Positions 1 to 64,000 of a stretch of DNA of 64,000 bases are shown here, piece by piece. A model generated the notes under the pieces. That model was given only the letters and a program-made list of their open reading frames with translations, ran no database searches and was not told the DNA's origin. Numbering within the stretch: the stretch's first letter is position 1; each line of letters begins with the position of its first letter. The position numbers and the translations under genes are program-made. The DNA is from a virus. The stretch is taken from the IMG/VR virus record IMGVR_UViG_3300028364_001588, one strand, 5' to 3'.

Positions 1-163
1 AGACTTTGACATAGACAATATATTGTTTATAAAAAACTTGTTCAGTTTTAGAAAACTTGTCTTTATGGAAAACTCATACATCATCTGGATAACCTGTTTT
101 TAGTAACAGCTCTTATTACAACAGTGCTCTCATGAAATTTAATTTCTAAATTATTATCGTTTA

Positions 164-559
164 TCATTTGCTATTATTTTTCCAGAAATCAATATAGTGA
201 TTTATTTGCTCATCAAGCTTTAGCTCTTTTTTATTTAGATGACGATGGTATGATGTAATTATCAATCCAGATATGTCATCAGCATGGCTTAATCCAAGCT
301 TTTTAAAATACTGAAGCAAAGTGCTGTCTTCTATTCCAAATATCCAATTGTTTCTTATCCATTGGCCAAGGCCGTGATGAGATTCTGCAACAGCCTTATC
401 TTCTGAAGAGGACACAAACCAATCGCTATCCTCCGACTCTTTAAATATGTCGTCAAGATGTCTGAAACACTCTAACAAGCTGGTTGGTTGTTTTACTTCT
501 TCTTTCATTTTATTATCTCTTTCTAATACAAACTTAGATATTTTATTTCGTTTTGACAA
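164..559 (-). CDS. hypothetical protein (DUF6794-like)
   Basis: HHGLGQWIRNNW...GLSHADDISGLII motif. Confidence 0.5.
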   Translation of the reverse strand: MSKRNKISKFVLERDNKMKEEVKQPTSLLECFRHLDDIFKESEDSDWFVSSSEDKAVAESHHGLGQWIRNNWIFGIEDSTLLQYFKKLGLSHADDISGLIITSYHRHLNKKELKLDEQINHYIDFWKNNSK

Positions 560-568
560 AAAAATAAC

Positions 569-576
569 TACATTTG
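569..576 (+). promoter_or_regulatory. Bacteroidota sigma70 -7 element TACATTTG
   Basis: Matches TAnnTTTG upstream of adk; same element at 2678-2685(-), 29262-29269(-), 35775-35782(-), 58042-58049(-). Confidence 0.6.
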
Positions 577-600
577 CTTAGTTTAATATAAGAAAAAAAT

Positions 601-1170
601 ATGAAAAACATAATCATTTTTGGACCTCCTGGAACTGGGAAAGGAACAATGTCAGAGAAAGTTGCAAAAGAGTTTGGATTTAAACATATTTCTACTGGCG
701 ACATAATTAGAAAGAACCAGGAAGAGAAGACAAAGATTGGAATTCTTGCTGACAAAGTTGTAAATCAAGGAAATTTGCTTCCAGATAATATTGTCAATGA
801 AATGATTAAGCAAGAGATTATTGACAACAGCAATGCTTCTGGGCTCATATTTGACGGTTACCCAAGAACAACAGACCAAGCAAAAACTCTGGACCAATTT
901 TTAAACAAAAGAAAGGCTCCAGTTTCAAAAGTTATTCTGCTTGATGCTGACAAGTATGTTATTAAAAACAGAATTTTAGAAAGAGGAAGAGAAAGCGGAA
1001 GAAAAGATGATAACGCTGAAGTTTTCGAAACAAGATGGAGCGCCTATCAAAAGGAGACAATTCCAGCTTTAAATTATTTTGAAGGTCGTGGAATGGTTGT
1101 GAAAGTTGATAGCGAAAAATCTATTGAATCGGTTTATGATGAGGTTAAAAGTATAATTAACGCATTATGA
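601..1170 (+). CDS. adk: adenylate kinase (short LID type)
   Basis: GPPGTGKGT P-loop, HISTGD, FDGYPRT, GRKDD. Confidence 0.95.
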   Translation: MKNIIIFGPPGTGKGTMSEKVAKEFGFKHISTGDIIRKNQEEKTKIGILADKVVNQGNLLPDNIVNEMIKQEIIDNSNASGLIFDGYPRTTDQAKTLDQFLNKRKAPVSKVILLDADKYVIKNRILERGRESGRKDDNAEVFETRWSAYQKETIPALNYFEGRGMVVKVDSEKSIESVYDEVKSIINAL

Positions 1171-1733
1171 CAATTAATCTAATAGTAGCAACGACTGAGA
1201 ATGGAGTAATAGGCAAAGATGGAGACATGCTATGGAGAATGCCTGCAGACCTAAAGCATTTTAAGCATATTACAACGCTCGGAGAGAGCAATGTGATAAT
1301 CATGGGCAGAAAGACCTATGATTCAATCGGAAAACCGCTGCCTGGTAGAACTAACTATGTTGTAACCAGAAACAGAAACAAGGAAGAGACAGATTACATT
1401 AACACTGAGGTATTCAACACAATTGAGGATGCGTTACATCAAGCACAAGGTCTTGAGTATTTTCTAAAGTTAGAATTAGATGTTCACATCATAGGTGGGG
1501 CCAGCATATATGAGCAAGTCATGAAAATGGATAAAGTAGAAAGAATTCATCACACACTTATTCATACTGAATTAGATGGAGATACTTTTTTTAATATTCC
1601 AGAAGGTTGGGTTGTAAAAAGCGAAAAGCCTTATTTAGCAGATGAAGACAATGCTTACAATTACACATTTAGAGTTCTTAGGAAGGAAAAGGATTTATCT
1701 TCTCACCAAGGGTTGAATTCACTCTTTCAATAA
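1167..1733 (+). CDS. folA: dihydrofolate reductase
   Basis: IGKDGDMLW..PADLKHFK, IMGRKTYDSI, PLPGR, IIGGASIY, GDTFF. Confidence 0.95.
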   Translation: MTINLIVATTENGVIGKDGDMLWRMPADLKHFKHITTLGESNVIIMGRKTYDSIGKPLPGRTNYVVTRNRNKEETDYINTEVFNTIEDALHQAQGLEYFLKLELDVHIIGGASIYEQVMKMDKVERIHHTLIHTELDGDTFFNIPEGWVVKSEKPYLADEDNAYNYTFRVLRKEKDLSSHQGLNSLFQ

Positions 1734-2118
1734 ATGTGTGGTATTCCTCTACGTATCCAGTCTCTGCAATTATCTGAGGCTCATTCGAGCCACGCTCTAA
1801 TTCAGCAATCCTAAGATTACAGAAGCTATTGTATTCTGGCCCAATTGTGTGTGTGATTTCTATAATTTGACTTCCTCCATAGCTGGATTCAATCTCAAAC
1901 ATCCAACCCTCTTCAAATTCTGAACGTGGGAAGTAGTCGTTCATATAATACTCGGAAAGCCCGTTGATGTCTCTGGATAGTTTATTTTTACCAAACATTC
2001 TCCCAGCATCAAAATCGTAAAGAATTTGTTCTTCACCAGAAGTTTGAAGCGCTGACCCGTTTATCTCAAGTAATGCCTTCAAAAGTTCTTTCTGTATTAT
2101 TTCTCTAACTCTTTTCAT
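1678..2118 (-). CDS. putative head-internal protein
   Basis: Leader MKRVREIIQKELLKALLE; TATTTAT motif at 2125-2131. Confidence 0.45.
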   Translation of the reverse strand: MKRVREIIQKELLKALLEINGSALQTSGEEQILYDFDAGRMFGKNKLSRDINGLSEYYMNDYFPRSEFEEGWMFEIESSYGGSQIIEITHTIGPEYNSFCNLRIAELERGSNEPQIIAETGYVEEYHTFIERVNSTLGEKINPFPS

Positions 2119-2142
2119 GTACTAATAAATAGTACTTTAAAA

Positions 2143-2673
2143 TCAGGAAACCACTTTATTAAATGTGTTGACTACATCAGCCATATTGTCTATAGCTTCT
2201 ATTGTGAGAGGTCTGTCGCTCATTAGCTTGTTAACCATTGGTTCTCTAAGCTCTGCTTTTGGCGTATTTCTTATCTTATTTTCCAAAGTAAAATACTTAG
2301 CTACAACAGAAAGGTTTTCGCTTATTTTTGATATAGGGTCATAACCAAGAGCTACTGCAAAATAAGATTTAACATTATCCTTAAAGTCTGGAGACATTTG
2401 AAAATCTGAATCCTCATCGAGAGCTTTATTAATCAGCAATTTTTTATACTCTTCATAAACAAGTTTTACGTCATTTACGTTGCTTGCTGAATCTATTGAG
2501 TTGGCAATGTTAGATTTATCATCTTGAGTTAGATGAAATTCTGACATTATTCTTGTCGAATATCCAAGTTTAGCGTTAGCAAGCGTAAGTGATTGATTTG
2601 ATAGCTCCAGATTAAAAACTTTAACTTCTAAATCCTTTATCATTTGTTGTTCTGGTGTAATGTTCTCTTCCAT
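2143..2673 (-). CDS. prohead scaffold C-terminal-like protein
   Basis: NAKLGYSTRIM...LTQDDKSNI...D.A.....KLVY pattern recalled from scaffold proteins of large T4-like phages. Confidence 0.35.
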   Translation of the reverse strand: MEENITPEQQMIKDLEVKVFNLELSNQSLTLANAKLGYSTRIMSEFHLTQDDKSNIANSIDSASNVNDVKLVYEEYKKLLINKALDEDSDFQMSPDFKDNVKSYFAVALGYDPISKISENLSVVAKYFTLENKIRNTPKAELREPMVNKLMSDRPLTIEAIDNMADVVNTFNKVVS

Positions 2674-2735
2674 ACAACAAATATAATTTATTTTTATGAC
2701 TTTTCCTCTTCTTTAAGGATTTTTTTTAATGTTAG

Positions 2736-3722
2736 CTACACTTTTTCTGACTTTGTTCTCATGTCAATGAAGTTGTCTGTTTCGTCAACAATTTCATAAC
2801 CAAATATTTCTTCATGTATATCTTCAAGAGTAATGATTCCAAGTATATTGTCATGTTCATCAACAACAATTAACAAGTGCTGTCTTGCGGTTCTAAAAAT
2901 CTCCAATATGTCATCCAACTTCGTATCATCCTTTACAGTAATTGGCTCATTTGCTTTGTTCATTATTTTAGTACCCTTTCTCATTCCGAGAAGATTCTTG
3001 GCAAGGACGACTCCAACAACTTGGTCCCTCTTTGTTTTGAAGACGGGCACTCTTGTGTGACCCTTCTGAATTATGCTATCAATTAATTCTGTGGTAAGCT
3101 TTTGGTCTTCATAGAATCTATACACATTTTTCTTTGGTGTCATTACCTCTCTTGCTGTCTTATCAGAGAACGTTAGAGCTCCCATAACAGTTTTTGCTTC
3201 CCTTTCATCAATATCAGTAGTAATGTCCAGCTGGTGGTCTCTAATCATCTCGCCAATTTCAAACTTTGTATGTCGAACTGGAGGCTCAGGCCCAAGAAAA
3301 TAATCCATAATTTTAGAAAGCGGCCAACATATAACCCAAAGAGCAATCATAAACACTCTAAATACAGGAGCTGCTTTTGAACCTATTTCAAGAGGATACC
3401 TTGAGCATATTGCTTGTGGTAATATTTCACCAAACACAACAACTAATGCTGTTGCAACAATCACAGCCATTGCACCAGTAAACATCTCACTCATGTATAT
3501 TGCAAGTATGTTGTTAACTAATACGTTACCTATAAGAATCGTACAAAGAAGAAGGTTTCCATTCTTTCTAAGTCTATAAACAACATCAGCTCTCTTGTCG
3601 CCCATGCTTATTTTTCTTTGCAACTCTTCTTTCCCAAGGGACATAAACCCAAGGTTAAGTCCAGAAAATAATCCAGACATAAATAATAATCCTAAAATAA
3701 TCCCTATACTAATTAGCTCCAT
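2736..3722 (-). CDS. CNNM/CorB family Mg2+ transporter (DUF21 + CBS pair)
   Basis: LLCTILIGN, FGEILPQA, VMTP, GHTRVPV, GIITLEDIHEEIFG.EI.DE. Confidence 0.9.
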   Translation of the reverse strand: MELISIGIILGLLFMSGLFSGLNLGFMSLGKEELQRKISMGDKRADVVYRLRKNGNLLLCTILIGNVLVNNILAIYMSEMFTGAMAVIVATALVVVFGEILPQAICSRYPLEIGSKAAPVFRVFMIALWVICWPLSKIMDYFLGPEPPVRHTKFEIGEMIRDHQLDITTDIDEREAKTVMGALTFSDKTAREVMTPKKNVYRFYEDQKLTTELIDSIIQKGHTRVPVFKTKRDQVVGVVLAKNLLGMRKGTKIMNKANEPITVKDDTKLDDILEIFRTARQHLLIVVDEHDNILGIITLEDIHEEIFGYEIVDETDNFIDMRTKSEKV

Positions 3723-4866
3723 CTTCTTTTACGTGGTATTGAACTTTATAACATTCGTTGAGGTCTGGGACATCCAGGGCACCAATCATACTATTAACTG
3801 CGTCCTCTGGGACCTTGTAGTATCTGTTATGATTTTGATTTAATAAAACTTTATATGGAACCTCTATGTAGATAACTTCTACCTTGGCTCCGTAATCTTC
3901 AAATTCTTTAATAGCCTTTCCACGCATATCTTTTGTGATATTTGTTGCGTTGAATACAAAATCTTGCTTAACTCTCATGTGAACTTTACACATTTCCTTG
4001 ATGTCTTGATAGATGTGGCCTTCTGCTTTGGTGTCTCCACGCTTAACTTTTCTTTCTCTTCTCAGCGCATCAATTGATACCATTGGAAGGTCGGGTATGT
4101 TGTTTTTAATAAAAGTGTCTTTACCAGAACCTGAAACAGCGCACATAATGTAGGCTATTAAATCTTTTTCATCAAAAGGCTCATAGTCAGGGTGTGCTTC
4201 TTCTTTTTGGAAGTAGTATCTTCTACCGAGGTCGGATGCGAACTCTCTTGCGTTTCCAAAGCATTTATTATCCTTGCAAAGCTCTTCAAACAATTCTACA
4301 CGCATTAGCATTTCTTCTGAATCTTTTGCAATCCTACCAAGTATATCAGCTTTTGCAAATAGTCCAAGCATTTTCGTATTAAGAAACAAACTTGCGCCAA
4401 TAACCTCTTTATCTGGATTCTCTTTTTCTATAGCCCAAATTGGCAATCCGTGGTGACGAACAAGCTTACAAATATGTTCTCTAATTATAAATGGAGTTGA
4501 TATGTCTTTGTATAAAATTACCCTGGCAGTCTTCTCTCCTCTCTTGGCATGACTTCTTGAGGTGATTGCCATTCTCTTGACTCCATTCTCTTCAATTTCC
4601 TCTTCTTCTGTTGTGGAACGTTTTTCTATGTCATGAAACATTGCGGTTGCAAACAATATATGTTGCCCCTGTTCGTCAAAACACTTAAAATCTGGATGTG
4701 CAACAAGTGCCTCCGCCACCATTTTGGTGTGAACGAATACATCGCCTTCAGCGTGCCAGATTTTATCTTGAGGTACTCCCTTCATATCTCGGAACCAATC
4801 GAATTCTTTTTCGAGTTTGTCCCAAGGTATAGGAAGCCCTACTTCATAGTAAGGGAATTTCCACAT
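3709..4866 (-). CDS. HD-domain phosphohydrolase fused to P-loop kinase (AAA_33/Pnk-like)
   Basis: WHAEGDVFVHT, FHDIEK, ADILGR; AVSGSGKDT Walker A, FNATN. Confidence 0.85.
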   Translation of the reverse strand: MWKFPYYEVGLPIPWDKLEKEFDWFRDMKGVPQDKIWHAEGDVFVHTKMVAEALVAHPDFKCFDEQGQHILFATAMFHDIEKRSTTEEEEIEENGVKRMAITSRSHAKRGEKTARVILYKDISTPFIIREHICKLVRHHGLPIWAIEKENPDKEVIGASLFLNTKMLGLFAKADILGRIAKDSEEMLMRVELFEELCKDNKCFGNAREFASDLGRRYYFQKEEAHPDYEPFDEKDLIAYIMCAVSGSGKDTFIKNNIPDLPMVSIDALRRERKVKRGDTKAEGHIYQDIKEMCKVHMRVKQDFVFNATNITKDMRGKAIKEFEDYGAKVEVIYIEVPYKVLLNQNHNRYYKVPEDAVNSMIGALDVPDLNECYKVQYHVKEDGAN

Positions 4867-4872
4867 AATTGT

Positions 4873-4900
4873 TTATACGTAAATTTAATTGAAATGTTCT
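4873..4900 (-). promoter_or_regulatory. ECF-type promoter AAC-N16-CGTA
   Basis: GAAC-ATTTCAATTAAATTTA-CGTATAA upstream of the HD-kinase/CNNM genes. Confidence 0.6.
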
Positions 4901-5063
4901 ACTTATTTTTGCTATCTTTCTTGTAGGGGCAATGCTTGCAATTATTGTTGCAGCAAAAGTTTCTATCTCTAAGGTATGATTCGGTAAATACTTTATAAGT
5001 AATGTCACCAGATTTTTCCCAATAGAAATCTACACCCTCTTCTAATATAAGCTTCTTACTCAT
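4899..5063 (-). CDS. small Cys-rich protein (DUF5522-like)
   Basis: LEEGVDFY...VFTE.YL..R.FCC.N.CKHCPY; ATG at 5063 follows TATTTAT. Confidence 0.7.
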   Translation of the reverse strand: MSKKLILEEGVDFYWEKSGDITYKVFTESYLRDRNFCCNNNCKHCPYKKDSKNK

Positions 5064-5236
5064 TTGCAATAAATATGTAGATATAGTTACCCTCTTCAAG
5101 GGTGGATGTGCTTACCCAGGCTGGCGAATCTTGCTCAACTGCGTATGTTGTGTGTTTTGTCTTCATTATTAGTAAAAATATATACTTTATATTTCAATAT
5201 CAATAGTTTTTGTCTATTTATAATAAAGTGATTTTT

Positions 5237-5488
5237 ATGAAAAAGGAAATAATGGATATTATAAAGGAGGAGTTTGAGAGTGTTTTCTCAAAAACATTTT
5301 CTGGTGAAGAGATTTCTAATGCAATTAATAACAAGTACTTTATACACACCAAGGGTGGGAACGTCTTTTCTCCCGTAAAGCTAAACAAAGACTTTGTTGT
5401 TGGAGTAAACAATGACTGTCAACATGTTAACGTACCATTGGGTGAAATCACATTAATAGAAACCGCAGAAGAAAGATTTAGAAAATGA
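5237..5488 (+). CDS. putative head-internal protein
   Basis: Leader MKKEIMDIIKEEFE; CTATTTAT at 5214-5221. Confidence 0.45.
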   Translation: MKKEIMDIIKEEFESVFSKTFSGEEISNAINNKYFIHTKGGNVFSPVKLNKDFVVGVNNDCQHVNVPLGEITLIETAEERFRK

Positions 5489-5604
5489 TGGAAGTTGAAA
5501 ACTTTTTAGTCTTTTGGTCGAATTTTTGCGTCTTAACAGTAGGGTTTAGTTTTTAGTGAGTCTATTTATATTAGACCAGCAAAAACGGCTAATATAAAAT
5601 AGAA

Positions 5605-5889
5605 ATGTCACAAGTAGATAAGAAAATAGAATTCATTAAAATTTGGTATACATCAGAGTGTGCTAAGCTTAGCTTTGGAGATAGTCTTAAGCTTGCCAGA
5701 ATATGGATTGAAGTTTGTCTTAAAGATGAGGAGTATGAGATGGCAGCTGCAATAACAGAGGAAAGACAGAAAATAATAAAGAAACACATCAAAAATAAGA
5801 GAAGCAAAAGACGTTTGTCTCAAAAGATTGTGATTTGGATATATCTTTGCAAAAGGAAGATGTCTGCCAAGCTTAAAAATAGACGATAA
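5605..5889 (+). CDS. hypothetical protein with UVR-like motif
   Basis: EEYEMAAAI; CTATTTAT at 5562-5569. Confidence 0.5.
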   Translation: MSQVDKKIEFIKIWYTSECAKLSFGDSLKLARIWIEVCLKDEEYEMAAAITEERQKIIKKHIKNKRSKRRLSQKIVIWIYLCKRKMSAKLKNRR

Positions 5890-6207
5890 AAGTATTTTTT
5901 TTAACCCGTTAGCTTTACCAATAGAATCCCGTGTACCCTTTGACTTCGAATACCAAAAAGCTACTACTAATTCTGAATTTTCTATTATTGTTGTATTTCT
6001 TAGGAATCCAGCTTTTTTACCAAACAGGTCCCACTGGGCAAGGTAAATTTCGGTTGGCAAACCTTTTTCTTTGGCATATCTCTCAGATAATTTGTCGGCA
6101 CCCCTTGTTCCTCCAGATACTATTTTAGTGATATAAAATTGTTCTAAAGTTTTCTTAAGAAGCTCATAATCATTAAACTCCCTACCTCCTATTACTGCTA
6201 CTTTCAT
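5873..6207 (-). CDS. SLOG family (YspA/DUF2493-like) protein, frameshifted near the C-terminus
   Basis: IGGREF, IVSGG.RGAD, AGFLRN, VAFW..KSKGT; one extra A in the run at about 5895-5902 restores ...KKNTFIVYF-stop. Confidence 0.75.
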
Positions 6208-6210
6208 ATT

Positions 6211-6420
6211 TTAATATTTAAAAATCTCTGGAAGAAGGTTTTTTACCATATCTCTAAAACCATCATTACTACCAATTTCTTTTATAAGTAAAAATTTAAA
6301 CTCTTCCCTATATTTTTCATTTTTAATGATATTTTCTTTGGTTACATTTTTAAAACCATTTGCCATTAAATTACGAACACCGTTATCTATCAAATGTTCT
6401 CTAATTTGTTTATTTTCCAT
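6211..6420 (-). CDS. hypothetical protein
   Basis: Abuts neighbouring ORFs on the same strand. Confidence 0.55.
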   Translation of the reverse strand: MENKQIREHLIDNGVRNLMANGFKNVTKENIIKNEKYREEFKFLLIKEIGSNDGFRDMVKNLLPEIFKY

Positions 6421-6512
6421 TATTTTCTAAATTTAGAAGTGTTAAAAAATATGCCAACTTGGTATTCGTCAATAAAAAACATTTTTAACACTATTTATAT
6501 AAAAATAAAGTT

Positions 6513-7433
6513 ATGGCTAATAAGTTTAATACACAAATATTTATAAATAAATCAACAAAAATTCATGGTGAATATTATGACTACTCCTTGGTTGAGTATA
6601 AAAATTGTGATTCTAAAGTTAAAATAATATGCCCAAAGCATGGTAAGTTTGAGCAAATTCCTTACTTACATTATAAAAAAGGTAGTGGATGTATTAAATG
6701 TGCTGAAGAAAAAGTTGGAATGTCGTTTAGAAAGAGTGGTAAAGATTTTATCTCAGAAGCCAATAAAATACATAATTATTTTTATGATTATTCTTTTGTA
6801 AAATATGATGGTGCTCGAAAAAACATAACAATAACCTGCTTAAAACATGGAGAATTTGACCAGACTCCAACTAATCACTTAAAAGGAAAAGGTTGTAGGA
6901 AATGTTATAATGAAAAAATAAGAGACAGACTATTGATGACAACAGAAGAATTTACGTCAAGAGCTAAAATAATTCATGATTATAAATTTGACTACTCATT
7001 GGTTAGCTATAACGGTGGTAGAAATAAAGTAAAAATAATATGCCCTATACACGGAGAGTTTGAACAGACTCCAGAAAATCACCTTAGTAATCGTGGGTGC
7101 AGGAAATGTAGAAGTTCTAAAGGGGAAAAAGAAATAAGAAAAATTCTAAAAGAAAATGAGATTAATTTCAAAGAACAACACACATTTGAATTGTGTAGGC
7201 ATATAAACAAACTTCCTTTTGATTTCTATTTACCTGAACGTAATTTATGTATTGAATTTGATGGTAGACAGCATTTTGAGGTAATTGAATTTTATGGAGG
7301 ACAAAAAGGCTTTGATTCTACAAAAATAAATGACCAAATCAAAAATGATTATTGCAAAAATAATGGAGTCACACTAATTAGAATTAAGTATGACTCCATT
7401 ATAAAAAAAGAGTTAAATAAAATTATTTCCTAA
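6513..7433 (+). mobile_element. putative homing endonuclease: 3x CPxHG..CxxC repeats + DUF559/Vsr-like nuclease
   Basis: ICPKHG/CLKHG/CPIHG repeats; LPFDFYLP...IEFDGRQH; own CTATTTAT promoter at 6491-6498; antisense to the NAD cluster. Confidence 0.75.
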
Positions 7434-8277
7434 AAACATCTGTATTAAATGTTGGAATAGGTATCATCTTGTGAAGATTAGCTCTATGTCTTTTTAGATA
7501 TATTTTCATTACTTCTTTTTCTCTTTCACTACAATCTTCATATATATGAACACCAAGATTTATGTCATTTGATGCTGTACCTGTATAATAATTCATAGCC
7601 CACTCTAATTCTGAGTATGTACATCCCAATTGTTCTTCGTCTGTACGAGCGTCATCATGAAGTCCATCTGTAGGAGCAGCAACCAGGATGTCGTTGTTAA
7701 TTCCAAGCTCAGAACCTAACTTATAAACTTCTGACTTCATAAGGTCAGCGATAGGAGATAAATCAACCCCACCATCACCATACTTAGTATAGAATCCGAT
7801 TCCGAAATCCTCAACTTTGTTTCCAGTTCCAGCGACAAGCATTTTGTTCATTCCTGCATATTGATAAAGAGTTGTCATCCTAAGTCTTGAACGTGTGTTC
7901 GCCATTGAGAAATCAAAGTCTTCAGCAGAAATCATTCCTACAACTCCTTTTGATTTATTAGCATATGTGTTATAAAGAACGCCATAAGCCTCTGTAAGGT
8001 CAATCTCTTTTGAAGTTACATTGTCGAAGTTATCCTTAAGCCATTGAATGTGGTTCTTGGCTCTATCAACTTCTGCAGTCCCCTGGTGAATTGGCATTTC
8101 AAGAACCAAAAGGTTCATTCCAGTTCTTGCGCATAATGTAGACACTACTGCAGAATCAATTCCTCCAGATACTCCCATTACAAATCCGTTTGTTCCAGAT
8201 TTTCTAACGTAGTCAGTTAACCAGTCAGAAATCCCTTCTGCGATGGCGCTATAGTTAAGTGTTGTAGTTGTTTCCAT
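7423..8277 (-). CDS. nadE: NH3-dependent NAD+ synthetase
   Basis: GVSGGIDS, NTRSRLRM, GTGNKVE, GFYTKYGDG, PTDGL, DEEQLG. Confidence 0.95.
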   Translation of the reverse strand: METTTTLNYSAIAEGISDWLTDYVRKSGTNGFVMGVSGGIDSAVVSTLCARTGMNLLVLEMPIHQGTAEVDRAKNHIQWLKDNFDNVTSKEIDLTEAYGVLYNTYANKSKGVVGMISAEDFDFSMANTRSRLRMTTLYQYAGMNKMLVAGTGNKVEDFGIGFYTKYGDGGVDLSPIADLMKSEVYKLGSELGINNDILVAAPTDGLHDDARTDEEQLGCTYSELEWAMNYYTGTASNDINLGVHIYEDCSEREKEVMKIYLKRHRANLHKMIPIPTFNTDVFRK

Positions 8278-8282
8278 TTTAT

Positions 8283-8909
8283 TTATTTTTGAAATAATTT
8301 GTGTTCTTCAATGTGTTCAATTACCGCATCTGGAACGAAGTATCTATTTGAAATATTTAATTGGATGTTCTTTCTAATTAAAGTGGCAGAAATGTCAATC
8401 TGAGGAACATCTTTAAGGTATGTTGATACTGAGTGAGCTTTGTCTGTCAACTTCCACTTAGAATCCTTCTCAGACACTTCTCGTGGATATACAATCATAT
8501 CATGCATGTCAAGAATTTCTTCACGTTTTCTCCAGTAGTTACCCATTTTTCTCTGAGTATCTGTTCCAACCACGATTGTAAAATGAGTCTCTGGGTGTGC
8601 GTTTCGAAGTGCGCTTAGCGTTTCTGCAGTGTAAGATGGAACTGGCATGCTAAATTCAATATCACATGTAGAAAACTTAGGCTCATCAGCAATTGCCTTA
8701 GAAACCATCTCTAATCTATGGTTGGCATCTTCGAGTTCTCCGCTTTTTACCTTAGCAGGGTTTTGGGGGGACACAACAAACCATAATTCATCAAGGTCTG
8801 TGTGCTCAAGAGCTGCCTTAGCAACAATGAGGTGGCCAATATGAATAGGGTTGAATGAACCGAAGTATAATCCAACTTTTTTATTTAGAAGTTTAGTCTT
8901 CATTTTCAT
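8283..8909 (-). CDS. nadD: nicotinate-nucleotide adenylyltransferase
   Basis: FGSFNPIHIGH, VSPQNP, PSYT, ISATLIR. Confidence 0.95.
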   Translation of the reverse strand: MKMKTKLLNKKVGLYFGSFNPIHIGHLIVAKAALEHTDLDELWFVVSPQNPAKVKSGELEDANHRLEMVSKAIADEPKFSTCDIEFSMPVPSYTAETLSALRNAHPETHFTIVVGTDTQRKMGNYWRKREEILDMHDMIVYPREVSEKDSKWKLTDKAHSVSTYLKDVPQIDISATLIRKNIQLNISNRYFVPDAVIEHIEEHKLFQK

Positions 8910-9570
8910 CTTCGTTTATAACTTGTTCAGCAATTTTCTTTGCACGCTCCATTCTTTGATTCTCAATAAACTGTCTTCCTGCAGCAACTACTTCAGAATT
9001 TCTAAAATGCCAAAGCGCTTGTGCTCCAATTAGTGTTTTTCCATCACAAATAGTTCCATCAGCAACCATATCAAAGAACTTGCTAACACCATGTGATTCT
9101 ATCTCAATATTTTCATGCTCCCCTTCTACTCCTCCGCCATTTGAAGCTTTGTCTTCATTGGTAACAAAAGCTAAGTACAAGTAAATTTTTTCTGAAGAGT
9201 ACCCTGGAGAAGCAAAGAAAGAGTTTAGCAAGCCCATCTTTCCTTCTTGTACTTCGTACCCAATTTCTTCTTTTATCTCTCTTAAGGCAGCGTCTGATGG
9301 AGATTCTCCTTCATCAACTTTTCCAGCTGGAATTTCAAGGATATTACCATCAACTTTGTCATCAATTGGATAACGGTGTTGCTTAACAAGAATTACAGTA
9401 TCATCACTGTTGTTGTAGACAACAATAGCTACAGCGTCTGGTCTTGTAAGTTTGAATCTGTCGTAAGTTTGAACTTCTCCGTCTTCAGCAGTCTCTTCAA
9501 CAATGCCTTTATCAATTTTAAAGTACTTATCATACTCTCTTTGTTCTGTTATTACTTTAATTTTTGGCAT
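8893..9570 (-). CDS. Nudix hydrolase, ADP-ribose pyrophosphatase (NudF/NudK-like)
   Basis: Nudix box GKVDEGESPSDAALREIKEEIG; QHRYP; SPGYSSE; GGG..EHENIE. Confidence 0.85.
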   Translation of the reverse strand: MPKIKVITEQREYDKYFKIDKGIVEETAEDGEVQTYDRFKLTRPDAVAIVVYNNSDDTVILVKQHRYPIDDKVDGNILEIPAGKVDEGESPSDAALREIKEEIGYEVQEGKMGLLNSFFASPGYSSEKIYLYLAFVTNEDKASNGGGVEGEHENIEIESHGVSKFFDMVADGTICDGKTLIGAQALWHFRNSEVVAAGRQFIENQRMERAKKIAEQVINEDENED

Positions 9571-9985
9571 CGTTTATTTTTTTAATTAGGTTTTCAATTT
9601 TAGCTTTTGCTCCAACCCCAAGAGGTCTCTTGTCTCCGTCTTGCTTGTCAATCCTTACAAAAACTGCTCGTGTTTTGCAAACCAACTTTTCCATTCCAGT
9701 GTGAACATTATATTTTCTCGCTTCAAGCGCAATTACTATTGATGTGGTTCCAACACTTATTGGTTCTCCATAAATATTAACTTGCGTATTTTCTCTCACT
9801 TTTTTGAGGAATTTTACTCCCTCCATTTCTCCAGTTACCATACTGCTTGATTCACACAAGCTTGTGGCCCAAATTGCCCCAGCCTTGTCTAAAAAACTCA
9901 TCATTTTCCCACCAAAAAGATTACCATGAATTCCAAGGTCACCTTTCAATACTAATTCTCTTGTAATAAGCTCCATATTAATCAA
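9557..9985 (-). CDS. hotdog-fold acyl-CoA thioesterase (YciA-like)
   Basis: HGNLFGGKMMSFLD, VGTTSI, FVRID. Confidence 0.85.
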   Translation of the reverse strand: MINMELITRELVLKGDLGIHGNLFGGKMMSFLDKAGAIWATSLCESSSMVTGEMEGVKFLKKVRENTQVNIYGEPISVGTTSIVIALEARKYNVHTGMEKLVCKTRAVFVRIDKQDGDKRPLGVGAKAKIENLIKKINDAKN

Positions 9986-10275
9986 ACTCTTATTTTAACT
10001 CCAGTGCAAATTCTATTTTCATCCAAAACTACTCCTATAGTTTTTATTGGTCTGTTATTTGAAAACTTTAACAAATCTATTTCTATACTTTTTGTCATCA
10101 TTCACCTTAAGTTCATTAAGCAAATAATTAATAGTGTCATCAACGCCTTTTAAATACGCTTGATTTACGTTTGACCACAATGTTTCATCAGACATGTTGT
10201 CTGGAGAATTTGGTTTTATGTTATCAGAATAGTCAACTGATTTTTCTTTAAATTTTCTCTAATATTTTTCATATT

Positions 10276-10986
10276 TTATATAAATTTCCAAACATAACCG
10301 CATGCTGTTTTTCTTTTTCCTTTACAAACTTCTCTTATGTGGTCGTTTTCGTATTTTTTTATAGCAATACTTAAGTTTTCAAACTCTTCTTGCAATTCGT
10401 TTTTATCAAACCTTCCAACCCTTAGTGTTTGATATGCGTTTTTAACTTTTATTTTCTTTTCAAAGTTACAACTTTCTTTCCAAATAAAAAAATAACCACG
10501 AGAAAATTTAGGTTTATTTTTTGGCACAGCACCCAATCGTCCTTTGATACTTTCTTCTGCTTTTTTTTTAGATTCGAACTCTTTTAAAAAATCACCTTTT
10601 AAATCATATTGAAGGATTGGTTTATATAGTTTTTTTACAACTTCTTTTGGCCTCTTTCTGCCAGTTAAAGATTTTCTTATCTTATCTTTAGTTTCCTCGC
10701 TTGTTGTATGTCCAAAAACTGCGCCACCAACTCCTCCATCTTGTAGGTTATAAAAATCTTCTGATTTAACAGCATCAAAAAAATCTATCCACCACACCTC
10801 TCTATTTTCAAGATGGCATCTATCTGTGCATTCTTCTAAAGTTATTTTTTTAAAATTTTCTTTGCCATATTTTTTTATAGCTTTAGTCAGCACTGTTCCA
10901 GAACCCAAGTAGCTTTTTTTGTTTTTTACATCTTTACCTATATAACGCTTTTTGTTAATAAGGTTAATTGTCATATAAACTACCAT
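10276..10986 (-). mobile_element. GIY-YIG homing endonuclease with NUMOD3/NUMOD1
   Basis: VVYMT.N....RYIG, YLGSG, FYNL, KRKTACGYVW; own late-type promoter 11001-11008. Confidence 0.85.
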
Positions 10987-11056
10987 AGTATTGTTTTACT
11001 ATAAATAGTTTATAAAAACACTTTTACACCAAATCCATTAAATCATAATTCCTCCA

Positions 11057-12322
11057 TCAATTTTCCGATACTTCTGCAACCTTTTCTACTTCTTTAATTC
11101 TTAAAGTGTCCTTACACAGTTGGATTTCTTCTTTGGTGCCAGTGTGTTTAATTGGATTATCACTAAGCTTAACTGTGTCAAACCATATGTCTCCAACTTT
11201 TACTTGAACAATCTTGATGACCATGTTGAGAGCTTTAACTCCAACGTCATTTGTAAAATGGGTCCCAATTCCAAAAGAACTTTTGATTGCCGCAACAGGA
11301 GAACCATAAGCTATCGCTGTCTTTATACCAAGGTCTTTACAAAACTTGTATAAGTCAACAGCAATGTCTGTATTAAGACCGTCAGAGAATACAATAGTTT
11401 TAGAAGATGAGTCAATCTCAAGTTTTCTATAATGAGCTACAACTTTAGTTGCAAACTCAAAAGGGTCGCCAGAGTCATGACGAACTCCATCAAATAATTT
11501 AGCGAATTTTTTATCGAATGTTTTGAAAAATACATCTGTAGTAAATGTATCAGAAAGTGCAATACCAAGGTCTCCTTCATAAACTTTAACCCAGTTCTCA
11601 AGAGCTCTGTAGTTTGCCATTGTGTATCCGTAATGTACAGCATGGAACATGAACCATTCATGAGCGTGAGTGCCTATCGGTTGAATGCCTGTCTTCATTG
11701 CAATATGCACATTAGATGTACCTACAAGGAATGGGTTTCCATTATCGAAACAAGAAAGCAAGTCCTCAACTACTTCCAATTGGTTGTCATAAGAATATCT
11801 TCTACGAGTTCCAAAGTCAGCAACCTTCATTCCGTGAGTGTAGAATTTCTTACCCTTTTCAATATTGTTTGTGTGCCTCTCGCTTCTGCTCTTAATTTTT
11901 TCTCCAGTCATCTGGAAGTAAAGTTCAGATATAAGCGCCATAAGAGGAACTTCCCAAAGGATAGTTCTGTACCAGTAACCAGTAATGTTGATTGTAAGGT
12001 CGCCACCGTCTTGCGTGATTCCTATTTCAGAAGAGTCATATCTATATGATTTCAAAAAATCAATATATGTAGGCTTTAAAAAGCTACCGCATTTTTGTGT
12101 AAGAAAATCAGCTTCAGAGTCTTTTAAAGATAGTTGTTCCATCTTTTTAAGTTCTTGTCTAAGCCTAAGGTCAAATCCATCTGGGAACTTTGTTCCGCCT
12201 CTGTTGATGAAATTGTACTTAACCCATTCTCTTTGAAAAAGCTCCACAACAGCTTGTTGTTGGGTAAACTTATATAAATCATTATCTATTATAGACTTAA
12301 TTATACTTGACTTTTCGTTCAT
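11057..12322 (-). CDS. pncB: nicotinate phosphoribosyltransferase
   Basis: DNDLYKFT, DFGTRRR, GTSNV, GTHAHEW, LSDTF, GVRHDSGDP, FSDGL, FGIGT, VKLSD. Confidence 0.95.
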   Translation of the reverse strand: MNEKSSIIKSIIDNDLYKFTQQQAVVELFQREWVKYNFINRGGTKFPDGFDLRLRQELKKMEQLSLKDSEADFLTQKCGSFLKPTYIDFLKSYRYDSSEIGITQDGGDLTINITGYWYRTILWEVPLMALISELYFQMTGEKIKSRSERHTNNIEKGKKFYTHGMKVADFGTRRRYSYDNQLEVVEDLLSCFDNGNPFLVGTSNVHIAMKTGIQPIGTHAHEWFMFHAVHYGYTMANYRALENWVKVYEGDLGIALSDTFTTDVFFKTFDKKFAKLFDGVRHDSGDPFEFATKVVAHYRKLEIDSSSKTIVFSDGLNTDIAVDLYKFCKDLGIKTAIAYGSPVAAIKSSFGIGTHFTNDVGVKALNMVIKIVQVKVGDIWFDTVKLSDNPIKHTGTKEEIQLCKDTLRIKEVEKVAEVSEN

Positions 12323-12344
12323 AACATTATAGTTTTATATAATA

Positions 12345-12373
12345 TTATACGAACAAATTTACAAAATGTTTCA
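12345..12373 (-). promoter_or_regulatory. ECF-type promoter TGAAAC-N16-CGTA heading the NAD cluster
   Basis: TGAAAC-ATTTTGTAAATTTGTT-CGTATAA. Confidence 0.65.
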
Positions 12374-12374
12374 A

Positions 12375-13064
12375 TTAATCCAATCTTTTTGCAGTCCACC
12401 CTTTGTGATGTTTTCTCTCCCCTTTAATTATCTTTAGTATATTAGCTCCGCTTAGATTATTTTTTTCGCAAAACAAAGTCAAACCATTTTCTGTAATGTA
12501 AATGTTTCCATCTGGGTCAGTCATCTCAAATTTCTTGATGTTTATTTTTCCTTTTGATGTTTTACTGCGCTTGTCTTTTGTTGCCTGAGTTGTTTTTCTT
12601 TTTTTTCTGGCAATACTTAAGTTTTCCTTATGCTCATCAGTAAACTTCATACCAATTCTGGCTTCACTCATTTTCTTTTTAGTTTCTTCACTGCGCTTAC
12701 TTCCGAGGTGTGCTTTTCTTATTTTTTCAGATACCCCAGGAATAGACATTATCCCACCGTCTCCACCATCTGTTAGGTTTTTTAGATTATACCCTTCTTC
12801 TCTGAGTTTTTTAATGTAATAGATTTCTTTATCATCAACTTGGTCACACGATAAACCACTCTCAACAACCACAACAAGGTTATTGAAATTACTTCCTTCT
12901 CTGATAAGTTTTCTTAGTTTGTTGTATTTTGGGAGAGTATTCCCTTCTTTGACTTCAAATAGATGTTCTCTATTTCTTCTTTTGATGTCACAGGTCTTAC
13001 CTATGTAAAAATATTGACCCTGGTCATCTATAAATGCGTAGATAGTGTGTTTTATTTCCTCCAT
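12375..13064 (-). mobile_element. GIY-YIG homing endonuclease with NUMOD3
   Basis: TIYAF...FYIGKT....R..EH, NLTDGGDG, RKHHKGW; promoter 13082-13089. Confidence 0.85.
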
Positions 13065-13159
13065 GATTTATGAGTTTTCTCATAAATAGGAATAAATTTA
13101 TAAAAGTCGTTGTCATAATTTATTTAAGTTGTTATCCAACTAATTATTATCCTTGTTTT

Positions 13160-13306
13160 CTAATCTAAAAGGTCACGCCAATGTAGGCCTTTGTCAAAGT
13201 TTGCTCTAGTTACACTCTTTCTATTTCCAATAGAAATAGCAACTATGTATATGATAACTAATAAAGGCAAAATAAAAACTGGTAATATAGTATAAAAAAA
13301 GCTCAT
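13160..13306 (-). CDS. small membrane protein (48 aa, not in ORF track)
   Basis: MSFFYTILPVFILPLLVIIYIVAISIG... follows the 13310 ORF. Confidence 0.45.
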   Translation of the reverse strand: MSFFYTILPVFILPLLVIIYIVAISIGNRKSVTRANFDKGLHWRDLLD

Positions 13307-13309
13307 AAT

Positions 13310-13543
13310 TTAATAATCTTTTGACATTCTCTCCAAAGTCTTTGCGCTCTCTTCGTGGTGCAAGTCTTTAAAGTGCGTTCCAACTTGTTCTTTATGTTCG
13401 TTTATAATAGGAACTGGCACATGCACATCCATATTATAAAGAAGTTGATGAAATCTAAGGCTTGGATATTTTTCTATTGCCTTAGATAATTCTTCAATTA
13501 TTTTTCTATTAGCCTCTTGTCTTGCGTTATTTTGTTTGTTCAT
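13310..13543 (-). CDS. hypothetical protein
   Basis: YPSLRFHQLL...EES motif typical of small phage proteins. Confidence 0.6.
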   Translation of the reverse strand: MNKQNNARQEANRKIIEELSKAIEKYPSLRFHQLLYNMDVHVPVPIINEHKEQVGTHFKDLHHEESAKTLERMSKDY

Positions 13544-13558
13544 AATATTTTTATTTAA

Positions 13559-13601
13559 AACATTTTTACCTATTCTACGTATAATAAAGAAAAATGTTTC
13601 A
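13559..13601. promoter_or_regulatory. overlapping divergent ECF-type promoters
   Basis: + strand AAC(13559)-N16-CGTA(13578); - strand TGAAAC-N16-CGTA; both share the palindrome TACGTA at 13576-13581. Confidence 0.6.
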
Positions 13602-13614
13602 ACTATTTAATTAA

Positions 13615-15027
13615 ATGAGCAAAGAAATTAGAAATAAAATAGCAAATATACTTAACGAGGAATTTGGAGAATCTCAAAAAGACAAGCTCGTTGGGATGTT
13701 AAACGCACTTGAATTTAAGAATGACGTTCTTGCAGCAGGAGGAGAAATTTACGCTGTAGGAGGAATTGTGCGTGATGCAATTATGGGAACGCCAAGTGAT
13801 GACCTTGACATTGTTGTTCGTGGTGTAGCTTACGACCAGTTATTTGCGATACTTTCTAAATATGGAAAACCGACTGACACGTCTCACGTAGATGAGAATG
13901 GTAAGAAGGATTTTGGTTCTACAAAGTTCGTTTCATCAAATAAAGCCTTTAATCAATTTCTTGCAGACAATGGTGCTGCCAGAGATATTGATGTGATGCT
14001 TCCTCGTAAGGACGCAAAGGACGTTGGAGTAAAGGGTCACAAAGGAATTAAATCTGAAGTAAACCCAATGTTTACAATTCAAGATGACCTTGAGAGACGT
14101 GACATAACAATAAACGCAATCGCCATGGATATGGCTGGCAATCTAATTGTAAATGGAACTGGGGTTGAGGACATTCAAAATGGTGTCATAAAAGCGGTTA
14201 ATGCAGATGCGTTTATTGAAGACCCGCTTAGAATGCTTAGAGCTGTAAGGTTTGCTGCAAGATACAATTACAATTGGGACCCAGAAACTGTTAGACTAAT
14301 TAAAGAAAACGCCTCACTTCTTGCTGACAAAGAAGAGTTGCACAGCAGTAGATTCTTAAAAGAGTTTCAGAAGATGATTGGTAAAGCTGATTTATCAAGA
14401 GCTGTTCGATTGATTGTTGAACTGGGTATGTACAAGCATATTTTTGGCGTAGAGTCAAAGATTCAAGATTACACTAAATTTCAATACGCAAATAGCGTTG
14501 GGGAGATGGCATACATGATGTTTGACAACGAAGCTTCAGGAACAATTTTAGGACTGGTTAACAACAATATAACAGATGACAAATACACCGCTGCCGTTGT
14601 AGAGTCTCTAATTAACTACGTTGGCAATGTGAAAAACAAAAACCTTGACTTCATCAAGAGAGTTAATGAGCTTGCTTCTATCTTTCTTAAAAAAATGGAT
14701 ACAGTTGCGAGAACAGGTCCAGGCGTAGACGTTTTAACAAACTCTTACTACATAGAACCTCATGATAGAGAGATTGCAAGAAAGTTTTCTACTGGAGAAC
14801 TTCCAGCTGGAGAAAATGACGTTGCCTTTAAGGGTCAAGAGTTTGCTGAATTTGTAAGAGACATTATAGTAAGCAACCAGGGTGAGTTTAGTAAATCAAA
14901 AGATGGCAGAAAGTTTGGTAACGCAAAAAGACTTGCGCTAACAGCTCTTTACAATGAAGAGATTGAAAACGATGTTGATAGTATTAAAAGATTCTTGATT
15001 GATTCCGCAAATCAATGGATGCTATAA
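13615..15027 (+). CDS. class II CCA-adding enzyme / poly(A) polymerase family
   Basis: AVGGIVRD, DLD, DLERRDITINAIA, FIEDPLRMLRAVRF. Confidence 0.9.
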   Translation: MSKEIRNKIANILNEEFGESQKDKLVGMLNALEFKNDVLAAGGEIYAVGGIVRDAIMGTPSDDLDIVVRGVAYDQLFAILSKYGKPTDTSHVDENGKKDFGSTKFVSSNKAFNQFLADNGAARDIDVMLPRKDAKDVGVKGHKGIKSEVNPMFTIQDDLERRDITINAIAMDMAGNLIVNGTGVEDIQNGVIKAVNADAFIEDPLRMLRAVRFAARYNYNWDPETVRLIKENASLLADKEELHSSRFLKEFQKMIGKADLSRAVRLIVELGMYKHIFGVESKIQDYTKFQYANSVGEMAYMMFDNEASGTILGLVNNNITDDKYTAAVVESLINYVGNVKNKNLDFIKRVNELASIFLKKMDTVARTGPGVDVLTNSYYIEPHDREIARKFSTGELPAGENDVAFKGQEFAEFVRDIIVSNQGEFSKSKDGRKFGNAKRLALTALYNEEIENDVDSIKRFLIDSANQWML

Positions 15028-15048
15028 ATTTGGTGTCTATTTATTTGC

Positions 15049-15144
15049 ATGAGAGGAAATAGAGGAATAAAAATAGATATATCCTTTAAGATTTTAATTG
15101 TTATACTGGCGCTGCTAACAGCTTCTGCCTTGAAGTGTTGTTAA
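15049..15144 (+). CDS. 31-aa membrane peptide (not in ORF track)
   Basis: MRGNRGIKIDISFKILIVILALLTASALKCC after CTATTTAT at 15037. Confidence 0.35.
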   Translation: MRGNRGIKIDISFKILIVILALLTASALKCC

Positions 15145-15147
15145 AAA

Positions 15148-15600
15148 TTAACAAACTTCCATAACAGCAAATGCTGGAACTCCTTCCATGTAGGCACCTA
15201 TGATGTTGTATTCATAATTTTCCATTGCCATTGTGTAAAAGCTATAATCTTCATCCTCTTCTAATTATGGGTGAGATTCATATTCGGTAATCATTTGCTC
15301 AATCATCTTTTCTCTATCGTGAAGATAAACTACATAGCCGTCAATATTTAAGTATCCTATAAGGGTATCCTCAAACCCATCAGCCTTTAAAGCTCTTGAA
15401 TTATATTGGCTAACGTGTTCAACTAATTTGTCCATATCGTTTATGATAAATGCATTTATTCCCTCATACATAGGCAAAATGGCTCCCCCAAAACGTTCAG
15501 CATAACCAATTAGTTTATCTTCATTTTCTTCATCAAACTTAATGCATGGGTCCATTTCCATTAGGTATTGCTTTAGCTCTTCTCTGTCTTCTTGTTTCAT
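15148..15600 (-). pseudogene. phage protein interrupted by an in-frame TAA
   Basis: Frame continues past TAA at 15265-15267 into LEEDEDY..MENYEYNIIGAYMEGVPAF, the C-terminus expected after the DGFED.LIG motif. Confidence 0.65.
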
Positions 15601-15708
15601 AAACGGGTAAATTTTGATTACGAATATACAAAAGTTTTTTTAGCCTTGCAAGAAAGCAGCTAAAATTCCATTTTTTTAACTATTTATGATAAAGTATCTC
15701 TAACGACT

Positions 15709-16092
15709 ATGGATAAGAAAATAATAAACGAGGAACAATTTAGAAAATTGGTAATCAAGGAAGCAAAAAAAATCTTCTCTGAGGATGTGAAATCGACTCC
15801 AGCAATGGAGAGTGGCAAGGTAGAATCAAAGAGATTGTCTATTGATGAGGTTGAAAGCTTAATCAAAGAGATGGAAGAGATGAATACTTCAATAACTTCT
15901 TTAAGCCTTAGCCTGTTAGGTGAGTCTGAAGCCGCATCTGAAGAAGCAATCGAAGAATCTAAGGGCCCAAATAGAGACCTTGATGTTAATGAGCACAATA
16001 AGAATAAGAATTATAAGCACATTAATGAAAATGAAAAAGATAGAATCAAAAGAATGTTGAATTACAATGTTCCTAAAGATGAGGATAGATAA
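15709..16092 (+). CDS. putative head-internal protein
   Basis: IINEEQFRKLVIKEAKK leader; ENEKDRIKRML motif; late-type promoter at 15680. Confidence 0.5.
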   Translation: MDKKIINEEQFRKLVIKEAKKIFSEDVKSTPAMESGKVESKRLSIDEVESLIKEMEEMNTSITSLSLSLLGESEAASEEAIEESKGPNRDLDVNEHNKNKNYKHINENEKDRIKRMLNYNVPKDEDR

Positions 16093-16111
16093 TCTTCATC
16101 AATAATATTTT

Positions 16112-16140
16112 AAAAAGCTCTGGTATCAGGGCTTTTTTTT
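16112..16140 (+). terminator. intrinsic terminator
   Basis: AAAAAGCTCTG-gtat-CAGGGCTTTTTTTT. Confidence 0.75.
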
Positions 16141-16166
16141 GTGCTCAAAATTTCTTATAATTACTC

Positions 16167-16640
16167 ATGAATAAATTAAAAGGAGAATATGTTTTTGCCA
16201 AGGATTTAATTAAAGGCGAAGCTGGAGAAGATAAGATTGTAGAGTTTATGGTTGGTCTTGGATTTGAGTTTATTAGCAGAAACAACGACAATAGATATGA
16301 TGCTGTAATGAAGTTTGATGAAACTGAATATAAGTATGAATACAAGACAGATATGTATTGCAACCCAACAAATGACACAGGAAATCTCGTTGTAGAAATA
16401 AGAAGTCGTGGAAAAGATTCAGGCATAACTGTTACTCAAGCAGATTATTTCGTAACATATTATCCTCACCTGGGGGAGATATGGAATATAAAAACTTCTG
16501 ACCTTAAAAAATTAATAGAAGATAATAATATTAGACTAAAAGAAGGAGCAGGAGACCCTGGGAGCAATACTGCTTTTTATTTAGTAAACAGAGCTACGTA
16601 CAGAAAACATTTCAAAGTACACACCATAGCTAAAGTTTAA
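16167..16640 (+). CDS. PD-(D/E)xK-like nuclease
   Basis: GEAGE, YD...YEYKTD, TGNLVVE, SGI..TQAD. Confidence 0.6.
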   Translation: MNKLKGEYVFAKDLIKGEAGEDKIVEFMVGLGFEFISRNNDNRYDAVMKFDETEYKYEYKTDMYCNPTNDTGNLVVEIRSRGKDSGITVTQADYFVTYYPHLGEIWNIKTSDLKKLIEDNNIRLKEGAGDPGSNTAFYLVNRATYRKHFKVHTIAKV

Positions 16641-16674
16641 GTTTTGCTGACTATTTATAGAGAAAGCAAATAAT

Positions 16675-16845
16675 ATGAAATTTATAAATAACTGGAAGAG
16701 CCCGAACAAACAATGGGACAAATGGGAATTCAGACTAAGACTTGGCGCTATAGATGTACTTAGACTTAAATACGACCACTCAGACAAATATTTTGAATTT
16801 AGAGTTATTAACTTAGGTGGAAAATTAGGTGGACGTAGAAAATAA
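16675..16845 (+). CDS. small hypothetical protein (56 aa, not in ORF track)
   Basis: MKFINNWKSPNKQWDKW... after CTATTTAT at 16651. Confidence 0.6.
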   Translation: MKFINNWKSPNKQWDKWEFRLRLGAIDVLRLKYDHSDKYFEFRVINLGGKLGGRRK

Positions 16846-18154
16846 CATACCAGAAGAAGGGAGAAACTTATCTCACACAGCAAAAAGAAGCGCTAAGTAC
16901 AGGAACAAAAAAGGTCCTGCTAAGTATTTCAAGCCGTATAAGAATCTTAAGTACATCGTAATGGACGAAGAAGTTGAGCCAGATGATGTATCAGTTCCTG
17001 TTGCGCCATTAAGAGATGAGTTAAATGCTAAAGTTTGGACTGCAGATAATCAATTAAGACCAGAGGTAAGACAGGCGTTGATTGATATTGCTAATTCTTA
17101 TTTTGAAGCGCTTGAGCTTGAGCTGGAAATCAAAGACATTTTGTTTACTGGAAGCCTTGCTAATTATGGATGGACTGAAGGTAGTGATATTGACTTGCAT
17201 ATTATTGTAGAGTATGGAGAACTTGGAGAAGTTGCATTTCTCGAAGACTATCTTTATCTTAAAAAGAAAAACTGGCTTGATGCTCACAATATTTCTATTT
17301 ATGGATTCGAAGTTGAACCGTTTGCAAAAGATGTTGAGAACGAATTTGCCTACAAAGCAATTTATAGCGTTCTAAATAACGAATGGGTGGTTCCGCCAAG
17401 AAAAGATAAGCCTGTAATTGATTTTGAGACAGTTAAAGAAAAGTCTGCAAGTCTTATGAATGATATTGATAAAATCTTATCAATAAAAGATAATGTACAA
17501 CAATTTGAAGCTGCTGAGAAACTTAAAAACAAGCTTGGCGGATTAAGAAACATTGGCCTACATAAAAGTGGCGAATACTCTAATGAGAACCTAATTTATA
17601 AAACACTTAGAAGAACTGGGTACCTTGATAAGTTAGGTGATGCTAAAAATGATTCGTTTGATGCTGGGCTGTCACTTAACGAAGGAGTTAAAAGCAAAGT
17701 TATAAGTGAGAATAAAACTGTAACTCAAAACCTTGGCGCTACTCCAATGGTTCATACACTAAAAGTGCAGAGTGGAATTGATGGGATGATTCCAGAAAAA
17801 ATTAGAATAATAAAAGACTTTATAAGTTTCGTGTGTGGAAAGCTTGGAATGGAAGAACCTGTAAGCGTATGCCTTAGAAGAGGTAGAGACGCTTATATTG
17901 AAACTACAGCTTCGTATGTGCCAGGAGACAATGAAAATCACATTAGATGCAATGGTAGAGCTCTTGTAGACATACTTAGAAGTATAGCGCACGAACTTAC
18001 TCACAATAGACAGAGAGAAGTTGGTATGTTCGGAAATGGAGACCAGGTTCAAAATATTGGAGGCCACATTGAGGACCAAGCTAATTCAGTTGCTGGAATC
18101 TTTATAAAAGACTTTACTCACAATTACGGGTACGACAATATTTACGACATTTAA
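16829..18154 (+). CDS. pol-beta-type nucleotidyltransferase fused to an HExxH zincin-like domain
   Basis: TGSLANY.W...SDIDLH, VE; C-terminal LRSIAHELTH..Q...IEDQANS. Confidence 0.7.
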   Translation: MDVENNIPEEGRNLSHTAKRSAKYRNKKGPAKYFKPYKNLKYIVMDEEVEPDDVSVPVAPLRDELNAKVWTADNQLRPEVRQALIDIANSYFEALELELEIKDILFTGSLANYGWTEGSDIDLHIIVEYGELGEVAFLEDYLYLKKKNWLDAHNISIYGFEVEPFAKDVENEFAYKAIYSVLNNEWVVPPRKDKPVIDFETVKEKSASLMNDIDKILSIKDNVQQFEAAEKLKNKLGGLRNIGLHKSGEYSNENLIYKTLRRTGYLDKLGDAKNDSFDAGLSLNEGVKSKVISENKTVTQNLGATPMVHTLKVQSGIDGMIPEKIRIIKDFISFVCGKLGMEEPVSVCLRRGRDAYIETTASYVPGDNENHIRCNGRALVDILRSIAHELTHNRQREVGMFGNGDQVQNIGGHIEDQANSVAGIFIKDFTHNYGYDNIYDI

Positions 18155-18367
18155 AGGTCTGTAAAACTCTTAAGTTTCACAGCTTCTTTAGCAATATCTT
18201 CATCATGAGGAGAAAGCAAAGTAAATTCACCAAGCAATGATTCTTGAAGTGCTTTTGTAAGCTCTGCAACTCCCTCAGAGTTTGTTTCATTCATTATTTC
18301 TTCCCACATTTCATCACCCTTAAGGTCTTCTTCTGTAAGTGTTATTTCGAATACGTATTTTTTTCAT
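18151..18367 (-). pseudogene. small acidic protein frameshifted just after ATG
   Basis: ATG-A7; removing one A gives a 71-aa ORF MKKYVFEITLTEEDL... Confidence 0.45.
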
Positions 18368-19245
18368 AAGTCAAGTATGCTTATTTGTTTTCCTGGAAAG
18401 TTTAATTTCTTATCTGGCTTAGATATGCCAAATTTCTTTGCAACTTCTTTGATTTGAAAGTTTGCTGAATTATTTCTGTAAGGACCATAATCTGGAAGTC
18501 TTGGGTCAATATAGAACGTGTGGTCGAAGAGCCAGTTTTCTTCAGCGACTCTGATGCACTCGTGAGTAAGAACGTCTTTGTCTTTAAGTTCGAATTGGCT
18601 AACATGAAAAAGGAGCGCAGAATAAGATTTAAGTTTTGATGGCTTCATGGTAACTCCAGCGGAAGCGAAACCAAGCTCAGACCTTCTATTAAAGGCGTTT
18701 GAGTTCATGAATATATCAAGCTCTTTAGTTCTTCTAACATCAGACAAGATGATGTTGTTGTGACCAGCGGCATCAATTTCCATTGCTTTATTTATCCAAT
18801 AGTATCCTCCATTGATTTCACGAAGCTTTTCTCCATACCAAATGATAAATGGCCTAAGTCTTTTTTTAACTGGAATGTCTTCAGTTTGAAAGTCCATCAT
18901 ATCCATTGTAAGAGTTCTCATATCTTCAAGCAAGAGAGCGTCAGAAACATCTGGATGTATGTCTTCAGAGAAGTGCGTGTTGGGTATTTCTGCAAGGTAC
19001 TCATAAACAGCTTTCTTAAGATATTTATTCATCTCAATTTTAATGTTGTCAGCAAAAGCTACTCTATGATAACCATAGTCATCAATAAACTTCTTAGCTA
19101 TTGTATCTTTTCCGCTTTTTGCATATCCAACTAAACCTAAAATTATTTTGTTATTTAATAATTCATAATTTATCTTTTCATGCTTTTCTTTAGAAATTAA
19201 ACAATCTGGAATTTTTATATCAAAATCATACTGATGGTCAAACAT
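18364..19245 (-). CDS. deoxynucleoside monophosphate kinase (T4 gp1-like)
   Basis: LVGYAKSGKDT, VAFADNIK, LSDVR. Confidence 0.75.
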   Translation of the reverse strand: MFDHQYDFDIKIPDCLISKEKHEKINYELLNNKIILGLVGYAKSGKDTIAKKFIDDYGYHRVAFADNIKIEMNKYLKKAVYEYLAEIPNTHFSEDIHPDVSDALLLEDMRTLTMDMMDFQTEDIPVKKRLRPFIIWYGEKLREINGGYYWINKAMEIDAAGHNNIILSDVRRTKELDIFMNSNAFNRRSELGFASAGVTMKPSKLKSYSALLFHVSQFELKDKDVLTHECIRVAEENWLFDHTFYIDPRLPDYGPYRNNSANFQIKEVAKKFGISKPDKKLNFPGKQISILDL

Positions 19246-19275
19246 ATTTTTATTTTTTTGTAAAGTTATAATATC

Positions 19276-20076
19276 TTACTCATATTTCCAAATAAATCCT
19301 TTAGCTGTTTTCGATTTTCCAACACAAGCTCTTCTAATGTTTTCTTCAATACATTTCATTTTATTAGATGCATCTCTACAGCTATCAAAAGTTCTTATAA
19401 ATTCTCCACTTAAATCAAATTGACCAACACGCCTTGCTGTTTTTTTGCCAGATAATTTATATCCAGATTTACCAGTATTCCACGGATTTGATTTAGTTTT
19501 AAAACTTCCATCGTTAGATTTTCTTTTTCTGTTAATATAGCAATTTATAAAATCATTAAATTGCTTTTCTGTCATAGTTTCGTATGTAATTTTCCTTAGC
19601 CATAAAAACCCTCCAGTAGAAAGTCTTTCTTTATCTATAGATTTAAACATATCTTTTCCAAAAACCCTCCTTGCTATGATATAAGATTCAAATTCTTTAA
19701 CTACCACTCCAGAATCGCTAATTTGAAGTATAGGGATAGAGTTTTCTCCTTTTTTAAAAGATGTTTTGTTTGCAAATGTACAGCCATCTCCACCGCTAGT
19801 ATGGTTAACTAAATCAAAGCCCCATGTTTTAATTTGAGAAATCCAATAAGTTTCCCAAAACCTCCAATCATCTAAAGGAACAATATCTATAACTTCTATT
19901 ATTGGTTTTAATTTTTTCTTTTTCAAAGACTCAATCCAATTTTTTTTATGAGTTTGATGCTTTCTAGCTTTATTTAAGTGTGCTCTATATCTTTGTGTTA
20001 CATTATTAGCTTTACCAATGTATCTAATTTTATTTGTCTCTGGGTCTCTTAGTGTGTAAATATTTGTAAAATTCAT
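19276..20076 (-). mobile_element. GIY-YIG homing endonuclease with NUMOD1
   Basis: IYTLRDP...IRYIGK, NHTSGGDG, KTAKGFIW; promoter 20091-20097. Confidence 0.85.
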
Positions 20077-20151
20077 AATAATGATTTATTATAAATATGA
20101 ACAAAAAATATAAAAACGAGAGCCCATTAATGCTATATCCGCAAAGACCTA

Positions 20152-20841
20152 TTAAACTGAAACTTTTGCTTTAATTGCAGGAAGTGGTTTGTAATCTAAA
20201 ATCTTAATATCATCATATTGAAAGTCGAATATGTTCTTAACGTCTGGATTTAGCCAAATACTTGGTAATTCAGGACCATATACATCTGGCATATAATGAA
20301 TGTTTTTGTTTTCCCAGAAATTAATACCACCAGAACCATTAGAATATGTTCTGTCTAAAAGCTCATTTACTTGGTCTTTATGATTTGAATACAGGTGAGC
20401 ATCCCCAAATGTATGAACAAACTTACCAGGCTTCATTCCAGTTACGTGACACATCATGTGCAACAGTAGTGAGTATGACGCAATGTTAAAAGGAACTCCA
20501 AGAAATGTATCTGCAGAACGTTGGTACAGTTGTAGAGAAAGTTCGTATTTTGGCACTCCCCAACCATCGCAAACTCCATGTAAATAACCTTTTTCAACAT
20601 CCCAATTAGCATCTACACCATTAGTGTTTCCATAATTTACTGAAATGTTCATCCTTTCTCTGGATGTTAATTCTCTTGCTTGAAACTGGAAGAATGCATG
20701 GCAGGGTCTGAGTGCCATCTTTCCTGGTTGGACATGTTTTTTACCAAACTCTTTATTAAATCCTTTATCTGCTTTTAACTTTTCTAAAAACTCTTCTTTT
20801 GTAAGCGGAGCTCCATCTTCATGTGTATACTTTTTATTCAT
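20152..20841 (-). CDS. thyA: thymidylate synthase, C-terminal fragment
   Basis: [34 protein letters not shown]; about 40 aa of non-canonical N-terminal head. Confidence 0.9.
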
Positions 20842-20842
20842 A

Positions 20843-21097
20843 TTAATTTATTTTTTGGTTTCCCCATTTGGTGTTATCATAAGTAACTGTTTCCATTTTA
20901 TCAACATTTACAAACACTCCCCAGCCAAACTCTGTTTGATAAAACGCTTCATTATCTTTTAATTGGTATATATCCTCATCATTTGGACCTACCTTTAACT
21001 TTCGTTTATGAGATAAATTAAATTCCATTGTTTCGTCATAACCATTTAATTTTATGGTTTTTGGTAAATCTATTGTTTTTGTTATTTTATAATCCAT
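20843..21097 (-). CDS. hypothetical protein within the thyA interruption
   Basis: 84 aa ORF abutting both neighbours. Confidence 0.55.
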
Positions 21098-21936
21098 TCT
21101 TTAAAATTTTTATTTTTAACTCTACCCCTTACTGTATTTTCAGATAAATCAAGTTGTCTTGCAGCTTCAGCAACGCTTCTATAAACAACTTCATTTATAG
21201 AACATTGTTTATTTTGAGCTGAATTCAAACTTATATTTTTCTTGTGTTCATCAGTTTTTGGCTTTGAGTTAATTTCGCTCAACATTTTCTTTACTTCATC
21301 TGTATGTGTTTTCCCTTTAAAAGGATTATTTTCTTTCATCCACTGGGAGTGACCATCATTTGTTTTACCATTCCAATAACCCTCTTTTCCTTTGTTAGCC
21401 TCACTTATTTTTTTACTAATAATTTTTCGCTCTTCATCGGGCAAATTTTGGTGCCATTCTTTTCTTTTGTCTGATATTATTTTTTTTGTCTCTTCAGTGT
21501 GAGTATTTCCATACATTGGATTATTTTCTCCTAATGATTTGTCACCAAAAGATTTTCTCCATTTTTCAATTTCTTCAGAAGTTCTTTTTCGCCCCCTTGT
21601 AGGGTTATTTTCTTTCATCCATTCAGAGTGGTTTTTAGATATTAAATCTTTATCTTGATGGTTCGATATTGTGTCTCCACCCTCCCCTCCTGTTGCAATA
21701 TTATATCCGTTAGGATAAAAAGAACCAAGTTCATTAATCCAAAAGATTTCTCGCTCTGACATTTGCTCGTATGTTTCGCAATGTTCTAAAATTTCTTTTT
21801 TAAAATTATCTTTTCCATAATGCTTTATGGCATTTTTTAAAATCTTTCCACTCCCCAAATAATCAGGGTTATTAAACTTATCTTTACCAATGTAAAATCT
21901 TCCGTTTGCTAAATTTGTTGTTTTGTATATAATCAT
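21082..21936 (-). mobile_element. Seg-like GIY-YIG homing endonuclease with NUMOD3, inside thyA
   Basis: IIYKTTN...FYIGK, YLGSG, GYNIATGGEGG, ENNP repeats; promoter 21959-21965. Confidence 0.9.
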
Positions 21937-21969
21937 AATGGTATTACCTCATTTTATTATAAATACAAA

Positions 21970-22548
21970 TCATTTTATTTTTTTCAGATATTCTTGATAA
22001 AGTTCGTCATAACTTCTATTATCTGGCTCTGACAAATCCGCTACATTCCAAGCAGATACAATAAGGCCTCTATCCATTGGATTGAAATTGTCGTGACCTT
22101 CTGTAAGTTTGTCAACTATGTTTTGAATTTGATTTATGTGCTTATACATAATCTTAGGGTCTCTTGATTTTGATAACAAACCATCAGAAATGCTAATATA
22201 ATGAGCTACCTCCCAATCTACCCACTGCTTCCCGTATACTGGACCAAGGCTACCATCTTCATCGGCCCATTCATCCCAGATGTGAACTTTATTATCTACA
22301 AGGTATTTTATATTTGTCATTTCAAGACCTTCGTATTCTTTAAGGTTGGTATGATTACCAAGGAGCCAAAGTAGTTCATGAGTAACTCCTGGCATCCAAG
22401 TTTTCTTTAAAGTAAGAAGTGGGAATCCGTCATCCATATTATAAGTAGATTGGTGTCCGAATATTTTTACAGTACCAGTGCCAGTTCTATCGTCAGACTT
22501 GTGTCCTTCGTTTATAATTCTATGAATTAAATCTGTATATTGTTTCAT
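21970..22548 (-). CDS. thyA: thymidylate synthase, N-terminal fragment
   Basis: DRTGTGT, FPLLT, ELLWLL.G, IWDEWAD, LGPVYGKQW, IVSAWNV, then a 20-aa tail and stop. Confidence 0.9.
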   Translation of the reverse strand: MKQYTDLIHRIINEGHKSDDRTGTGTVKIFGHQSTYNMDDGFPLLTLKKTWMPGVTHELLWLLGNHTNLKEYEGLEMTNIKYLVDNKVHIWDEWADEDGSLGPVYGKQWVDWEVAHYISISDGLLSKSRDPKIMYKHINQIQNIVDKLTEGHDNFNPMDRGLIVSAWNVADLSEPDNRSYDELYQEYLKKIK

Positions 22549-23456
22549 ATTTGTATTTTTAAGTATTCATCATCTTCATCGTAGAGAATGTCCATTGAGT
22601 CAAGGTACTCTTTTATTGATAGCTTTTGACTATTTGATATTCCGCTTTCTATTGAACCGAGACAATCGAATTCAAGCCTTCCAACCATGCTAATATACTT
22701 GAGACCTATGTAAATGTGTTTAGACTCTGTATCATACCCTGAGGTGGCTGCAATATCATACATAGATAGCAATACATATTTTCCAAAATACATTTCATCA
22801 ATACCTTTGCTTAAATCTTTTATTTCTGAATACTTTTCGAGTTCCAATTTATTATCAACAACAGATACAATAAATTGTCCATTGTATTTTTCTGATGACT
22901 CAAGATATTTAAACGCCTCAAGAAACTCTTCTGGCTGCCACTTAAATTCCTTGGAAAAAACATTACTTTTTGGATTAGCTCTTAACGAATTAATTATTTT
23001 CTCTTTTTCAAAATAACTAACCTTTTCTCTTTTCCAGTCTGTTTTTGGTGGTGGCGTTCCTTTTGAGATGGGTTGCTTCAATTGGTCTGCAACTTCTTTA
23101 GCTGTCCTGGAAGGCTCTTCCATTGTAATACCAGCTGCAGCAACAGATGCTTTTCGAATTTCTTCCTGTCTTTCACGAGAAAGAACTTCATCTATAATAG
23201 CTTTTTTGCCGATGTCACCAAAATGGACACCTTTGAATTTTTCTTTATTTTGAGACTCTTTAACCTTTTGAATTGTGTCATTATTAAGTTCATCTCTAAT
23301 ATCAAGAAACATAAATTCAGCAAGCTCACAAAGCTTATTGTTAATGTCTAAGATGTACTTTTCAACTCTATCTTTTCGGTTTTTGTTTATTTCTGCAATG
23401 TTGTTTTCCTTTCCGCTGATTGGGTAGTGGTCAGGATGGTATCTGTTTATGCTCAT
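22545..23456 (-). CDS. hypothetical protein
   Basis: 303 aa ORF overlapping the thyA start. Confidence 0.65.
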   Translation of the reverse strand: MSINRYHPDHYPISGKENNIAEINKNRKDRVEKYILDINNKLCELAEFMFLDIRDELNNDTIQKVKESQNKEKFKGVHFGDIGKKAIIDEVLSRERQEEIRKASVAAAGITMEEPSRTAKEVADQLKQPISKGTPPPKTDWKREKVSYFEKEKIINSLRANPKSNVFSKEFKWQPEEFLEAFKYLESSEKYNGQFIVSVVDNKLELEKYSEIKDLSKGIDEMYFGKYVLLSMYDIAATSGYDTESKHIYIGLKYISMVGRLEFDCLGSIESGISNSQKLSIKEYLDSMDILYDEDDEYLKIQI

Positions 23457-23509
23457 GACTATGCTTTCTAATTTTTATAAAAATAAGAAAATATAGTCAT
23501 AAAAACAAA

Positions 23510-24649
23510 TTAGGAAATGGAAAATAGCTTGAAATATTCTTCTGTAGTAATTTCAGGCTTGTCAAGACTCTTTATAAACTCTATTTTTGTTTTGATGAAC
23601 TCGACATCTTTCTTTACCATCATAGCCTCTTCGAACTCTTCGTTATTAGATAGTGAGTCCATTTTTTTAGAAAGAAACTTGCTCAACTCTTCGGCTTCGT
23701 ATTCTATATCTCCAGTTGCAATAAATTTATTACCTTCATAGACTGATTCTGTCTTAATTTTTTCAGACAACTTAATCAACCTATCATATCCCATTCTATT
23801 TGTCTCAAAAACAATTGATTGGTCTGGTTTAAGGTGTTTTTTTACTTCAGCAAGTTTATATGGAAACTTTGTTTCCTTAAGAATCATAGAGTCACCCTTT
23901 TCAAGTCTTTTTTGATACTTAAAGAATCCACTATAAAGTATTCCAACTTCTTTTAGCAAGTCACCTTGGTTCTTGCAGCTTGTGAACACAATTGAGTTTG
24001 GACTATTTGGGTCTTTTACTCTTTCGAATTCTGACTCAACTATTTTTATATAATTTCTATCATCATAATCCTCAGAATCTTTAAAGTCTCCTCCGAACTG
24101 GATTATAGGGCTTCCCGTTTGGTTAAACCCAAACTCCAAGAATAGATAAAAATACAAAGTAACTTTTTCTCTTAATTCAGGCTCTTTGTATTTAAACTTA
24201 AACAATTCGCTTTTTGATGCTATAAGTTCATTTTTTGTACTTTCTCCTATTGGAGCATCACTTATTTCTTTGTCAAAATCCCCTTCTCCATAAATAAACT
24301 CCAGGTTGTTGTGCGCTATTTTGTCTGTCTCTGCCTTTAGATTGTTCAAATCCTTTACAACACTAACCTCCAACTCTCTACTATAGTTGAGCCCAAGGTT
24401 TTCGAGATTATCTCTCATTTCCATTATAGTTGAGACAGTTGAATTGTTGGAAGATTCAAATTGAAGACTGCTTGTTTCAGTATATCCAAATTTTTCGAGT
24501 ATCTCCTTTATGTCTTTATAACTTTTGTTTTTTACAACGCTTCTATTAAGAGTGTTGCTTCCATTTTTTGTAATAAATATCATATTCCTTCCACCGCTTG
24601 CAAAAGGATTTGGTATGATACAGAAATCTAAATCTACGTCTTTATTCAT
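23510..24649 (-). CDS. hypothetical protein, C-terminal UVR-like motif
   Basis: 379 aa; NEEFEEAMMVK; promoter 24663-24670. Confidence 0.65.
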   Translation of the reverse strand: MNKDVDLDFCIIPNPFASGGRNMIFITKNGSNTLNRSVVKNKSYKDIKEILEKFGYTETSSLQFESSNNSTVSTIMEMRDNLENLGLNYSRELEVSVVKDLNNLKAETDKIAHNNLEFIYGEGDFDKEISDAPIGESTKNELIASKSELFKFKYKEPELREKVTLYFYLFLEFGFNQTGSPIIQFGGDFKDSEDYDDRNYIKIVESEFERVKDPNSPNSIVFTSCKNQGDLLKEVGILYSGFFKYQKRLEKGDSMILKETKFPYKLAEVKKHLKPDQSIVFETNRMGYDRLIKLSEKIKTESVYEGNKFIATGDIEYEAEELSKFLSKKMDSLSNNEEFEEAMMVKKDVEFIKTKIEFIKSLDKPEITTEEYFKLFSIS

Positions 24650-24704
24650 ATAGGCTTTTATTATAAATAGTTTATAAATAATTTGACATTTTTGTCACAT
24701 ATTT

Positions 24705-25309
<605 letters not shown>

Positions 25310-25310
<1 letters not shown>

Positions 25311-25561
25311 TGAATTTATCAGAAGAAGACGAAATAAGAGCAATGGTTAGAGAAATGCTTGCTGGAGGAATCAAAGAATATGACGCATTGTATTCCAAAG
25401 AAAAAGAATGGAAGCAGGAGTCTAAAGAGCTTAGAGTCTTACTTGTTGACTTGCTTAAAAATATTGAGAATGATGATTACAAAGAGGGTGTCAGCAAAAT
25501 AGACACCGTTGTTCACAAGCTAAATACTTGGAAAAGGAAAATCGAAAAATTTATTGACTAA
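25310..25561 (+). CDS. putative head-internal protein
   Basis: LSEEDEIRAMVREML leader. Confidence 0.5.
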
Positions 25562-25579
25562 TACCTAAAAAATAACAAA

Positions 25580-25693
25580 ATGAAAGACGTGAAAGAAACC
25601 TGTACTTGCAAATGCAAGGAATGCGAAAAAGATAGCTGTAAAAATTGCTCTTGCAAATCATGCAAGTGTGACGGATGTGCTTGTGACAAATAA
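25580..25693 (+). CDS. metallothionein-like peptide (37 aa, 11 Cys; not in ORF track)
   Basis: MKDVKETCTCKCKECEKDSCKNCSCKSCKCDGCACDK. Confidence 0.65.
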   Translation: MKDVKETCTCKCKECEKDSCKNCSCKSCKCDGCACDK

Positions 25694-25696
25694 AAG

Positions 25697-26590
25697 TTAA
25701 TTAACTTTATAAACATGTAGTTCAGGCTGGCTCATCAAAATGTTGCTCCAGTTGTTATCATCTAACTTATCGAATTTACAATGAGCCAGGAATTTTCCTG
25801 GCTTTTCTATTAACAGCTTCTCCCAGCCAAATGGAGATATTTTATTAATATCCCTATCAAGAACAAGATAAGACAAATCAGGTTCTTCAAACATACAACA
25901 AAGCCTTATTGAATAGAATATGTCGCCAGAAAGGAACTTTTTAAAATTGCAGTAACTAAGCATCTCTGGCCTAATAGATAAAAGATTAATCCAATCTATG
26001 CTTGTTAAAGCGTTTATGTCTAAAAGGTCTAAGCTTTCTTTGCCTGTGTGAGCCAATATTTCAGAAATCTGGTATCCTTTTAATAATTTATAACTTACCT
26101 GTTTAATAATGTTTCTGTCGTAATTATATCCTTTAATGATATTCATCGACTCTTTGAAGTTAAACTTGTAATTAGAAAGTTTTATATTGTCAAGAAAATA
26201 TTTCTCCCCCAAAGAAAGAACTACTGCAGCTTCAGATGTGGTTATTTTATTGAGGTCAATTTTAAATTTCTCAACATATTCAGGCTTTCTCTTGAGAAGG
26301 TGGATTAAGTGCTTGATTTTGTAGTCATATTTCTCAATACTTACCTTTTTCATTATGTCAGCATCATTGTCGAGGCATCTAATTAGAATTCTAATCATCT
26401 TCATTTTATCAATCTTATCCCATCTAACAACTTTTCTAACCTCTTCATTTTCAGATATGACTCTATCTGGCACCTGGTTGTAATTAACATTATTCGCCAA
26501 ATGTTTCAATATTGAACTTGGAATCTCGTCCCAGTGCCAACTGAATATATCAGTTATCAAAGCGTCTGCTGTAATTGAAATTACATTCAT
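25697..26590 (-). CDS. helical repeat protein
   Basis: Repeats of L...DW..LL..RPE type. Confidence 0.6.
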   Translation of the reverse strand: MNVISITADALITDIFSWHWDEIPSSILKHLANNVNYNQVPDRVISENEEVRKVVRWDKIDKMKMIRILIRCLDNDADIMKKVSIEKYDYKIKHLIHLLKRKPEYVEKFKIDLNKITTSEAAVVLSLGEKYFLDNIKLSNYKFNFKESMNIIKGYNYDRNIIKQVSYKLLKGYQISEILAHTGKESLDLLDINALTSIDWINLLSIRPEMLSYCNFKKFLSGDIFYSIRLCCMFEEPDLSYLVLDRDINKISPFGWEKLLIEKPGKFLAHCKFDKLDDNNWSNILMSQPELHVYKVN

Positions 26591-26626
26591 AATTGATTTT
26601 AAGTATTTATTTTCTTATTTTTCCAC

Positions 26627-27151
26627 ATGGACAATAACATACCCATAAAAATATACAACAAAGATGGAAAAATAAAGCTATCCGTTAAGTATTCTAAAGT
26701 CACCAAGACTATTAGTACATATAAATACAATGGAGAAAGTGTTGACACACATCATCTTACAGTTGATGTTCGTGAGGCTATGGATAAATTGTTACTTGAG
26801 TACTCGGAATCAAATTATAATCCAGCAAGGCTTAGTAGAAAAAGCCCACTTAGCCCTTATCACGCATACTATGAAATGACGAGTGAGGTTGGTGGAGTCT
26901 TAAAAAAAAGAGTGTCTGTTTCAAAAAAATCAATTGAGAAAATTGAGATTGCTGGAGACATGGAAGAGGTGAGAACGACAATTAATCTCGATAGTAAAAA
27001 TGAGTATGAAAAAAGGATTAAGTACTTTGAGGGCGAGAGGTATGAGTCAGAATTTAAAAACGGAGAACTATATGATATTGCCTTCAGATTAAAAGAAAAT
27101 AAAATTAATGAATATTTAAAAACACTACAAGATGGAAAAGAAAAAAATTGA
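26627..27151 (+). CDS. hypothetical protein
   Basis: 174 aa ORF in a + strand run. Confidence 0.6.
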   Translation: MDNNIPIKIYNKDGKIKLSVKYSKVTKTISTYKYNGESVDTHHLTVDVREAMDKLLLEYSESNYNPARLSRKSPLSPYHAYYEMTSEVGGVLKKRVSVSKKSIEKIEIAGDMEEVRTTINLDSKNEYEKRIKYFEGERYESEFKNGELYDIAFRLKENKINEYLKTLQDGKEKN

Positions 27152-27446
27152 CATAGAGATGGCGAACATGGTCGGCAAGACTTATTTTGCAATTGCAACT
27201 TGGCATAACCAAGATTTTGATAACGAGAAAGAAAAACAAGAAGCTTTGAAGCATGTGTCTGCTGAGATTATACAGCAAATACTTGAAGATACATTCCTTC
27301 AGATGGATGGTGTTGTAGACACAGAAGCTAAAGACGTTAGTCACAGCGTTCCTGCAAAAACAATTAACCAAACATCAGGAGGTACAGGAAAGATGTTTGC
27401 TCCTACTGAGGACCCAATAATAAGAGCTCTAAGAGAAAATAGATAA
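27132..27446 (+). CDS. hypothetical protein
   Basis: 104 aa ORF overlapping upstream gene end. Confidence 0.6.
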   Translation: MEKKKIDIEMANMVGKTYFAIATWHNQDFDNEKEKQEALKHVSAEIIQQILEDTFLQMDGVVDTEAKDVSHSVPAKTINQTSGGTGKMFAPTEDPIIRALRENR

Positions 27447-27450
27447 TATC

Positions 27451-28335
27451 ATGATAACTATATTCAAAAATATAATAAAGTTCATTACAGACCCTAAAAA
27501 CACTCGAATGATAATGTTGGGCGTTATTGTTGTAGTATTATTGTTGTTCTTGCAACAGTGCAATAGAACGCAACACTTTAAAGACCAGGTTGAGCTTGAG
27601 AAACAGGAAACAAAAAGAGTTACAAATAACTACGAAGCTGCAATGGACACAATTGTTCAAGGCAAAGCAGATGAGAATACGTGGAGAGCTGAAAAAGCGG
27701 GATATGAATTAACTCTTGATGAACTTGAAGGCAAATATTCTGACCTTCTTGGCGACTTCAAGGTTGAGAAAAATAAGCCACCAAAAGTTATCATAAAAAC
27801 AGAGTACGTAATAAACGAAGTTATAAACAATGTTCCAGTATATGTTGAGATTGATAGTTTTGGAAATACGGTTATGGCATTTAATGACAGCACATACCAC
27901 GACTCTACAATGACTAATTATAGATTTTTAAGCGGAAGGATTCCATATAAGATTGTGTTCGACCCATCTGACTCTCTTTATAAAGCAGTTCCAGATTTTG
28001 GCACATTTGACCTTACACTGGGAATGAACCTTAACTTAGGGTTATTCCAAGATAAGAAAACAAGAAAGATTAGCATAATGGCTGACACAGATTATCCTGG
28101 AGTTACGTTTACAAACATTGAGGGAGCCAGCATAATGGATGACCCTGCAAACAAAAAAGTTCTTAGACAAATGCGTAAACCATGGGGGTTAGGACTTAAT
28201 GTTGGATATGGTGCTATCGTAGACATAAAGAGTGGAAACATTTCTACTGGCCCTTATTTCGGAGTAGGCTTAAGTTATACGCCTAAATTTTTACAATGGG
28301 GAAATAAAATATCTTTTTTAACTCTATTTATATAA
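27451..28335 (+). CDS. membrane-anchored coiled-coil protein, possible spanin
   Basis: N-terminal TM helix followed by Cys, coiled coil, C-terminal amphipathic beta strands (WGLGLNVGYG...YFGVGLSY). Confidence 0.45.
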   Translation: MITIFKNIIKFITDPKNTRMIMLGVIVVVLLLFLQQCNRTQHFKDQVELEKQETKRVTNNYEAAMDTIVQGKADENTWRAEKAGYELTLDELEGKYSDLLGDFKVEKNKPPKVIIKTEYVINEVINNVPVYVEIDSFGNTVMAFNDSTYHDSTMTNYRFLSGRIPYKIVFDPSDSLYKAVPDFGTFDLTLGMNLNLGLFQDKKTRKISIMADTDYPGVTFTNIEGASIMDDPANKKVLRQMRKPWGLGLNVGYGAIVDIKSGNISTGPYFGVGLSYTPKFLQWGNKISFLTLFI

Positions 28336-28345
28336 AACAAAACAA

Positions 28346-28885
28346 ATGTATACAGAAAGACTTATTGCAAATATGGCAAAGAAGACTGGGATTGACATTA
28401 GCAAGTTCGACATAGAAGAGTTGGTAATGGGAATGGATGTTGAGTTAGAACACGGAAGTGAAAATCCAGAGACAGACGTAACAGGAGATGACCCAGAAGC
28501 TACTTTTAAAATTGTAATATCTCACATGCGTGAACTTTCAGATTATTACACAAGATTAAAAAAAATGGAAAAGAAAGAAAACATTAGCGAATACGCAAAA
28601 AGAATGAGAGAACTTGCTGGTCTTTCTGAAGGAAATCAGAACAAAACTCTTAAAACTATTCAAGAAGGGGAATCTTCTTTTGAAGAAGGTCAGACTTTCT
28701 ACGCAAAAGACATGATGACTTCTAATGATGTTGTTAAAGAATCTGAAGAAAAGGATGAAGATTTTGAAACTCACAAGTTTGAGCAAAAGACAATCGAAGA
28801 AGGCGCAGATGATGCTGAGCTTTACAACTTAAATGAAAACACTGTTATTGTACTTGACTTCTTAGAAGACGAGGATAATAAATAA
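28346..28885 (+). CDS. DUF5661-like putative virion protein
   Basis: GMDVELEH...KI..SH..E..DYYTRL; ISEYAKRMRELAGL; promoter 28324-28331. Confidence 0.6.
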   Translation: MYTERLIANMAKKTGIDISKFDIEELVMGMDVELEHGSENPETDVTGDDPEATFKIVISHMRELSDYYTRLKKMEKKENISEYAKRMRELAGLSEGNQNKTLKTIQEGESSFEEGQTFYAKDMMTSNDVVKESEEKDEDFETHKFEQKTIEEGADDAELYNLNENTVIVLDFLEDEDNK

Positions 28886-28889
28886 AAGA

Positions 28890-28970
28890 TACCTTGGGGC
28901 GATAACGGACCCCTATCCTTTAGGACCGTTATAGTTACAAAAAAAGAGACTTATCGCTAAGTCTCTTTTT
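28890..28970 (+). ncRNA. candidate 3'-UTR RNA antisense to 23S rRNA helix 69
   Basis: 28920-28938 TTAGGACCGTTATAGTTAC is the exact reverse complement of 23S GUAACUAUAACGGUCCUAA (E. coli 1910-1928); masked by hairpin arm 28902-28915. Confidence 0.6.
28941..28970. terminator. bidirectional intrinsic terminator
   Basis: AAAAAGAGACTTA-tcgc-TAAGTCTCTTTTT between convergent genes. Confidence 0.85.
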
Positions 28971-28994
28971 CTTTGTCTAATATTTTCTAATTTC

Positions 28995-29231
28995 TTAGTA
29001 TCCCTGTGGAGCTTCATCGTTTGATGCTCTTGGTGCTTCTGTTACAGACGGTGCTGATACAACCTCTTCAGTTGGAGCTGGAGCTGGAGCTTCTTGGTTT
29101 TGAAGTGAGTTAAGGTAAGATATGGCTACATAAATGTAGTGAGATTCTTCTAATGAGTATACTCCACCTTTGCTATGTGCAACGTTTACTGCTGAAATTA
29201 ATGTGTTTAATGCTTCTGCTACTGAATTCAT
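28995..29231 (-). CDS. hypothetical protein
   Basis: AL..LI.AV..A..KGG.YSLEE motif; TAnnTTTG promoter. Confidence 0.65.
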   Translation of the reverse strand: MNSVAEALNTLISAVNVAHSKGGVYSLEESHYIYVAISYLNSLQNQEAPAPAPTEEVVSAPSVTEAPRASNDEAPQGY

Positions 29232-29305
29232 AATTCTAAATTTATAAAGTTTTTATTTAACCAAATATATAAACCTGGTTTTGTAAAATAAATAGTTTTT
29301 GTTTT

Positions 29306-29698
29306 TTATTTAACTAAGTCGTTAATCCAAGAAAACCTATGATTAATGTTCTCAATTATATATTCTGGCAATTTTAGGTTGTGTTGTTTAAATTTAACAG
29401 AACCTTCTTTGATTGTGTGTGGGAACTTATAGTTATACATTCCGTCAAACTCAAATGTAGACTGTCTAAGGTCCTCAAAGTTGTTTTTGCCATAATCATA
29501 CTCTTCTTCTCCTAAGAACTCGTGAACACGCTTTAAAGTCTCTACTGGATGCTTTGTAAGATGTTCATACTTAACAATAAGTATTCTATCTCCGTATCCA
29601 GTTTCAAATGCGTCATTTAAAAGCCATACTGGTCTTGCTACAAGTCCTCCATCGTTTATAAATGTATCAACCCTTTTAGATAGAGTGGAGAAAATTAC
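29306..29698 (-). pseudogene. C-terminal half of a sulfotransferase-family protein, no start codon
   Basis: Open frame ...DRILIVKYEHLTKHPVETLKRVHEFLGEE...; upstream in-frame TAG. Confidence 0.65.
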
Positions 29699-29996
29699 CT
29701 AAAGCTCCAGAAATAAAGTTATTATACCCACCTGCAATTGCAGCATACGGTGTGTTTGTTATTGTATTTCCTCTTCCAGCGACAAAAGATTCCTGACCAC
29801 CCGCAATATTTCCAGTTCCATTATTTGCTATAATAGAATTAGTACCAGTTGATGCAGACCACAAGTCTCCACTCGTACTTGTAGTAGCAGTAGTTACTAT
29901 ATTGGTGCCATCAAAAACTAATGCTTGTCCTGCGATAAGCCCTGTGAAATCATGGTCTGTTGCTCCTGTAAAGCTATGTAGTCTTAAATGGCTCAT
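29676..29996 (-). CDS. truncated tail-fibre/adhesin-like protein
   Basis: Gly/Ser/Asn-rich beta repeats (SFVAGRGNTI, AAIAGGYNNFI) ending abruptly. Confidence 0.5.
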   Translation of the reverse strand: MSHLRLHSFTGATDHDFTGLIAGQALVFDGTNIVTTATTSTSGDLWSASTGTNSIIANNGTGNIAGGQESFVAGRGNTITNTPYAAIAGGYNNFISGALGNFLHSI

Positions 29997-30024
29997 TTGG
30001 TTGTTTTATTATAAATATTATTCA

Positions 30025-30483
30025 TTAAGTTAATTCTACACTTTTTGTTGTTCCAGTCACTTGATAATTCAAGAAAGTTGTACCACCAGAAGTAGTAAAC
30101 CACATTGAACCGTCTGCTGGAGCTGCTGCGTTAACTGGCTCCATTATAAGTTGAGCTACAGATGTAGAAGTTAAACTCATCGTATTTGCGCTTACGTTTG
30201 TTGTAAATACAGTATCTCCTGTTACAGTTCCACCGCTAAGTGCAAGGAAGTTTCCAGAACCTCCTCCTGTTACAGTTCCCACCGCTAATCCAGAACCTCC
30301 TCCTGTTACAGTTCCACCGCTAAGTGTAAGGAGGTTTCCAGAACCTCCTCCTGTCATAAATACAGTCCAAACGGATTCAATTGCACACTCTAAATTTTTA
30401 AAGTTTTGATTCCAAAGATTCCTACCTTCATCAGGGTTGTGATAAGGTTGTACTTCAGTTATACCAGTTAAACAATAAGCCAT
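30025..30483 (-). CDS. virion structural (fibre-like) protein
   Basis: LSGGTVTG motifs, T/G/S-rich; late-type promoter 30511-30517. Confidence 0.55.
   Translation of the reverse strand: MAYCLTGITEVQPYHNPDEGRNLWNQNFKNLECAIESVWTVFMTGGGSGNLLTLSGGTVTGGGSGLAVGTVTGGGSGNFLALSGGTVTGDTVFTTNVSANTMSLTSTSVAQLIMEPVNAAAPADGSMWFTTSGGTTFLNYQVTGTTKSVELT
30217..30353 (-). repeat. imperfect tandem repeats encoding GTVTGGGSG
   Basis: Three copies of CCAGAACCTCCTCCTGT and of GTTACAGTTCC-ACCGCTAA. Confidence 0.8.
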
Positions 30484-30536
30484 TTCTTTTGATTATTTAT
30501 AGTTTCTCTTATAAATATTCAAAGAAAACTTTAAGT

Positions 30537-31283
30537 TTATGTTTTTGTAATAAAATTAATGTTTAAAAACTTCAACACTTCTTTGTTTCTAAGATTCTTG
30601 TAGTCACTCGCAAATAGGGTATATTCAAAAAGCATTTCATTATACTTTGCAACTGGCGATTTATTTCCCTTTCCAAATTTTTGAATTAGCTTTCTCGAAT
30701 TTACATCAAACTCGATTGTAACGTGAGGCATGTTATGTTTATCTCTAATAGAGACGATGAGAGATTGTTTGTTTTTAACCTTGCTTTTATAACCTTTTCC
30801 ACCAACGCAATGGCCCATTATATTCCCTTCAAGTTTTAGGTCATTTGCTGTCAATAAATACAAGAAATGTTCTTGGTCTGAAAATCTAAATATAACCCTA
30901 TCTTCTACGATTGTAGGGATGTCCATTTTTTCGATTCTATACTTCCTTCTCATCTCATCATGCCACTCTGCTTGCATTTGATATGCCTTATTAAAGTCGC
31001 ATTGAAATATGTCAGCTTTCGTTTCTGATGCCCAGTCTACTATTAGTCTAATATCTGTAAGTCTGTCGATTATTTCATGAGATTTTTTCACTTCTTTAGA
31101 AATCCAAACATCATATTTGTGTTTTCTTTTTTCAGCTAATTCATTGTCTTGATTTACGTTGTCTCCAATGAATCCAATAGAGTTTCCAACCTCTGAAATC
31201 TTCTTAACTAACTTTTCAGCCTCTTCTTCTGGAAGTTCGCTAAAAAACGTTTTCTTTATGTATTCCTCTCTTTTAGTTAGCAT
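30537..31283 (-). CDS. PcfJ-like domain protein
   Basis: LKLEGNIMGHCVG, SIRD...PHVTIE, Q..GKGN. Confidence 0.75.
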   Translation of the reverse strand: MLTKREEYIKKTFFSELPEEEAEKLVKKISEVGNSIGFIGDNVNQDNELAEKRKHKYDVWISKEVKKSHEIIDRLTDIRLIVDWASETKADIFQCDFNKAYQMQAEWHDEMRRKYRIEKMDIPTIVEDRVIFRFSDQEHFLYLLTANDLKLEGNIMGHCVGGKGYKSKVKNKQSLIVSIRDKHNMPHVTIEFDVNSRKLIQKFGKGNKSPVAKYNEMLFEYTLFASDYKNLRNKEVLKFLNINFITKT

Positions 31284-31554
31284 CTTTGTCTTTTTTTTCT
31301 CCTACAATTAATCTTAGATTAACAATATCATCAAGTTCTTCTATTTCAAATCTACCAGAATGCTCTTTGGGGTCATCCATTTTGAGGCCGTTAATTTTAT
31401 GTGTTTTTTTAAAGGTGAAGGTTTGTGTGTCGTCATCAAGTTCAAAACCAACAATTGTGTAGCATTTCATAATAACTCTCAACTTATGCTGCAGAGTTGA
31501 CAACTTTCTTTTTTTAAAAGTCCTTGCGTTTATTTTGAAATCCTTGATTACCAT
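31273..31554 (-). CDS. hypothetical protein
   Basis: ORF in - strand run. Confidence 0.55.
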   Translation of the reverse strand: MVIKDFKINARTFKKRKLSTLQHKLRVIMKCYTIVGFELDDDTQTFTFKKTHKINGLKMDDPKEHSGRFEIEELDDIVNLRLIVGEKKDKDAN

Positions 31555-31558
31555 ATTA

Positions 31559-31759
31559 TTATTCTTCTGGCAATAAGTGGTCCCAATTACTTTTTAACAC
31601 ACTAATATCTTGACTACTTACGACTTCATAAATTCCTGTCCAACCACCATTAACCATATAGTCTAATTCATCTTCATCATCAGTAATTGATGTGAATCCA
31701 GAATAACCCATTTCTGCAACTTGTTTTGCAACAGCTACTATAAATTCTTCATCAGTCAT
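31559..31759 (-). CDS. hypothetical protein
   Basis: Likely start MTDEEF at 31759. Confidence 0.5.
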   Translation of the reverse strand: MTDEEFIVAVAKQVAEMGYSGFTSITDDEDELDYMVNGGWTGIYEVVSSQDISVLKSNWDHLLPEE

Positions 31760-31760
31760 A

Positions 31761-32321
31761 TTATTTCTTTTTCTTTTTTTTCTTAAGACCCATGCTGTTA
31801 ATCTTTTTTTGAACTGAGCTCTCATTTCTGTTTAAGCTATTAGAACAATACTTTCTGCCTTTTGTTGGATAGTTTTTCTTGAGGAAAGAAATGTCCTCTT
31901 CGGACCAAGCGCCTTTTATGTAACCGTCTTCAACATACTGCTCAACTTCATCTTTAACTTCTTGAAGTGTTTTTTGGATATTTGTTGAGCTTACGATTAA
32001 TTGCTCTCCGCCTGGGGCTTCTGAAGCTAATGGAGCAGCTACAATAGTCTCCATACTTTCAGTTGTGTGAAGCTTATCTAATACTTCGTCATTATTAGGG
32101 TTTACAACCTCTTCCATAGTAGACATAACCTTTTCTGCGTCAGCTACCAAAGGCGTGACCGTAATCAAACCTTTCTTCTTGTAGATTTGCATTATTATTG
32201 TTTCAAAGTTATCAGCAACAACCTCTTTTCCTGACCCAATTTCAATTCTCCCATCTGCTCCATTTATTCTGGCAAATATGTTAACTGATTGGGGGGACAT
32301 ATTTTTAATAGTACATTTCAT
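31761..32321 (-). CDS. protein with C-terminal Myb-like HTH
   Basis: WSEEDISFLKKNY...LNRNESSVQKK...GL. Confidence 0.6.
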   Translation of the reverse strand: MKCTIKNMSPQSVNIFARINGADGRIEIGSGKEVVADNFETIIMQIYKKKGLITVTPLVADAEKVMSTMEEVVNPNNDEVLDKLHTTESMETIVAAPLASEAPGGEQLIVSSTNIQKTLQEVKDEVEQYVEDGYIKGAWSEEDISFLKKNYPTKGRKYCSNSLNRNESSVQKKINSMGLKKKKKKK

Positions 32322-32383
32322 GTGTATAGTTTTCCATTTTTAGAAATATAGAAAGATGAGGGGTAAAAATCAAATAAAAGGAC

Positions 32384-32411
32384 AAAAAAAATCCACCATT
32401 AAGGTGGATTC
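32384..32411 (-). terminator. intrinsic terminator
   Basis: AATCCACC-attaa-GGTGGATT with U-tract on - strand. Confidence 0.7.
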
Positions 32412-32429
32412 TAAATTTATAATTTTAAA

Positions 32430-34283
32430 TTAAGCTTTGTAATTAGGGTTTCTAATTAGCTTGCCTAACTCTTGATTGTAGTAGTAAGCTGTGTTTGGAA
32501 CTACTGACGCTTCTCTAACAATGTTCTCAATAATGATTTCTTTGCTTTCAGAAACTTCTACAGTCTCAATAAGAGCTTTTTTGTAGTTAGGGTTGTTCAC
32601 AAGATTTCCAGAGTTCATATCCAAGATAAAAGCTTTGCCTTCATTTAGATATTCATCTTCAAATACTTTAAATTCAGCACCAGAAAGAGAACCAGGCTTG
32701 TCAACTACAACAACTGCTTTACCTTCTATTTCATCTCCATGGTCAACACCACTATTTCTTTGCATGAATTCTTTCATGTTTTGTTCTTCACCTTGCTCTC
32801 TTGATACTATTTTTGCAGAAGTACCATCTTCTATTTCTCCACCGCAAGACTCTGCAAGCTTAATGGTTGAGTTTTTATCAAAACCAGAAAGTGCCTTCCA
32901 TCTGTTAGACTCTTCTTCTTTGGTTTTTTGGTGAGTAATAATATATCTTTTGTTAACCCCTTTGTCTTCATTCTCTGTAAGAGAAGTAAATTTCTTTTTA
33001 GAAGGGTCAAAGCTTTCGCCTAACGCTGCTTTACCTTTCATTCCAGCTCTTCCTTTAGGAGAACCTTTTGAAAGCTTGTCTTCTTCTGCTGAGTTCACCT
33101 CAACTCCGTGAAGTCCAAGTGCGTGGTTTTTATCCATTCCCTTAGGAGCGTATCCATCATCATCTAATTCAACAGTTGTCCATCCGTCAACATTTTCTCT
33201 CTTAAGAGCTCTTTTCTTGTTTCTCTTAGAATAAGGAGTTTCTTCAAATCTTTCTTGTAACTTAGAATGAATGTCATCTTCTTTCAATTTGATTTTCTTT
33301 TTTTCTGAATGACCAGGAGTTACATTATCTTTAGCTTTTAATTTTACTCCTCCTTTGTGTTGCTTTACTTTGCTGCCAGTTTCTGGTAAATCATCAAGCC
33401 CTTCTGACATCTCATCATCAAAGTCTCCTCCTTTACCAAAAGCTCCAGGAGTAAGGTATCCACCAGCTCCAGCGCCACCACCACTTGCAGTAACTTCGTC
33501 AACTGTATCCTCTTCTTCTTCGTCAAACAACAAGTTGTCTTTAGAGTTCGCACTCTTAACTTCTTTACTGTTTGGTTCAACTTCTTTTTTAGCTGATTCC
33601 ATTATCTTACCAAGAGTTTCATTGAAGTCTCCTTTAAGAATGTCTGTTAAACTTAGTTTTTTCATATTGCTTTCTACCATTGAGTTAATACTTTTTTCAG
33701 TTCTATCCTCAATACCTAATTTTGTACTAAAGAAATAAGCAGCTTCTTTATCTGCAAATTTATCAAGAACCTTTTTAAGGTCTTTCTTGAAGTCTGAAAT
33801 ATTATCTACTTTGAATGTTTGTTTGTTGTTTATCATGTAGGCACCATTCTTTTCGTCTTGGTGACCTCTAAACGCTGCTTGCTCTGTTGTTTGGTATGTG
33901 AAGTCCATTGTTTCAGATTCGCAATCAATATCAACGTGAATTTCTGCAACCATTTTCTTACCACCATAACTAAGATTCTTCTCAAAGAATCCGTTTGTAG
34001 CCTTTGGTCCTTTAACTCTGTTAATTGTAACAGTGTCTTGACCTTTCTTAACTCCAGTACCATAAGTAGTGCCGTCTCCGTACACGCCTCTGTTCCAACC
34101 TTGTTCGCCTTTAGCGTCTTTTGGTTCACGAGTTTTTATACCTTCAGATTTGAAGGCTGCTTCAGTAGATTTAATCAACTGTTCTTCAATTGCATCATAC
34201 ACATCAGACTTAAGCTTTTGGTTTTTTGCAAATTCAGAACCTTGTTCATCATTCTTCTCTGGGTTATTTTCTATATTGGCCAT
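32430..34283 (-). CDS. large acidic prohead-core/internal protein
   Basis: Many (L/I/V)xE sites, GYLTPGAF, EESNRWKALSG; promoter 34301-34308. Confidence 0.5.
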   Translation of the reverse strand: MANIENNPEKNDEQGSEFAKNQKLKSDVYDAIEEQLIKSTEAAFKSEGIKTREPKDAKGEQGWNRGVYGDGTTYGTGVKKGQDTVTINRVKGPKATNGFFEKNLSYGGKKMVAEIHVDIDCESETMDFTYQTTEQAAFRGHQDEKNGAYMINNKQTFKVDNISDFKKDLKKVLDKFADKEAAYFFSTKLGIEDRTEKSINSMVESNMKKLSLTDILKGDFNETLGKIMESAKKEVEPNSKEVKSANSKDNLLFDEEEEDTVDEVTASGGGAGAGGYLTPGAFGKGGDFDDEMSEGLDDLPETGSKVKQHKGGVKLKAKDNVTPGHSEKKKIKLKEDDIHSKLQERFEETPYSKRNKKRALKRENVDGWTTVELDDDGYAPKGMDKNHALGLHGVEVNSAEEDKLSKGSPKGRAGMKGKAALGESFDPSKKKFTSLTENEDKGVNKRYIITHQKTKEEESNRWKALSGFDKNSTIKLAESCGGEIEDGTSAKIVSREQGEEQNMKEFMQRNSGVDHGDEIEGKAVVVVDKPGSLSGAEFKVFEDEYLNEGKAFILDMNSGNLVNNPNYKKALIETVEVSESKEIIIENIVREASVVPNTAYYYNQELGKLIRNPNYKA

Positions 34284-34330
34284 TTAAAAGATGTTTTCTA
34301 ATAAATAGACCAAAAAAACTGATTTACAAC

Positions 34331-34360
34331 AAAAAGACCTACCAAAAAATGATAGGTCTA
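34331..34360 (-). terminator. intrinsic terminator
   Basis: AGACCTA(T/C)CA stem with U-tract on - strand. Confidence 0.6.
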
Positions 34361-34445
34361 TAGCATAGTAATAAAGAGGCTTGCGCTGCCCGTAGCAAGA
34401 TATGTGTTAGTACGGCTTAACAATGCCAGTTGCGCATGTTTAATC

Positions 34446-34763
34446 TCACCCTCCAATGTTTTGTTTTATTAACCCTTTAGATTTCCATGCGTTCCAGGTT
34501 TCTTCGTCAACAGTGTGTCTAAACCCAGGGTTATCAAGATACATCATACCTTTATACATGTATCCAATAAACCTTCTTCTGGTTTTTGTAACCACTTTAT
34601 TTTTCATCCTCCCAGTGTAAGCGTCAACGTCATCAAGATTATACTCCTCCTCAGTAGCGTTAAAGGTATGTATTTTATACTTCTTTTCAGCAAACAGCCA
34701 GAATCTATAGTTCCAAGATGCATTAAGTATGTAGAATCTTAGCTTTGATTGTTTCCATTTCAT
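34446..34763 (-). CDS. hypothetical protein
   Basis: ORF in - strand run. Confidence 0.6.
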   Translation of the reverse strand: MKWKQSKLRFYILNASWNYRFWLFAEKKYKIHTFNATEEEYNLDDVDAYTGRMKNKVVTKTRRRFIGYMYKGMMYLDNPGFRHTVDEETWNAWKSKGLIKQNIGG

Positions 34764-34990
34764 CCGAGAGTCATTTTAACAAACACAAAATATATAAGAA
34801 AAACTATCAATGAAGCGATACCGAGAATCATGAAGAAAAATGTAGAGTTAAACCTAAACCTTCTCCATATAGATAATTCATCATATCCATCCTGACCTCT
34901 TGTAGCTTTGTAGTCGCCAAAAACATTCCATCCAACAAATCCTGCTGCAACTGCCATTAAGGCTAATATAACTTTAAGTACTATTATCAT
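34760..34990 (-). CDS. two-TM membrane protein
   Basis: Two hydrophobic helices. Confidence 0.6.
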   Translation of the reverse strand: MIIVLKVILALMAVAAGFVGWNVFGDYKATRGQDGYDELSIWRRFRFNSTFFFMILGIASLIVFLIYFVFVKMTLG

Positions 34991-35289
34991 TTTTCTGAAG
35001 GGTTTTGTGATTCAGAGCCCCCATCAGAACCTATACCAAGGTCTTCAGAAGATTCTTTTGTATTTTTTGTCTGCACCATTGATTGGGCTATTTGAATCAT
35101 GAAGTGCTCATTTTCTTGCATCACACCGTTTATCCTGTGCAGTTCAGACATTTCGCTCTTAAGCTTAGAAACAAGGTTAACTTCCTTGTCTCTATTGCTT
35201 AAAAGAGCCATAATGTTATCCATAACAACAGTTCTATCCTCTGATAGAGAAGTCATTACTTTGGATAATATGTCTAATTGGGTTGCCAT
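34987..35289 (-). CDS. hypothetical coiled-coil protein
   Basis: ORF in - strand run. Confidence 0.6.
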   Translation of the reverse strand: MATQLDILSKVMTSLSEDRTVVMDNIMALLSNRDKEVNLVSKLKSEMSELHRINGVMQENEHFMIQIAQSMVQTKNTKESSEDLGIGSDGGSESQNPSEK

Positions 35290-35750
35290 TAGTTTGATTC
35301 TGCAGATACTCTTGAAATCTCTACGTCAAGGTCTTGGTGATATACATCAACAATTGTAGAAAGCGCAACTCCAGTAGTTTCGAAATCAAACATTGCATCT
35401 TCAAGGTTGTTCTCAAGATTTGTAGTAGCGTCTTGTACAGACGTAGCCTCAATCATGTAGTTCTGCTTTGTCTTGCTTATTTTTCCGTTGTCATCTTCAT
35501 CAGAAATAGTGATTTTTCCTAAATACCAATGTCCTCCTTCGTTATTTCTGATAATTTCAGTAATCTCAGTAACTGACATAGCATGCACAAGGAATTCTCC
35601 AGATGCAGTTTGGCCTATTTCTTTATTTATTCTTGCTTCAGCATCAGTGAAAGATACTGCTGGAAGTAAAAAGGCTTCATTTAATTTCTTAACCTCTTCG
35701 TCTTCTCCGATTTTGTTGTACTTTACCTTTACGGTATACCATCTGTTCAT
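35289..35750 (-). CDS. DUF4494-like protein (Bacteroidota family)
   Basis: WY.VKVKY.K...E..L..AVSFTDAEARI; WY..KI; TIVDVY. Confidence 0.8.
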   Translation of the reverse strand: MNRWYTVKVKYNKIGEDEEVKKLNEAFLLPAVSFTDAEARINKEIGQTASGEFLVHAMSVTEITEIIRNNEGGHWYLGKITISDEDDNGKISKTKQNYMIEATSVQDATTNLENNLEDAMFDFETTGVALSTIVDVYHQDLDVEISRVSAESN

Positions 35751-35808
35751 AATGTATTGTTTTAATTATTTGTACAAATGTAAAGATTTCTACAATAAAA
35801 AACAACAC

Positions 35809-36456
35809 TTATCTATGAATTCTGTGATTGTTGGTGCTCATTGATTTGGTATCGAATATTCCCATACCTTTATTATTACCTGCTCCACCAGCTTGTCTAA
35901 GGTTCTTTTTAGTATTTAGATTACTTTGATTTAGATTGTCAAGCTGCTGGTTAACCCACTCTTTTCCAGAATCTCCACCATGAAGCTCCCAGGCTTGAAT
36001 TGGTCCAGAGTTTTGAATTGTCTTACCCGCAGCTTTGTCGGCATTGTAAGCTTCTTGACCTGTTTCAAAAAAAGATTTCATCTTCTTCATCATGTCGTAA
36101 CCCTGAGTTTGCTTAGAAGCAAGCTCTTTGGCTTTATTAAGACCTGAACCGTGACCAGTTCCAGATTGTGTTTGATTGTTTCCTGAAACAGCATTAAGCG
36201 CTTCTTGAGCTCTTTGTGCTACATTTGGCGGAGGAGTAAATGATTTATTATTATCAAACGTAACCGCTTCAAACAAAACTTTTCTAATTATTTTTCTAAC
36301 TTCATTCATCGCCATGGTTCTTTCCCATATCTCTTGATTGAATTCTGGCTCTTCTGGTCTTTGTTGTCCAAATTGAAGGACGTGAAGTTGGTCCATAGTA
36401 TATCCTACAGCCAAATAATCATCCACTTCGTCTTCGTATACGTATACGTAAGTCAT
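35809..36456 (-). CDS. putative head-associated protein
   Basis: MNEVRKIIRKVLFE; FTPP.NVA..A..AL; M.SFF; AWELHGGD.G..W. Confidence 0.55.
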   Translation of the reverse strand: MTYVYVYEDEVDDYLAVGYTMDQLHVLQFGQQRPEEPEFNQEIWERTMAMNEVRKIIRKVLFEAVTFDNNKSFTPPPNVAQRAQEALNAVSGNNQTQSGTGHGSGLNKAKELASKQTQGYDMMKKMKSFFETGQEAYNADKAAGKTIQNSGPIQAWELHGGDSGKEWVNQQLDNLNQSNLNTKKNLRQAGGAGNNKGMGIFDTKSMSTNNHRIHR

Positions 36457-36938
36457 TATGACATCATTTTAAGAATAGCAGACTTAATGTCTTGAGGAAG
36501 CTTAGATGAAAACCCAAGGTTAGCGAGATTCCAGTTTACTTCATCATAAAAAGCTATATTATTAACAGGAGCACCTGATTCAAGAGTTCTTCTAATGCTA
36601 ATCATAAGACCTTCTCCTTCTCTAAGTGCAATATTGTTTCCTTGAGCACCTTGATATTGAGTAGGGTTTTCATACATGCTATCAACAATAGTGCTAACAC
36701 TCTTTCCTTGATTTACTGCATGCTGACCTCCTGCACTATCGTTTCCGCCCATGAAATTACCTCTCTGACCTTCTCTTAGTCCAGCGTTCTTTTCTCCAGA
36801 AGAAAGCTCTGAAAGCCTTTTGTAATCTTCCTGAAGTTTTTCTGCATTAGTCTCTTCTCTTTCTTCCTTAAAGATTTCTCCTTGAGTTTCGAATGACTGT
36901 GTAAGCTTGCGCATTCTATCTTTTTCGTTTTCTTTCAT
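36456..36938 (-). CDS. putative head-internal protein
   Basis: ENEKDRMRKL motif; LRE sites. Confidence 0.5.
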   Translation of the reverse strand: MKENEKDRMRKLTQSFETQGEIFKEEREETNAEKLQEDYKRLSELSSGEKNAGLREGQRGNFMGGNDSAGGQHAVNQGKSVSTIVDSMYENPTQYQGAQGNNIALREGEGLMISIRRTLESGAPVNNIAFYDEVNWNLANLGFSSKLPQDIKSAILKMMS

Positions 36939-36950
36939 TGTAATATATTT

Positions 36951-37409
36951 TTACCAAGTAACTGCTCCTATTCCCATATCTCCAGAATAAAATCTGATAG
37001 ATTTAGGAACCATTGATTTGTAAATTTTTTCGAGGTCAAACTTAGGACTTGCAACCATTGAGTTAGTAGAGTTATTTGGCATATCTCCATCAAGGTCAAT
37101 GTCTCCATTGTCATCTACTATTTCATTCAAACTTTCATCTCCTTCTGTTGATTGAGAAAGAAAGTCTACTATAAAATATTTGAATATGTCTTGGAATTGG
37201 TCTTTGTTCTTTTCGACCCAACCTTTAAAGTCTGAAGTTTTAACAACAAGATTAGCTTTTTTTCCATAGGTAGTAATGAAATCAATCTTAATGTCTTCGC
37301 CATCAAAATTAACATCAATAACTTTATCTATCTCACCTGGAGATAAACTTACTACTTCTTCGCCTTCTTTTAGAAGAACGCTTAAACATATGTCTTTTAG
37401 TTTTTTCAT
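36951..37409 (-). CDS. putative head-internal protein
   Basis: MKKLKDI...LLKE leader; LNEIVD; promoter 37424-37430. Confidence 0.5.
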   Translation of the reverse strand: MKKLKDICLSVLLKEGEEVVSLSPGEIDKVIDVNFDGEDIKIDFITTYGKKANLVVKTSDFKGWVEKNKDQFQDIFKYFIVDFLSQSTEGDESLNEIVDDNGDIDLDGDMPNNSTNSMVASPKFDLEKIYKSMVPKSIRFYSGDMGIGAVTW

Positions 37410-37447
37410 CGAGCGCTTTTCTAATAAATAGAAGGAAATTAAAGAAA

Positions 37448-37858
37448 CTACACCTTATTTAGCCACTCGTCTATTAAATTTGATTTTACAGAAAAACACT
37501 GCACTTCTGACTGATTTAATTCAGCACCAGTATAAACATCTACTCTACTTGAAGTTGCTGGAGATGCAAATGATGTAAACGACATTCCACTCTGAATTGT
37601 TCTCATAGAAGTTTCGCCTTGAATACTCAAGGGATAAAGCATGATGTTGTCTTCATATTGAACTACGCTGCTTACAATTTCAGATGGCTCATTGACATAC
37701 TGATTTGTATACTTTCTGTTTAACACATTACCATCAACACTGTAGAAGCATTTTAACTCCCTCTCTTCGTCTTTAAATTCTGCATAACTAACAAGATTGT
37801 TGCACTTGTCATATATTCCTATGCTGCTATAACTTTTCTCCATCTTCCAGTTCTTCAC
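37448..37858 (-). CDS. hypothetical protein
   Basis: 136 aa ORF. Confidence 0.55.
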   Translation of the reverse strand: MKNWKMEKSYSSIGIYDKCNNLVSYAEFKDEERELKCFYSVDGNVLNRKYTNQYVNEPSEIVSSVVQYEDNIMLYPLSIQGETSMRTIQSGMSFTSFASPATSSRVDVYTGAELNQSEVQCFSVKSNLIDEWLNKV

Positions 37859-39830
37859 TAAGTTTTAAATCTTTAATTGGTCTGAAAGAAACATCTTTAT
37901 CTGTTAGATAGTTCATCATGAGGTTTTTAAACCTGTTGCTCCCCTGTTCGTTAGCAAAACCTTTTACTTGGTCAAACTCAAGACCATCTCTTGAATAGTA
38001 TTTGAATCCGACAGTGAACCTTTCAAGTTCTTTAGCTGGTCTATTAGGGTCTCTATCATAAACTGTAGCCATAAGATAATTACCTTGAGCTACATTGGGA
38101 GCGTATTGAGAAGCGCTGTGTCTCATATCAATACCCTCTTTGATGATTAACCCTGGAGAATCAAGAAGATGCATCTCAAGAGGCCCTTCATAATCCCCTT
38201 CACCTTTAGACTCAAGGAATCTAAATTTAGAAACGAATTCTTTGATTGCTCCAGTTTTCTCTTCCTCACTTTTAACTTTATAGAAAGTCACAAGATTATC
38301 GTGATAATCAACCAAGTCAGAGTAAGTCTTGATTTTGTTGAAGTGCTTCTTTGGGTCGAACTTCATGATTTCCATCATCATTCTTGCATCATCATACTCT
38401 ACAAAAGAAAACTCTCTTACATTTTTGTAATCCTTGTGGAAGAATCTATTCTCAACGAAATCATCAATAATGCAAAGAACCTTGTCAAGCTCCTTTGGGT
38501 CCATTTTATCTCTAAAGTAGAAAACATCAATTGCATGCGTCAATAAATCGAGGTCATGCCTTTGAAGAAGTGAAATAACTCCTTTTTTGTCATAAAACTT
38601 GAAGTATTTAATTATCTGTTTGTATTGAGAGAAGTTTGTAATATGATTGTAAATAAATTTAGAAATAGTACCATCTTCAACAGCATCCATTACTTGATAC
38701 TTGCCATCAACCTTAACAACTTTACCGCTTTTGTAATTTTTATTAAGATTAATTTTATAATTAGCAGACTCATCAGTTTCTTCTATCTTGTAATTAAGCT
38801 TATCTTCTTCTTTGTTTATTGTGTTTTCGTAATCAATTCTTTGTTTTGATTTAAAGGCAAAGTCATGAACTTCTTTGTTGTCTCCATTTACCTCTTCATT
38901 AAGTTTGTTGATGTACTTTGTAACCAAAAAGTTAAATATGTTTACTGGAGATGTTGCGCCAGACTCTATCATTTCTTCAGAAGAAGGTATGTCACACTCA
39001 AGCATAAGGTCATATAAGAACTGAGAACCCTTGGTGAGTGCTACAGTTGAAAGGTTTGAATACTTGATTATTCCAAAAAATATAGAAAGAAGCTTCTTCA
39101 TGTAAGGTATTCCAATCTCCATAGGAGCGCTTCTGATTGATTCTAAGAACTCTGATACTATTTCGCTATTCTTGGTATCAGAAACGAAATTAGCAAGCCT
39201 GTTAACGTACATATGAAGCTTCATAAAGTCAACAACCTTATCTGTTTCTTTTATGAAGAACTTGTCTACATACTTTATCGCTTCATCAAGACCAAACTCA
39301 ACTTCTTGAGTATTTCCAAAATCTTGATATGTTAGCTTTTTACTTTCCTTTTCAAATCTTATGTACTTAATTGATTCATCAAATACTACTTTAAATTCTT
39401 TTTCACCATCAATTTCTCTTGAGGCGATTTCTGGACAAGCTTTTGCGTAATAAAATATTAAATCTGTATCAGTTTCCTTGAAGTCGTATCCAGAGATAAA
39501 ATAAGTACCAATGGGAATAAGTTTTCTTCTAATGTCTGGGTTGCTAAAGTTTTTTTCACAATGAGGACATTGAACCTTTTTGTCTAATGCAAGCTTTATG
39601 TCTTTATACATTTCTCCATAAATATCATCACCCTCTTCTTCCTCTTTTTCTCCGAAAAGATTTAAAGGTTTTTTGGCACTAAGTGCAGTGTCAAGTTCCA
39701 ACACCTCTTCTTCGTTGCTGCTTATAAAACTTTCCCCGCAGCTGCAAAAGTATTTATCCTCTTCTTTGCCTTCTATGACAAAGGAATATTCTGAACTAAT
39801 ATTGTCTAAATTTAGAATTTGATTTTCCAT
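37827..39830 (-). CDS. large PcfJ-like protein with N-terminal Zn ribbon
   Basis: CSCG...CPHC; YHDNL; IKEGIDMRHSASQY; DQVKGFAN. Confidence 0.65.
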   Translation of the reverse strand: MENQILNLDNISSEYSFVIEGKEEDKYFCSCGESFISSNEEEVLELDTALSAKKPLNLFGEKEEEEGDDIYGEMYKDIKLALDKKVQCPHCEKNFSNPDIRRKLIPIGTYFISGYDFKETDTDLIFYYAKACPEIASREIDGEKEFKVVFDESIKYIRFEKESKKLTYQDFGNTQEVEFGLDEAIKYVDKFFIKETDKVVDFMKLHMYVNRLANFVSDTKNSEIVSEFLESIRSAPMEIGIPYMKKLLSIFFGIIKYSNLSTVALTKGSQFLYDLMLECDIPSSEEMIESGATSPVNIFNFLVTKYINKLNEEVNGDNKEVHDFAFKSKQRIDYENTINKEEDKLNYKIEETDESANYKINLNKNYKSGKVVKVDGKYQVMDAVEDGTISKFIYNHITNFSQYKQIIKYFKFYDKKGVISLLQRHDLDLLTHAIDVFYFRDKMDPKELDKVLCIIDDFVENRFFHKDYKNVREFSFVEYDDARMMMEIMKFDPKKHFNKIKTYSDLVDYHDNLVTFYKVKSEEEKTGAIKEFVSKFRFLESKGEGDYEGPLEMHLLDSPGLIIKEGIDMRHSASQYAPNVAQGNYLMATVYDRDPNRPAKELERFTVGFKYYSRDGLEFDQVKGFANEQGSNRFKNLMMNYLTDKDVSFRPIKDLKLSEELEDGEKL

Positions 39831-39870
39831 ATTATAATTTCTTTTGTAGAAATATATTCATTTAATACAA

Positions 39871-39897
39871 AAAAACCAAGACTTTTGGCCTTGGTTT
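39871..39897 (-). terminator. intrinsic terminator
   Basis: AAACCAAG...CTTGGTTT stem. Confidence 0.6.
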
Positions 39898-39925
39898 AGT
39901 TTTAAATGATATTTTTATGTATTAC

Positions 39926-40624
39926 TTATAGTAATTTAGATACTTTTTTAGCAGCTTCATTAATAAAGCTCATAAGTTCTTTTTTGTTTTTGAACCCTTC
40001 TGGAAGTTCGATTCCTTTGGCAATTCTTCCGTATGAATCTTCTTTTTCAGGAGCCTTTTCTTTAGAGACAGCTTTCTTTTGACCTGTTGTGTGTTTTTCT
40101 CCACCTGTAACATCACCACCTGCTTCAACGTAAGTCTTAGCTCCAACATCATCAATATTTTTGTCTTGAGAGTTCATCTCAACTTTATCCTTTCTGTCCT
40201 CATAAGGAGTAGAAGCTTTAGTTGATTGGTTACCTTTTTTGCTTTCAAAGTTACCATTCTTCATCCCTTCGATGTGTGGGTTATCAGAAGTTCCTTTTTT
40301 AGTAGAGTTTGCAGCGTCAACTTTTACAGCTGCAGCAATTTTTTCATCATGACCTTGGTCGTTGTCATTTTTGTTCATCTTAACATCAGTAGGCAATTCT
40401 TCATTGCTCATGTTAGCTTTTTTCTTTTCAAATTGACCAGCTCCAGTAGATTTAGTGTATGCAGAACCGTCAGAGTTATCCACTCTATCCATTTGGTTCA
40501 TATCCACGTCCATAGTGTCTCCAGCGTCAACAATCTTGTCAGCTTCTTCTTTTAAGATTTTAGAAGCCTCTTCTTTAATAAGTGTTTTAAGGTCTTCAGC
40601 GGAAATAGTTATCTTCTTGTTCAT
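39926..40624 (-). CDS. putative head-internal protein
   Basis: ISAEDLKTLIKEEASKILKEE leader; VDMN/VKMN/VEMN repeats; promoter 40641-40647. Confidence 0.55.
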   Translation of the reverse strand: MNKKITISAEDLKTLIKEEASKILKEEADKIVDAGDTMDVDMNQMDRVDNSDGSAYTKSTGAGQFEKKKANMSNEELPTDVKMNKNDNDQGHDEKIAAAVKVDAANSTKKGTSDNPHIEGMKNGNFESKKGNQSTKASTPYEDRKDKVEMNSQDKNIDDVGAKTYVEAGGDVTGGEKHTTGQKKAVSKEKAPEKEDSYGRIAKGIELPEGFKNKKELMSFINEAAKKVSKLL

Positions 40625-40680
40625 GTGATGTAATTTATCTATAAATATTGCAGAAAATAGAAAAATCAGTATATTCTTTA

Positions 40681-40706
40681 AACTTTTTTCCTATATTTGC
40701 GTATAA
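40681..40706 (+). promoter_or_regulatory. ECF-type promoter overlapping a TATATTTG host element
   Basis: AAC-N16-CGTATAA upstream of infC. Confidence 0.55.
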
Positions 40707-40746
40707 GTAAATAGTTATAGAAAACAGTTATACTAAAAATTAAAAA

Positions 40747-41292
40747 TTGAGTAGGAACAATAACAGAGGCAAACGAGAGGTGCCAGGCTCTAAATATATC
40801 ATTAACGATAAAGTAAGAGCAAGAGAGGTGAGAGTTGTAGAAGGCTTAGAAAGTCGTGTATACTCCACAGAAGATGCGCTTAGAGAAGCTGCAGCACTGG
40901 GTTTAGACCTTGTGGTTACAAACATGAACACGAGTCCGCTAATATGCAAAGTAGTTGATTTCAAAAAATTCTTATACGAAGAAAAGAAAAGGAAAAAAGA
41001 ATTAGAATCTAATCAGGTAAAAGTGATTATGAAAGAAGTTCAATTTTCTCCAAATATTGGTGAACATGATTATGAAACCAAAAAAAGAAATGTTGTTAAA
41101 TTCCTTGAGAGAGGAAATAAAGTAAAGTGTACTGTATTCTTTAAGGGTAGAACTATTATGTTTAAAGACAAAGGAGAATTAGTTCTTGCCAAATTAGCTA
41201 CAGAAATAGAAGATACTGGAACCCCAGAGGCAATGCCTAAGTTGATTGGGAAAAGAATGTCTTTTATTATAAAACCTATAAAAAAGAAATAA
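40747..41292 (+). CDS. infC: translation initiation factor IF3 (TTG start)
   Basis: INDKVRAREVRVV, GLDLV, CKVVDFKKFLYE, KEVQFSPNIGEHD, FL..GNKVK..V.FKGR. Confidence 0.92.
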   Translation: MSRNNNRGKREVPGSKYIINDKVRAREVRVVEGLESRVYSTEDALREAAALGLDLVVTNMNTSPLICKVVDFKKFLYEEKKRKKELESNQVKVIMKEVQFSPNIGEHDYETKKRNVVKFLERGNKVKCTVFFKGRTIMFKDKGELVLAKLATEIEDTGTPEAMPKLIGKRMSFIIKPIKKK

Positions 41293-41801
41293 TGGAGGAA
41301 GAGGAAGAGAAGTTTATATTACAACCTGTAATATCTCCATCCGAGAAAGCGTTTAGAGAAAAAGTTGGAGCCGAAACATGGGAGACTATACAAAACAAAA
41401 CACTGAGAGATGGTAACTACAAATGTAAAGGATGTGGTTTTGAACCGTATGATGTAGACCCAAATAGTGTAATGTCTGCTCACCTTGTAGAAGAGGATGA
41501 AAAAGATGCGATAAAATCAAAAACCACTATAGCATGTCAGCTTTGTCACATAATTCAACACGCAGACGTTGCAATTGAAAAGGGTTATGTAGAACTTGTC
41601 AATAGCCATTACACCCAAGGAGAGCTTGTAAATATTTGCAGAAATGGCGATGCTCCTTTTCATATAGAAAAAGGGGAAATTAGACACATAAAAAAAGCTC
41701 TTCCAATTTTCTTAGAAGAGCTTAATTCAGGGAGGTCAAAAGAGGGTAAGGTTAAATTCCTACTAACCACTTCTTACCTTAGTTCTATTGGTATATTTTA
41801 G
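41292..41801 (+). CDS. HNH/treble-clef protein (IcmJ/DotN-like pattern)
   Basis: RD..YKCKGCGF...H...ACQLCH...TQGEL. Confidence 0.5.
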   Translation: MEEEEEKFILQPVISPSEKAFREKVGAETWETIQNKTLRDGNYKCKGCGFEPYDVDPNSVMSAHLVEEDEKDAIKSKTTIACQLCHIIQHADVAIEKGYVELVNSHYTQGELVNICRNGDAPFHIEKGEIRHIKKALPIFLEELNSGRSKEGKVKFLLTTSYLSSIGIF

Positions 41802-42610
41802 CTTTTTGACAAAGTAACTGGAGTCAATTTGTAATATTTACCATCTGATGTTTTAATTACTTTAGCGCCACCTTTTATATTAACATTTTCATAAGTAAGC
41901 TTGTTCTTGCTTTTTTCAGTGTATTCACTCAATACTTCAGAAATGGTTTGTTTCGCAATTTCCTGCATCATTTGTTGCATGTTCTCAAAATTAAATTGAG
42001 ATTGCTGTGGAGTTTGGTTTTGAGCTGTACTATTGACAGCGTATTGTAAATATTCTGAAGATTGTTGCTGCGGCTGAGCTTGTTCTTGCATTCTTTTTTG
42101 CTGCATCATAGCTACTGGGTCAAACACTGGCCCAGCTGCTTGAGTAGGCATTGACAATTCTGGTTGAGTAGTTGCCATGTTAGCGTTTGTTTGTTGAGCT
42201 AACGCTGGTTGTTGGGGTGCTCCATATGAGCCTACATCATTACCTCCACCATACATAGCTTCCATAGCTGTAAACTCATTTGAATTTACCGCTCCTCCTC
42301 CAAAGTTTTGTTGAACTGCCACCGCTTTACTTGGGTCGCTAAGTTTATTTCCAGGGTGATTTGGGTTTTTTTTCATCTTTGGTTCTGGAATTCCCTGAAA
42401 CCCACCTTGGCCTTGTACGCTTGATGACTTGACAAGGTTTTGAACCACTTGTCTGTTAGCTCCACTTTTAAGAGCAGCAAGTCTTGCGTGCTTGTCTTGA
42501 TTTGATGCAGTTACTGGCACTGCTGTAGAAACCCCTTCATTCATTTGAGTGATAGGCATTGGTATTCCCATTTTTTTGGCTCTTGCCATTTTTTGTTCTA
42601 ATGCTGTCAT
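41798..42610 (-). CDS. Gln-rich hypothetical protein, possibly virion-internal
   Basis: Low-complexity Q/P; IAKQTISEVLSE. Confidence 0.55.
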   Translation of the reverse strand: MTALEQKMARAKKMGIPMPITQMNEGVSTAVPVTASNQDKHARLAALKSGANRQVVQNLVKSSSVQGQGGFQGIPEPKMKKNPNHPGNKLSDPSKAVAVQQNFGGGAVNSNEFTAMEAMYGGGNDVGSYGAPQQPALAQQTNANMATTQPELSMPTQAAGPVFDPVAMMQQKRMQEQAQPQQQSSEYLQYAVNSTAQNQTPQQSQFNFENMQQMMQEIAKQTISEVLSEYTEKSKNKLTYENVNIKGGAKVIKTSDGKYYKLTPVTLSKS

Positions 42611-42614
42611 AATA

Positions 42615-43082
42615 TTAATCGCTTATTTCATCTTCGTTTTCGTCTTCATCCTCTTCGTCTTCTGCACTAATCTTTTTAAACTTGATACTCTCCGCTCTCG
42701 TTAAGTCTCTGATATTAGATATTTCGAAGTCGTGAAGAAAATTGAATCTTAAAAATTTAGTAATTTCTTCTGGATTTCTGTCCAAGTCATTAGTGGCCTC
42801 TACATCAACCTCTTCTTTGTTAAATATTCTTAAAAATAATTCATATTCATCCTTGGTCATTTCTGCCTTGATTGTTAGCACACGCTTATCTCTTCCAAAT
42901 TTTCTAAACTTAACGCCTCTACCTATCATTTCAAAGACCATATCTTTAAAGTCTATGTAGCTAACTTGTTCTATTTCTGAATATTTAATCCAATCTCCAT
43001 AAAACTCTTCAAACCTATTCGTAGAATACATATAATGCAAGTCTATCAATATTGGGGTTGTGTTTTTTCTATTTTTTACCAT
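42615..43082 (-). CDS. hypothetical protein
   Basis: 155 aa ORF, acidic tail. Confidence 0.6.
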   Translation of the reverse strand: MVKNRKNTTPILIDLHYMYSTNRFEEFYGDWIKYSEIEQVSYIDFKDMVFEMIGRGVKFRKFGRDKRVLTIKAEMTKDEYELFLRIFNKEEVDVEATNDLDRNPEEITKFLRFNFLHDFEISNIRDLTRAESIKFKKISAEDEEDEDENEDEISD

Positions 43083-43359
43083 AATTTAAAATAACTACTT
43101 CGTTTTCGTTTACATCCCACCAAGCATAAAGCTCTTCGTTTCTTTTGGGGTGTATAAAAAACAGTTTATCAATTTCTTTTTTATACGAGGTCTTTTTGAA
43201 TCTATTCTTCAATTTATCTACTTGAGATTGAATGTATTCGTCATCACTTTTAATATTAAGCAACTCTTTTTTGGATTCTCTTAAATCTTTTGTAAACCAC
43301 TGAAGCATTAGCTTCCTGTGGCGACTTTGATTATCCATTATTTGCTTGATAGTGTGCAT
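43069..43359 (-). CDS. hypothetical protein
   Basis: 96 aa ORF. Confidence 0.55.
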   Translation of the reverse strand: MHTIKQIMDNQSRHRKLMLQWFTKDLRESKKELLNIKSDDEYIQSQVDKLKNRFKKTSYKKEIDKLFFIHPKRNEELYAWWDVNENEVVILNYGKK

Positions 43360-43403
43360 AAGCCTTATTGAAATATAATATATAGCTAATCTAAATTAAA
43401 TAG

Positions 43404-44069
43404 TTACGCTGCAGGAATTTCTTCTGCTCCTCCCATTTCTGGTTCAGCAGGCATCTCTGCTGATGGTTCAGCTTGCATTTCTGGCTCTGCCGTTTCTTGG
43501 CCTGGTTGGATTGTCAACTTCTCTCTCCAATCTTTTTGCCAAGCATCATAATGGTTATAAAGTTTTTCTAACAAACGCTTATTGCCTTGCTCAACAACTA
43601 AGTCTTCTGTAGAAATGGTTAACCCATTTTTAAGAGAATAAGCAAATTTAACATTTCCTTTGTTTCCCATTTCAATTGCGCCTGATGCCCCAGCTTCAAT
43701 ACCTTCTGGTCCAATCCACATTTTAAGAGAATAACCATTTGATTGTGCGTCAAACACAACAGAGGCACCATCAATTTCTTGAAGCATTTCTTCGAACGAG
43801 TCCTCGAACTCAGTTATTTCTATAGAATTTATTTGAGGAATACCGCTTTCATAGTTTTCTCTAATTGTGATTGGCTGTGGAATACCGTTTTTGTCTGGCT
43901 TATTTCCACCATAAAACATGTTGTATTCTATTTCATCCTCAGAAAGACCTTTTGGTTTAAAGATTCTGTTTTTTTGGTCCTCTTTTTCCTTAGAGCTACT
44001 TCTAAGTGTTTCGAAAGCAAGAGCGCTAACTTCTTGCCTTATCATTTCTAATAATTCTTCTTTGTTCAT
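43404..44069 (-). CDS. putative head-internal protein
   Basis: MNKEELLEMIRQEV leader. Confidence 0.55.
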   Translation of the reverse strand: MNKEELLEMIRQEVSALAFETLRSSSKEKEDQKNRIFKPKGLSEDEIEYNMFYGGNKPDKNGIPQPITIRENYESGIPQINSIEITEFEDSFEEMLQEIDGASVVFDAQSNGYSLKMWIGPEGIEAGASGAIEMGNKGNVKFAYSLKNGLTISTEDLVVEQGNKRLLEKLYNHYDAWQKDWREKLTIQPGQETAEPEMQAEPSAEMPAEPEMGGAEEIPAA

Positions 44070-44073
44070 ATCT

Positions 44074-44286
44074 TTAAATTTGACTCATCCACATACCTTT
44101 TTTCTCCCACATCCACTTGTGGTAAGAAAGCATGGTTTTTTTAATAATTTCTTTTACTTCCTTTTCGGTCATAAAGTTTTTAACCTCTTCCTTGGCTATT
44201 TTCTTAACCTCAGCTTTATCTGGAACGCTGGTCATGTGACTCTTTAAAACGCTCTTTACAATATCTCTTACTTCCTTTTCAGTCAT
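44074..44286 (-). CDS. small protein made of repeats of the leader motif
   Basis: TEKEVRDIVK / EVKKIAKEEV / TEKEVKEIIKK. Confidence 0.55.
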   Translation of the reverse strand: MTEKEVRDIVKSVLKSHMTSVPDKAEVKKIAKEEVKNFMTEKEVKEIIKKTMLSYHKWMWEKKGMWMSQI

Positions 44287-44288
44287 TG

Positions 44289-45197
44289 TTATCCGTTTAC
44301 TTTTTCTTTAACTCTATTGAGAACTTCAAACACTCTGTGGTCTGGATACATATCTCGCTTGTCTTTACGAACATTTGTATGTGTCCATATTCCAGGAGTT
44401 TTATCTTTTACAAGAACCTCATTATACTCTGCCCAATCTCTATCAAAATTTATATTCTGAACTGGTATTTTATATTCACCAATAATCCAGACAAGCAACC
44501 TCTCAAGAGATTCCATTTGTTTATCAGAAGCCATGTGGTAGTATTTCTTACCTCTCCATTCTTCATCAAGAGTGTAAACTTCTTCAACAGGAACCTCGGT
44601 TCCATAATAGTTATAGAATTTATCTCCTTTTTTATCAAGCCCTCCCCATGCGCAAATCTCAATACCTATTGAGTGCTTCTCTATTTTTCCCTTAGTTCCT
44701 TTTACTCCAAGGTGATAGCTCCAGTAGTCTGGATTATGAGCTTCAAATATCTTTCCATCTTCAAGACCTCTACCATTCATTACATATGCGGTAGCGACTC
44801 TTGGAGAATTCCCGTCCCAATATTTAATCACCTTTCTTGCATCAGGACCACCAACTGTATAGTGTATAAATATTTTATCCTTATCAAAAACTTGCTTCAT
44901 ATATTGTTCAGAGCCCATGTGGTGTTCTGAGTCAACAATGAGTTCTCCATAATTTTTTGCCACAATAAAACTGCTTCTCTCTTCTTTTGCTGTTCTTTTC
45001 TGAGCAGCCTTCAATGCTGAAAAAGTTTGTTCTCCAGCAATCCCGTCAACTAAGAGTCTATACTTTTTTTGAAAGGCTTTCAATGACCTTACGGTCTTAT
45101 TCCCGAAGTCTCCATCAATAACCAAATCATACCCAAGCATTGAGAGATATTTTTGCAGCTGCGACACTTCTTTTCCTTTATCTCCTAATGTTATCAT
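44289..45197 (-). CDS. endolysin: PG-binding domain + N-acetylmuramoyl-L-alanine amidase
   Basis: LGDKG.EV..LQ..L, DGDFG..T, FQ....L.VDGIAG; IHYT, SIGIEI, HTNVR.DK.D; start MITLG at 45197 after promoter 45210-45217. Confidence 0.85.
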   Translation of the reverse strand: MITLGDKGKEVSQLQKYLSMLGYDLVIDGDFGNKTVRSLKAFQKKYRLLVDGIAGEQTFSALKAAQKRTAKEERSSFIVAKNYGELIVDSEHHMGSEQYMKQVFDKDKIFIHYTVGGPDARKVIKYWDGNSPRVATAYVMNGRGLEDGKIFEAHNPDYWSYHLGVKGTKGKIEKHSIGIEICAWGGLDKKGDKFYNYYGTEVPVEEVYTLDEEWRGKKYYHMASDKQMESLERLLVWIIGEYKIPVQNINFDRDWAEYNEVLVKDKTPGIWTHTNVRKDKRDMYPDHRVFEVLNRVKEKVNG

Positions 45198-45270
45198 AAT
45201 AATTTTCTTATAAATAGGCAATAAAATTCGTTTCTAAACTTAGAAAAATAGGCTATTTATAATAAAAATA

Positions 45271-45297
45271 GAACATTTTTTAATTAATATCGTATAA
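45271..45297 (+). promoter_or_regulatory. ECF-type promoter
   Basis: GAAC-N16-CGTATAA. Confidence 0.6.
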
Positions 45298-45327
45298 GAA
45301 GATAGAACCAATAAAAAAATAGAAATT

Positions 45328-45681
45328 ATGAAAAGTATTGAAAACGATATTCTTGACCAAGTTGAATTAGAAGGATTAACTGCAGAGCAAGTAGACTCAA
45401 TGTCAAATTTTGAAATTAAAGAATTTCAAAGAAGCGAGAGTAATGATAAAATTAATTCACAAAAAAAGAAAGTTGAATTTGCATTAGTTAGCGCTTTGTT
45501 TTTTTTACTATGTGCATCATTCCTTTATGCTAATCCGATTTTAAGTGCTTATATCTCAATCGCCCCTTTAGTTGTATCAATTGCATTCTCTATTAAGGCT
45601 GGAGTTTCTCATGAAAACCTTAAATTAGAAAGAGCGAGCAGAAGCATGCTTGAATCTTTTTACGAAGATAACGAATTATAA
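45328..45681 (+). CDS. two-TM membrane protein
   Basis: Two hydrophobic helices; divergent from the endolysin. Confidence 0.6.
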   Translation: MKSIENDILDQVELEGLTAEQVDSMSNFEIKEFQRSESNDKINSQKKKVEFALVSALFFLLCASFLYANPILSAYISIAPLVVSIAFSIKAGVSHENLKLERASRSMLESFYEDNEL

Positions 45682-45696
45682 TATTTATCCTAAAAA

Positions 45697-45733
45697 CAAA
45701 AAAAGGGTCTCAAATTATTGAGACCCTTTTTTT
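45697..45733. terminator. bidirectional intrinsic terminator
   Basis: AAAAAAAGGGTCTCAA-atta-TTGAGACCCTTTTTTT. Confidence 0.85.
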
Positions 45734-45751
45734 ATAAGTTATTTTTTCTGA

Positions 45752-46207
45752 TTACTCTCCAGCTCCAGTTCCACCGAATGAACCACCTTTGTTAAGCCCA
45801 AGGCCTGCCCAGTTTATATCTCCAGAAGCTCTGTAGTTCATAAGTTGAGTCTCTTTGTCTAAACCTGGCTTACCTTCGAAGTTATCTGCAGCAGCTTGTG
45901 CCATAAGGTCGTCAAGCATCTCTTGATTCATTCCTCTGATTGCTCCTTTTTGCTTCCAAATCTTAGCATATTTAAGGAATTCGCTTCTCATCTTTTCTTC
46001 TTTAGCTTTTGGGCTGGTTCCAAGAAAATCTCCGATTCTTCCTTCTTCCATTCCGCATTCTTCAACATAAGACTCTCCAAGTAAACCTTTAAGTTCTGCT
46101 TGAAGTGATTTTTTTTCATTTTCGAGCAACGCTCTTTTGTTGAGTTTCATTGCTTCTTCTTTGATGATAGCTCTGAACTCCTCAAGGTTTATTTCTTTTT
46201 TTGCCAT
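45752..46207 (-). CDS. putative head-internal protein
   Basis: INLEEFRAIIKEEAMK leader; promoter 46239-46245. Confidence 0.55.
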   Translation of the reverse strand: MAKKEINLEEFRAIIKEEAMKLNKRALLENEKKSLQAELKGLLGESYVEECGMEEGRIGDFLGTSPKAKEEKMRSEFLKYAKIWKQKGAIRGMNQEMLDDLMAQAAADNFEGKPGLDKETQLMNYRASGDINWAGLGLNKGGSFGGTGAGE

Positions 46208-46271
46208 GACAATATTTTGTTAATAACGGTTGTTTACAATAAATATGGTAAAAAAAGAAAAACTGTTGGAC

Positions 46272-48203
46272 TTATTTTAATTTATTAATTAATGATTTCA
46301 GTATACTTTCACCCCCCCTTTGGGCATTATTTACATAATCTTTGTTATCAAGAACTTTACTAACAACTTGAGATTTATTATTAAGTAGTTCATTGATGTC
46401 TTCATCAATGGTGTCTACACATATATAGGTTATTATTTGAATATTATCGTGCTCAGTTGTGGCTCGGTGAATTCGGTCAGATGCCTGTTCCATATCTCCT
46501 GGCGTCCATGCGAAACCTATAAATATAAGCTTTGACGCTTCTGTAAGAGTTATCCCAACTCCAGAGGCTCCAATCATTCCGCAGAATAAATTAACTTTCT
46601 TGTCCTCTTGGAATCTATCGACAGATGACTGCTTTTCTTCCATACCCATGCTTCCAGTGTGAATAACTGCAGAGTGCTTGTATTCTTTATATAGAGTCTC
46701 TGCTAATATTTGATAGTCTGACATCACAACAAGTTTTTCATCATTACTTGTAATGTCAGTTATAACACCGTCTTTAATCATCTTCTGGAGCTTAATCATT
46801 CCAGTAAACTGCTTCAGTTTGTGAATTTTTTCAAGGTAACCTTCTTCTATTTCTTCTTCAGTACCGTCTTGATTTACAACTGTTTTCAATTCTTTTACAA
46901 GTTTGTTATATTCTTTCCTTTCTGTAGGTGTAAGTTCTATTTCAATTTCAGTATAAGTCTTGGGAGGAAGCTGAGATAAAACATCTTTTTTAAGCCTTCT
47001 AAGGAAGTATGGCGAAATTCTGGTAAATAGCTCTTCGAGATTAGAAGCGCCACCGTAGTCCCACCCAAAATTACTTTCAAAGGCAGCGCAATACCTTATT
47101 CCAAAGTCATGAGATGAATTCCACATTTCTGGGTCCATAAAATTAAGACCAGAGAAGAATTCCATTGGCCTCGATTTAATAGCCGTTCCAGATATAAGTA
47201 TTTTCTTTTCAACTGTGTCTCTAAATGCTCTCTTGATGATTTGTGTCCAATCTGTTTTTACAGATTTTATTCTGTGAAACTCATCAATAACAACCATATC
47301 GTAATCATCTGGGTCAAGAATAGAGCCATCTTTATCTTGAATATAGGCAACGCCTTTTATTCTTGTTTTAAATGAATTAGCGTTTTTACAGTCTTCACAT
47401 TTTTTATGCTTCTTTGTTAGGTCGATTATTTCACAACCACATCTTTGAGTGCCTTTCCCAGGAACAATTACATTACCTTGGCATTTGTGACTATATTCAA
47501 GTTTAATATAACTCTGAATTGATTCGTAATTAATAATATGAAACAAACTCTCGTCCTTATTGTAATTGATGTTGCCGCTTCTTTTTGCTGGCTTGTATTT
47601 ATAAACATGAGCCTTCTCGTTACTGAAGTTAAGAACTTCTTTTCTCCAGTTTAGTTTAAGTGAAGCAGGGCATATAACAAGGGTTTTTAATTTATGTTTA
47701 GCCGCATAAGTTATTGGAGGAAGAGTTTTACCAACTCCAGGTTGGTCACCAAGAATTGCTTTTCCATTATTTACTTCAAAAAACTTTACAGCCTGTTTTT
47801 GGTAATCGTATGGAGGAATCTTCATGTGGTCGAAGTCAGAATCTTTAAAAACAAGTGATGTCTCTTTTAATTTAAGTGCATCAGAAATTCTATTCTGTCT
47901 ATCAATATACTCTTTCCTAAGACCATTTAATTCTCCTTCGGTAAGATTTTCAAACGTAAATGGGATTGAGTTATCTACTAAAAAGGAAATGATATTTCCC
48001 ATTTGTACCTCTCTAATAATTCTTACCCACTCGTCTCTGTGGCCACCATTTACATCAAGAACATTATCAACTCTAATGTCTCTGTGCTCTTTTGGAAGCG
48101 TCTTGATGTACGTGGTTAAGATTTTTAAGTAATCATACCTTAACTCGTAATTAGTTCTTAGCTTCCTTATTCTAACTGGGGTTATTTCTTTTTTTTTCGC
48201 CAT
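46272..48203 (-). CDS. SNF2/SMARCAL1-like helicase with Cys-rich insert
   Basis: DQPGVGKT, CPASLKLNW, DEFH, SGT, LRRLK, GVGITL, QASDRIHR. Confidence 0.9.
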   Translation of the reverse strand: MAKKKEITPVRIRKLRTNYELRYDYLKILTTYIKTLPKEHRDIRVDNVLDVNGGHRDEWVRIIREVQMGNIISFLVDNSIPFTFENLTEGELNGLRKEYIDRQNRISDALKLKETSLVFKDSDFDHMKIPPYDYQKQAVKFFEVNNGKAILGDQPGVGKTLPPITYAAKHKLKTLVICPASLKLNWRKEVLNFSNEKAHVYKYKPAKRSGNINYNKDESLFHIINYESIQSYIKLEYSHKCQGNVIVPGKGTQRCGCEIIDLTKKHKKCEDCKNANSFKTRIKGVAYIQDKDGSILDPDDYDMVVIDEFHRIKSVKTDWTQIIKRAFRDTVEKKILISGTAIKSRPMEFFSGLNFMDPEMWNSSHDFGIRYCAAFESNFGWDYGGASNLEELFTRISPYFLRRLKKDVLSQLPPKTYTEIEIELTPTERKEYNKLVKELKTVVNQDGTEEEIEEGYLEKIHKLKQFTGMIKLQKMIKDGVITDITSNDEKLVVMSDYQILAETLYKEYKHSAVIHTGSMGMEEKQSSVDRFQEDKKVNLFCGMIGASGVGITLTEASKLIFIGFAWTPGDMEQASDRIHRATTEHDNIQIITYICVDTIDEDINELLNNKSQVVSKVLDNKDYVNNAQRGGESILKSLINKLK

Positions 48204-48205
48204 TA

Positions 48206-48571
48206 TTAAATGCTTTGCTTTTTCTTTTTCTTTCTTAAGTTTTCTGCCCTCTTAATATAGACTTCTTCTTTTCTTATGCTTTCTTTTTTGTCAACAATGG
48301 CTTTCTCTAATTTTGTTAAAGAAATAATTTCACCTTTGTATTCTCCAATTGATGTTGCCTTTGTGCCTTTTCTTGATTGCACGGTTTCACGAACTATTTC
48401 AGCCAAGAGACGCACGTCCTGCATAGAATGTCTCACATCTACTCCAGCAGTTTTATTTCCCCTAAGATTTTGCTCCACTCTCTTCTTGCTCTTCTCAGCA
48501 ACTTCGATTATCTTGTGTAACAAATCAAGTTCGTTGTAATCTCTCAGCTTTTCTAATTCATTTAGCTCCAT
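48206..48571 (-). CDS. histone H1-like (Hc1-type) DNA-binding protein
   Basis: GNKTAG.DVRHSMQDVR.LA..VR..VQ. Confidence 0.55.
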   Translation of the reverse strand: MELNELEKLRDYNELDLLHKIIEVAEKSKKRVEQNLRGNKTAGVDVRHSMQDVRLLAEIVRETVQSRKGTKATSIGEYKGEIISLTKLEKAIVDKKESIRKEEVYIKRAENLRKKKKKQSI

Positions 48572-48962
48572 CTTCTTTTTTATTAATTTCTTTAACTTTA
48601 TCTTCTAATTTTCCAGTGTCTTTAATACCTTGTTTGGCCAGCTCTTTTTCATGTCTCCTCTTTCTGATTACATCTGAAACAGTTATTTCATTTATCATCG
48701 CTTGATATAGGTCAATTGCAAATCTATCGTCAGTATAAATATCTGTATCAATCTTGTACCAAGACTTCCCTGACATCTTGATTTTCTCACCATCAGTTTC
48801 TCCTTCTTTGAAATCAATCCAAAAAAAACCAACCATGTCTTCTTCATCATTTATTCTCTTGATAACTTCAGCTTCGGGGTTTAATAACCTTAATCCTTTA
48901 GTTTCAATTTCTTTCACGTTATCACTTACGTAATCAAGAATTTCCCTTTTCGTGTAGTACAT
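48558..48962 (-). CDS. hypothetical protein
   Basis: 134 aa ORF. Confidence 0.6.
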   Translation of the reverse strand: MYYTKREILDYVSDNVKEIETKGLRLLNPEAEVIKRINDEEDMVGFFWIDFKEGETDGEKIKMSGKSWYKIDTDIYTDDRFAIDLYQAMINEITVSDVIRKRRHEKELAKQGIKDTGKLEDKVKEINKKEDGAK

Positions 48963-48963
48963 A

Positions 48964-50439
48964 TTATTTTAATTTAGCATTAATACATTCTTGAATCTTC
49001 TTAGCAGATTTAGCTCCAATACCTTTAAGAATAGTAAAATCTTCTATCTTTTTCAAGTTACCATAGTTAGTAATATCATTGTTAGCAAGAGCTTTTATGA
49101 TTTTAGCGTCATCAATTATATTCTCAACCTTGGTATTTGCTCTGATTGTTTTCTTCTTTTCTTTTAAAACAACATCTGAAGGTTCTCTCTCATCTGATTC
49201 GATGTTATCAAAACTTTCTTTTTTAAACGACTTATTAAAACGAAGCCTCTCTTTTGTTTCAATAATGTCTTTATTTTTCTTGGTTGTATTAGTTTTATTG
49301 ATTTCTTCAATCTCTCCTATATATTGTGATAAATTCATACCTACAGCATCAAGAACTTTGGCTATATCAATAATTTCTAAAAATGAACTATCAAAATTAA
49401 ACCCTCCAACGTTGAAGTCGAATTTGATTATATTGGCTCCATAAGTATAGATGTCGAGGTCTATCTCAAAATTAAGACTGAAATCGTTTACGTCCGACTT
49501 AGGTTTATCGTATGTAAATACGTAAATGTCACTATTTGCGCTAACATTTGATTTCCCAGATAAAGTCTTTCTTCTGTAGTTGATGTTTTTTTCACCTTTT
49601 CCAAGCTTATCAATTCCTTCTTTAAGTTTTCCAACAAAAAACTCTACCTCTTCTTTTCTTGCTGGAGTTAATTTGTAGTTTGTTTTAACAAAAGTCTTTG
49701 ATGCTGGGGCTGCTAAGTTAAAGCCCATTCCAGAAATGGGATTTGGAGTCAATAGATTTGACGCTGGCTTGTTGATTGCTGTCTTGATGTCGTCTTTTTT
49801 TTCTCCTCTTTTAAGTTCAGAAATCCTATCCATCAAATCACTTCTATCAGAATCTGAGGCTTTTTCTTTATTAACGAGCTCAGAAAATCTATCTTTTAAA
49901 ATACTTCCGCTACCAGAGTCTTTAGGTTTTGACTCATCGACTCTATCCACACCTTTGCCCGCTATGCTCTTGCTTTCATATAAGTCATCAAGCTCATCCA
50001 TAGGAGATTTTATTCTCTCTTTAAAAAGCTCTTTTTTATTTCCAGTAACAAACCTGCTCATTCTATCAACATCAAATTTGAATCCTCTGTACTCAAAGAT
50101 TCTACCTGGCTCGTATGGTAGCGTATCTAAGTCGTCTTCTTTTGACTTTCTCTTATCTTCTTTGCTTGATTCTTTTGTTATCGACTCTATGTCTTCTGAG
50201 TTAGTATTGATTCCGTGTTCAAAAACTGTCTCAACTATTTCTAATTCTTCTTTTTTTATTTTCTTACTTTTTGTTGCGAACATATCTTTTCGCAATTCTT
50301 TAAGAATTTGTTTTTTAAGTTTTTTGATTTCCTTCTTAGAGGTACCATAAAGCTCCTTAACAACCGATGCTTGAATTTCAGCTTCAATTTGTTTTTTAGC
50401 ATTGTTTTTAATGCCTTCGATTAATTTTTGTTTTCCCAT
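48964..50439 (-). CDS. hypothetical protein with C-terminal helix-hairpin-helix
   Basis: LKGIGAKSAKKI. Confidence 0.6.
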   Translation of the reverse strand: MGKQKLIEGIKNNAKKQIEAEIQASVVKELYGTSKKEIKKLKKQILKELRKDMFATKSKKIKKEELEIVETVFEHGINTNSEDIESITKESSKEDKRKSKEDDLDTLPYEPGRIFEYRGFKFDVDRMSRFVTGNKKELFKERIKSPMDELDDLYESKSIAGKGVDRVDESKPKDSGSGSILKDRFSELVNKEKASDSDRSDLMDRISELKRGEKKDDIKTAINKPASNLLTPNPISGMGFNLAAPASKTFVKTNYKLTPARKEEVEFFVGKLKEGIDKLGKGEKNINYRRKTLSGKSNVSANSDIYVFTYDKPKSDVNDFSLNFEIDLDIYTYGANIIKFDFNVGGFNFDSSFLEIIDIAKVLDAVGMNLSQYIGEIEEINKTNTTKKNKDIIETKERLRFNKSFKKESFDNIESDEREPSDVVLKEKKKTIRANTKVENIIDDAKIIKALANNDITNYGNLKKIEDFTILKGIGAKSAKKIQECINAKLK

Positions 50440-50444
50440 TATTT

Positions 50445-51359
50445 CTATTTGTTTTCAGTTTTGTAATCAAGCAATATTTGTTTGTCTTGATTTTTGTTAT
50501 TATTACACAGAGGGTGTCTTCCTCCTTTAAATTTGCAAAACATACATCCGAGAAACTCGTTTCCTGTATGCTTTATTTTTGGAAATCTTTTATTAATATG
50601 AATACTCTCAACTGTTTCTGCCAGCTTTTCAAGTGATTCGTAAATTTCTTCTTTAGTTGAATTTACTTCTACGAACTGAATTCCTCCAGTACCAGACTCA
50701 GGTTTTTTTTTGTTCTTAAGTCTGTTTAGAACAATGTATTCACAACCAATGTCATCAAGATTAATTTCATTTTTTCTTGCCCAGAAGTATTTATAAAATC
50801 TCATTTGCGCAAGAAAGGCTTCGTCAGCCATTTTCTTTTTTACATTCCACTTCTGGCCAGATGTCTTCCAGTCGATTATAACATACCTCCCAGTCTCTCT
50901 ATCTTGAACTACAAGGTCTATAAACCCCTTAAAGTAGAACTCTCCGTATACGTGCTCAAACAAAGGTTCTTCTACTGATATTATTTTGTATTTTTTAATA
51001 ATATCCTCAACAGACAAAGCATTTAGCAGCTCTTCTCCCTGCTGAAGGAACTCGTTAAGCTCTTGTTGGAAACCTGGTTCATCTTTCATGTTGTCAAGCA
51101 TGTCTTTTGTAAAGGTTCTTTTAAAGAAATCAACCCTTCTCTTTAACCCAACTGATTCTTTTAAAGTTTTTTCGAGAGCAGCATGCATAGCATTTCCGAA
51201 AAACAAATGCACAGTCATTGACTGCTCTGTTAGTTTCAGATGCTTCTCAACCAGATGTCGATGACCACATTGGTTAAACAGGTTGAACTCACTAAAGCTA
51301 ATATGAATTTTATTAGCATATTTAGTATTAAGCGCTGTATAGTTTGAATCCTTGTTCAT
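50445..51359 (-). CDS. PD-(D/E)xK RecB/Cas4-like exonuclease
   Basis: SFS....F.QC, FGNAMH..LE, GFIDL, IIDWKT, QMRFY, CMFC...C. Confidence 0.85.
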   Translation of the reverse strand: MNKDSNYTALNTKYANKIHISFSEFNLFNQCGHRHLVEKHLKLTEQSMTVHLFFGNAMHAALEKTLKESVGLKRRVDFFKRTFTKDMLDNMKDEPGFQQELNEFLQQGEELLNALSVEDIIKKYKIISVEEPLFEHVYGEFYFKGFIDLVVQDRETGRYVIIDWKTSGQKWNVKKKMADEAFLAQMRFYKYFWARKNEINLDDIGCEYIVLNRLKNKKKPESGTGGIQFVEVNSTKEEIYESLEKLAETVESIHINKRFPKIKHTGNEFLGCMFCKFKGGRHPLCNNNKNQDKQILLDYKTENK

Positions 51360-51434
51360 TTTTATTAGCGGGTTTTACTAAATAGAAGAAAAAAATAGCT
51401 AAAAATCAAAAATTTAGAAGATTTTTATTGAATT

Positions 51435-52145
51435 ATGGCAAATTTAACTGAATCATACATAAGGGGGTTAATTCGAGAAATACTATCGGAGACTCTAATT
51501 TTAGAAATTTCTGCAGAAGAAAAGACTAAAGTTATGGCTAAAAGTAACGAAAGAGTTCCTTTTAATAGAGAATTGGTGAAGCAAGCTATTCTTCAAGGTC
51601 GTGAGATTGGTATGAACTTTCAAACAAACAACGAAAAAACAAGAATGCCAGTAGCCAAGGCGAGGATTATTCATCCTGTTGCGATGGGTACTGACAAAAA
51701 TGGAAATCTGGTAATAAGAGGCCTTCACATAACTGGACAATCTGAAAAGGCAGCAAGAGCCACTGGCGTTAGGAGTGCAGAGGCAGAAGCAGAGAAAGAT
51801 GGCATCAATGCATGGAGATTATTTAGAGGAGAAAATGTAAGGTCTATGTGGTTTACAGATAGATTTTTTAGTGATAGCATTCCTGGGTTTAATCCGAACG
51901 ATAGCGCTATGACTTCTAAGTATGCTGTTTATAGCCCATCTGTAGCTAAAGCGTATCAAGATAGCCTTGTTGCTCAATCTAAAGAAGCAGAACTTGATGC
52001 TAAGCCAGAGATTAAACCACAGCAACCAGAACCTCAACAACAAAAGCAGGCGCAGAGCCAATTCAATAAAGATATTGAGCAAATGGGATATGAGGACCAG
52101 CCAATTCAAGAAAAAAAGAAGAATATTAGGAACTTCTTTAGATAA
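51435..52145 (+). CDS. WYL-like domain protein with leader
   Basis: LTESYIRGLIREILSE; RIIHPVAMG...GNLVIRG...G.S...WRLFR. Confidence 0.55.
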   Translation: MANLTESYIRGLIREILSETLILEISAEEKTKVMAKSNERVPFNRELVKQAILQGREIGMNFQTNNEKTRMPVAKARIIHPVAMGTDKNGNLVIRGLHITGQSEKAARATGVRSAEAEAEKDGINAWRLFRGENVRSMWFTDRFFSDSIPGFNPNDSAMTSKYAVYSPSVAKAYQDSLVAQSKEAELDAKPEIKPQQPEPQQQKQAQSQFNKDIEQMGYEDQPIQEKKKNIRNFFR

Positions 52146-52156
52146 TTTTCGTATAA
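52131..52156 (+). promoter_or_regulatory. ECF-type promoter
   Basis: AAC-N16-CGTATAA upstream of 52164. Confidence 0.5.
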
Positions 52157-52163
52157 TTGATAT

Positions 52164-52523
52164 ATGAAAAGAATAAAGGTCTTAATTCGATACAGAGTTA
52201 AGAGAATTCGAATACTTATTATAAAGTTTAATAGAGCCTTCAAAAGAGAGTCTAAAGAAACTGTTGTTGCCGCAAAAATACTTAGAAAACTAATTAGAGA
52301 CGAAAGTAGCGTAAGCAAAGAGGAGATAAAGTTTCTTAAAAATCAAGGAGCAGACCTTGGAAAGGCTGCAGGGCTTCTTGGTCTTCAATTAGTACCTGGC
52401 TCAAGTCTTGGCATTATAGCTATTGAGAAAATAGGGAAAAAGAAAGGGTTTACATTATTTCCAAAAGAGCATGAATTACCAGAAGGTCATAAACCTATTC
52501 CTCCGAAAGATTCTGCCCCTTAG
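52164..52523 (+). CDS. LETM1-like small protein
   Basis: EE...LK.Q..DL.K...L.....VPG......LFP pattern. Confidence 0.4.
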   Translation: MKRIKVLIRYRVKRIRILIIKFNRAFKRESKETVVAAKILRKLIRDESSVSKEEIKFLKNQGADLGKAAGLLGLQLVPGSSLGIIAIEKIGKKKGFTLFPKEHELPEGHKPIPPKDSAP

Positions 52524-53046
52524 ATTCTGCAATAACTTTTTTAGCTTCCTCTTCTTGTTTTTTAACTCTTTCTTTCTCTTTGTTTGATTCTTTTAGAATT
52601 TTGTCAGCTTTTTCTTTGAGAGTATACAGATTTACTGACGTGTGCGCATTTGTTCTCCACGATTCATGCAAAACATCTTTACTTGTGATTCTCAAATGAA
52701 ACAAATGTATACCACGACTAATTTTAAACAAAGAAGCGTCATTGTATTCTCCGATGTAGTTTAACCCTTTTCCGTCTGGGTTTGACCAAGCAACCATGTG
52801 AGTTGTGTCAATTTCATCAACCTTTGGTTTTTTAGCCTCTTCCTTCTCAAGTCTTCTAAGTTTTCTCTCAATCTTCTTCTTAGCTTCTTGTTTTAAAGCT
52901 TCCTCTTTGGCTTTTAGCTCTTTCTTGGCATCTTCTTCCGCTCGCCTATCTTCTCTTTGTCCAGACTCTTTAATTGCTGCCATAGCTTCTCTTGCGAGTT
53001 CGTCAATAGACTTCTCTCTATCTGGTTTGTTGTTTTTATCTTCCAT
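52495..53046 (-). CDS. hypothetical charged protein
   Basis: 183 aa ORF after sbcC. Confidence 0.6.
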   Translation of the reverse strand: MEDKNNKPDREKSIDELAREAMAAIKESGQREDRRAEEDAKKELKAKEEALKQEAKKKIERKLRRLEKEEAKKPKVDEIDTTHMVAWSNPDGKGLNYIGEYNDASLFKISRGIHLFHLRITSKDVLHESWRTNAHTSVNLYTLKEKADKILKESNKEKERVKKQEEEAKKVIAESKGQNLSEE

Positions 53047-55871
53047 TATGTTATTGTAACTTGAGAAACCCCAGCTTTAGGATTATTGTCGAGGACTTCT
53101 TGGCTTAAATTACCTGGAGTCTTAACAACTTCTATAATGTTGTCTGCAAAATCCTTAATCTCGTTTCTATGAGTAATAATCATTACGTTTTTATACTTAT
53201 TACGTAAATAATTCAAAATATTAACAACACCCATCGTAAGCTCATCATCAAGCGTTCCAAACCCTTCGTCAATAATTCTTATAGATGGCTTTGTAAGCCT
53301 ACTCATGTATCTAAGAGCTTCTGTGATAACAATAGATGCAATGAACTTTTGAGAACCAGAAGCAGAGGCTAAAGGAAGTGCATCACTCTTATCTTCGCTA
53401 AAGAAGAATGTTTCTATAATATCTCCGTTAGAAAGAATTTCAAGTTCAATCTTAAAATCAACAACCTCTTGAAGGATGGAGTTTATTTTTCCATTTATGA
53501 TTGGCAACTTTTTTCTAATTATAGAAGCAGGGATTCCATCCTTATGCACAGCCTGCAGGTATATAGAGTATTTTTTAAACAATTTTTCAGAATTTTTAAT
53601 ATCCTTAAGTTTGTCTCCAAAGTTCTCTTTATTATTCTCAAGCACTTTTGATTCACCAAAAGCTATGTTTATATTTTTATCTAAATTGAATATCGCCAGT
53701 TTGTAGGTTTTGTTCAACTCAACCTTAGAGTCAATATCTTCTTGAATCTTTTCATTGTTTTTTATCTTATCTTTGTTTGCTTCGAATTTAGCAATCTTCT
53801 CATTTAGAATTTTAACTTTGTTGTTATCGTTTTCAACTAATGACTTTTTGCTTTTTAACAAAACTGTCTGGTCTTCAACTTTTGCGTTGTGTTCTATAAT
53901 GTCTTTTGAGTTGTTGATTAGGTCTATTTTATCCTGCAGCAATTTAGCGCCATCTTTCTTTATAGAAATAGATTGCTCTGCCATAGTTATTCTCTCCTTA
54001 GAAGTAATTATCTTATCATTATGAGCAATAACAGCTTTAGCGTCTTCTATGCTCTTAGCTTTGTGGTCTATAAGTTCTGTGTTGATTTTAATATCCTCAA
54101 GACATACTTCTTCTTTTTCTGGGTCAGCCTTTTTATGAACATTACCACATGTAGGGCAGCTTTTTCCTTGAAATGTTGGTAGTTGAGTTTTTAACGCAGA
54201 TACTTTTTCTTTAAGCTCATTTATTGCCTCTGAGTAACCAGTGGTGTCTATTTCTTTTTTTTCTGGATTATCTTTAACCCAACCTTTCAAAGTGCTTAGT
54301 GTAGATTCTATAGATTTAATTGCTGAGTTTTCAGCATTTAATTTTATCTGCAAACTATTCACAGTCTCGCCTTCTTTAAAAGGAAGTTCTTTTTTGAAAT
54401 TAATCGACAACCATTCTTCTGTCTTCGTGATAATTTCTTCATTTACTTTTATAGAATTCTCAAGGTAGGTGATTTCATTCTTAGACTCTTCTGTATTCTT
54501 AATGCCAGGGTCCTCAACTTTTTCAAGCTTCTTAGTAAGCTCTATAATATCATCACTAACATCGTTGTATTTTGCTTCAGACAAAACTTTTTCTTCTTTA
54601 AAAGATTCAAGTTCTTTGTTTTTGTCTTTAATCTCAACTTCAATATCTTTTATTTTATCTTCTATTTCAATAGTGTTACCAAGGTCTTTCTGTTTTCTCT
54701 TTACATCATTAAAAAAACTCTTTGCATAATCATGCCTTATCTTATAAGTCTCCAGGCCAAAAAATCTACTGATTAGATTGTTTTTAGGCTGTTGCTGCTG
54801 ACTTATATAATCACCATCCCCACCTTGAGCTTGCAGAGATGTTTTTGTAAAGTCTTCAAAAGAACCTATTGCATCTTTTACAAGTTGCTGAACCTCTTTT
54901 TGTTCTGCAGTTTTTCTATCAGAAATTTTGTCTTCCCATTTTTCTCCAACAACAACTCCGTCATCATCGTATTCAGTTACAAGCTTTTCATATTTTGTCT
55001 TAAAGGTGTTTTTTCCACCATTATTAGTAATCTGTCTATTGATTCTAAACTTATCTCCATTAATCGTAAGGTACAATTTAACATATCCAGTATTGGAATC
55101 GGTATAAATGTTTACGAGATATTTGGAACTGCTTTGATTGCCTCCTATAATCTCTTTGTAGAGGCCCCAGACGATAGCTTTTATTACATTGGACTTACCA
55201 TTAAAGTTTCTTCCAAAAATCCCTGTAAGCCCCCTTGTTTGGTCAAAATCAATTACGACAGGTTTTTTATCAAAAGAAAGAACGTTACTGATTTCAATTT
55301 TATTCAAATCCCAGTCATCAATAAGGTTAAGCTGATTCTCATCAATTTCAAGAGTTGTATCGACTTCTCTTGAGAATTCAATAAGGTCTTTCATAAGGTC
55401 TTTGTCTATGTCTGCTTCAGATTCGTTAACCCACTCTTCAAACATGTCTTCGAAAGTGAAATGTTCAAAATCCTCTTGCTCACCGATGTCAGCAATATCT
55501 CTTCTTATTTCTTTAAACTCAACCCTTACGCTTTCGCACTTATATTTATCTTTTACAAGTCTTTTAATTTGATTCTCTTTCTCAACAGAATAATTTTCTT
55601 CATAATCTTCCCAAGTGATATAGACTTTCGTCTTCCTCTTGTTATTGCTGAATTTGATAAAATCAACTCTTTCCTCAACGTCTTCACCTCTGGCAATGTC
55701 AATTTTAGCAAAACCATAATCGTTCATGACATACTTTCTCTCATGTTCAAAAGTATCAGTGTTCCACATAAGATAGCCTTTATCAATTGATTCACCGAAG
55801 TTTTGTTGAATTAAACTCCCTGAGTAACAGGCAGTTGGAGATTTTCTTCTTATTCTAATTTTTTTTCCCAT
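53046..55871 (-). CDS. sbcC: SbcD C-terminal part fused to SbcC/Rad50 ATPase
   Basis: YSGSLIQQNFGE; GRNFNGKS Walker A; CPTC hook; ASGSQ signature; IIDEGFG; ITH. Confidence 0.9.
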   Translation of the reverse strand: MGKKIRIRRKSPTACYSGSLIQQNFGESIDKGYLMWNTDTFEHERKYVMNDYGFAKIDIARGEDVEERVDFIKFSNNKRKTKVYITWEDYEENYSVEKENQIKRLVKDKYKCESVRVEFKEIRRDIADIGEQEDFEHFTFEDMFEEWVNESEADIDKDLMKDLIEFSREVDTTLEIDENQLNLIDDWDLNKIEISNVLSFDKKPVVIDFDQTRGLTGIFGRNFNGKSNVIKAIVWGLYKEIIGGNQSSSKYLVNIYTDSNTGYVKLYLTINGDKFRINRQITNNGGKNTFKTKYEKLVTEYDDDGVVVGEKWEDKISDRKTAEQKEVQQLVKDAIGSFEDFTKTSLQAQGGDGDYISQQQQPKNNLISRFFGLETYKIRHDYAKSFFNDVKRKQKDLGNTIEIEDKIKDIEVEIKDKNKELESFKEEKVLSEAKYNDVSDDIIELTKKLEKVEDPGIKNTEESKNEITYLENSIKVNEEIITKTEEWLSINFKKELPFKEGETVNSLQIKLNAENSAIKSIESTLSTLKGWVKDNPEKKEIDTTGYSEAINELKEKVSALKTQLPTFQGKSCPTCGNVHKKADPEKEEVCLEDIKINTELIDHKAKSIEDAKAVIAHNDKIITSKERITMAEQSISIKKDGAKLLQDKIDLINNSKDIIEHNAKVEDQTVLLKSKKSLVENDNNKVKILNEKIAKFEANKDKIKNNEKIQEDIDSKVELNKTYKLAIFNLDKNINIAFGESKVLENNKENFGDKLKDIKNSEKLFKKYSIYLQAVHKDGIPASIIRKKLPIINGKINSILQEVVDFKIELEILSNGDIIETFFFSEDKSDALPLASASGSQKFIASIVITEALRYMSRLTKPSIRIIDEGFGTLDDELTMGVVNILNYLRNKYKNVMIITHRNEIKDFADNIIEVVKTPGNLSQEVLDNNPKAGVSQVTIT

Positions 55872-55922
55872 CTATTTATTTCTTCTAATAATTTAGTTTC
55901 AAAATCATTTTCTTTTATCTCA

Positions 55923-56297
55923 TTACCCCCAGAATCTAACTAAATTATAACCATTTTCTTTGGCTAATTTATTTTTAAACTTATCATTTTCAACATTTAT
56001 CACTTGAGTTTCATTTAAAGTTTTATACAACTTAGGATGTCCATGCCAGTAATCTCCATCTGCTTCAATTAATAAATTATATTCTGGTAAGTAAAGGTCA
56101 TAAATTTTATATTTAATATCATCAAAATAAACGTAAAAAGACTTTTCAAATTCAATATTATTATCATTAAGTAATTCGCCAAACATTGGCTTTTTGCCTT
56201 CAAACTGCTTTACCATATCACTTAATACTTCTGGAGAATATGTTCTTCCATTCAAATTTTCTTTATTAGCAATAGCTAAAATACCTTCTATTTTCAT
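55923..56297 (-). mobile_element. chimeric ORF: prohead-protease-like N-terminus + DUF559/Vsr-like endonuclease
   Basis: IEGIL...N.NGR.Y..EVL...GEL then YDLYLP...IEADGDYWHG...VRFW; probable frameshift in G5 at the 3' end. Confidence 0.6.
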
Positions 56298-56301
56298 AAT
56301 T

Positions 56302-57027
56302 CTATTCTTTTACAATTTCCCATCCTTCTGATTCATAATCTTCAAACTCATCTTCATCAATCAATTTTTCTTCCCATCTATCGAATGTTTGATACTCATG
56401 AATATCTCCAAGCATTACCATGTCGAAATTATTGAACGTGCTGAGGCGCATAAGATTGTCTCCATGCATCTCATATCCATTATCACCTCTTGAGCCAAAT
56501 ACGGTACCGTGATACATTGCAATATATTTCTTGCCTGGCTCCTTTTTTTCTAAACTTAGAATTTCATTATCCTTACAAGAATAGATTCCATAAACCAACT
56601 CATCACCAATATTGTAAAACCCTGAGTCAGGAAAATAGTAAACAGCATTTTGACTATAATCTATTGAATCTTTGTTGTCATTTGTTACAACATGGGCTCT
56701 TTTTTTGTCACCATCTTCAATCATGTTTGCAAGATGAAATATTGGAGAAATAGCATCTCCCTGCTCAAGCTGTTGCAAGTTGAGGTCATGGTTTCCCAAA
56801 ATAACATCTGTAGGAGCAATCTTAGCAAGGTTCAACAAAAACTCTGCTAATAAGTTAAATGAACCAGGTGACATGTTAATTTTATGATGCACAAGGTCTC
56901 CAGCTACATAAATCCTATCTGGCTTCTGATTTATAAGGTCTTCATTCAATCTTTCGAATACGCTTCTGTACTCTTCATGTCTGGTTCCAAATCTTATTTG
57001 TATATCTGCTAAGTGAGCTATCTTCAT
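56302..57027 (-). CDS. sbcD: SbcD/Mre11 nuclease, N-terminal fragment
   Basis: HLADIQ, AGDLVH, GNHD, YHG, LGDIH, then acidic tail and stop. Confidence 0.9.
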   Translation of the reverse strand: MKIAHLADIQIRFGTRHEEYRSVFERLNEDLINQKPDRIYVAGDLVHHKINMSPGSFNLLAEFLLNLAKIAPTDVILGNHDLNLQQLEQGDAISPIFHLANMIEDGDKKRAHVVTNDNKDSIDYSQNAVYYFPDSGFYNIGDELVYGIYSCKDNEILSLEKKEPGKKYIAMYHGTVFGSRGDNGYEMHGDNLMRLSTFNNFDMVMLGDIHEYQTFDRWEEKLIDEDEFEDYESEGWEIVKE

Positions 57028-57035
57028 TTTTGCTG

Positions 57036-58037
57036 TTATTTTAATTTTTTCTGTATCTCTAACGATAAATCAAGACGCTGAAGGTTACTGAGAGCTTTGG
57101 CTACTTCTCCCTTTCCGTGGTCTTCATATATTTTAGAAATATCTTTCTTATACGCTGTTAAATCTACATAAAAAACATCCAAACCTAAAGAGGAAAGTAA
57201 TGTATAAATTTCTACAACTTTTTTTATTGCATCATCATCAAGACATAATACAACTGTACAATTACGTTTCAATAATTCGTTAGTCAACAGTTCAGAAATC
57301 TCCTTTCCAAGAATTGGAATTGAGTTAGGAACTCGAAACATATCAAACACACCCTCAACAAGAAATACTGGCAAATCCCAATTGATGTTGGATTCGTTGA
57401 ATATGATGTCATTTTTATGAACTTCTTCTCCAGATGGTTTAATATATGGTATTTCTTTAGGGCCTGGAATGAAAGACCTCGCTTCGTAGTAATTAATTTT
57501 TCCAAGTCTATTTTTAGATGGTATTATTATCCTAAACTTTCTCGGACCATTTTCTGTGTACCCTATTTCATACTTATCTATAAAAGAAAGAGGTACTGCT
57601 CTTGTAATTGTAAGATAATCCCAAGCAAGCTTGTACATTTTTGTGCTTCTTTTCTGACCAAGAGGCAAGTATCCTTTTGGAAGCTTGCATGTAATAAGGT
57701 CGTGGTCAATTTTAGGCCTTTTCTTTTGTTGGCTCTGAAGTGTTTTTATATTCTCTCTTGGGAAAACTAAGTTAAGTTTTTTGTAATCATCTTGAGAACC
57801 ATAATCATTAACAAGAGTGTGAACATACCCAGAATATTTTGGTTCACATTTCCAACACTTAAAAGCTTTTTTTTGAGAATTATATTCAAGATTGAATTTA
57901 TCGACATCGTGACGACAGGTTGGTCCAGGACAATTGAATTGCCACTGCTTTTTATTTAAAGCGTCAGCATCACTCTTAGGGGTTCCTAAAAAGTTTTTGA
58001 GTATCTGAACTATAGTGTAATCAATATTGCCATCCAT
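57036..58037 (-). CDS. DNA primase (Zn finger + TOPRIM)
   Basis: CPGPTC...CWKC; RIIIPS; LVEGVFD; CLDDDA. Confidence 0.85.
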   Translation of the reverse strand: MDGNIDYTIVQILKNFLGTPKSDADALNKKQWQFNCPGPTCRHDVDKFNLEYNSQKKAFKCWKCEPKYSGYVHTLVNDYGSQDDYKKLNLVFPRENIKTLQSQQKKRPKIDHDLITCKLPKGYLPLGQKRSTKMYKLAWDYLTITRAVPLSFIDKYEIGYTENGPRKFRIIIPSKNRLGKINYYEARSFIPGPKEIPYIKPSGEEVHKNDIIFNESNINWDLPVFLVEGVFDMFRVPNSIPILGKEISELLTNELLKRNCTVVLCLDDDAIKKVVEIYTLLSSLGLDVFYVDLTAYKKDISKIYEDHGKGEVAKALSNLQRLDLSLEIQKKLK

Positions 58038-58081
58038 TCTGCAAATGTACAGAATAGTGTTGGATTTAGCAAAGTTTTTTA

Positions 58082-58267
58082 TTATTTAGTCAAATGATGC
58101 AAAAAGAAATCAATTTCTATTGTTTCTATAATAGAATCAACATCTCCATCTATCCAGCCTGGCACAATTAACTCAACATCATGCTTGGGACATTTTAGTA
58201 AAGCTAATTTAATTTCATCTAATGTAAAAAGTTTTTTACTCATCTTCTTGTGCCGCTTTTTGTGCAT
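58082..58267 (-). CDS. hypothetical protein
   Basis: Short ORF between resolvase and primase. Confidence 0.45.
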   Translation of the reverse strand: MHKKRHKKMSKKLFTLDEIKLALLKCPKHDVELIVPGWIDGDVDSIIETIEIDFFLHHLTK

Positions 58268-58787
58268 TCATAATATTTATATGACATATTCCTATAGTAT
58301 ACGCATCTGCCATGTCATAATTCTCTACAGATAACTTGTGGCTCTTTGTTCCGTATTTCCAAACAATGTGAGGCTCAAGGACACAAACAAGAGTCCACAC
58401 CTGGTGCTTATTCTCATTGCTTTTCTTTTTCGCCTTGTAGTCTGGGAATGCAGTTTTTCTTGCGGTGTTCACATTGTAGTGAATCGGTTCAACTCCAAAT
58501 GTATCATATACGGATGCGCTAATCATTCCATTAAAGAAATTAAGAATAGCTATTGTACTTGCGCTTGAGAATTTTCCAGCAAACTTTTTTAAAGGTTCTT
58601 CTATTACAATGTGTTGTATATCTGAGTCTTCAAGGAACTTTAGTTGTTTTTTGAACTCTTTGAGTTTTTCAAATAAAGTAAGTTTAGTACTGAACTTTAC
58701 GTAGTTCAATTCCATAAGCTCTTCACCGTCTGCGCTAAATAACGCATATCCGATACAGCTTGTTGATACATCTAATGCAAGAATCAT
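58236..58787 (-). CDS. RuvC-like Holliday junction resolvase
   Basis: ILALDVSTSCIGY, IEE, DMADAY. Confidence 0.8.
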   Translation of the reverse strand: MILALDVSTSCIGYALFSADGEELMELNYVKFSTKLTLFEKLKEFKKQLKFLEDSDIQHIVIEEPLKKFAGKFSSASTIAILNFFNGMISASVYDTFGVEPIHYNVNTARKTAFPDYKAKKKSNENKHQVWTLVCVLEPHIVWKYGTKSHKLSVENYDMADAYTIGICHINIMNAQKAAQEDE

Positions 58788-58807
58788 AATTTTGTTTTAT
58801 AAAACAT

Positions 58808-58840
58808 AAAAAAAGCCCTTGACAATATCAAGAGCTTTTT
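58808..58840 (-). terminator. intrinsic terminator
   Basis: AAAAAGC(C/T)CTTGA...TCAAG(A/G)GCTTTTT. Confidence 0.65.
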
Positions 58841-58854
58841 CAAATTTGTTATAT

Positions 58855-58995
58855 TTAGATTTGGCTTATAATCTTCTTGTTCTTCACAGCAAATACAAAT
58901 TCGCCTTGCTCACCTATGCGTCTTGAAAAATTAATGGCAGAACCTATATAAGCCCTGCCATTAATCATATTCTTTATTTTGTAAATTCCAGCCAT
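58855..58995 (-). pseudogene. GIY-YIG endonuclease remnant
   Basis: MAGIYKIKNMINGRAYIGSAINFSRR, then early stop. Confidence 0.7.
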
Positions 58996-59016
58996 AACTA
59001 ACTAATAATCAAGTCG

Positions 59017-60120
59017 TTAAACATCTATGTCTAAATTAAATGTAATCAAGTTTGTGTAAGTTTTTTCAACTGGCCTATCCATCTTAGCAACCGCTATAAG
59101 TTCGCTATTTTTATTATACAAACCAATCTCTGTAACTTGAACTGGTTCAAAACCATTTGTACCATTATTAAGCTCCTGAAGGTTGAATGCAAGGTTCCAA
59201 GATGGATTTGTAGAAAACACAAACTCAGAAGGAAGAGCAAGACACACTACAGAAGTTCTGAAGTTTATGTCAATATCATTAAATGTAACTTGAGAAACAC
59301 TTGCTCCTCCTGAAAAATAAACATCAGTAGTTCCTGATGAAGTATTGGCTGCATTTGTAATTAAGTCATAACCTTGTCCCCATGGAATGTTGTTCACTAT
59401 GTCTGGGTGAGTAAGTACCATAAAACCTTTATCAAGAGCTACAAACCCAACAGGGATGTCGTAATTATATCCTTGATTTGTGCTTGTTGGATATTTTTCT
59501 TGAACCATTACTGATTTGTTAACTCCAGACCATGCTCTTGTATCTGTATTAATGTCGGCAGCTTGAAGGTCGGAATATGCGTGCGCTTTTGGTTTATTTA
59601 CAAAAGGTACAACATCCCAAGTGGTTCTTGGCAAAAATGATGCGTTACCGTTTCCAGTAGTACCAGTTCTTGGCCTGTTGATGTCATCGGCAAACAAAAA
59701 AGCCACATTATTACCAAGAAGAACTGAATCTTGAGCCTTAGTAAGTTGACCATAAGTAGAAGATACCACTGTCATTCCAGACACGCCTGTAGCTCCGCTT
59801 AGTTGAGGTACAATAAATCTAACGCTTCTACCATCAATTATTTCATTGTGTTCTTCTCTTGGAATTGGAGATATAACCATGTTGTCAACATTTAACTGTT
59901 GAAGTTCTGGGTTTTGCAACGACAAAGTTGAACCTGTGTCAAGATTCGCTTGAGTGTGAGGCATTCTAAATGATATAAAATAATTTGCCTCTTTACTAAG
60001 CAAATCTGTTCTATCACATAAAGTATATGTTAGACCACTATCATTTACAGTGGTAAATGAAGAAGTTTCCTGTCTTGTTGAGATTATACTTGTTATCGGT
60101 TTGTATGGATTATTTGCCAT
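59017..60120 (-). CDS. tail/baseplate structural protein
   Basis: S.NPSW...VTEIGLYN...LIAVAK..RPV.K C-terminal motif. Confidence 0.65.
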   Translation of the reverse strand: MANNPYKPITSIISTRQETSSFTTVNDSGLTYTLCDRTDLLSKEANYFISFRMPHTQANLDTGSTLSLQNPELQQLNVDNMVISPIPREEHNEIIDGRSVRFIVPQLSGATGVSGMTVVSSTYGQLTKAQDSVLLGNNVAFLFADDINRPRTGTTGNGNASFLPRTTWDVVPFVNKPKAHAYSDLQAADINTDTRAWSGVNKSVMVQEKYPTSTNQGYNYDIPVGFVALDKGFMVLTHPDIVNNIPWGQGYDLITNAANTSSGTTDVYFSGGASVSQVTFNDIDINFRTSVVCLALPSEFVFSTNPSWNLAFNLQELNNGTNGFEPVQVTEIGLYNKNSELIAVAKMDRPVEKTYTNLITFNLDIDV

Positions 60121-60144
60121 TGTTTTTTATTTTTTTATTTAGTT

Positions 60145-60666
60145 TTAAATTGCACTACTTGTGGTGGTACCTCCAAAAGTTGCAGAAAACCTAACTGTGT
60201 ATTGAATCGCTGCCGAAGAAACGTTTGTATCTAAACCAAGAACTTGGAATACCAAAGTTTTAGCATAAGAAGCTCCTTGAGAAGGGATAGAGAGCGCTCC
60301 ATCTAAACAAAAAGTTCTAAGGTCTGCTCTATAAGCAGATGAGATACCTGTAGTGTAATCATAATATCCATCTTGAGAACCATTTGTTTTTGAACAGAAG
60401 GTTACATAAAATTCACTTGAGTTAGGTTGTGGCAGGTGTAGTTTTAAAAAATTTGCTCCTGGAGAAGTGTTTGATGTCAACGGAATGACAATCTTATTGT
60501 TTCCAATGTTAATTGCAGAAACTGGTACATTATAAGAACCTGTTGGGCCAGATACAGTATGAGGTTCAACAAAAGGGTCACCATTGTCTAAGTTGGTAGT
60601 TGTAAAATTAACCACCTGAGCCATTGGGAATCCTATAGTTGCTGGGTCTTGATTTGCTTGTGCCAT
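60145..60666 (-). CDS. virion structural protein
   Basis: T/S-rich beta composition within the structural run. Confidence 0.5.
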   Translation of the reverse strand: MAQANQDPATIGFPMAQVVNFTTTNLDNGDPFVEPHTVSGPTGSYNVPVSAINIGNNKIVIPLTSNTSPGANFLKLHLPQPNSSEFYVTFCSKTNGSQDGYYDYTTGISSAYRADLRTFCLDGALSIPSQGASYAKTLVFQVLGLDTNVSSAAIQYTVRFSATFGGTTTSSAI

Positions 60667-60689
60667 TTTTTTCTAATTTTATAAATTGA

Positions 60690-61133
60690 TTATAAGTTTG
60701 ATGCTCCTGGGCCGAATGCTACTTGTATACCGCCTGTAGGTATACTTCCAGGTGGCGGGTTTTCTCCTGCTGATTTATCAGGCAATGTTGACTCTTGAAT
60801 AAGTAGCGAGTTTCCAACTAAATCGGTGTCATACTCAACATTTATAGGTGTATCATCAAATACGAATGCAATTAAATTTGATTGCACGTAGTTTGCAGTA
60901 GTTTTCAAACAACCTTCGGATTTTCCAGTAATATCTGGAACTTCACCCGTTTCAAGTATAAAAGTAGTTTGATAGTTAGTATCTGTATCAGAAAGTGTAA
61001 ACTTAGTTATTTCAAATAAGTCATCACCATTTGTGTCAAACCTGTTTCCATTATCATCAAACAAATATGCTCTACCTGTCTCTGTCAAGTAAGCAACTGC
61101 GTAAACTGTATCTGCTGAAGGTATATATCCCAT
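60690..61133 (-). CDS. virion structural protein
   Basis: AYLTETGR...ITKFTLSD.D.NY motif; promoter 61150-61156. Confidence 0.6.
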   Translation of the reverse strand: MGYIPSADTVYAVAYLTETGRAYLFDDNGNRFDTNGDDLFEITKFTLSDTDTNYQTTFILETGEVPDITGKSEGCLKTTANYVQSNLIAFVFDDTPINVEYDTDLVGNSLLIQESTLPDKSAGENPPPGSIPTGGIQVAFGPGASNL

Positions 61134-61175
61134 TTCTTTTTATTTTATTATAAATATGTTAATTTAAAAAAACCC

Positions 61176-63206
61176 TTAAAAATCTATCTCTAATTGAAAG
61201 GCTAAATATCTGGCCGAACTTTTCTTAATAGGGTATGTAGGTTTTCCTACTGCAACAAGAACGTTGTCGCTATTTAAAACTCCAACCTCAGTTATGTATG
61301 TGGCAGTATCTAATAGTCCATCAAAACTTGAATTCTCAGAAGTGTTGTAAAGCGTGTCTGGAGCAAGAATTGTCATAACAGATTTAAAAGAAGTAGCTCT
61401 AATAGCTGCTTTTATATTTCCAAAAAAGAAAGACTCATTTCCAAAAGTCAAACCGCTTGCTGCGTAATTGTTGTTATCGCTAAATGTTGAATCCAGGACA
61501 TAAGTAGAGCCACTATCATAATCTTCTCTTGATACAACGAATTGAAATCCTGAAAGGTCTGAAGGGGAAATGGTGCTCGTGCCAGTGCTTCCAGTAAAAA
61601 GACCATTACCAGTTACTCCTGATGACATAAGTCTCCATCCATCCGTTGGTATTGTATTAAAGTTAACCGATGGGCTTGTAGTCAAATTAACTTCGTTAAC
61701 CAATAGTTGGACTTTGTTTGCATTCCACCCAGTTCCTGAATAAGAATCCATGCCAGAAGAAGTTCTTAAGTAAGGGAATAATGAAGTATTGTAAAAAGCT
61801 CTAAGATATTGAGGATTTCCAAAAGAATCTTCTGAGCCATCAATTCTTTGAATATATTGACATGGTAAAGATTGCGGATAACCATAAGAAGAGCCACTTG
61901 CTGATACTGAATCGCTTTCTGTAATGTAAGTTACAAAGTATGTATATCCGCTCTTTAGCAATCCTGTAGAAGTGGTTGTATTCAAAGGAGCCAAAGGCAC
62001 AGAAGAAGTGTCTAAATTCAAGTTAGGCAATGTATAATTTCTGTTTGATTTATATGTCAAAGCAGTCAGTAATTCTGGGTCACTAATTATAATCATCTTA
62101 AGCTTGTGGTAAACTCTACCAACAATAGAATCAGATGTAGAAGTTCCATCTCTTAAGTCTCTATAAGTCGTTTGAGAAATTGCATCAAATGTGCTTGCGC
62201 CTGCGTAGTCATATAATTTAAGACCATAAGCGGTTGCTTGACCTGCGATAGATGGGTATTTATGCCACATAACTTCTGGCATATCTATTTCTACAGATTT
62301 CTCAACAAGTTGCTCAGCATAAGTATTTCCAGTAAATTCGTTTGTATAATGAACAACGCCAAACTGTCTGGTTCCATCTTCAAATCCAAGATATTGTTTG
62401 GTTCCATTATATTCTATTGAACCGTATGTGGTATATCCACTAATTGATGTGTCAGTACCTTCTACAGAACTTGTTCTGATGATGTTCATATTCCAAACTT
62501 GAGTATTAACTGTTGCGGCAGAACCATAATAAGTCTCAACACCATTAAAAGGATAGAAATATGAATTAATTATTTGTGTCGTTGGAGATGCTCCAAAGTT
62601 TGGAACTGCTCTATCAAGGGTTACAGTTGTAGTTCCTGTATCTGCAGAAAGAACTCTGTACCATAGTTTATTTGTAGGATTAGCCGAAAGAATCGCTGTT
62701 GATGCATCATAAGTAACTCCACTATTTTGAACTGGTTCCCAAGGGATGTACATTAATTCTCCACCTGTTGGAAAATACCCAGTACCACCTCCAGCTACAG
62801 TAATAACATTTGTTCCATCAGGAACGTATGTTGAGTAGTCTATTGTATTACTACCTAAAATTTCTTCACTATCATATGCCCAAGCTCCAGTACCTCCAGT
62901 ATAAAATCCAATAGAGTTTGTTGCTGCTGTGATTATTTGATTTGCGGAACCAACCACGATATCAAATGCATCAGAGCCATCAAAACTAAGAGGGTTTGCA
63001 AATTTAGGAGCACTATCTTTTGGTGCAATTACTCTGTTGCTACACCCAATGTCATATGCGCCAGTTCTGTCAATACCATAATTAACCTCCCTATCAGAAA
63101 GGAGTGCTTTATTGAAGGTAAGCCGCCCTAATGACAGAAGTTTCCTACCGTCATCGGTAAGCTTTATGTTTATAAAAGTTGTTGACTCTTTTGGTAAGTA
63201 ACTCAT
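61176..63206 (-). CDS. tail/baseplate structural protein
   Basis: KLTDDGR...SD.EVNY N-terminus and YITEVGV...LVAVGK C-terminus; promoter 63225-63232. Confidence 0.65.
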   Translation of the reverse strand: MSYLPKESTTFINIKLTDDGRKLLSLGRLTFNKALLSDREVNYGIDRTGAYDIGCSNRVIAPKDSAPKFANPLSFDGSDAFDIVVGSANQIITAATNSIGFYTGGTGAWAYDSEEILGSNTIDYSTYVPDGTNVITVAGGGTGYFPTGGELMYIPWEPVQNSGVTYDASTAILSANPTNKLWYRVLSADTGTTTVTLDRAVPNFGASPTTQIINSYFYPFNGVETYYGSAATVNTQVWNMNIIRTSSVEGTDTSISGYTTYGSIEYNGTKQYLGFEDGTRQFGVVHYTNEFTGNTYAEQLVEKSVEIDMPEVMWHKYPSIAGQATAYGLKLYDYAGASTFDAISQTTYRDLRDGTSTSDSIVGRVYHKLKMIIISDPELLTALTYKSNRNYTLPNLNLDTSSVPLAPLNTTTSTGLLKSGYTYFVTYITESDSVSASGSSYGYPQSLPCQYIQRIDGSEDSFGNPQYLRAFYNTSLFPYLRTSSGMDSYSGTGWNANKVQLLVNEVNLTTSPSVNFNTIPTDGWRLMSSGVTGNGLFTGSTGTSTISPSDLSGFQFVVSREDYDSGSTYVLDSTFSDNNNYAASGLTFGNESFFFGNIKAAIRATSFKSVMTILAPDTLYNTSENSSFDGLLDTATYITEVGVLNSDNVLVAVGKPTYPIKKSSARYLAFQLEIDF

Positions 63207-63343
63207 TTCAGCGTATTTTTTTCTATAAATAGAATGATAAAATTTATTTAATAATTGTCCTAATATAAATAGTTTTCAATAAAAATAAATTTTGCATTGA
63301 CATTAGAAATCTTTTTCGCTAATATTTATTATAAAACAACTAC

Positions 63344-64000
63344 ATGGCAGATACTCCATCAAATCCTAATAATTCACTATCTCCAGCCTTTCAGCCAGGA
63401 CAAGACCTTAGGTTTCCTAATACGAGCTCAGAGTCTATATTTACGTTTGGTGACTTTAGAATTGAGAGAAGCGGTGAATCAGACGCTTTAACTGGCACTG
63501 CCAAAAACGTAACATTTACACCATTCTCTACTCTTGAGAACATGGGGCTTGACGATTTCAACCCAATGATTACGACTTCGGTTCAAAATAATGAATTGAG
63601 ACCCGTTGCGTCTGACCCGTATAGTTATTCTTATTTCGGCTCTTTTTATACAGAAGTAGCACGCTCAATAAATAATATTCTTAACACATTTCCTTACGCT
63701 GCTCTTTCTTATGATGATTTTAATGGAGTTACCATATATGATTATACTCAAACTTTTAATCAAATAACTGGAGAAAAAACATCTACTTTTAAAATTCCAG
63801 CAGATACAATTATAAATCAAGGATTCATTTTGTTTAACTCAGGTTCTCCAATTGGAAACCAAGTTAGTTTAATGACTCAGACAAATTTGTTTGAAATACA
63901 ATTTAGCGGAGCAACTACAGCTCAGACTGATTCGCATATTATAAAAACATATTCTTATACTGGAGGGACAAATGCAACTCTTGAGTTCACTATTGATGGT
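63344..64000 (+). CDS. large structural protein, truncated by window end
   Basis: Open frame MADTPSNP...YSYFGS...INNILNTFPY after TATTTAT at 63323-63329. Confidence 0.65.
   Translation, partial: MADTPSNPNNSLSPAFQPGQDLRFPNTSSESIFTFGDFRIERSGESDALTGTAKNVTFTPFSTLENMGLDDFNPMITTSVQNNELRPVASDPYSYSYFGSFYTEVARSINNILNTFPYAALSYDDFNGVTIYDYTQTFNQITGEKTSTFKIPADTIINQGFILFNSGSPIGNQVSLMTQTNLFEIQFSGATTAQTDSHIIKTYSYTGGTNATLEFTIDG

Follow-up and report, generated by a model that had tools for sequence, protein, structure and literature searches.

CpxQ and SroC are base-pairing small RNAs (sRNAs) derived from the 3′ untranslated regions (UTRs) of mRNAs. Among phage-encoded examples, the PR′ leader of Stx phages gives rise to StxS (PMC7547250), and EHEC prophages encode anti-sRNAs (PMC4104026). 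The element described here lies at positions 28,886 to 28,972 of the window, which is the whole 64,000-nucleotide stretch of viral DNA that was analyzed (IMG/VR record IMGVR_UViG_3300028364_001588). It resembles these RNAs in having a short antisense seed and a Rho-independent terminator hairpin with a U-tail at its 3′ end, and in being located at an mRNA end or in a short leader. One member of the family in a different phage contig (L017) has its core downstream of Q, at the very position from which StxS-type leader RNAs arise. The targets of CpxQ, SroC, StxS, and the anti-sRNAs are mRNAs or sRNAs, whereas the complement of the element is 23S rRNA. The match of 16 to 30 nt is also much longer than the usual seed, and the bipartite layout is permuted, with the terminator loop holding a second module.

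The CopA/CopT and RNA I/RNA II pairs carry their antisense bases in hairpin loops, where kissing interactions nucleate pairing before the helix propagates. The element likewise presents antisense bases in a loop, which suggests loop-first nucleation, and it has alternative folds. CopA and RNA I are encoded in cis opposite their targets, whereas the element is encoded in trans against a host rRNA and is found in unrelated phages.

Helix 69 (H69) of 23S rRNA forms intersubunit bridge B2a and contacts tRNA, the release factors, and the ribosome recycling factor (RRF). A synthetic 13-mer PNA is described as invading the H69 hairpin, blocking translation, and stopping the growth of E. coli (Kulik 2017, as summarized in PMC10777018 and PMC12828698), and the site is thus open to antisense attack. 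The PNA has the same target as the element, but it is man-made, has a non-RNA backbone, and is without masking or a second module. The C/D-box guide sRNAs of archaea and eukaryotes pair with nascent rRNA, and in archaea helices 68, 69, and 71 are guide hotspots (PMC4644070). Their guide duplexes are 10 to 12 bp and depend on machinery that is missing in bacteria, whereas the duplex of the element is longer. A search of 28,886–28,972 for the C (RUGAUGA) and D (CUGA) boxes detected neither UGAUGA nor CUGA. The I-CeuI site in 23S rDNA contains the same 19 bp; the element differs in its non-contiguous right half, its RNA-strand substitutions, and the lack of a linked nuclease.

Full-text literature searches, including searches with the sequence string, returned no description of the element; the matches were all I-CeuI sites, primers, or probes. 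Phage sRNAs were reviewed in 2025 without any mention of rRNA, and Rfam contains no such family. The element is of a known kind in being a base-pairing RNA with a seed and a terminator; its target class, its bipartite permuted layout, and its spread across unrelated phages are new.

An antisense core lies between a phage gene and a terminator

A sequence-only reading of the window had proposed that a 19-mer complementary to 23S nucleotides 1910–1928 is located between a stop codon and a terminator, and both points were confirmed. The reverse complement of the 19-mer at 28,920–28,938 (+ strand) is identical to genuine 23S rRNA from several phyla, as represented by rRNA-bearing loci (L020, L035, L045, and L311), and the target sequence is identical in E. 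coli. The 19-mer is present as a single copy in the window, and no match was found in 100 shuffled sequences with up to three mismatches allowed. The core begins 34 nt after the stop codon of the open reading frame at 28,346–28,885 (+) and a 13-pair terminator hairpin at 28,941–28,970 comes directly after it. The earlier reading extended the match on its CC side across a 1-nt bulge. The duplex is indeed longer, but no bulge is needed: the pairs C28918–G1930 and U28919·G1929 give a continuous 21-nt complement of 23S 1910–1930, and the antisense core is defined here as 28,918–28,938 (+). Sequence, terminator prediction, and alignment identify an A-run spacer at 28,939–28,945 (+) that doubles as the T-run of the terminator on the − strand.

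The claim that the flanks of the core are not rRNA also stands, with the addition of two further short tracts that complement 23S (28,890–28,900 and 28,954–28,959). An Rfam search that included the large subunit (LSU) rRNA model returned nothing near the cut-off at the locus at either gathering or permissive thresholds. An LSU rRNA fragment or pseudogene was rejected because there is no LSU covariance-model match and the flanks are unlike 23S. The window contains no other rRNA-complementary tract of at least 19 nt and no long tract complementary to the 16S tail. The sole long complement found for the core is 23S rRNA rather than an mRNA or sRNA, although a host mRNA target is conceivable. A host call from a one-base-longer match to the 23S of a Flavobacteriales MAG was rejected as too weak.

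The element is the predicted 3′ end of a DUF5661 transcript

The source of the window is a large uncultured phage with a GC content of ~34%. A contig of at most 257 kb encodes the window's own DUF5661 protein, and neither tRNA genes nor Rfam families were detected in the window. The gene at 28,346–28,885 (+) encodes this 179-residue DUF5661 protein (Pfam PF18905, E = 7e-14) and closes a conserved four-gene + strand block, with the element as the 3′ UTR of the gene. The block is found in synteny in 10 relatives. Domain searches of the upstream block for function and timing returned phage DUFs only. The description of the locus as a "late" 3′ UTR is not supported, because the upstream genes are phage DUFs without known function.

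A promoter-like motif, TATTTATA, was detected by motif enrichment at 28,325–28,332 (+), 14 nt 5′ of the DUF5661 start codon. There are 30 TATTTATA sites in the window compared to 7.3 expected (~4-fold), and 30 sites were reached in none of 100 shuffles. The motif is probably the phage's own promoter element, with no obvious class-specificity. Its placement before the DUF5661 gene points to a monocistronic transcript of ~640 nt with the element as the 3′ UTR, and a transcript of this size that starts near 28,325–28,332 and carries the element is considered likely. TATTTATA often occurs 10 to 20 nt before start codons on the strand of the gene, metabolic genes included; examples are 28,325–28,332, 11,000–11,007 (−), and 24,662–24,680 (−).

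A 78-residue open reading frame at 28,995–29,231 (−) in the ORF list converges on the element and has a 65- to 81-residue − strand homolog in the relatives. The 13-pair hairpin at 28,941–28,970 has T-runs on both sides and is a bidirectional intrinsic terminator between the convergent genes. This arrangement means that the − transcript should stop before it reaches the H69-sense copy and that the + transcript should contain the antisense tract.

The element is retained in syntenic relatives

Relatives of the locus were sought in two ways, by motif and by the neighboring DUF5661 protein without reference to the motif. The element is at the end of the block in 10 of 10 contigs that have DUF5661 homologs of 52 to 81% amino acid identity in the same four-gene block. 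L086 is syntenic with window positions 27,385–29,301 at 70 to 75% nucleotide identity, yet its core and terminator loop are unchanged. The element is also carried by L241 and L244 from other metagenomes, and L001, a relative with 45% identity, has a diverged copy. In a 12-sequence alignment, the invariant columns are grouped into five blocks: ACCUUGGG, the AUAACGG mask, the core, the A-run, and the UCGCU loop. The spacer that separates mask from core varies freely. Three relatives have an 80-residue gene inserted between DUF5661 and the element (L315:2462–2704, L316:2134–2376, and L320:2111–2353). The element stays beside the terminator in all three, showing that it is linked to the end of the operon and the terminator and not to one particular gene. 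Two relatives, L318 and L001, have two or three central mismatches in the core, which counts against pairing with 23S.

The earlier reading had named absence from related phages, as expected of an rRNA chimera, as the outcome that would speak against it; the element is present in 10 of 10 syntenic relatives. Retention in these relatives and an unchanged core amid flanks of 70 to 75% identity rule out an assembly chimera or chance. An ordinary structured 3′ end that serves as stabilizer and terminator, with a functionless resemblance to rRNA, would account for the standard bidirectional terminator. This explanation, taken together with an rRNA chimera, is extremely improbable. It would leave identical elements in sequences that were assembled independently and have diverged in their flanks (the window, L241, and L312), a core common to ~30 flank families, and the lack of an Rfam LSU match to be explained, along with a 19- to 30-nt complement to one rRNA site in unrelated phages for which chance is excluded.

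The core is masked by a conserved hairpin

RNAalifold consensus and per-sequence folds identify a mask strand, G-R-C-x-AUAACGG, at 28,898–28,908 (+) that is a near copy of the 23S sense sequence 1912–1922. This resemblance is needed for pairing with an antisense strand. The lowest-energy fold of the 5′ domain in the window and 11 relatives is one nested hairpin between G-R-C-x-AUAACGG and CCGUUAU-A-GUU. The mask pairs with core positions 28,926–28,932 and 28,934–28,936, and these pairs are kept in 10 to 12 of the 12 sequences in the RNAalifold consensus; one pair is lost in each of two relatives and two are lost in L318. The 5′ domain is predicted at −9 to −14 kcal/mol in the masked form compared to −3 to −8 kcal/mol with the core forced free. 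With both strands conserved, covariation in the mask gives modest support: G·U/A-U alternation at one pair, G·U at another, and a true swap from U-A to A-U in L001. Other families also mask part of the core with a local arm, located 5′ or 3′ of it, and these arms covary with the core variants (GACUGU/ACAGUC, GAUUGU/ACAAUC, and UAGGAC/GUCCUA).

Folds with the core forced free contain an alternative hairpin, P1, at 28,896–28,913 (+) in which GGGG (28,896–28,899) pairs with CCCC (28,910–28,913). P1 and the mask helix are mutually exclusive, and P1 is predicted when the core is engaged or released. The arms of P1 covary as GGGG/CCCC, GGGAC/GUCCC (L244), and GGGGC/GCUCC (L317). Cofolding of the element with a 74-nt 23S fragment gives the 21-bp duplex together with P1, and this complex is favored over the separate folds by approximately −23 kcal/mol. 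Shuffled elements in the same calculation had a mean of −8 kcal/mol with a standard deviation of 3.5, and the best shuffle reached −21 kcal/mol. A possible pairing of GCGAUA (28,899–28,904) with the terminator loop was rejected because it is not conserved and is found in only ~5 of 12 relatives.

The earlier proposal of self-masking is borne out by these folds. AUAACGG (28,902–28,908) with CCGUUAU (28,926–28,932) and CCUA with UAGG are both in the minimum-free-energy (MFE) fold, and the masking is real and conserved, with the one compensatory swap in L001. The accompanying statement that AGUUAC (28,933–28,938) is left free does not hold, because GUU (28,934–28,936) pairs with G-R-C (28,898–28,900) in the window and 11 relatives. 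What remains unpaired in this region is A28933 and the terminal AC together with the A-run. A masked seed that becomes available on binding is a reasonable proposal in view of the cofold and the alternative P1, but the toehold named for it, AGUUAC, is mostly paired. The conserved parts that stay exposed are the 5′ tail UACCUUGGG, the UCGCU of the terminator loop, and the 3′ AC with the A-run.

The terminator loop and 5′ tract also complement 23S rRNA

The terminator loop UCGCU (28,954–28,958) complements 23S 1932–1936, and the match extends to 1931 when A28959 is counted. The loop is invariant in 12 of 12 sequences, and its closing pairs covary (U-A to C-G). Six of the 12 sequences have U·G wobbles in the terminator stem, where pairing is possible on the + strand only. 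In other families, UCGCU(A/G)(C) is located in hairpin loops on at least nine different stems, and in the C-type family the UCGCU motif is on an internal hairpin. TCGCT is found downstream of the core in 12 of 30 families compared to 4 of 30 upstream. For its reverse complement the counts are 0 and 1 of 30 families, with ~3 expected by chance. The order of the modules, core and then the complement of 1931–1936, is permuted with respect to a continuous antisense; other family members have a continuous antisense of 27 to 30 nt and an ordinary GAAA-loop terminator.

A single-stranded 5′ tract, UACCUUGGGGC, at 28,890–28,900 (+) complements 23S 1922–1932 with two G·U pairs. ACCUUGGG within it is invariant in 12 of 12 sequences and unpaired in the MFE folds, and its GGG(G) is also the 5′ arm of P1. 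The tract resembles the 5′ part of the continuous-type members.

The core recurs across unrelated phages

Family members were defined by a continuous complement of at least 16 nt to 23S 1910–1925 on the transcribed strand. The exact 19-mer was found in 14 IMG/VR stretches, 13 non-rRNA and 1 rRNA, and the 16-mer was found in 33 stretches, of which ~29 to 30 are non-rRNA intergenic and 1 is rRNA; the loci in these and the following counts are not independent evolutionary events. The 16-mer is inside long open reading frames in three stretches (two contexts), probably by chance. A 14-mer scan of IMG/VR gave mostly chance matches in open reading frames and was left out of the counts. The core is shared by ~30 flank families in unrelated contexts and is nearly always intergenic. 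It follows, for example, ribonucleotide reductase (RNR; L016), an HK97-type major capsid gene (L010 and L323), or the antiterminator Q (L017), or lies beside tRNA genes. Sixteen of 18 loci are co-oriented with the upstream open reading frame, and a terminator follows on the same strand in 16 of 30 families compared to 3 of 30 in the reverse orientation. With G·U pairs allowed, the continuous 23S complement ranges from 16 to 30 bp and is always centered on 1910–1925. The window element shares the family features, having the complement, an intergenic co-oriented position before a terminator, the UCGCU loop module, and a mask arm. The search for the motif outside an rRNA context that the earlier reading had called for thus revealed a conserved core with lineage-specific masking arms across phages.

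Several of these loci have their own arrangements. In L017 (1400–1545), a lambdoid-type contig, the core is ~90 nt downstream of Q and directly before a strong terminator. Some family members (L142, L227, L231, and L383) are stand-alone units with a −10 box, a continuous antisense of 27 to 30 nt, and a GAAA-loop terminator beside phage tRNA genes. The L383 element begins a few bases past the 3′ end of a tRNA, a placement that suggests possible release by tRNA-processing enzymes.

The frequent position of the element a few to ~35 nt past the stop codon of well-expressed genes (capsid in L010 and L323, RNR in L016, and the window) fits an alternative in which pairing with 23S acts in cis to the benefit of the phage. 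By tethering 50S subunits once they are released, or by capturing them as translation terminates, the 3′ UTR would raise the local supply of ribosomes for phage mRNAs; the 3′ translation enhancers of plant RNA viruses are a model for such tethering. This alternative is judged unlikely because several families consist of stand-alone units that bring their own −10 box and terminator, or of copies beside or immediately after tRNA genes (L142, L227, and L383), the L017 copy is in a leader downstream of Q, and the element follows a different gene in three relatives. The modules against 1929–1937 also argue for an unfolded target.

Outside IMG/VR, 185,579 species genomes were scanned by a procedure built to skip normal 23S. 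There were 89 matches, and 86 of these are 23S variants; CPR bacteria and mycoplasmas are among the bacteria whose H69 or 1909 sequence deviates. The remaining three are L047 (a degenerate rRNA-like copy), L086, and one Bacteroidota MAG contig, and no attachment-site-like junction is found among them. Short-query BLAST of 50,697 cultured-phage records returned only rRNA contaminants and no exact core outside rRNA, and BLAST of the locus and of the L017 element found no match in these records or in all complete E. coli genomes. A metagenome scan for the gap pattern returned 10 true rRNAs with TATCGCTA nearby and only 5 real elements. A match in Paenibacillus phage Pd_22F was rejected as genuine 23S sequence. 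This real 23S (L311, MZ092003.1, 83.0–83.3 kb) is in an unannotated region near the right end of the record and is either host DNA or a misassembly.

Substitutions are consistent with pairing of the RNA strand

If the + strand RNA pairs with the 23S sense strand, A-to-G and C-to-U substitutions keep wobble pairs and U-to-C and G-to-A substitutions break the pairing. Degenerate IMG/VR scans covered A-to-G, A-to-C/T, C-to-T, and T-to-C changes, and multiply substituted matches were attributed to chance. A-to-G changes opposite U1926, U1923, U1917, and U1911 were found at ~25 loci in many contexts. C-to-T changes at three C positions account for 60 loci from only 7 possible variants in at least 10 contexts; T-to-C changes at five positions account for 12 loci from 31 possible variants and amount to essentially a single family, whose substitution adds a pair within an internal hairpin. 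A-to-C or A-to-T changes in recognizable elements are only opposite the loop bases U1915 and U1911. As judged from these sequence counts, the direction of the asymmetry holds across families.

This asymmetry bears on the alternative, also raised in the earlier reading, that the tract functions as DNA. It might be a target site for, a footprint left by, or a decoy for an I-CeuI-like homing endonuclease, or a recombination core shared with rrn operons. The tract does overlap the I-CeuI recognition site, and the string matches in the literature are I-CeuI sites. Tolerance of A-to-G and C-to-T but not T-to-C is the signature of an RNA strand, and only the left part of the site is contiguous (19–21 bp of ~26 bp, 1910–1936), with the right half permuted into the terminator loop. 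The orientation and terminator biases are strong, and neither endonuclease (LAGLIDADG) nor other nuclease or integrase domains are present in the 10 flanking open reading frames. Only 3 of the 89 genome matches are outside true rRNA, none of them attachment-site-like. A function of the tract at the DNA level is very improbable on this evidence.

Two related families (L260, L272, L273, L300, L306, L276, L283, L284, L289, and L309) have C opposite U1915 and U opposite U1911. With this change the element gains a perfect local hairpin (GUUAUC/GAUAAC or GGUAAC), and the two altered positions lie opposite bases that are pseudouridines in E. coli H69.

A model for pairing with 23S rRNA

The earlier proposal of an RNA-level feature on the + strand that is complementary to H69 is supported by retention, recurrence, orientation, wobble asymmetry, and covarying masks; the terminator-loop module, the 5′ tract, and P1 are additions to it. 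The observed complementarity, conservation, orientation, substitution asymmetry, and structural covariation indicate that the 28,886–28,972 element is probably a member of an antisense RNA family selected to pair with host 23S at ~1906–1937. We infer from these sequence features that the RNA is transcribed, pairs in cells, and has a consequence there. For the fuller model, there is about an even chance that a horizontally mobile RNA module, shared by phages of many lineages and hosts, pairs with H69 and the linker of 23S, switches between two folds, and disables, re-routes, or destroys 50S subunits or their precursors.

In this model, the DUF5661 mRNA would end with 28,886–28,972, and processing may release this end as a small RNA of ~85 nt. 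The target at 23S ~1906–1937 would comprise the H69 loop, its 3′ strand, and the linker toward helices 70/71. In the free state, the core would be sequestered by the H69-like sense strand with UACCUUGGG and the terminator loop UCGCU exposed. In the bound state, the core would be in the 21-bp duplex with 23S and the 5′ domain would refold into P1. 23S nucleotides 1925–1937 are buried in the core of the 50S subunit, where 1929–1937 are engaged, and H69 matures late in pre-50S particles. The modules against 1929–1937 together with the size of the duplex favor an unfolded target, so the most likely target would be unfolded 23S in a nascent or assembling pre-50S particle, or else H69 of the free 50S subunit. 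The likely effect would be interference with 50S maturation or subunit joining, or the marking of rRNA for cleavage as a substrate for a double-strand RNase. The earlier reading had suggested a block to subunit joining, a shield for H69, or a tether for the mRNA as possible effects.

Several considerations count against this model. H69 of the mature ribosome is a modified hairpin, and m3-pseudouridine 1915 is unable to form a Watson-Crick pair, which speaks against pairing, as does the burial of 1925–1937 in the 50S subunit. An ordinary sRNA would be vastly outnumbered by ribosomes, on which the phage itself depends. In the window lineage, the mask covers most of the core.

The invariant UCGCU loop and the sense-like mask strand could also be recognition elements for a protein or another RNA, such as a host ribonuclease toxin or a defense sensor with specificity for this part of 23S or for the UCGCU loop, with the RNA acting as a decoy (pseudo-substrate) or ligand and the 23S complementarity arising as a by-product. 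Among mycobacterial MazF toxins, one cleaves U^CGCU and another cleaves 23S near 1940, and both are leads for this possibility. We consider it doubtful, since the antisense tract is the common denominator across families and the sense-like masks differ between lineages in their sequence, position, and side. In addition, the wobble-type substitutions track pairing with the 23S sense strand, and no conserved partner gene of the element was seen near the family loci.

If the antisense model is correct, phages would manipulate the ribosome by RNA-RNA contact with one of its most highly conserved and functionally central parts, which is distinct from the known protein routes and would be a class of virus-host interaction without a described bacterial precedent. 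Ribosomal RNA would join the target range of bacterial and phage regulatory RNAs, and the universal conservation of the target would explain why one 19-nt tract is constant across unrelated phages. The element would then be a natural, evolved design of seed, mask, and loop module for the antisense inhibition of H69, and its sequence would be a simple marker for such RNAs in viromes.

Other genes of the window

The genes of the window include an SbcC-like protein, an SNF2 helicase, a nicotinate phosphoribosyltransferase (NAPRTase), a CCA-adding enzyme, and PcfJ-like proteins. A polynucleotide-kinase-like AAA_33 protein, the NAPRTase, the CCA-adding tRNA nucleotidyltransferase, and a further nucleotidyltransferase are encoded at 3,709–4,866 (−), 11,057–12,322 (−), 13,615–15,027 (+), and 16,829–18,154 (+). 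Together they make up an RNA-repair and NAD-salvage kit of the sort that large phages typically carry. PcfJ-like domains are found in two proteins, encoded at 30,537–31,283 (−) and 37,827–39,830 (−), and a PcfJ-like gene also adjoins the element in the relatives L312 and L317.
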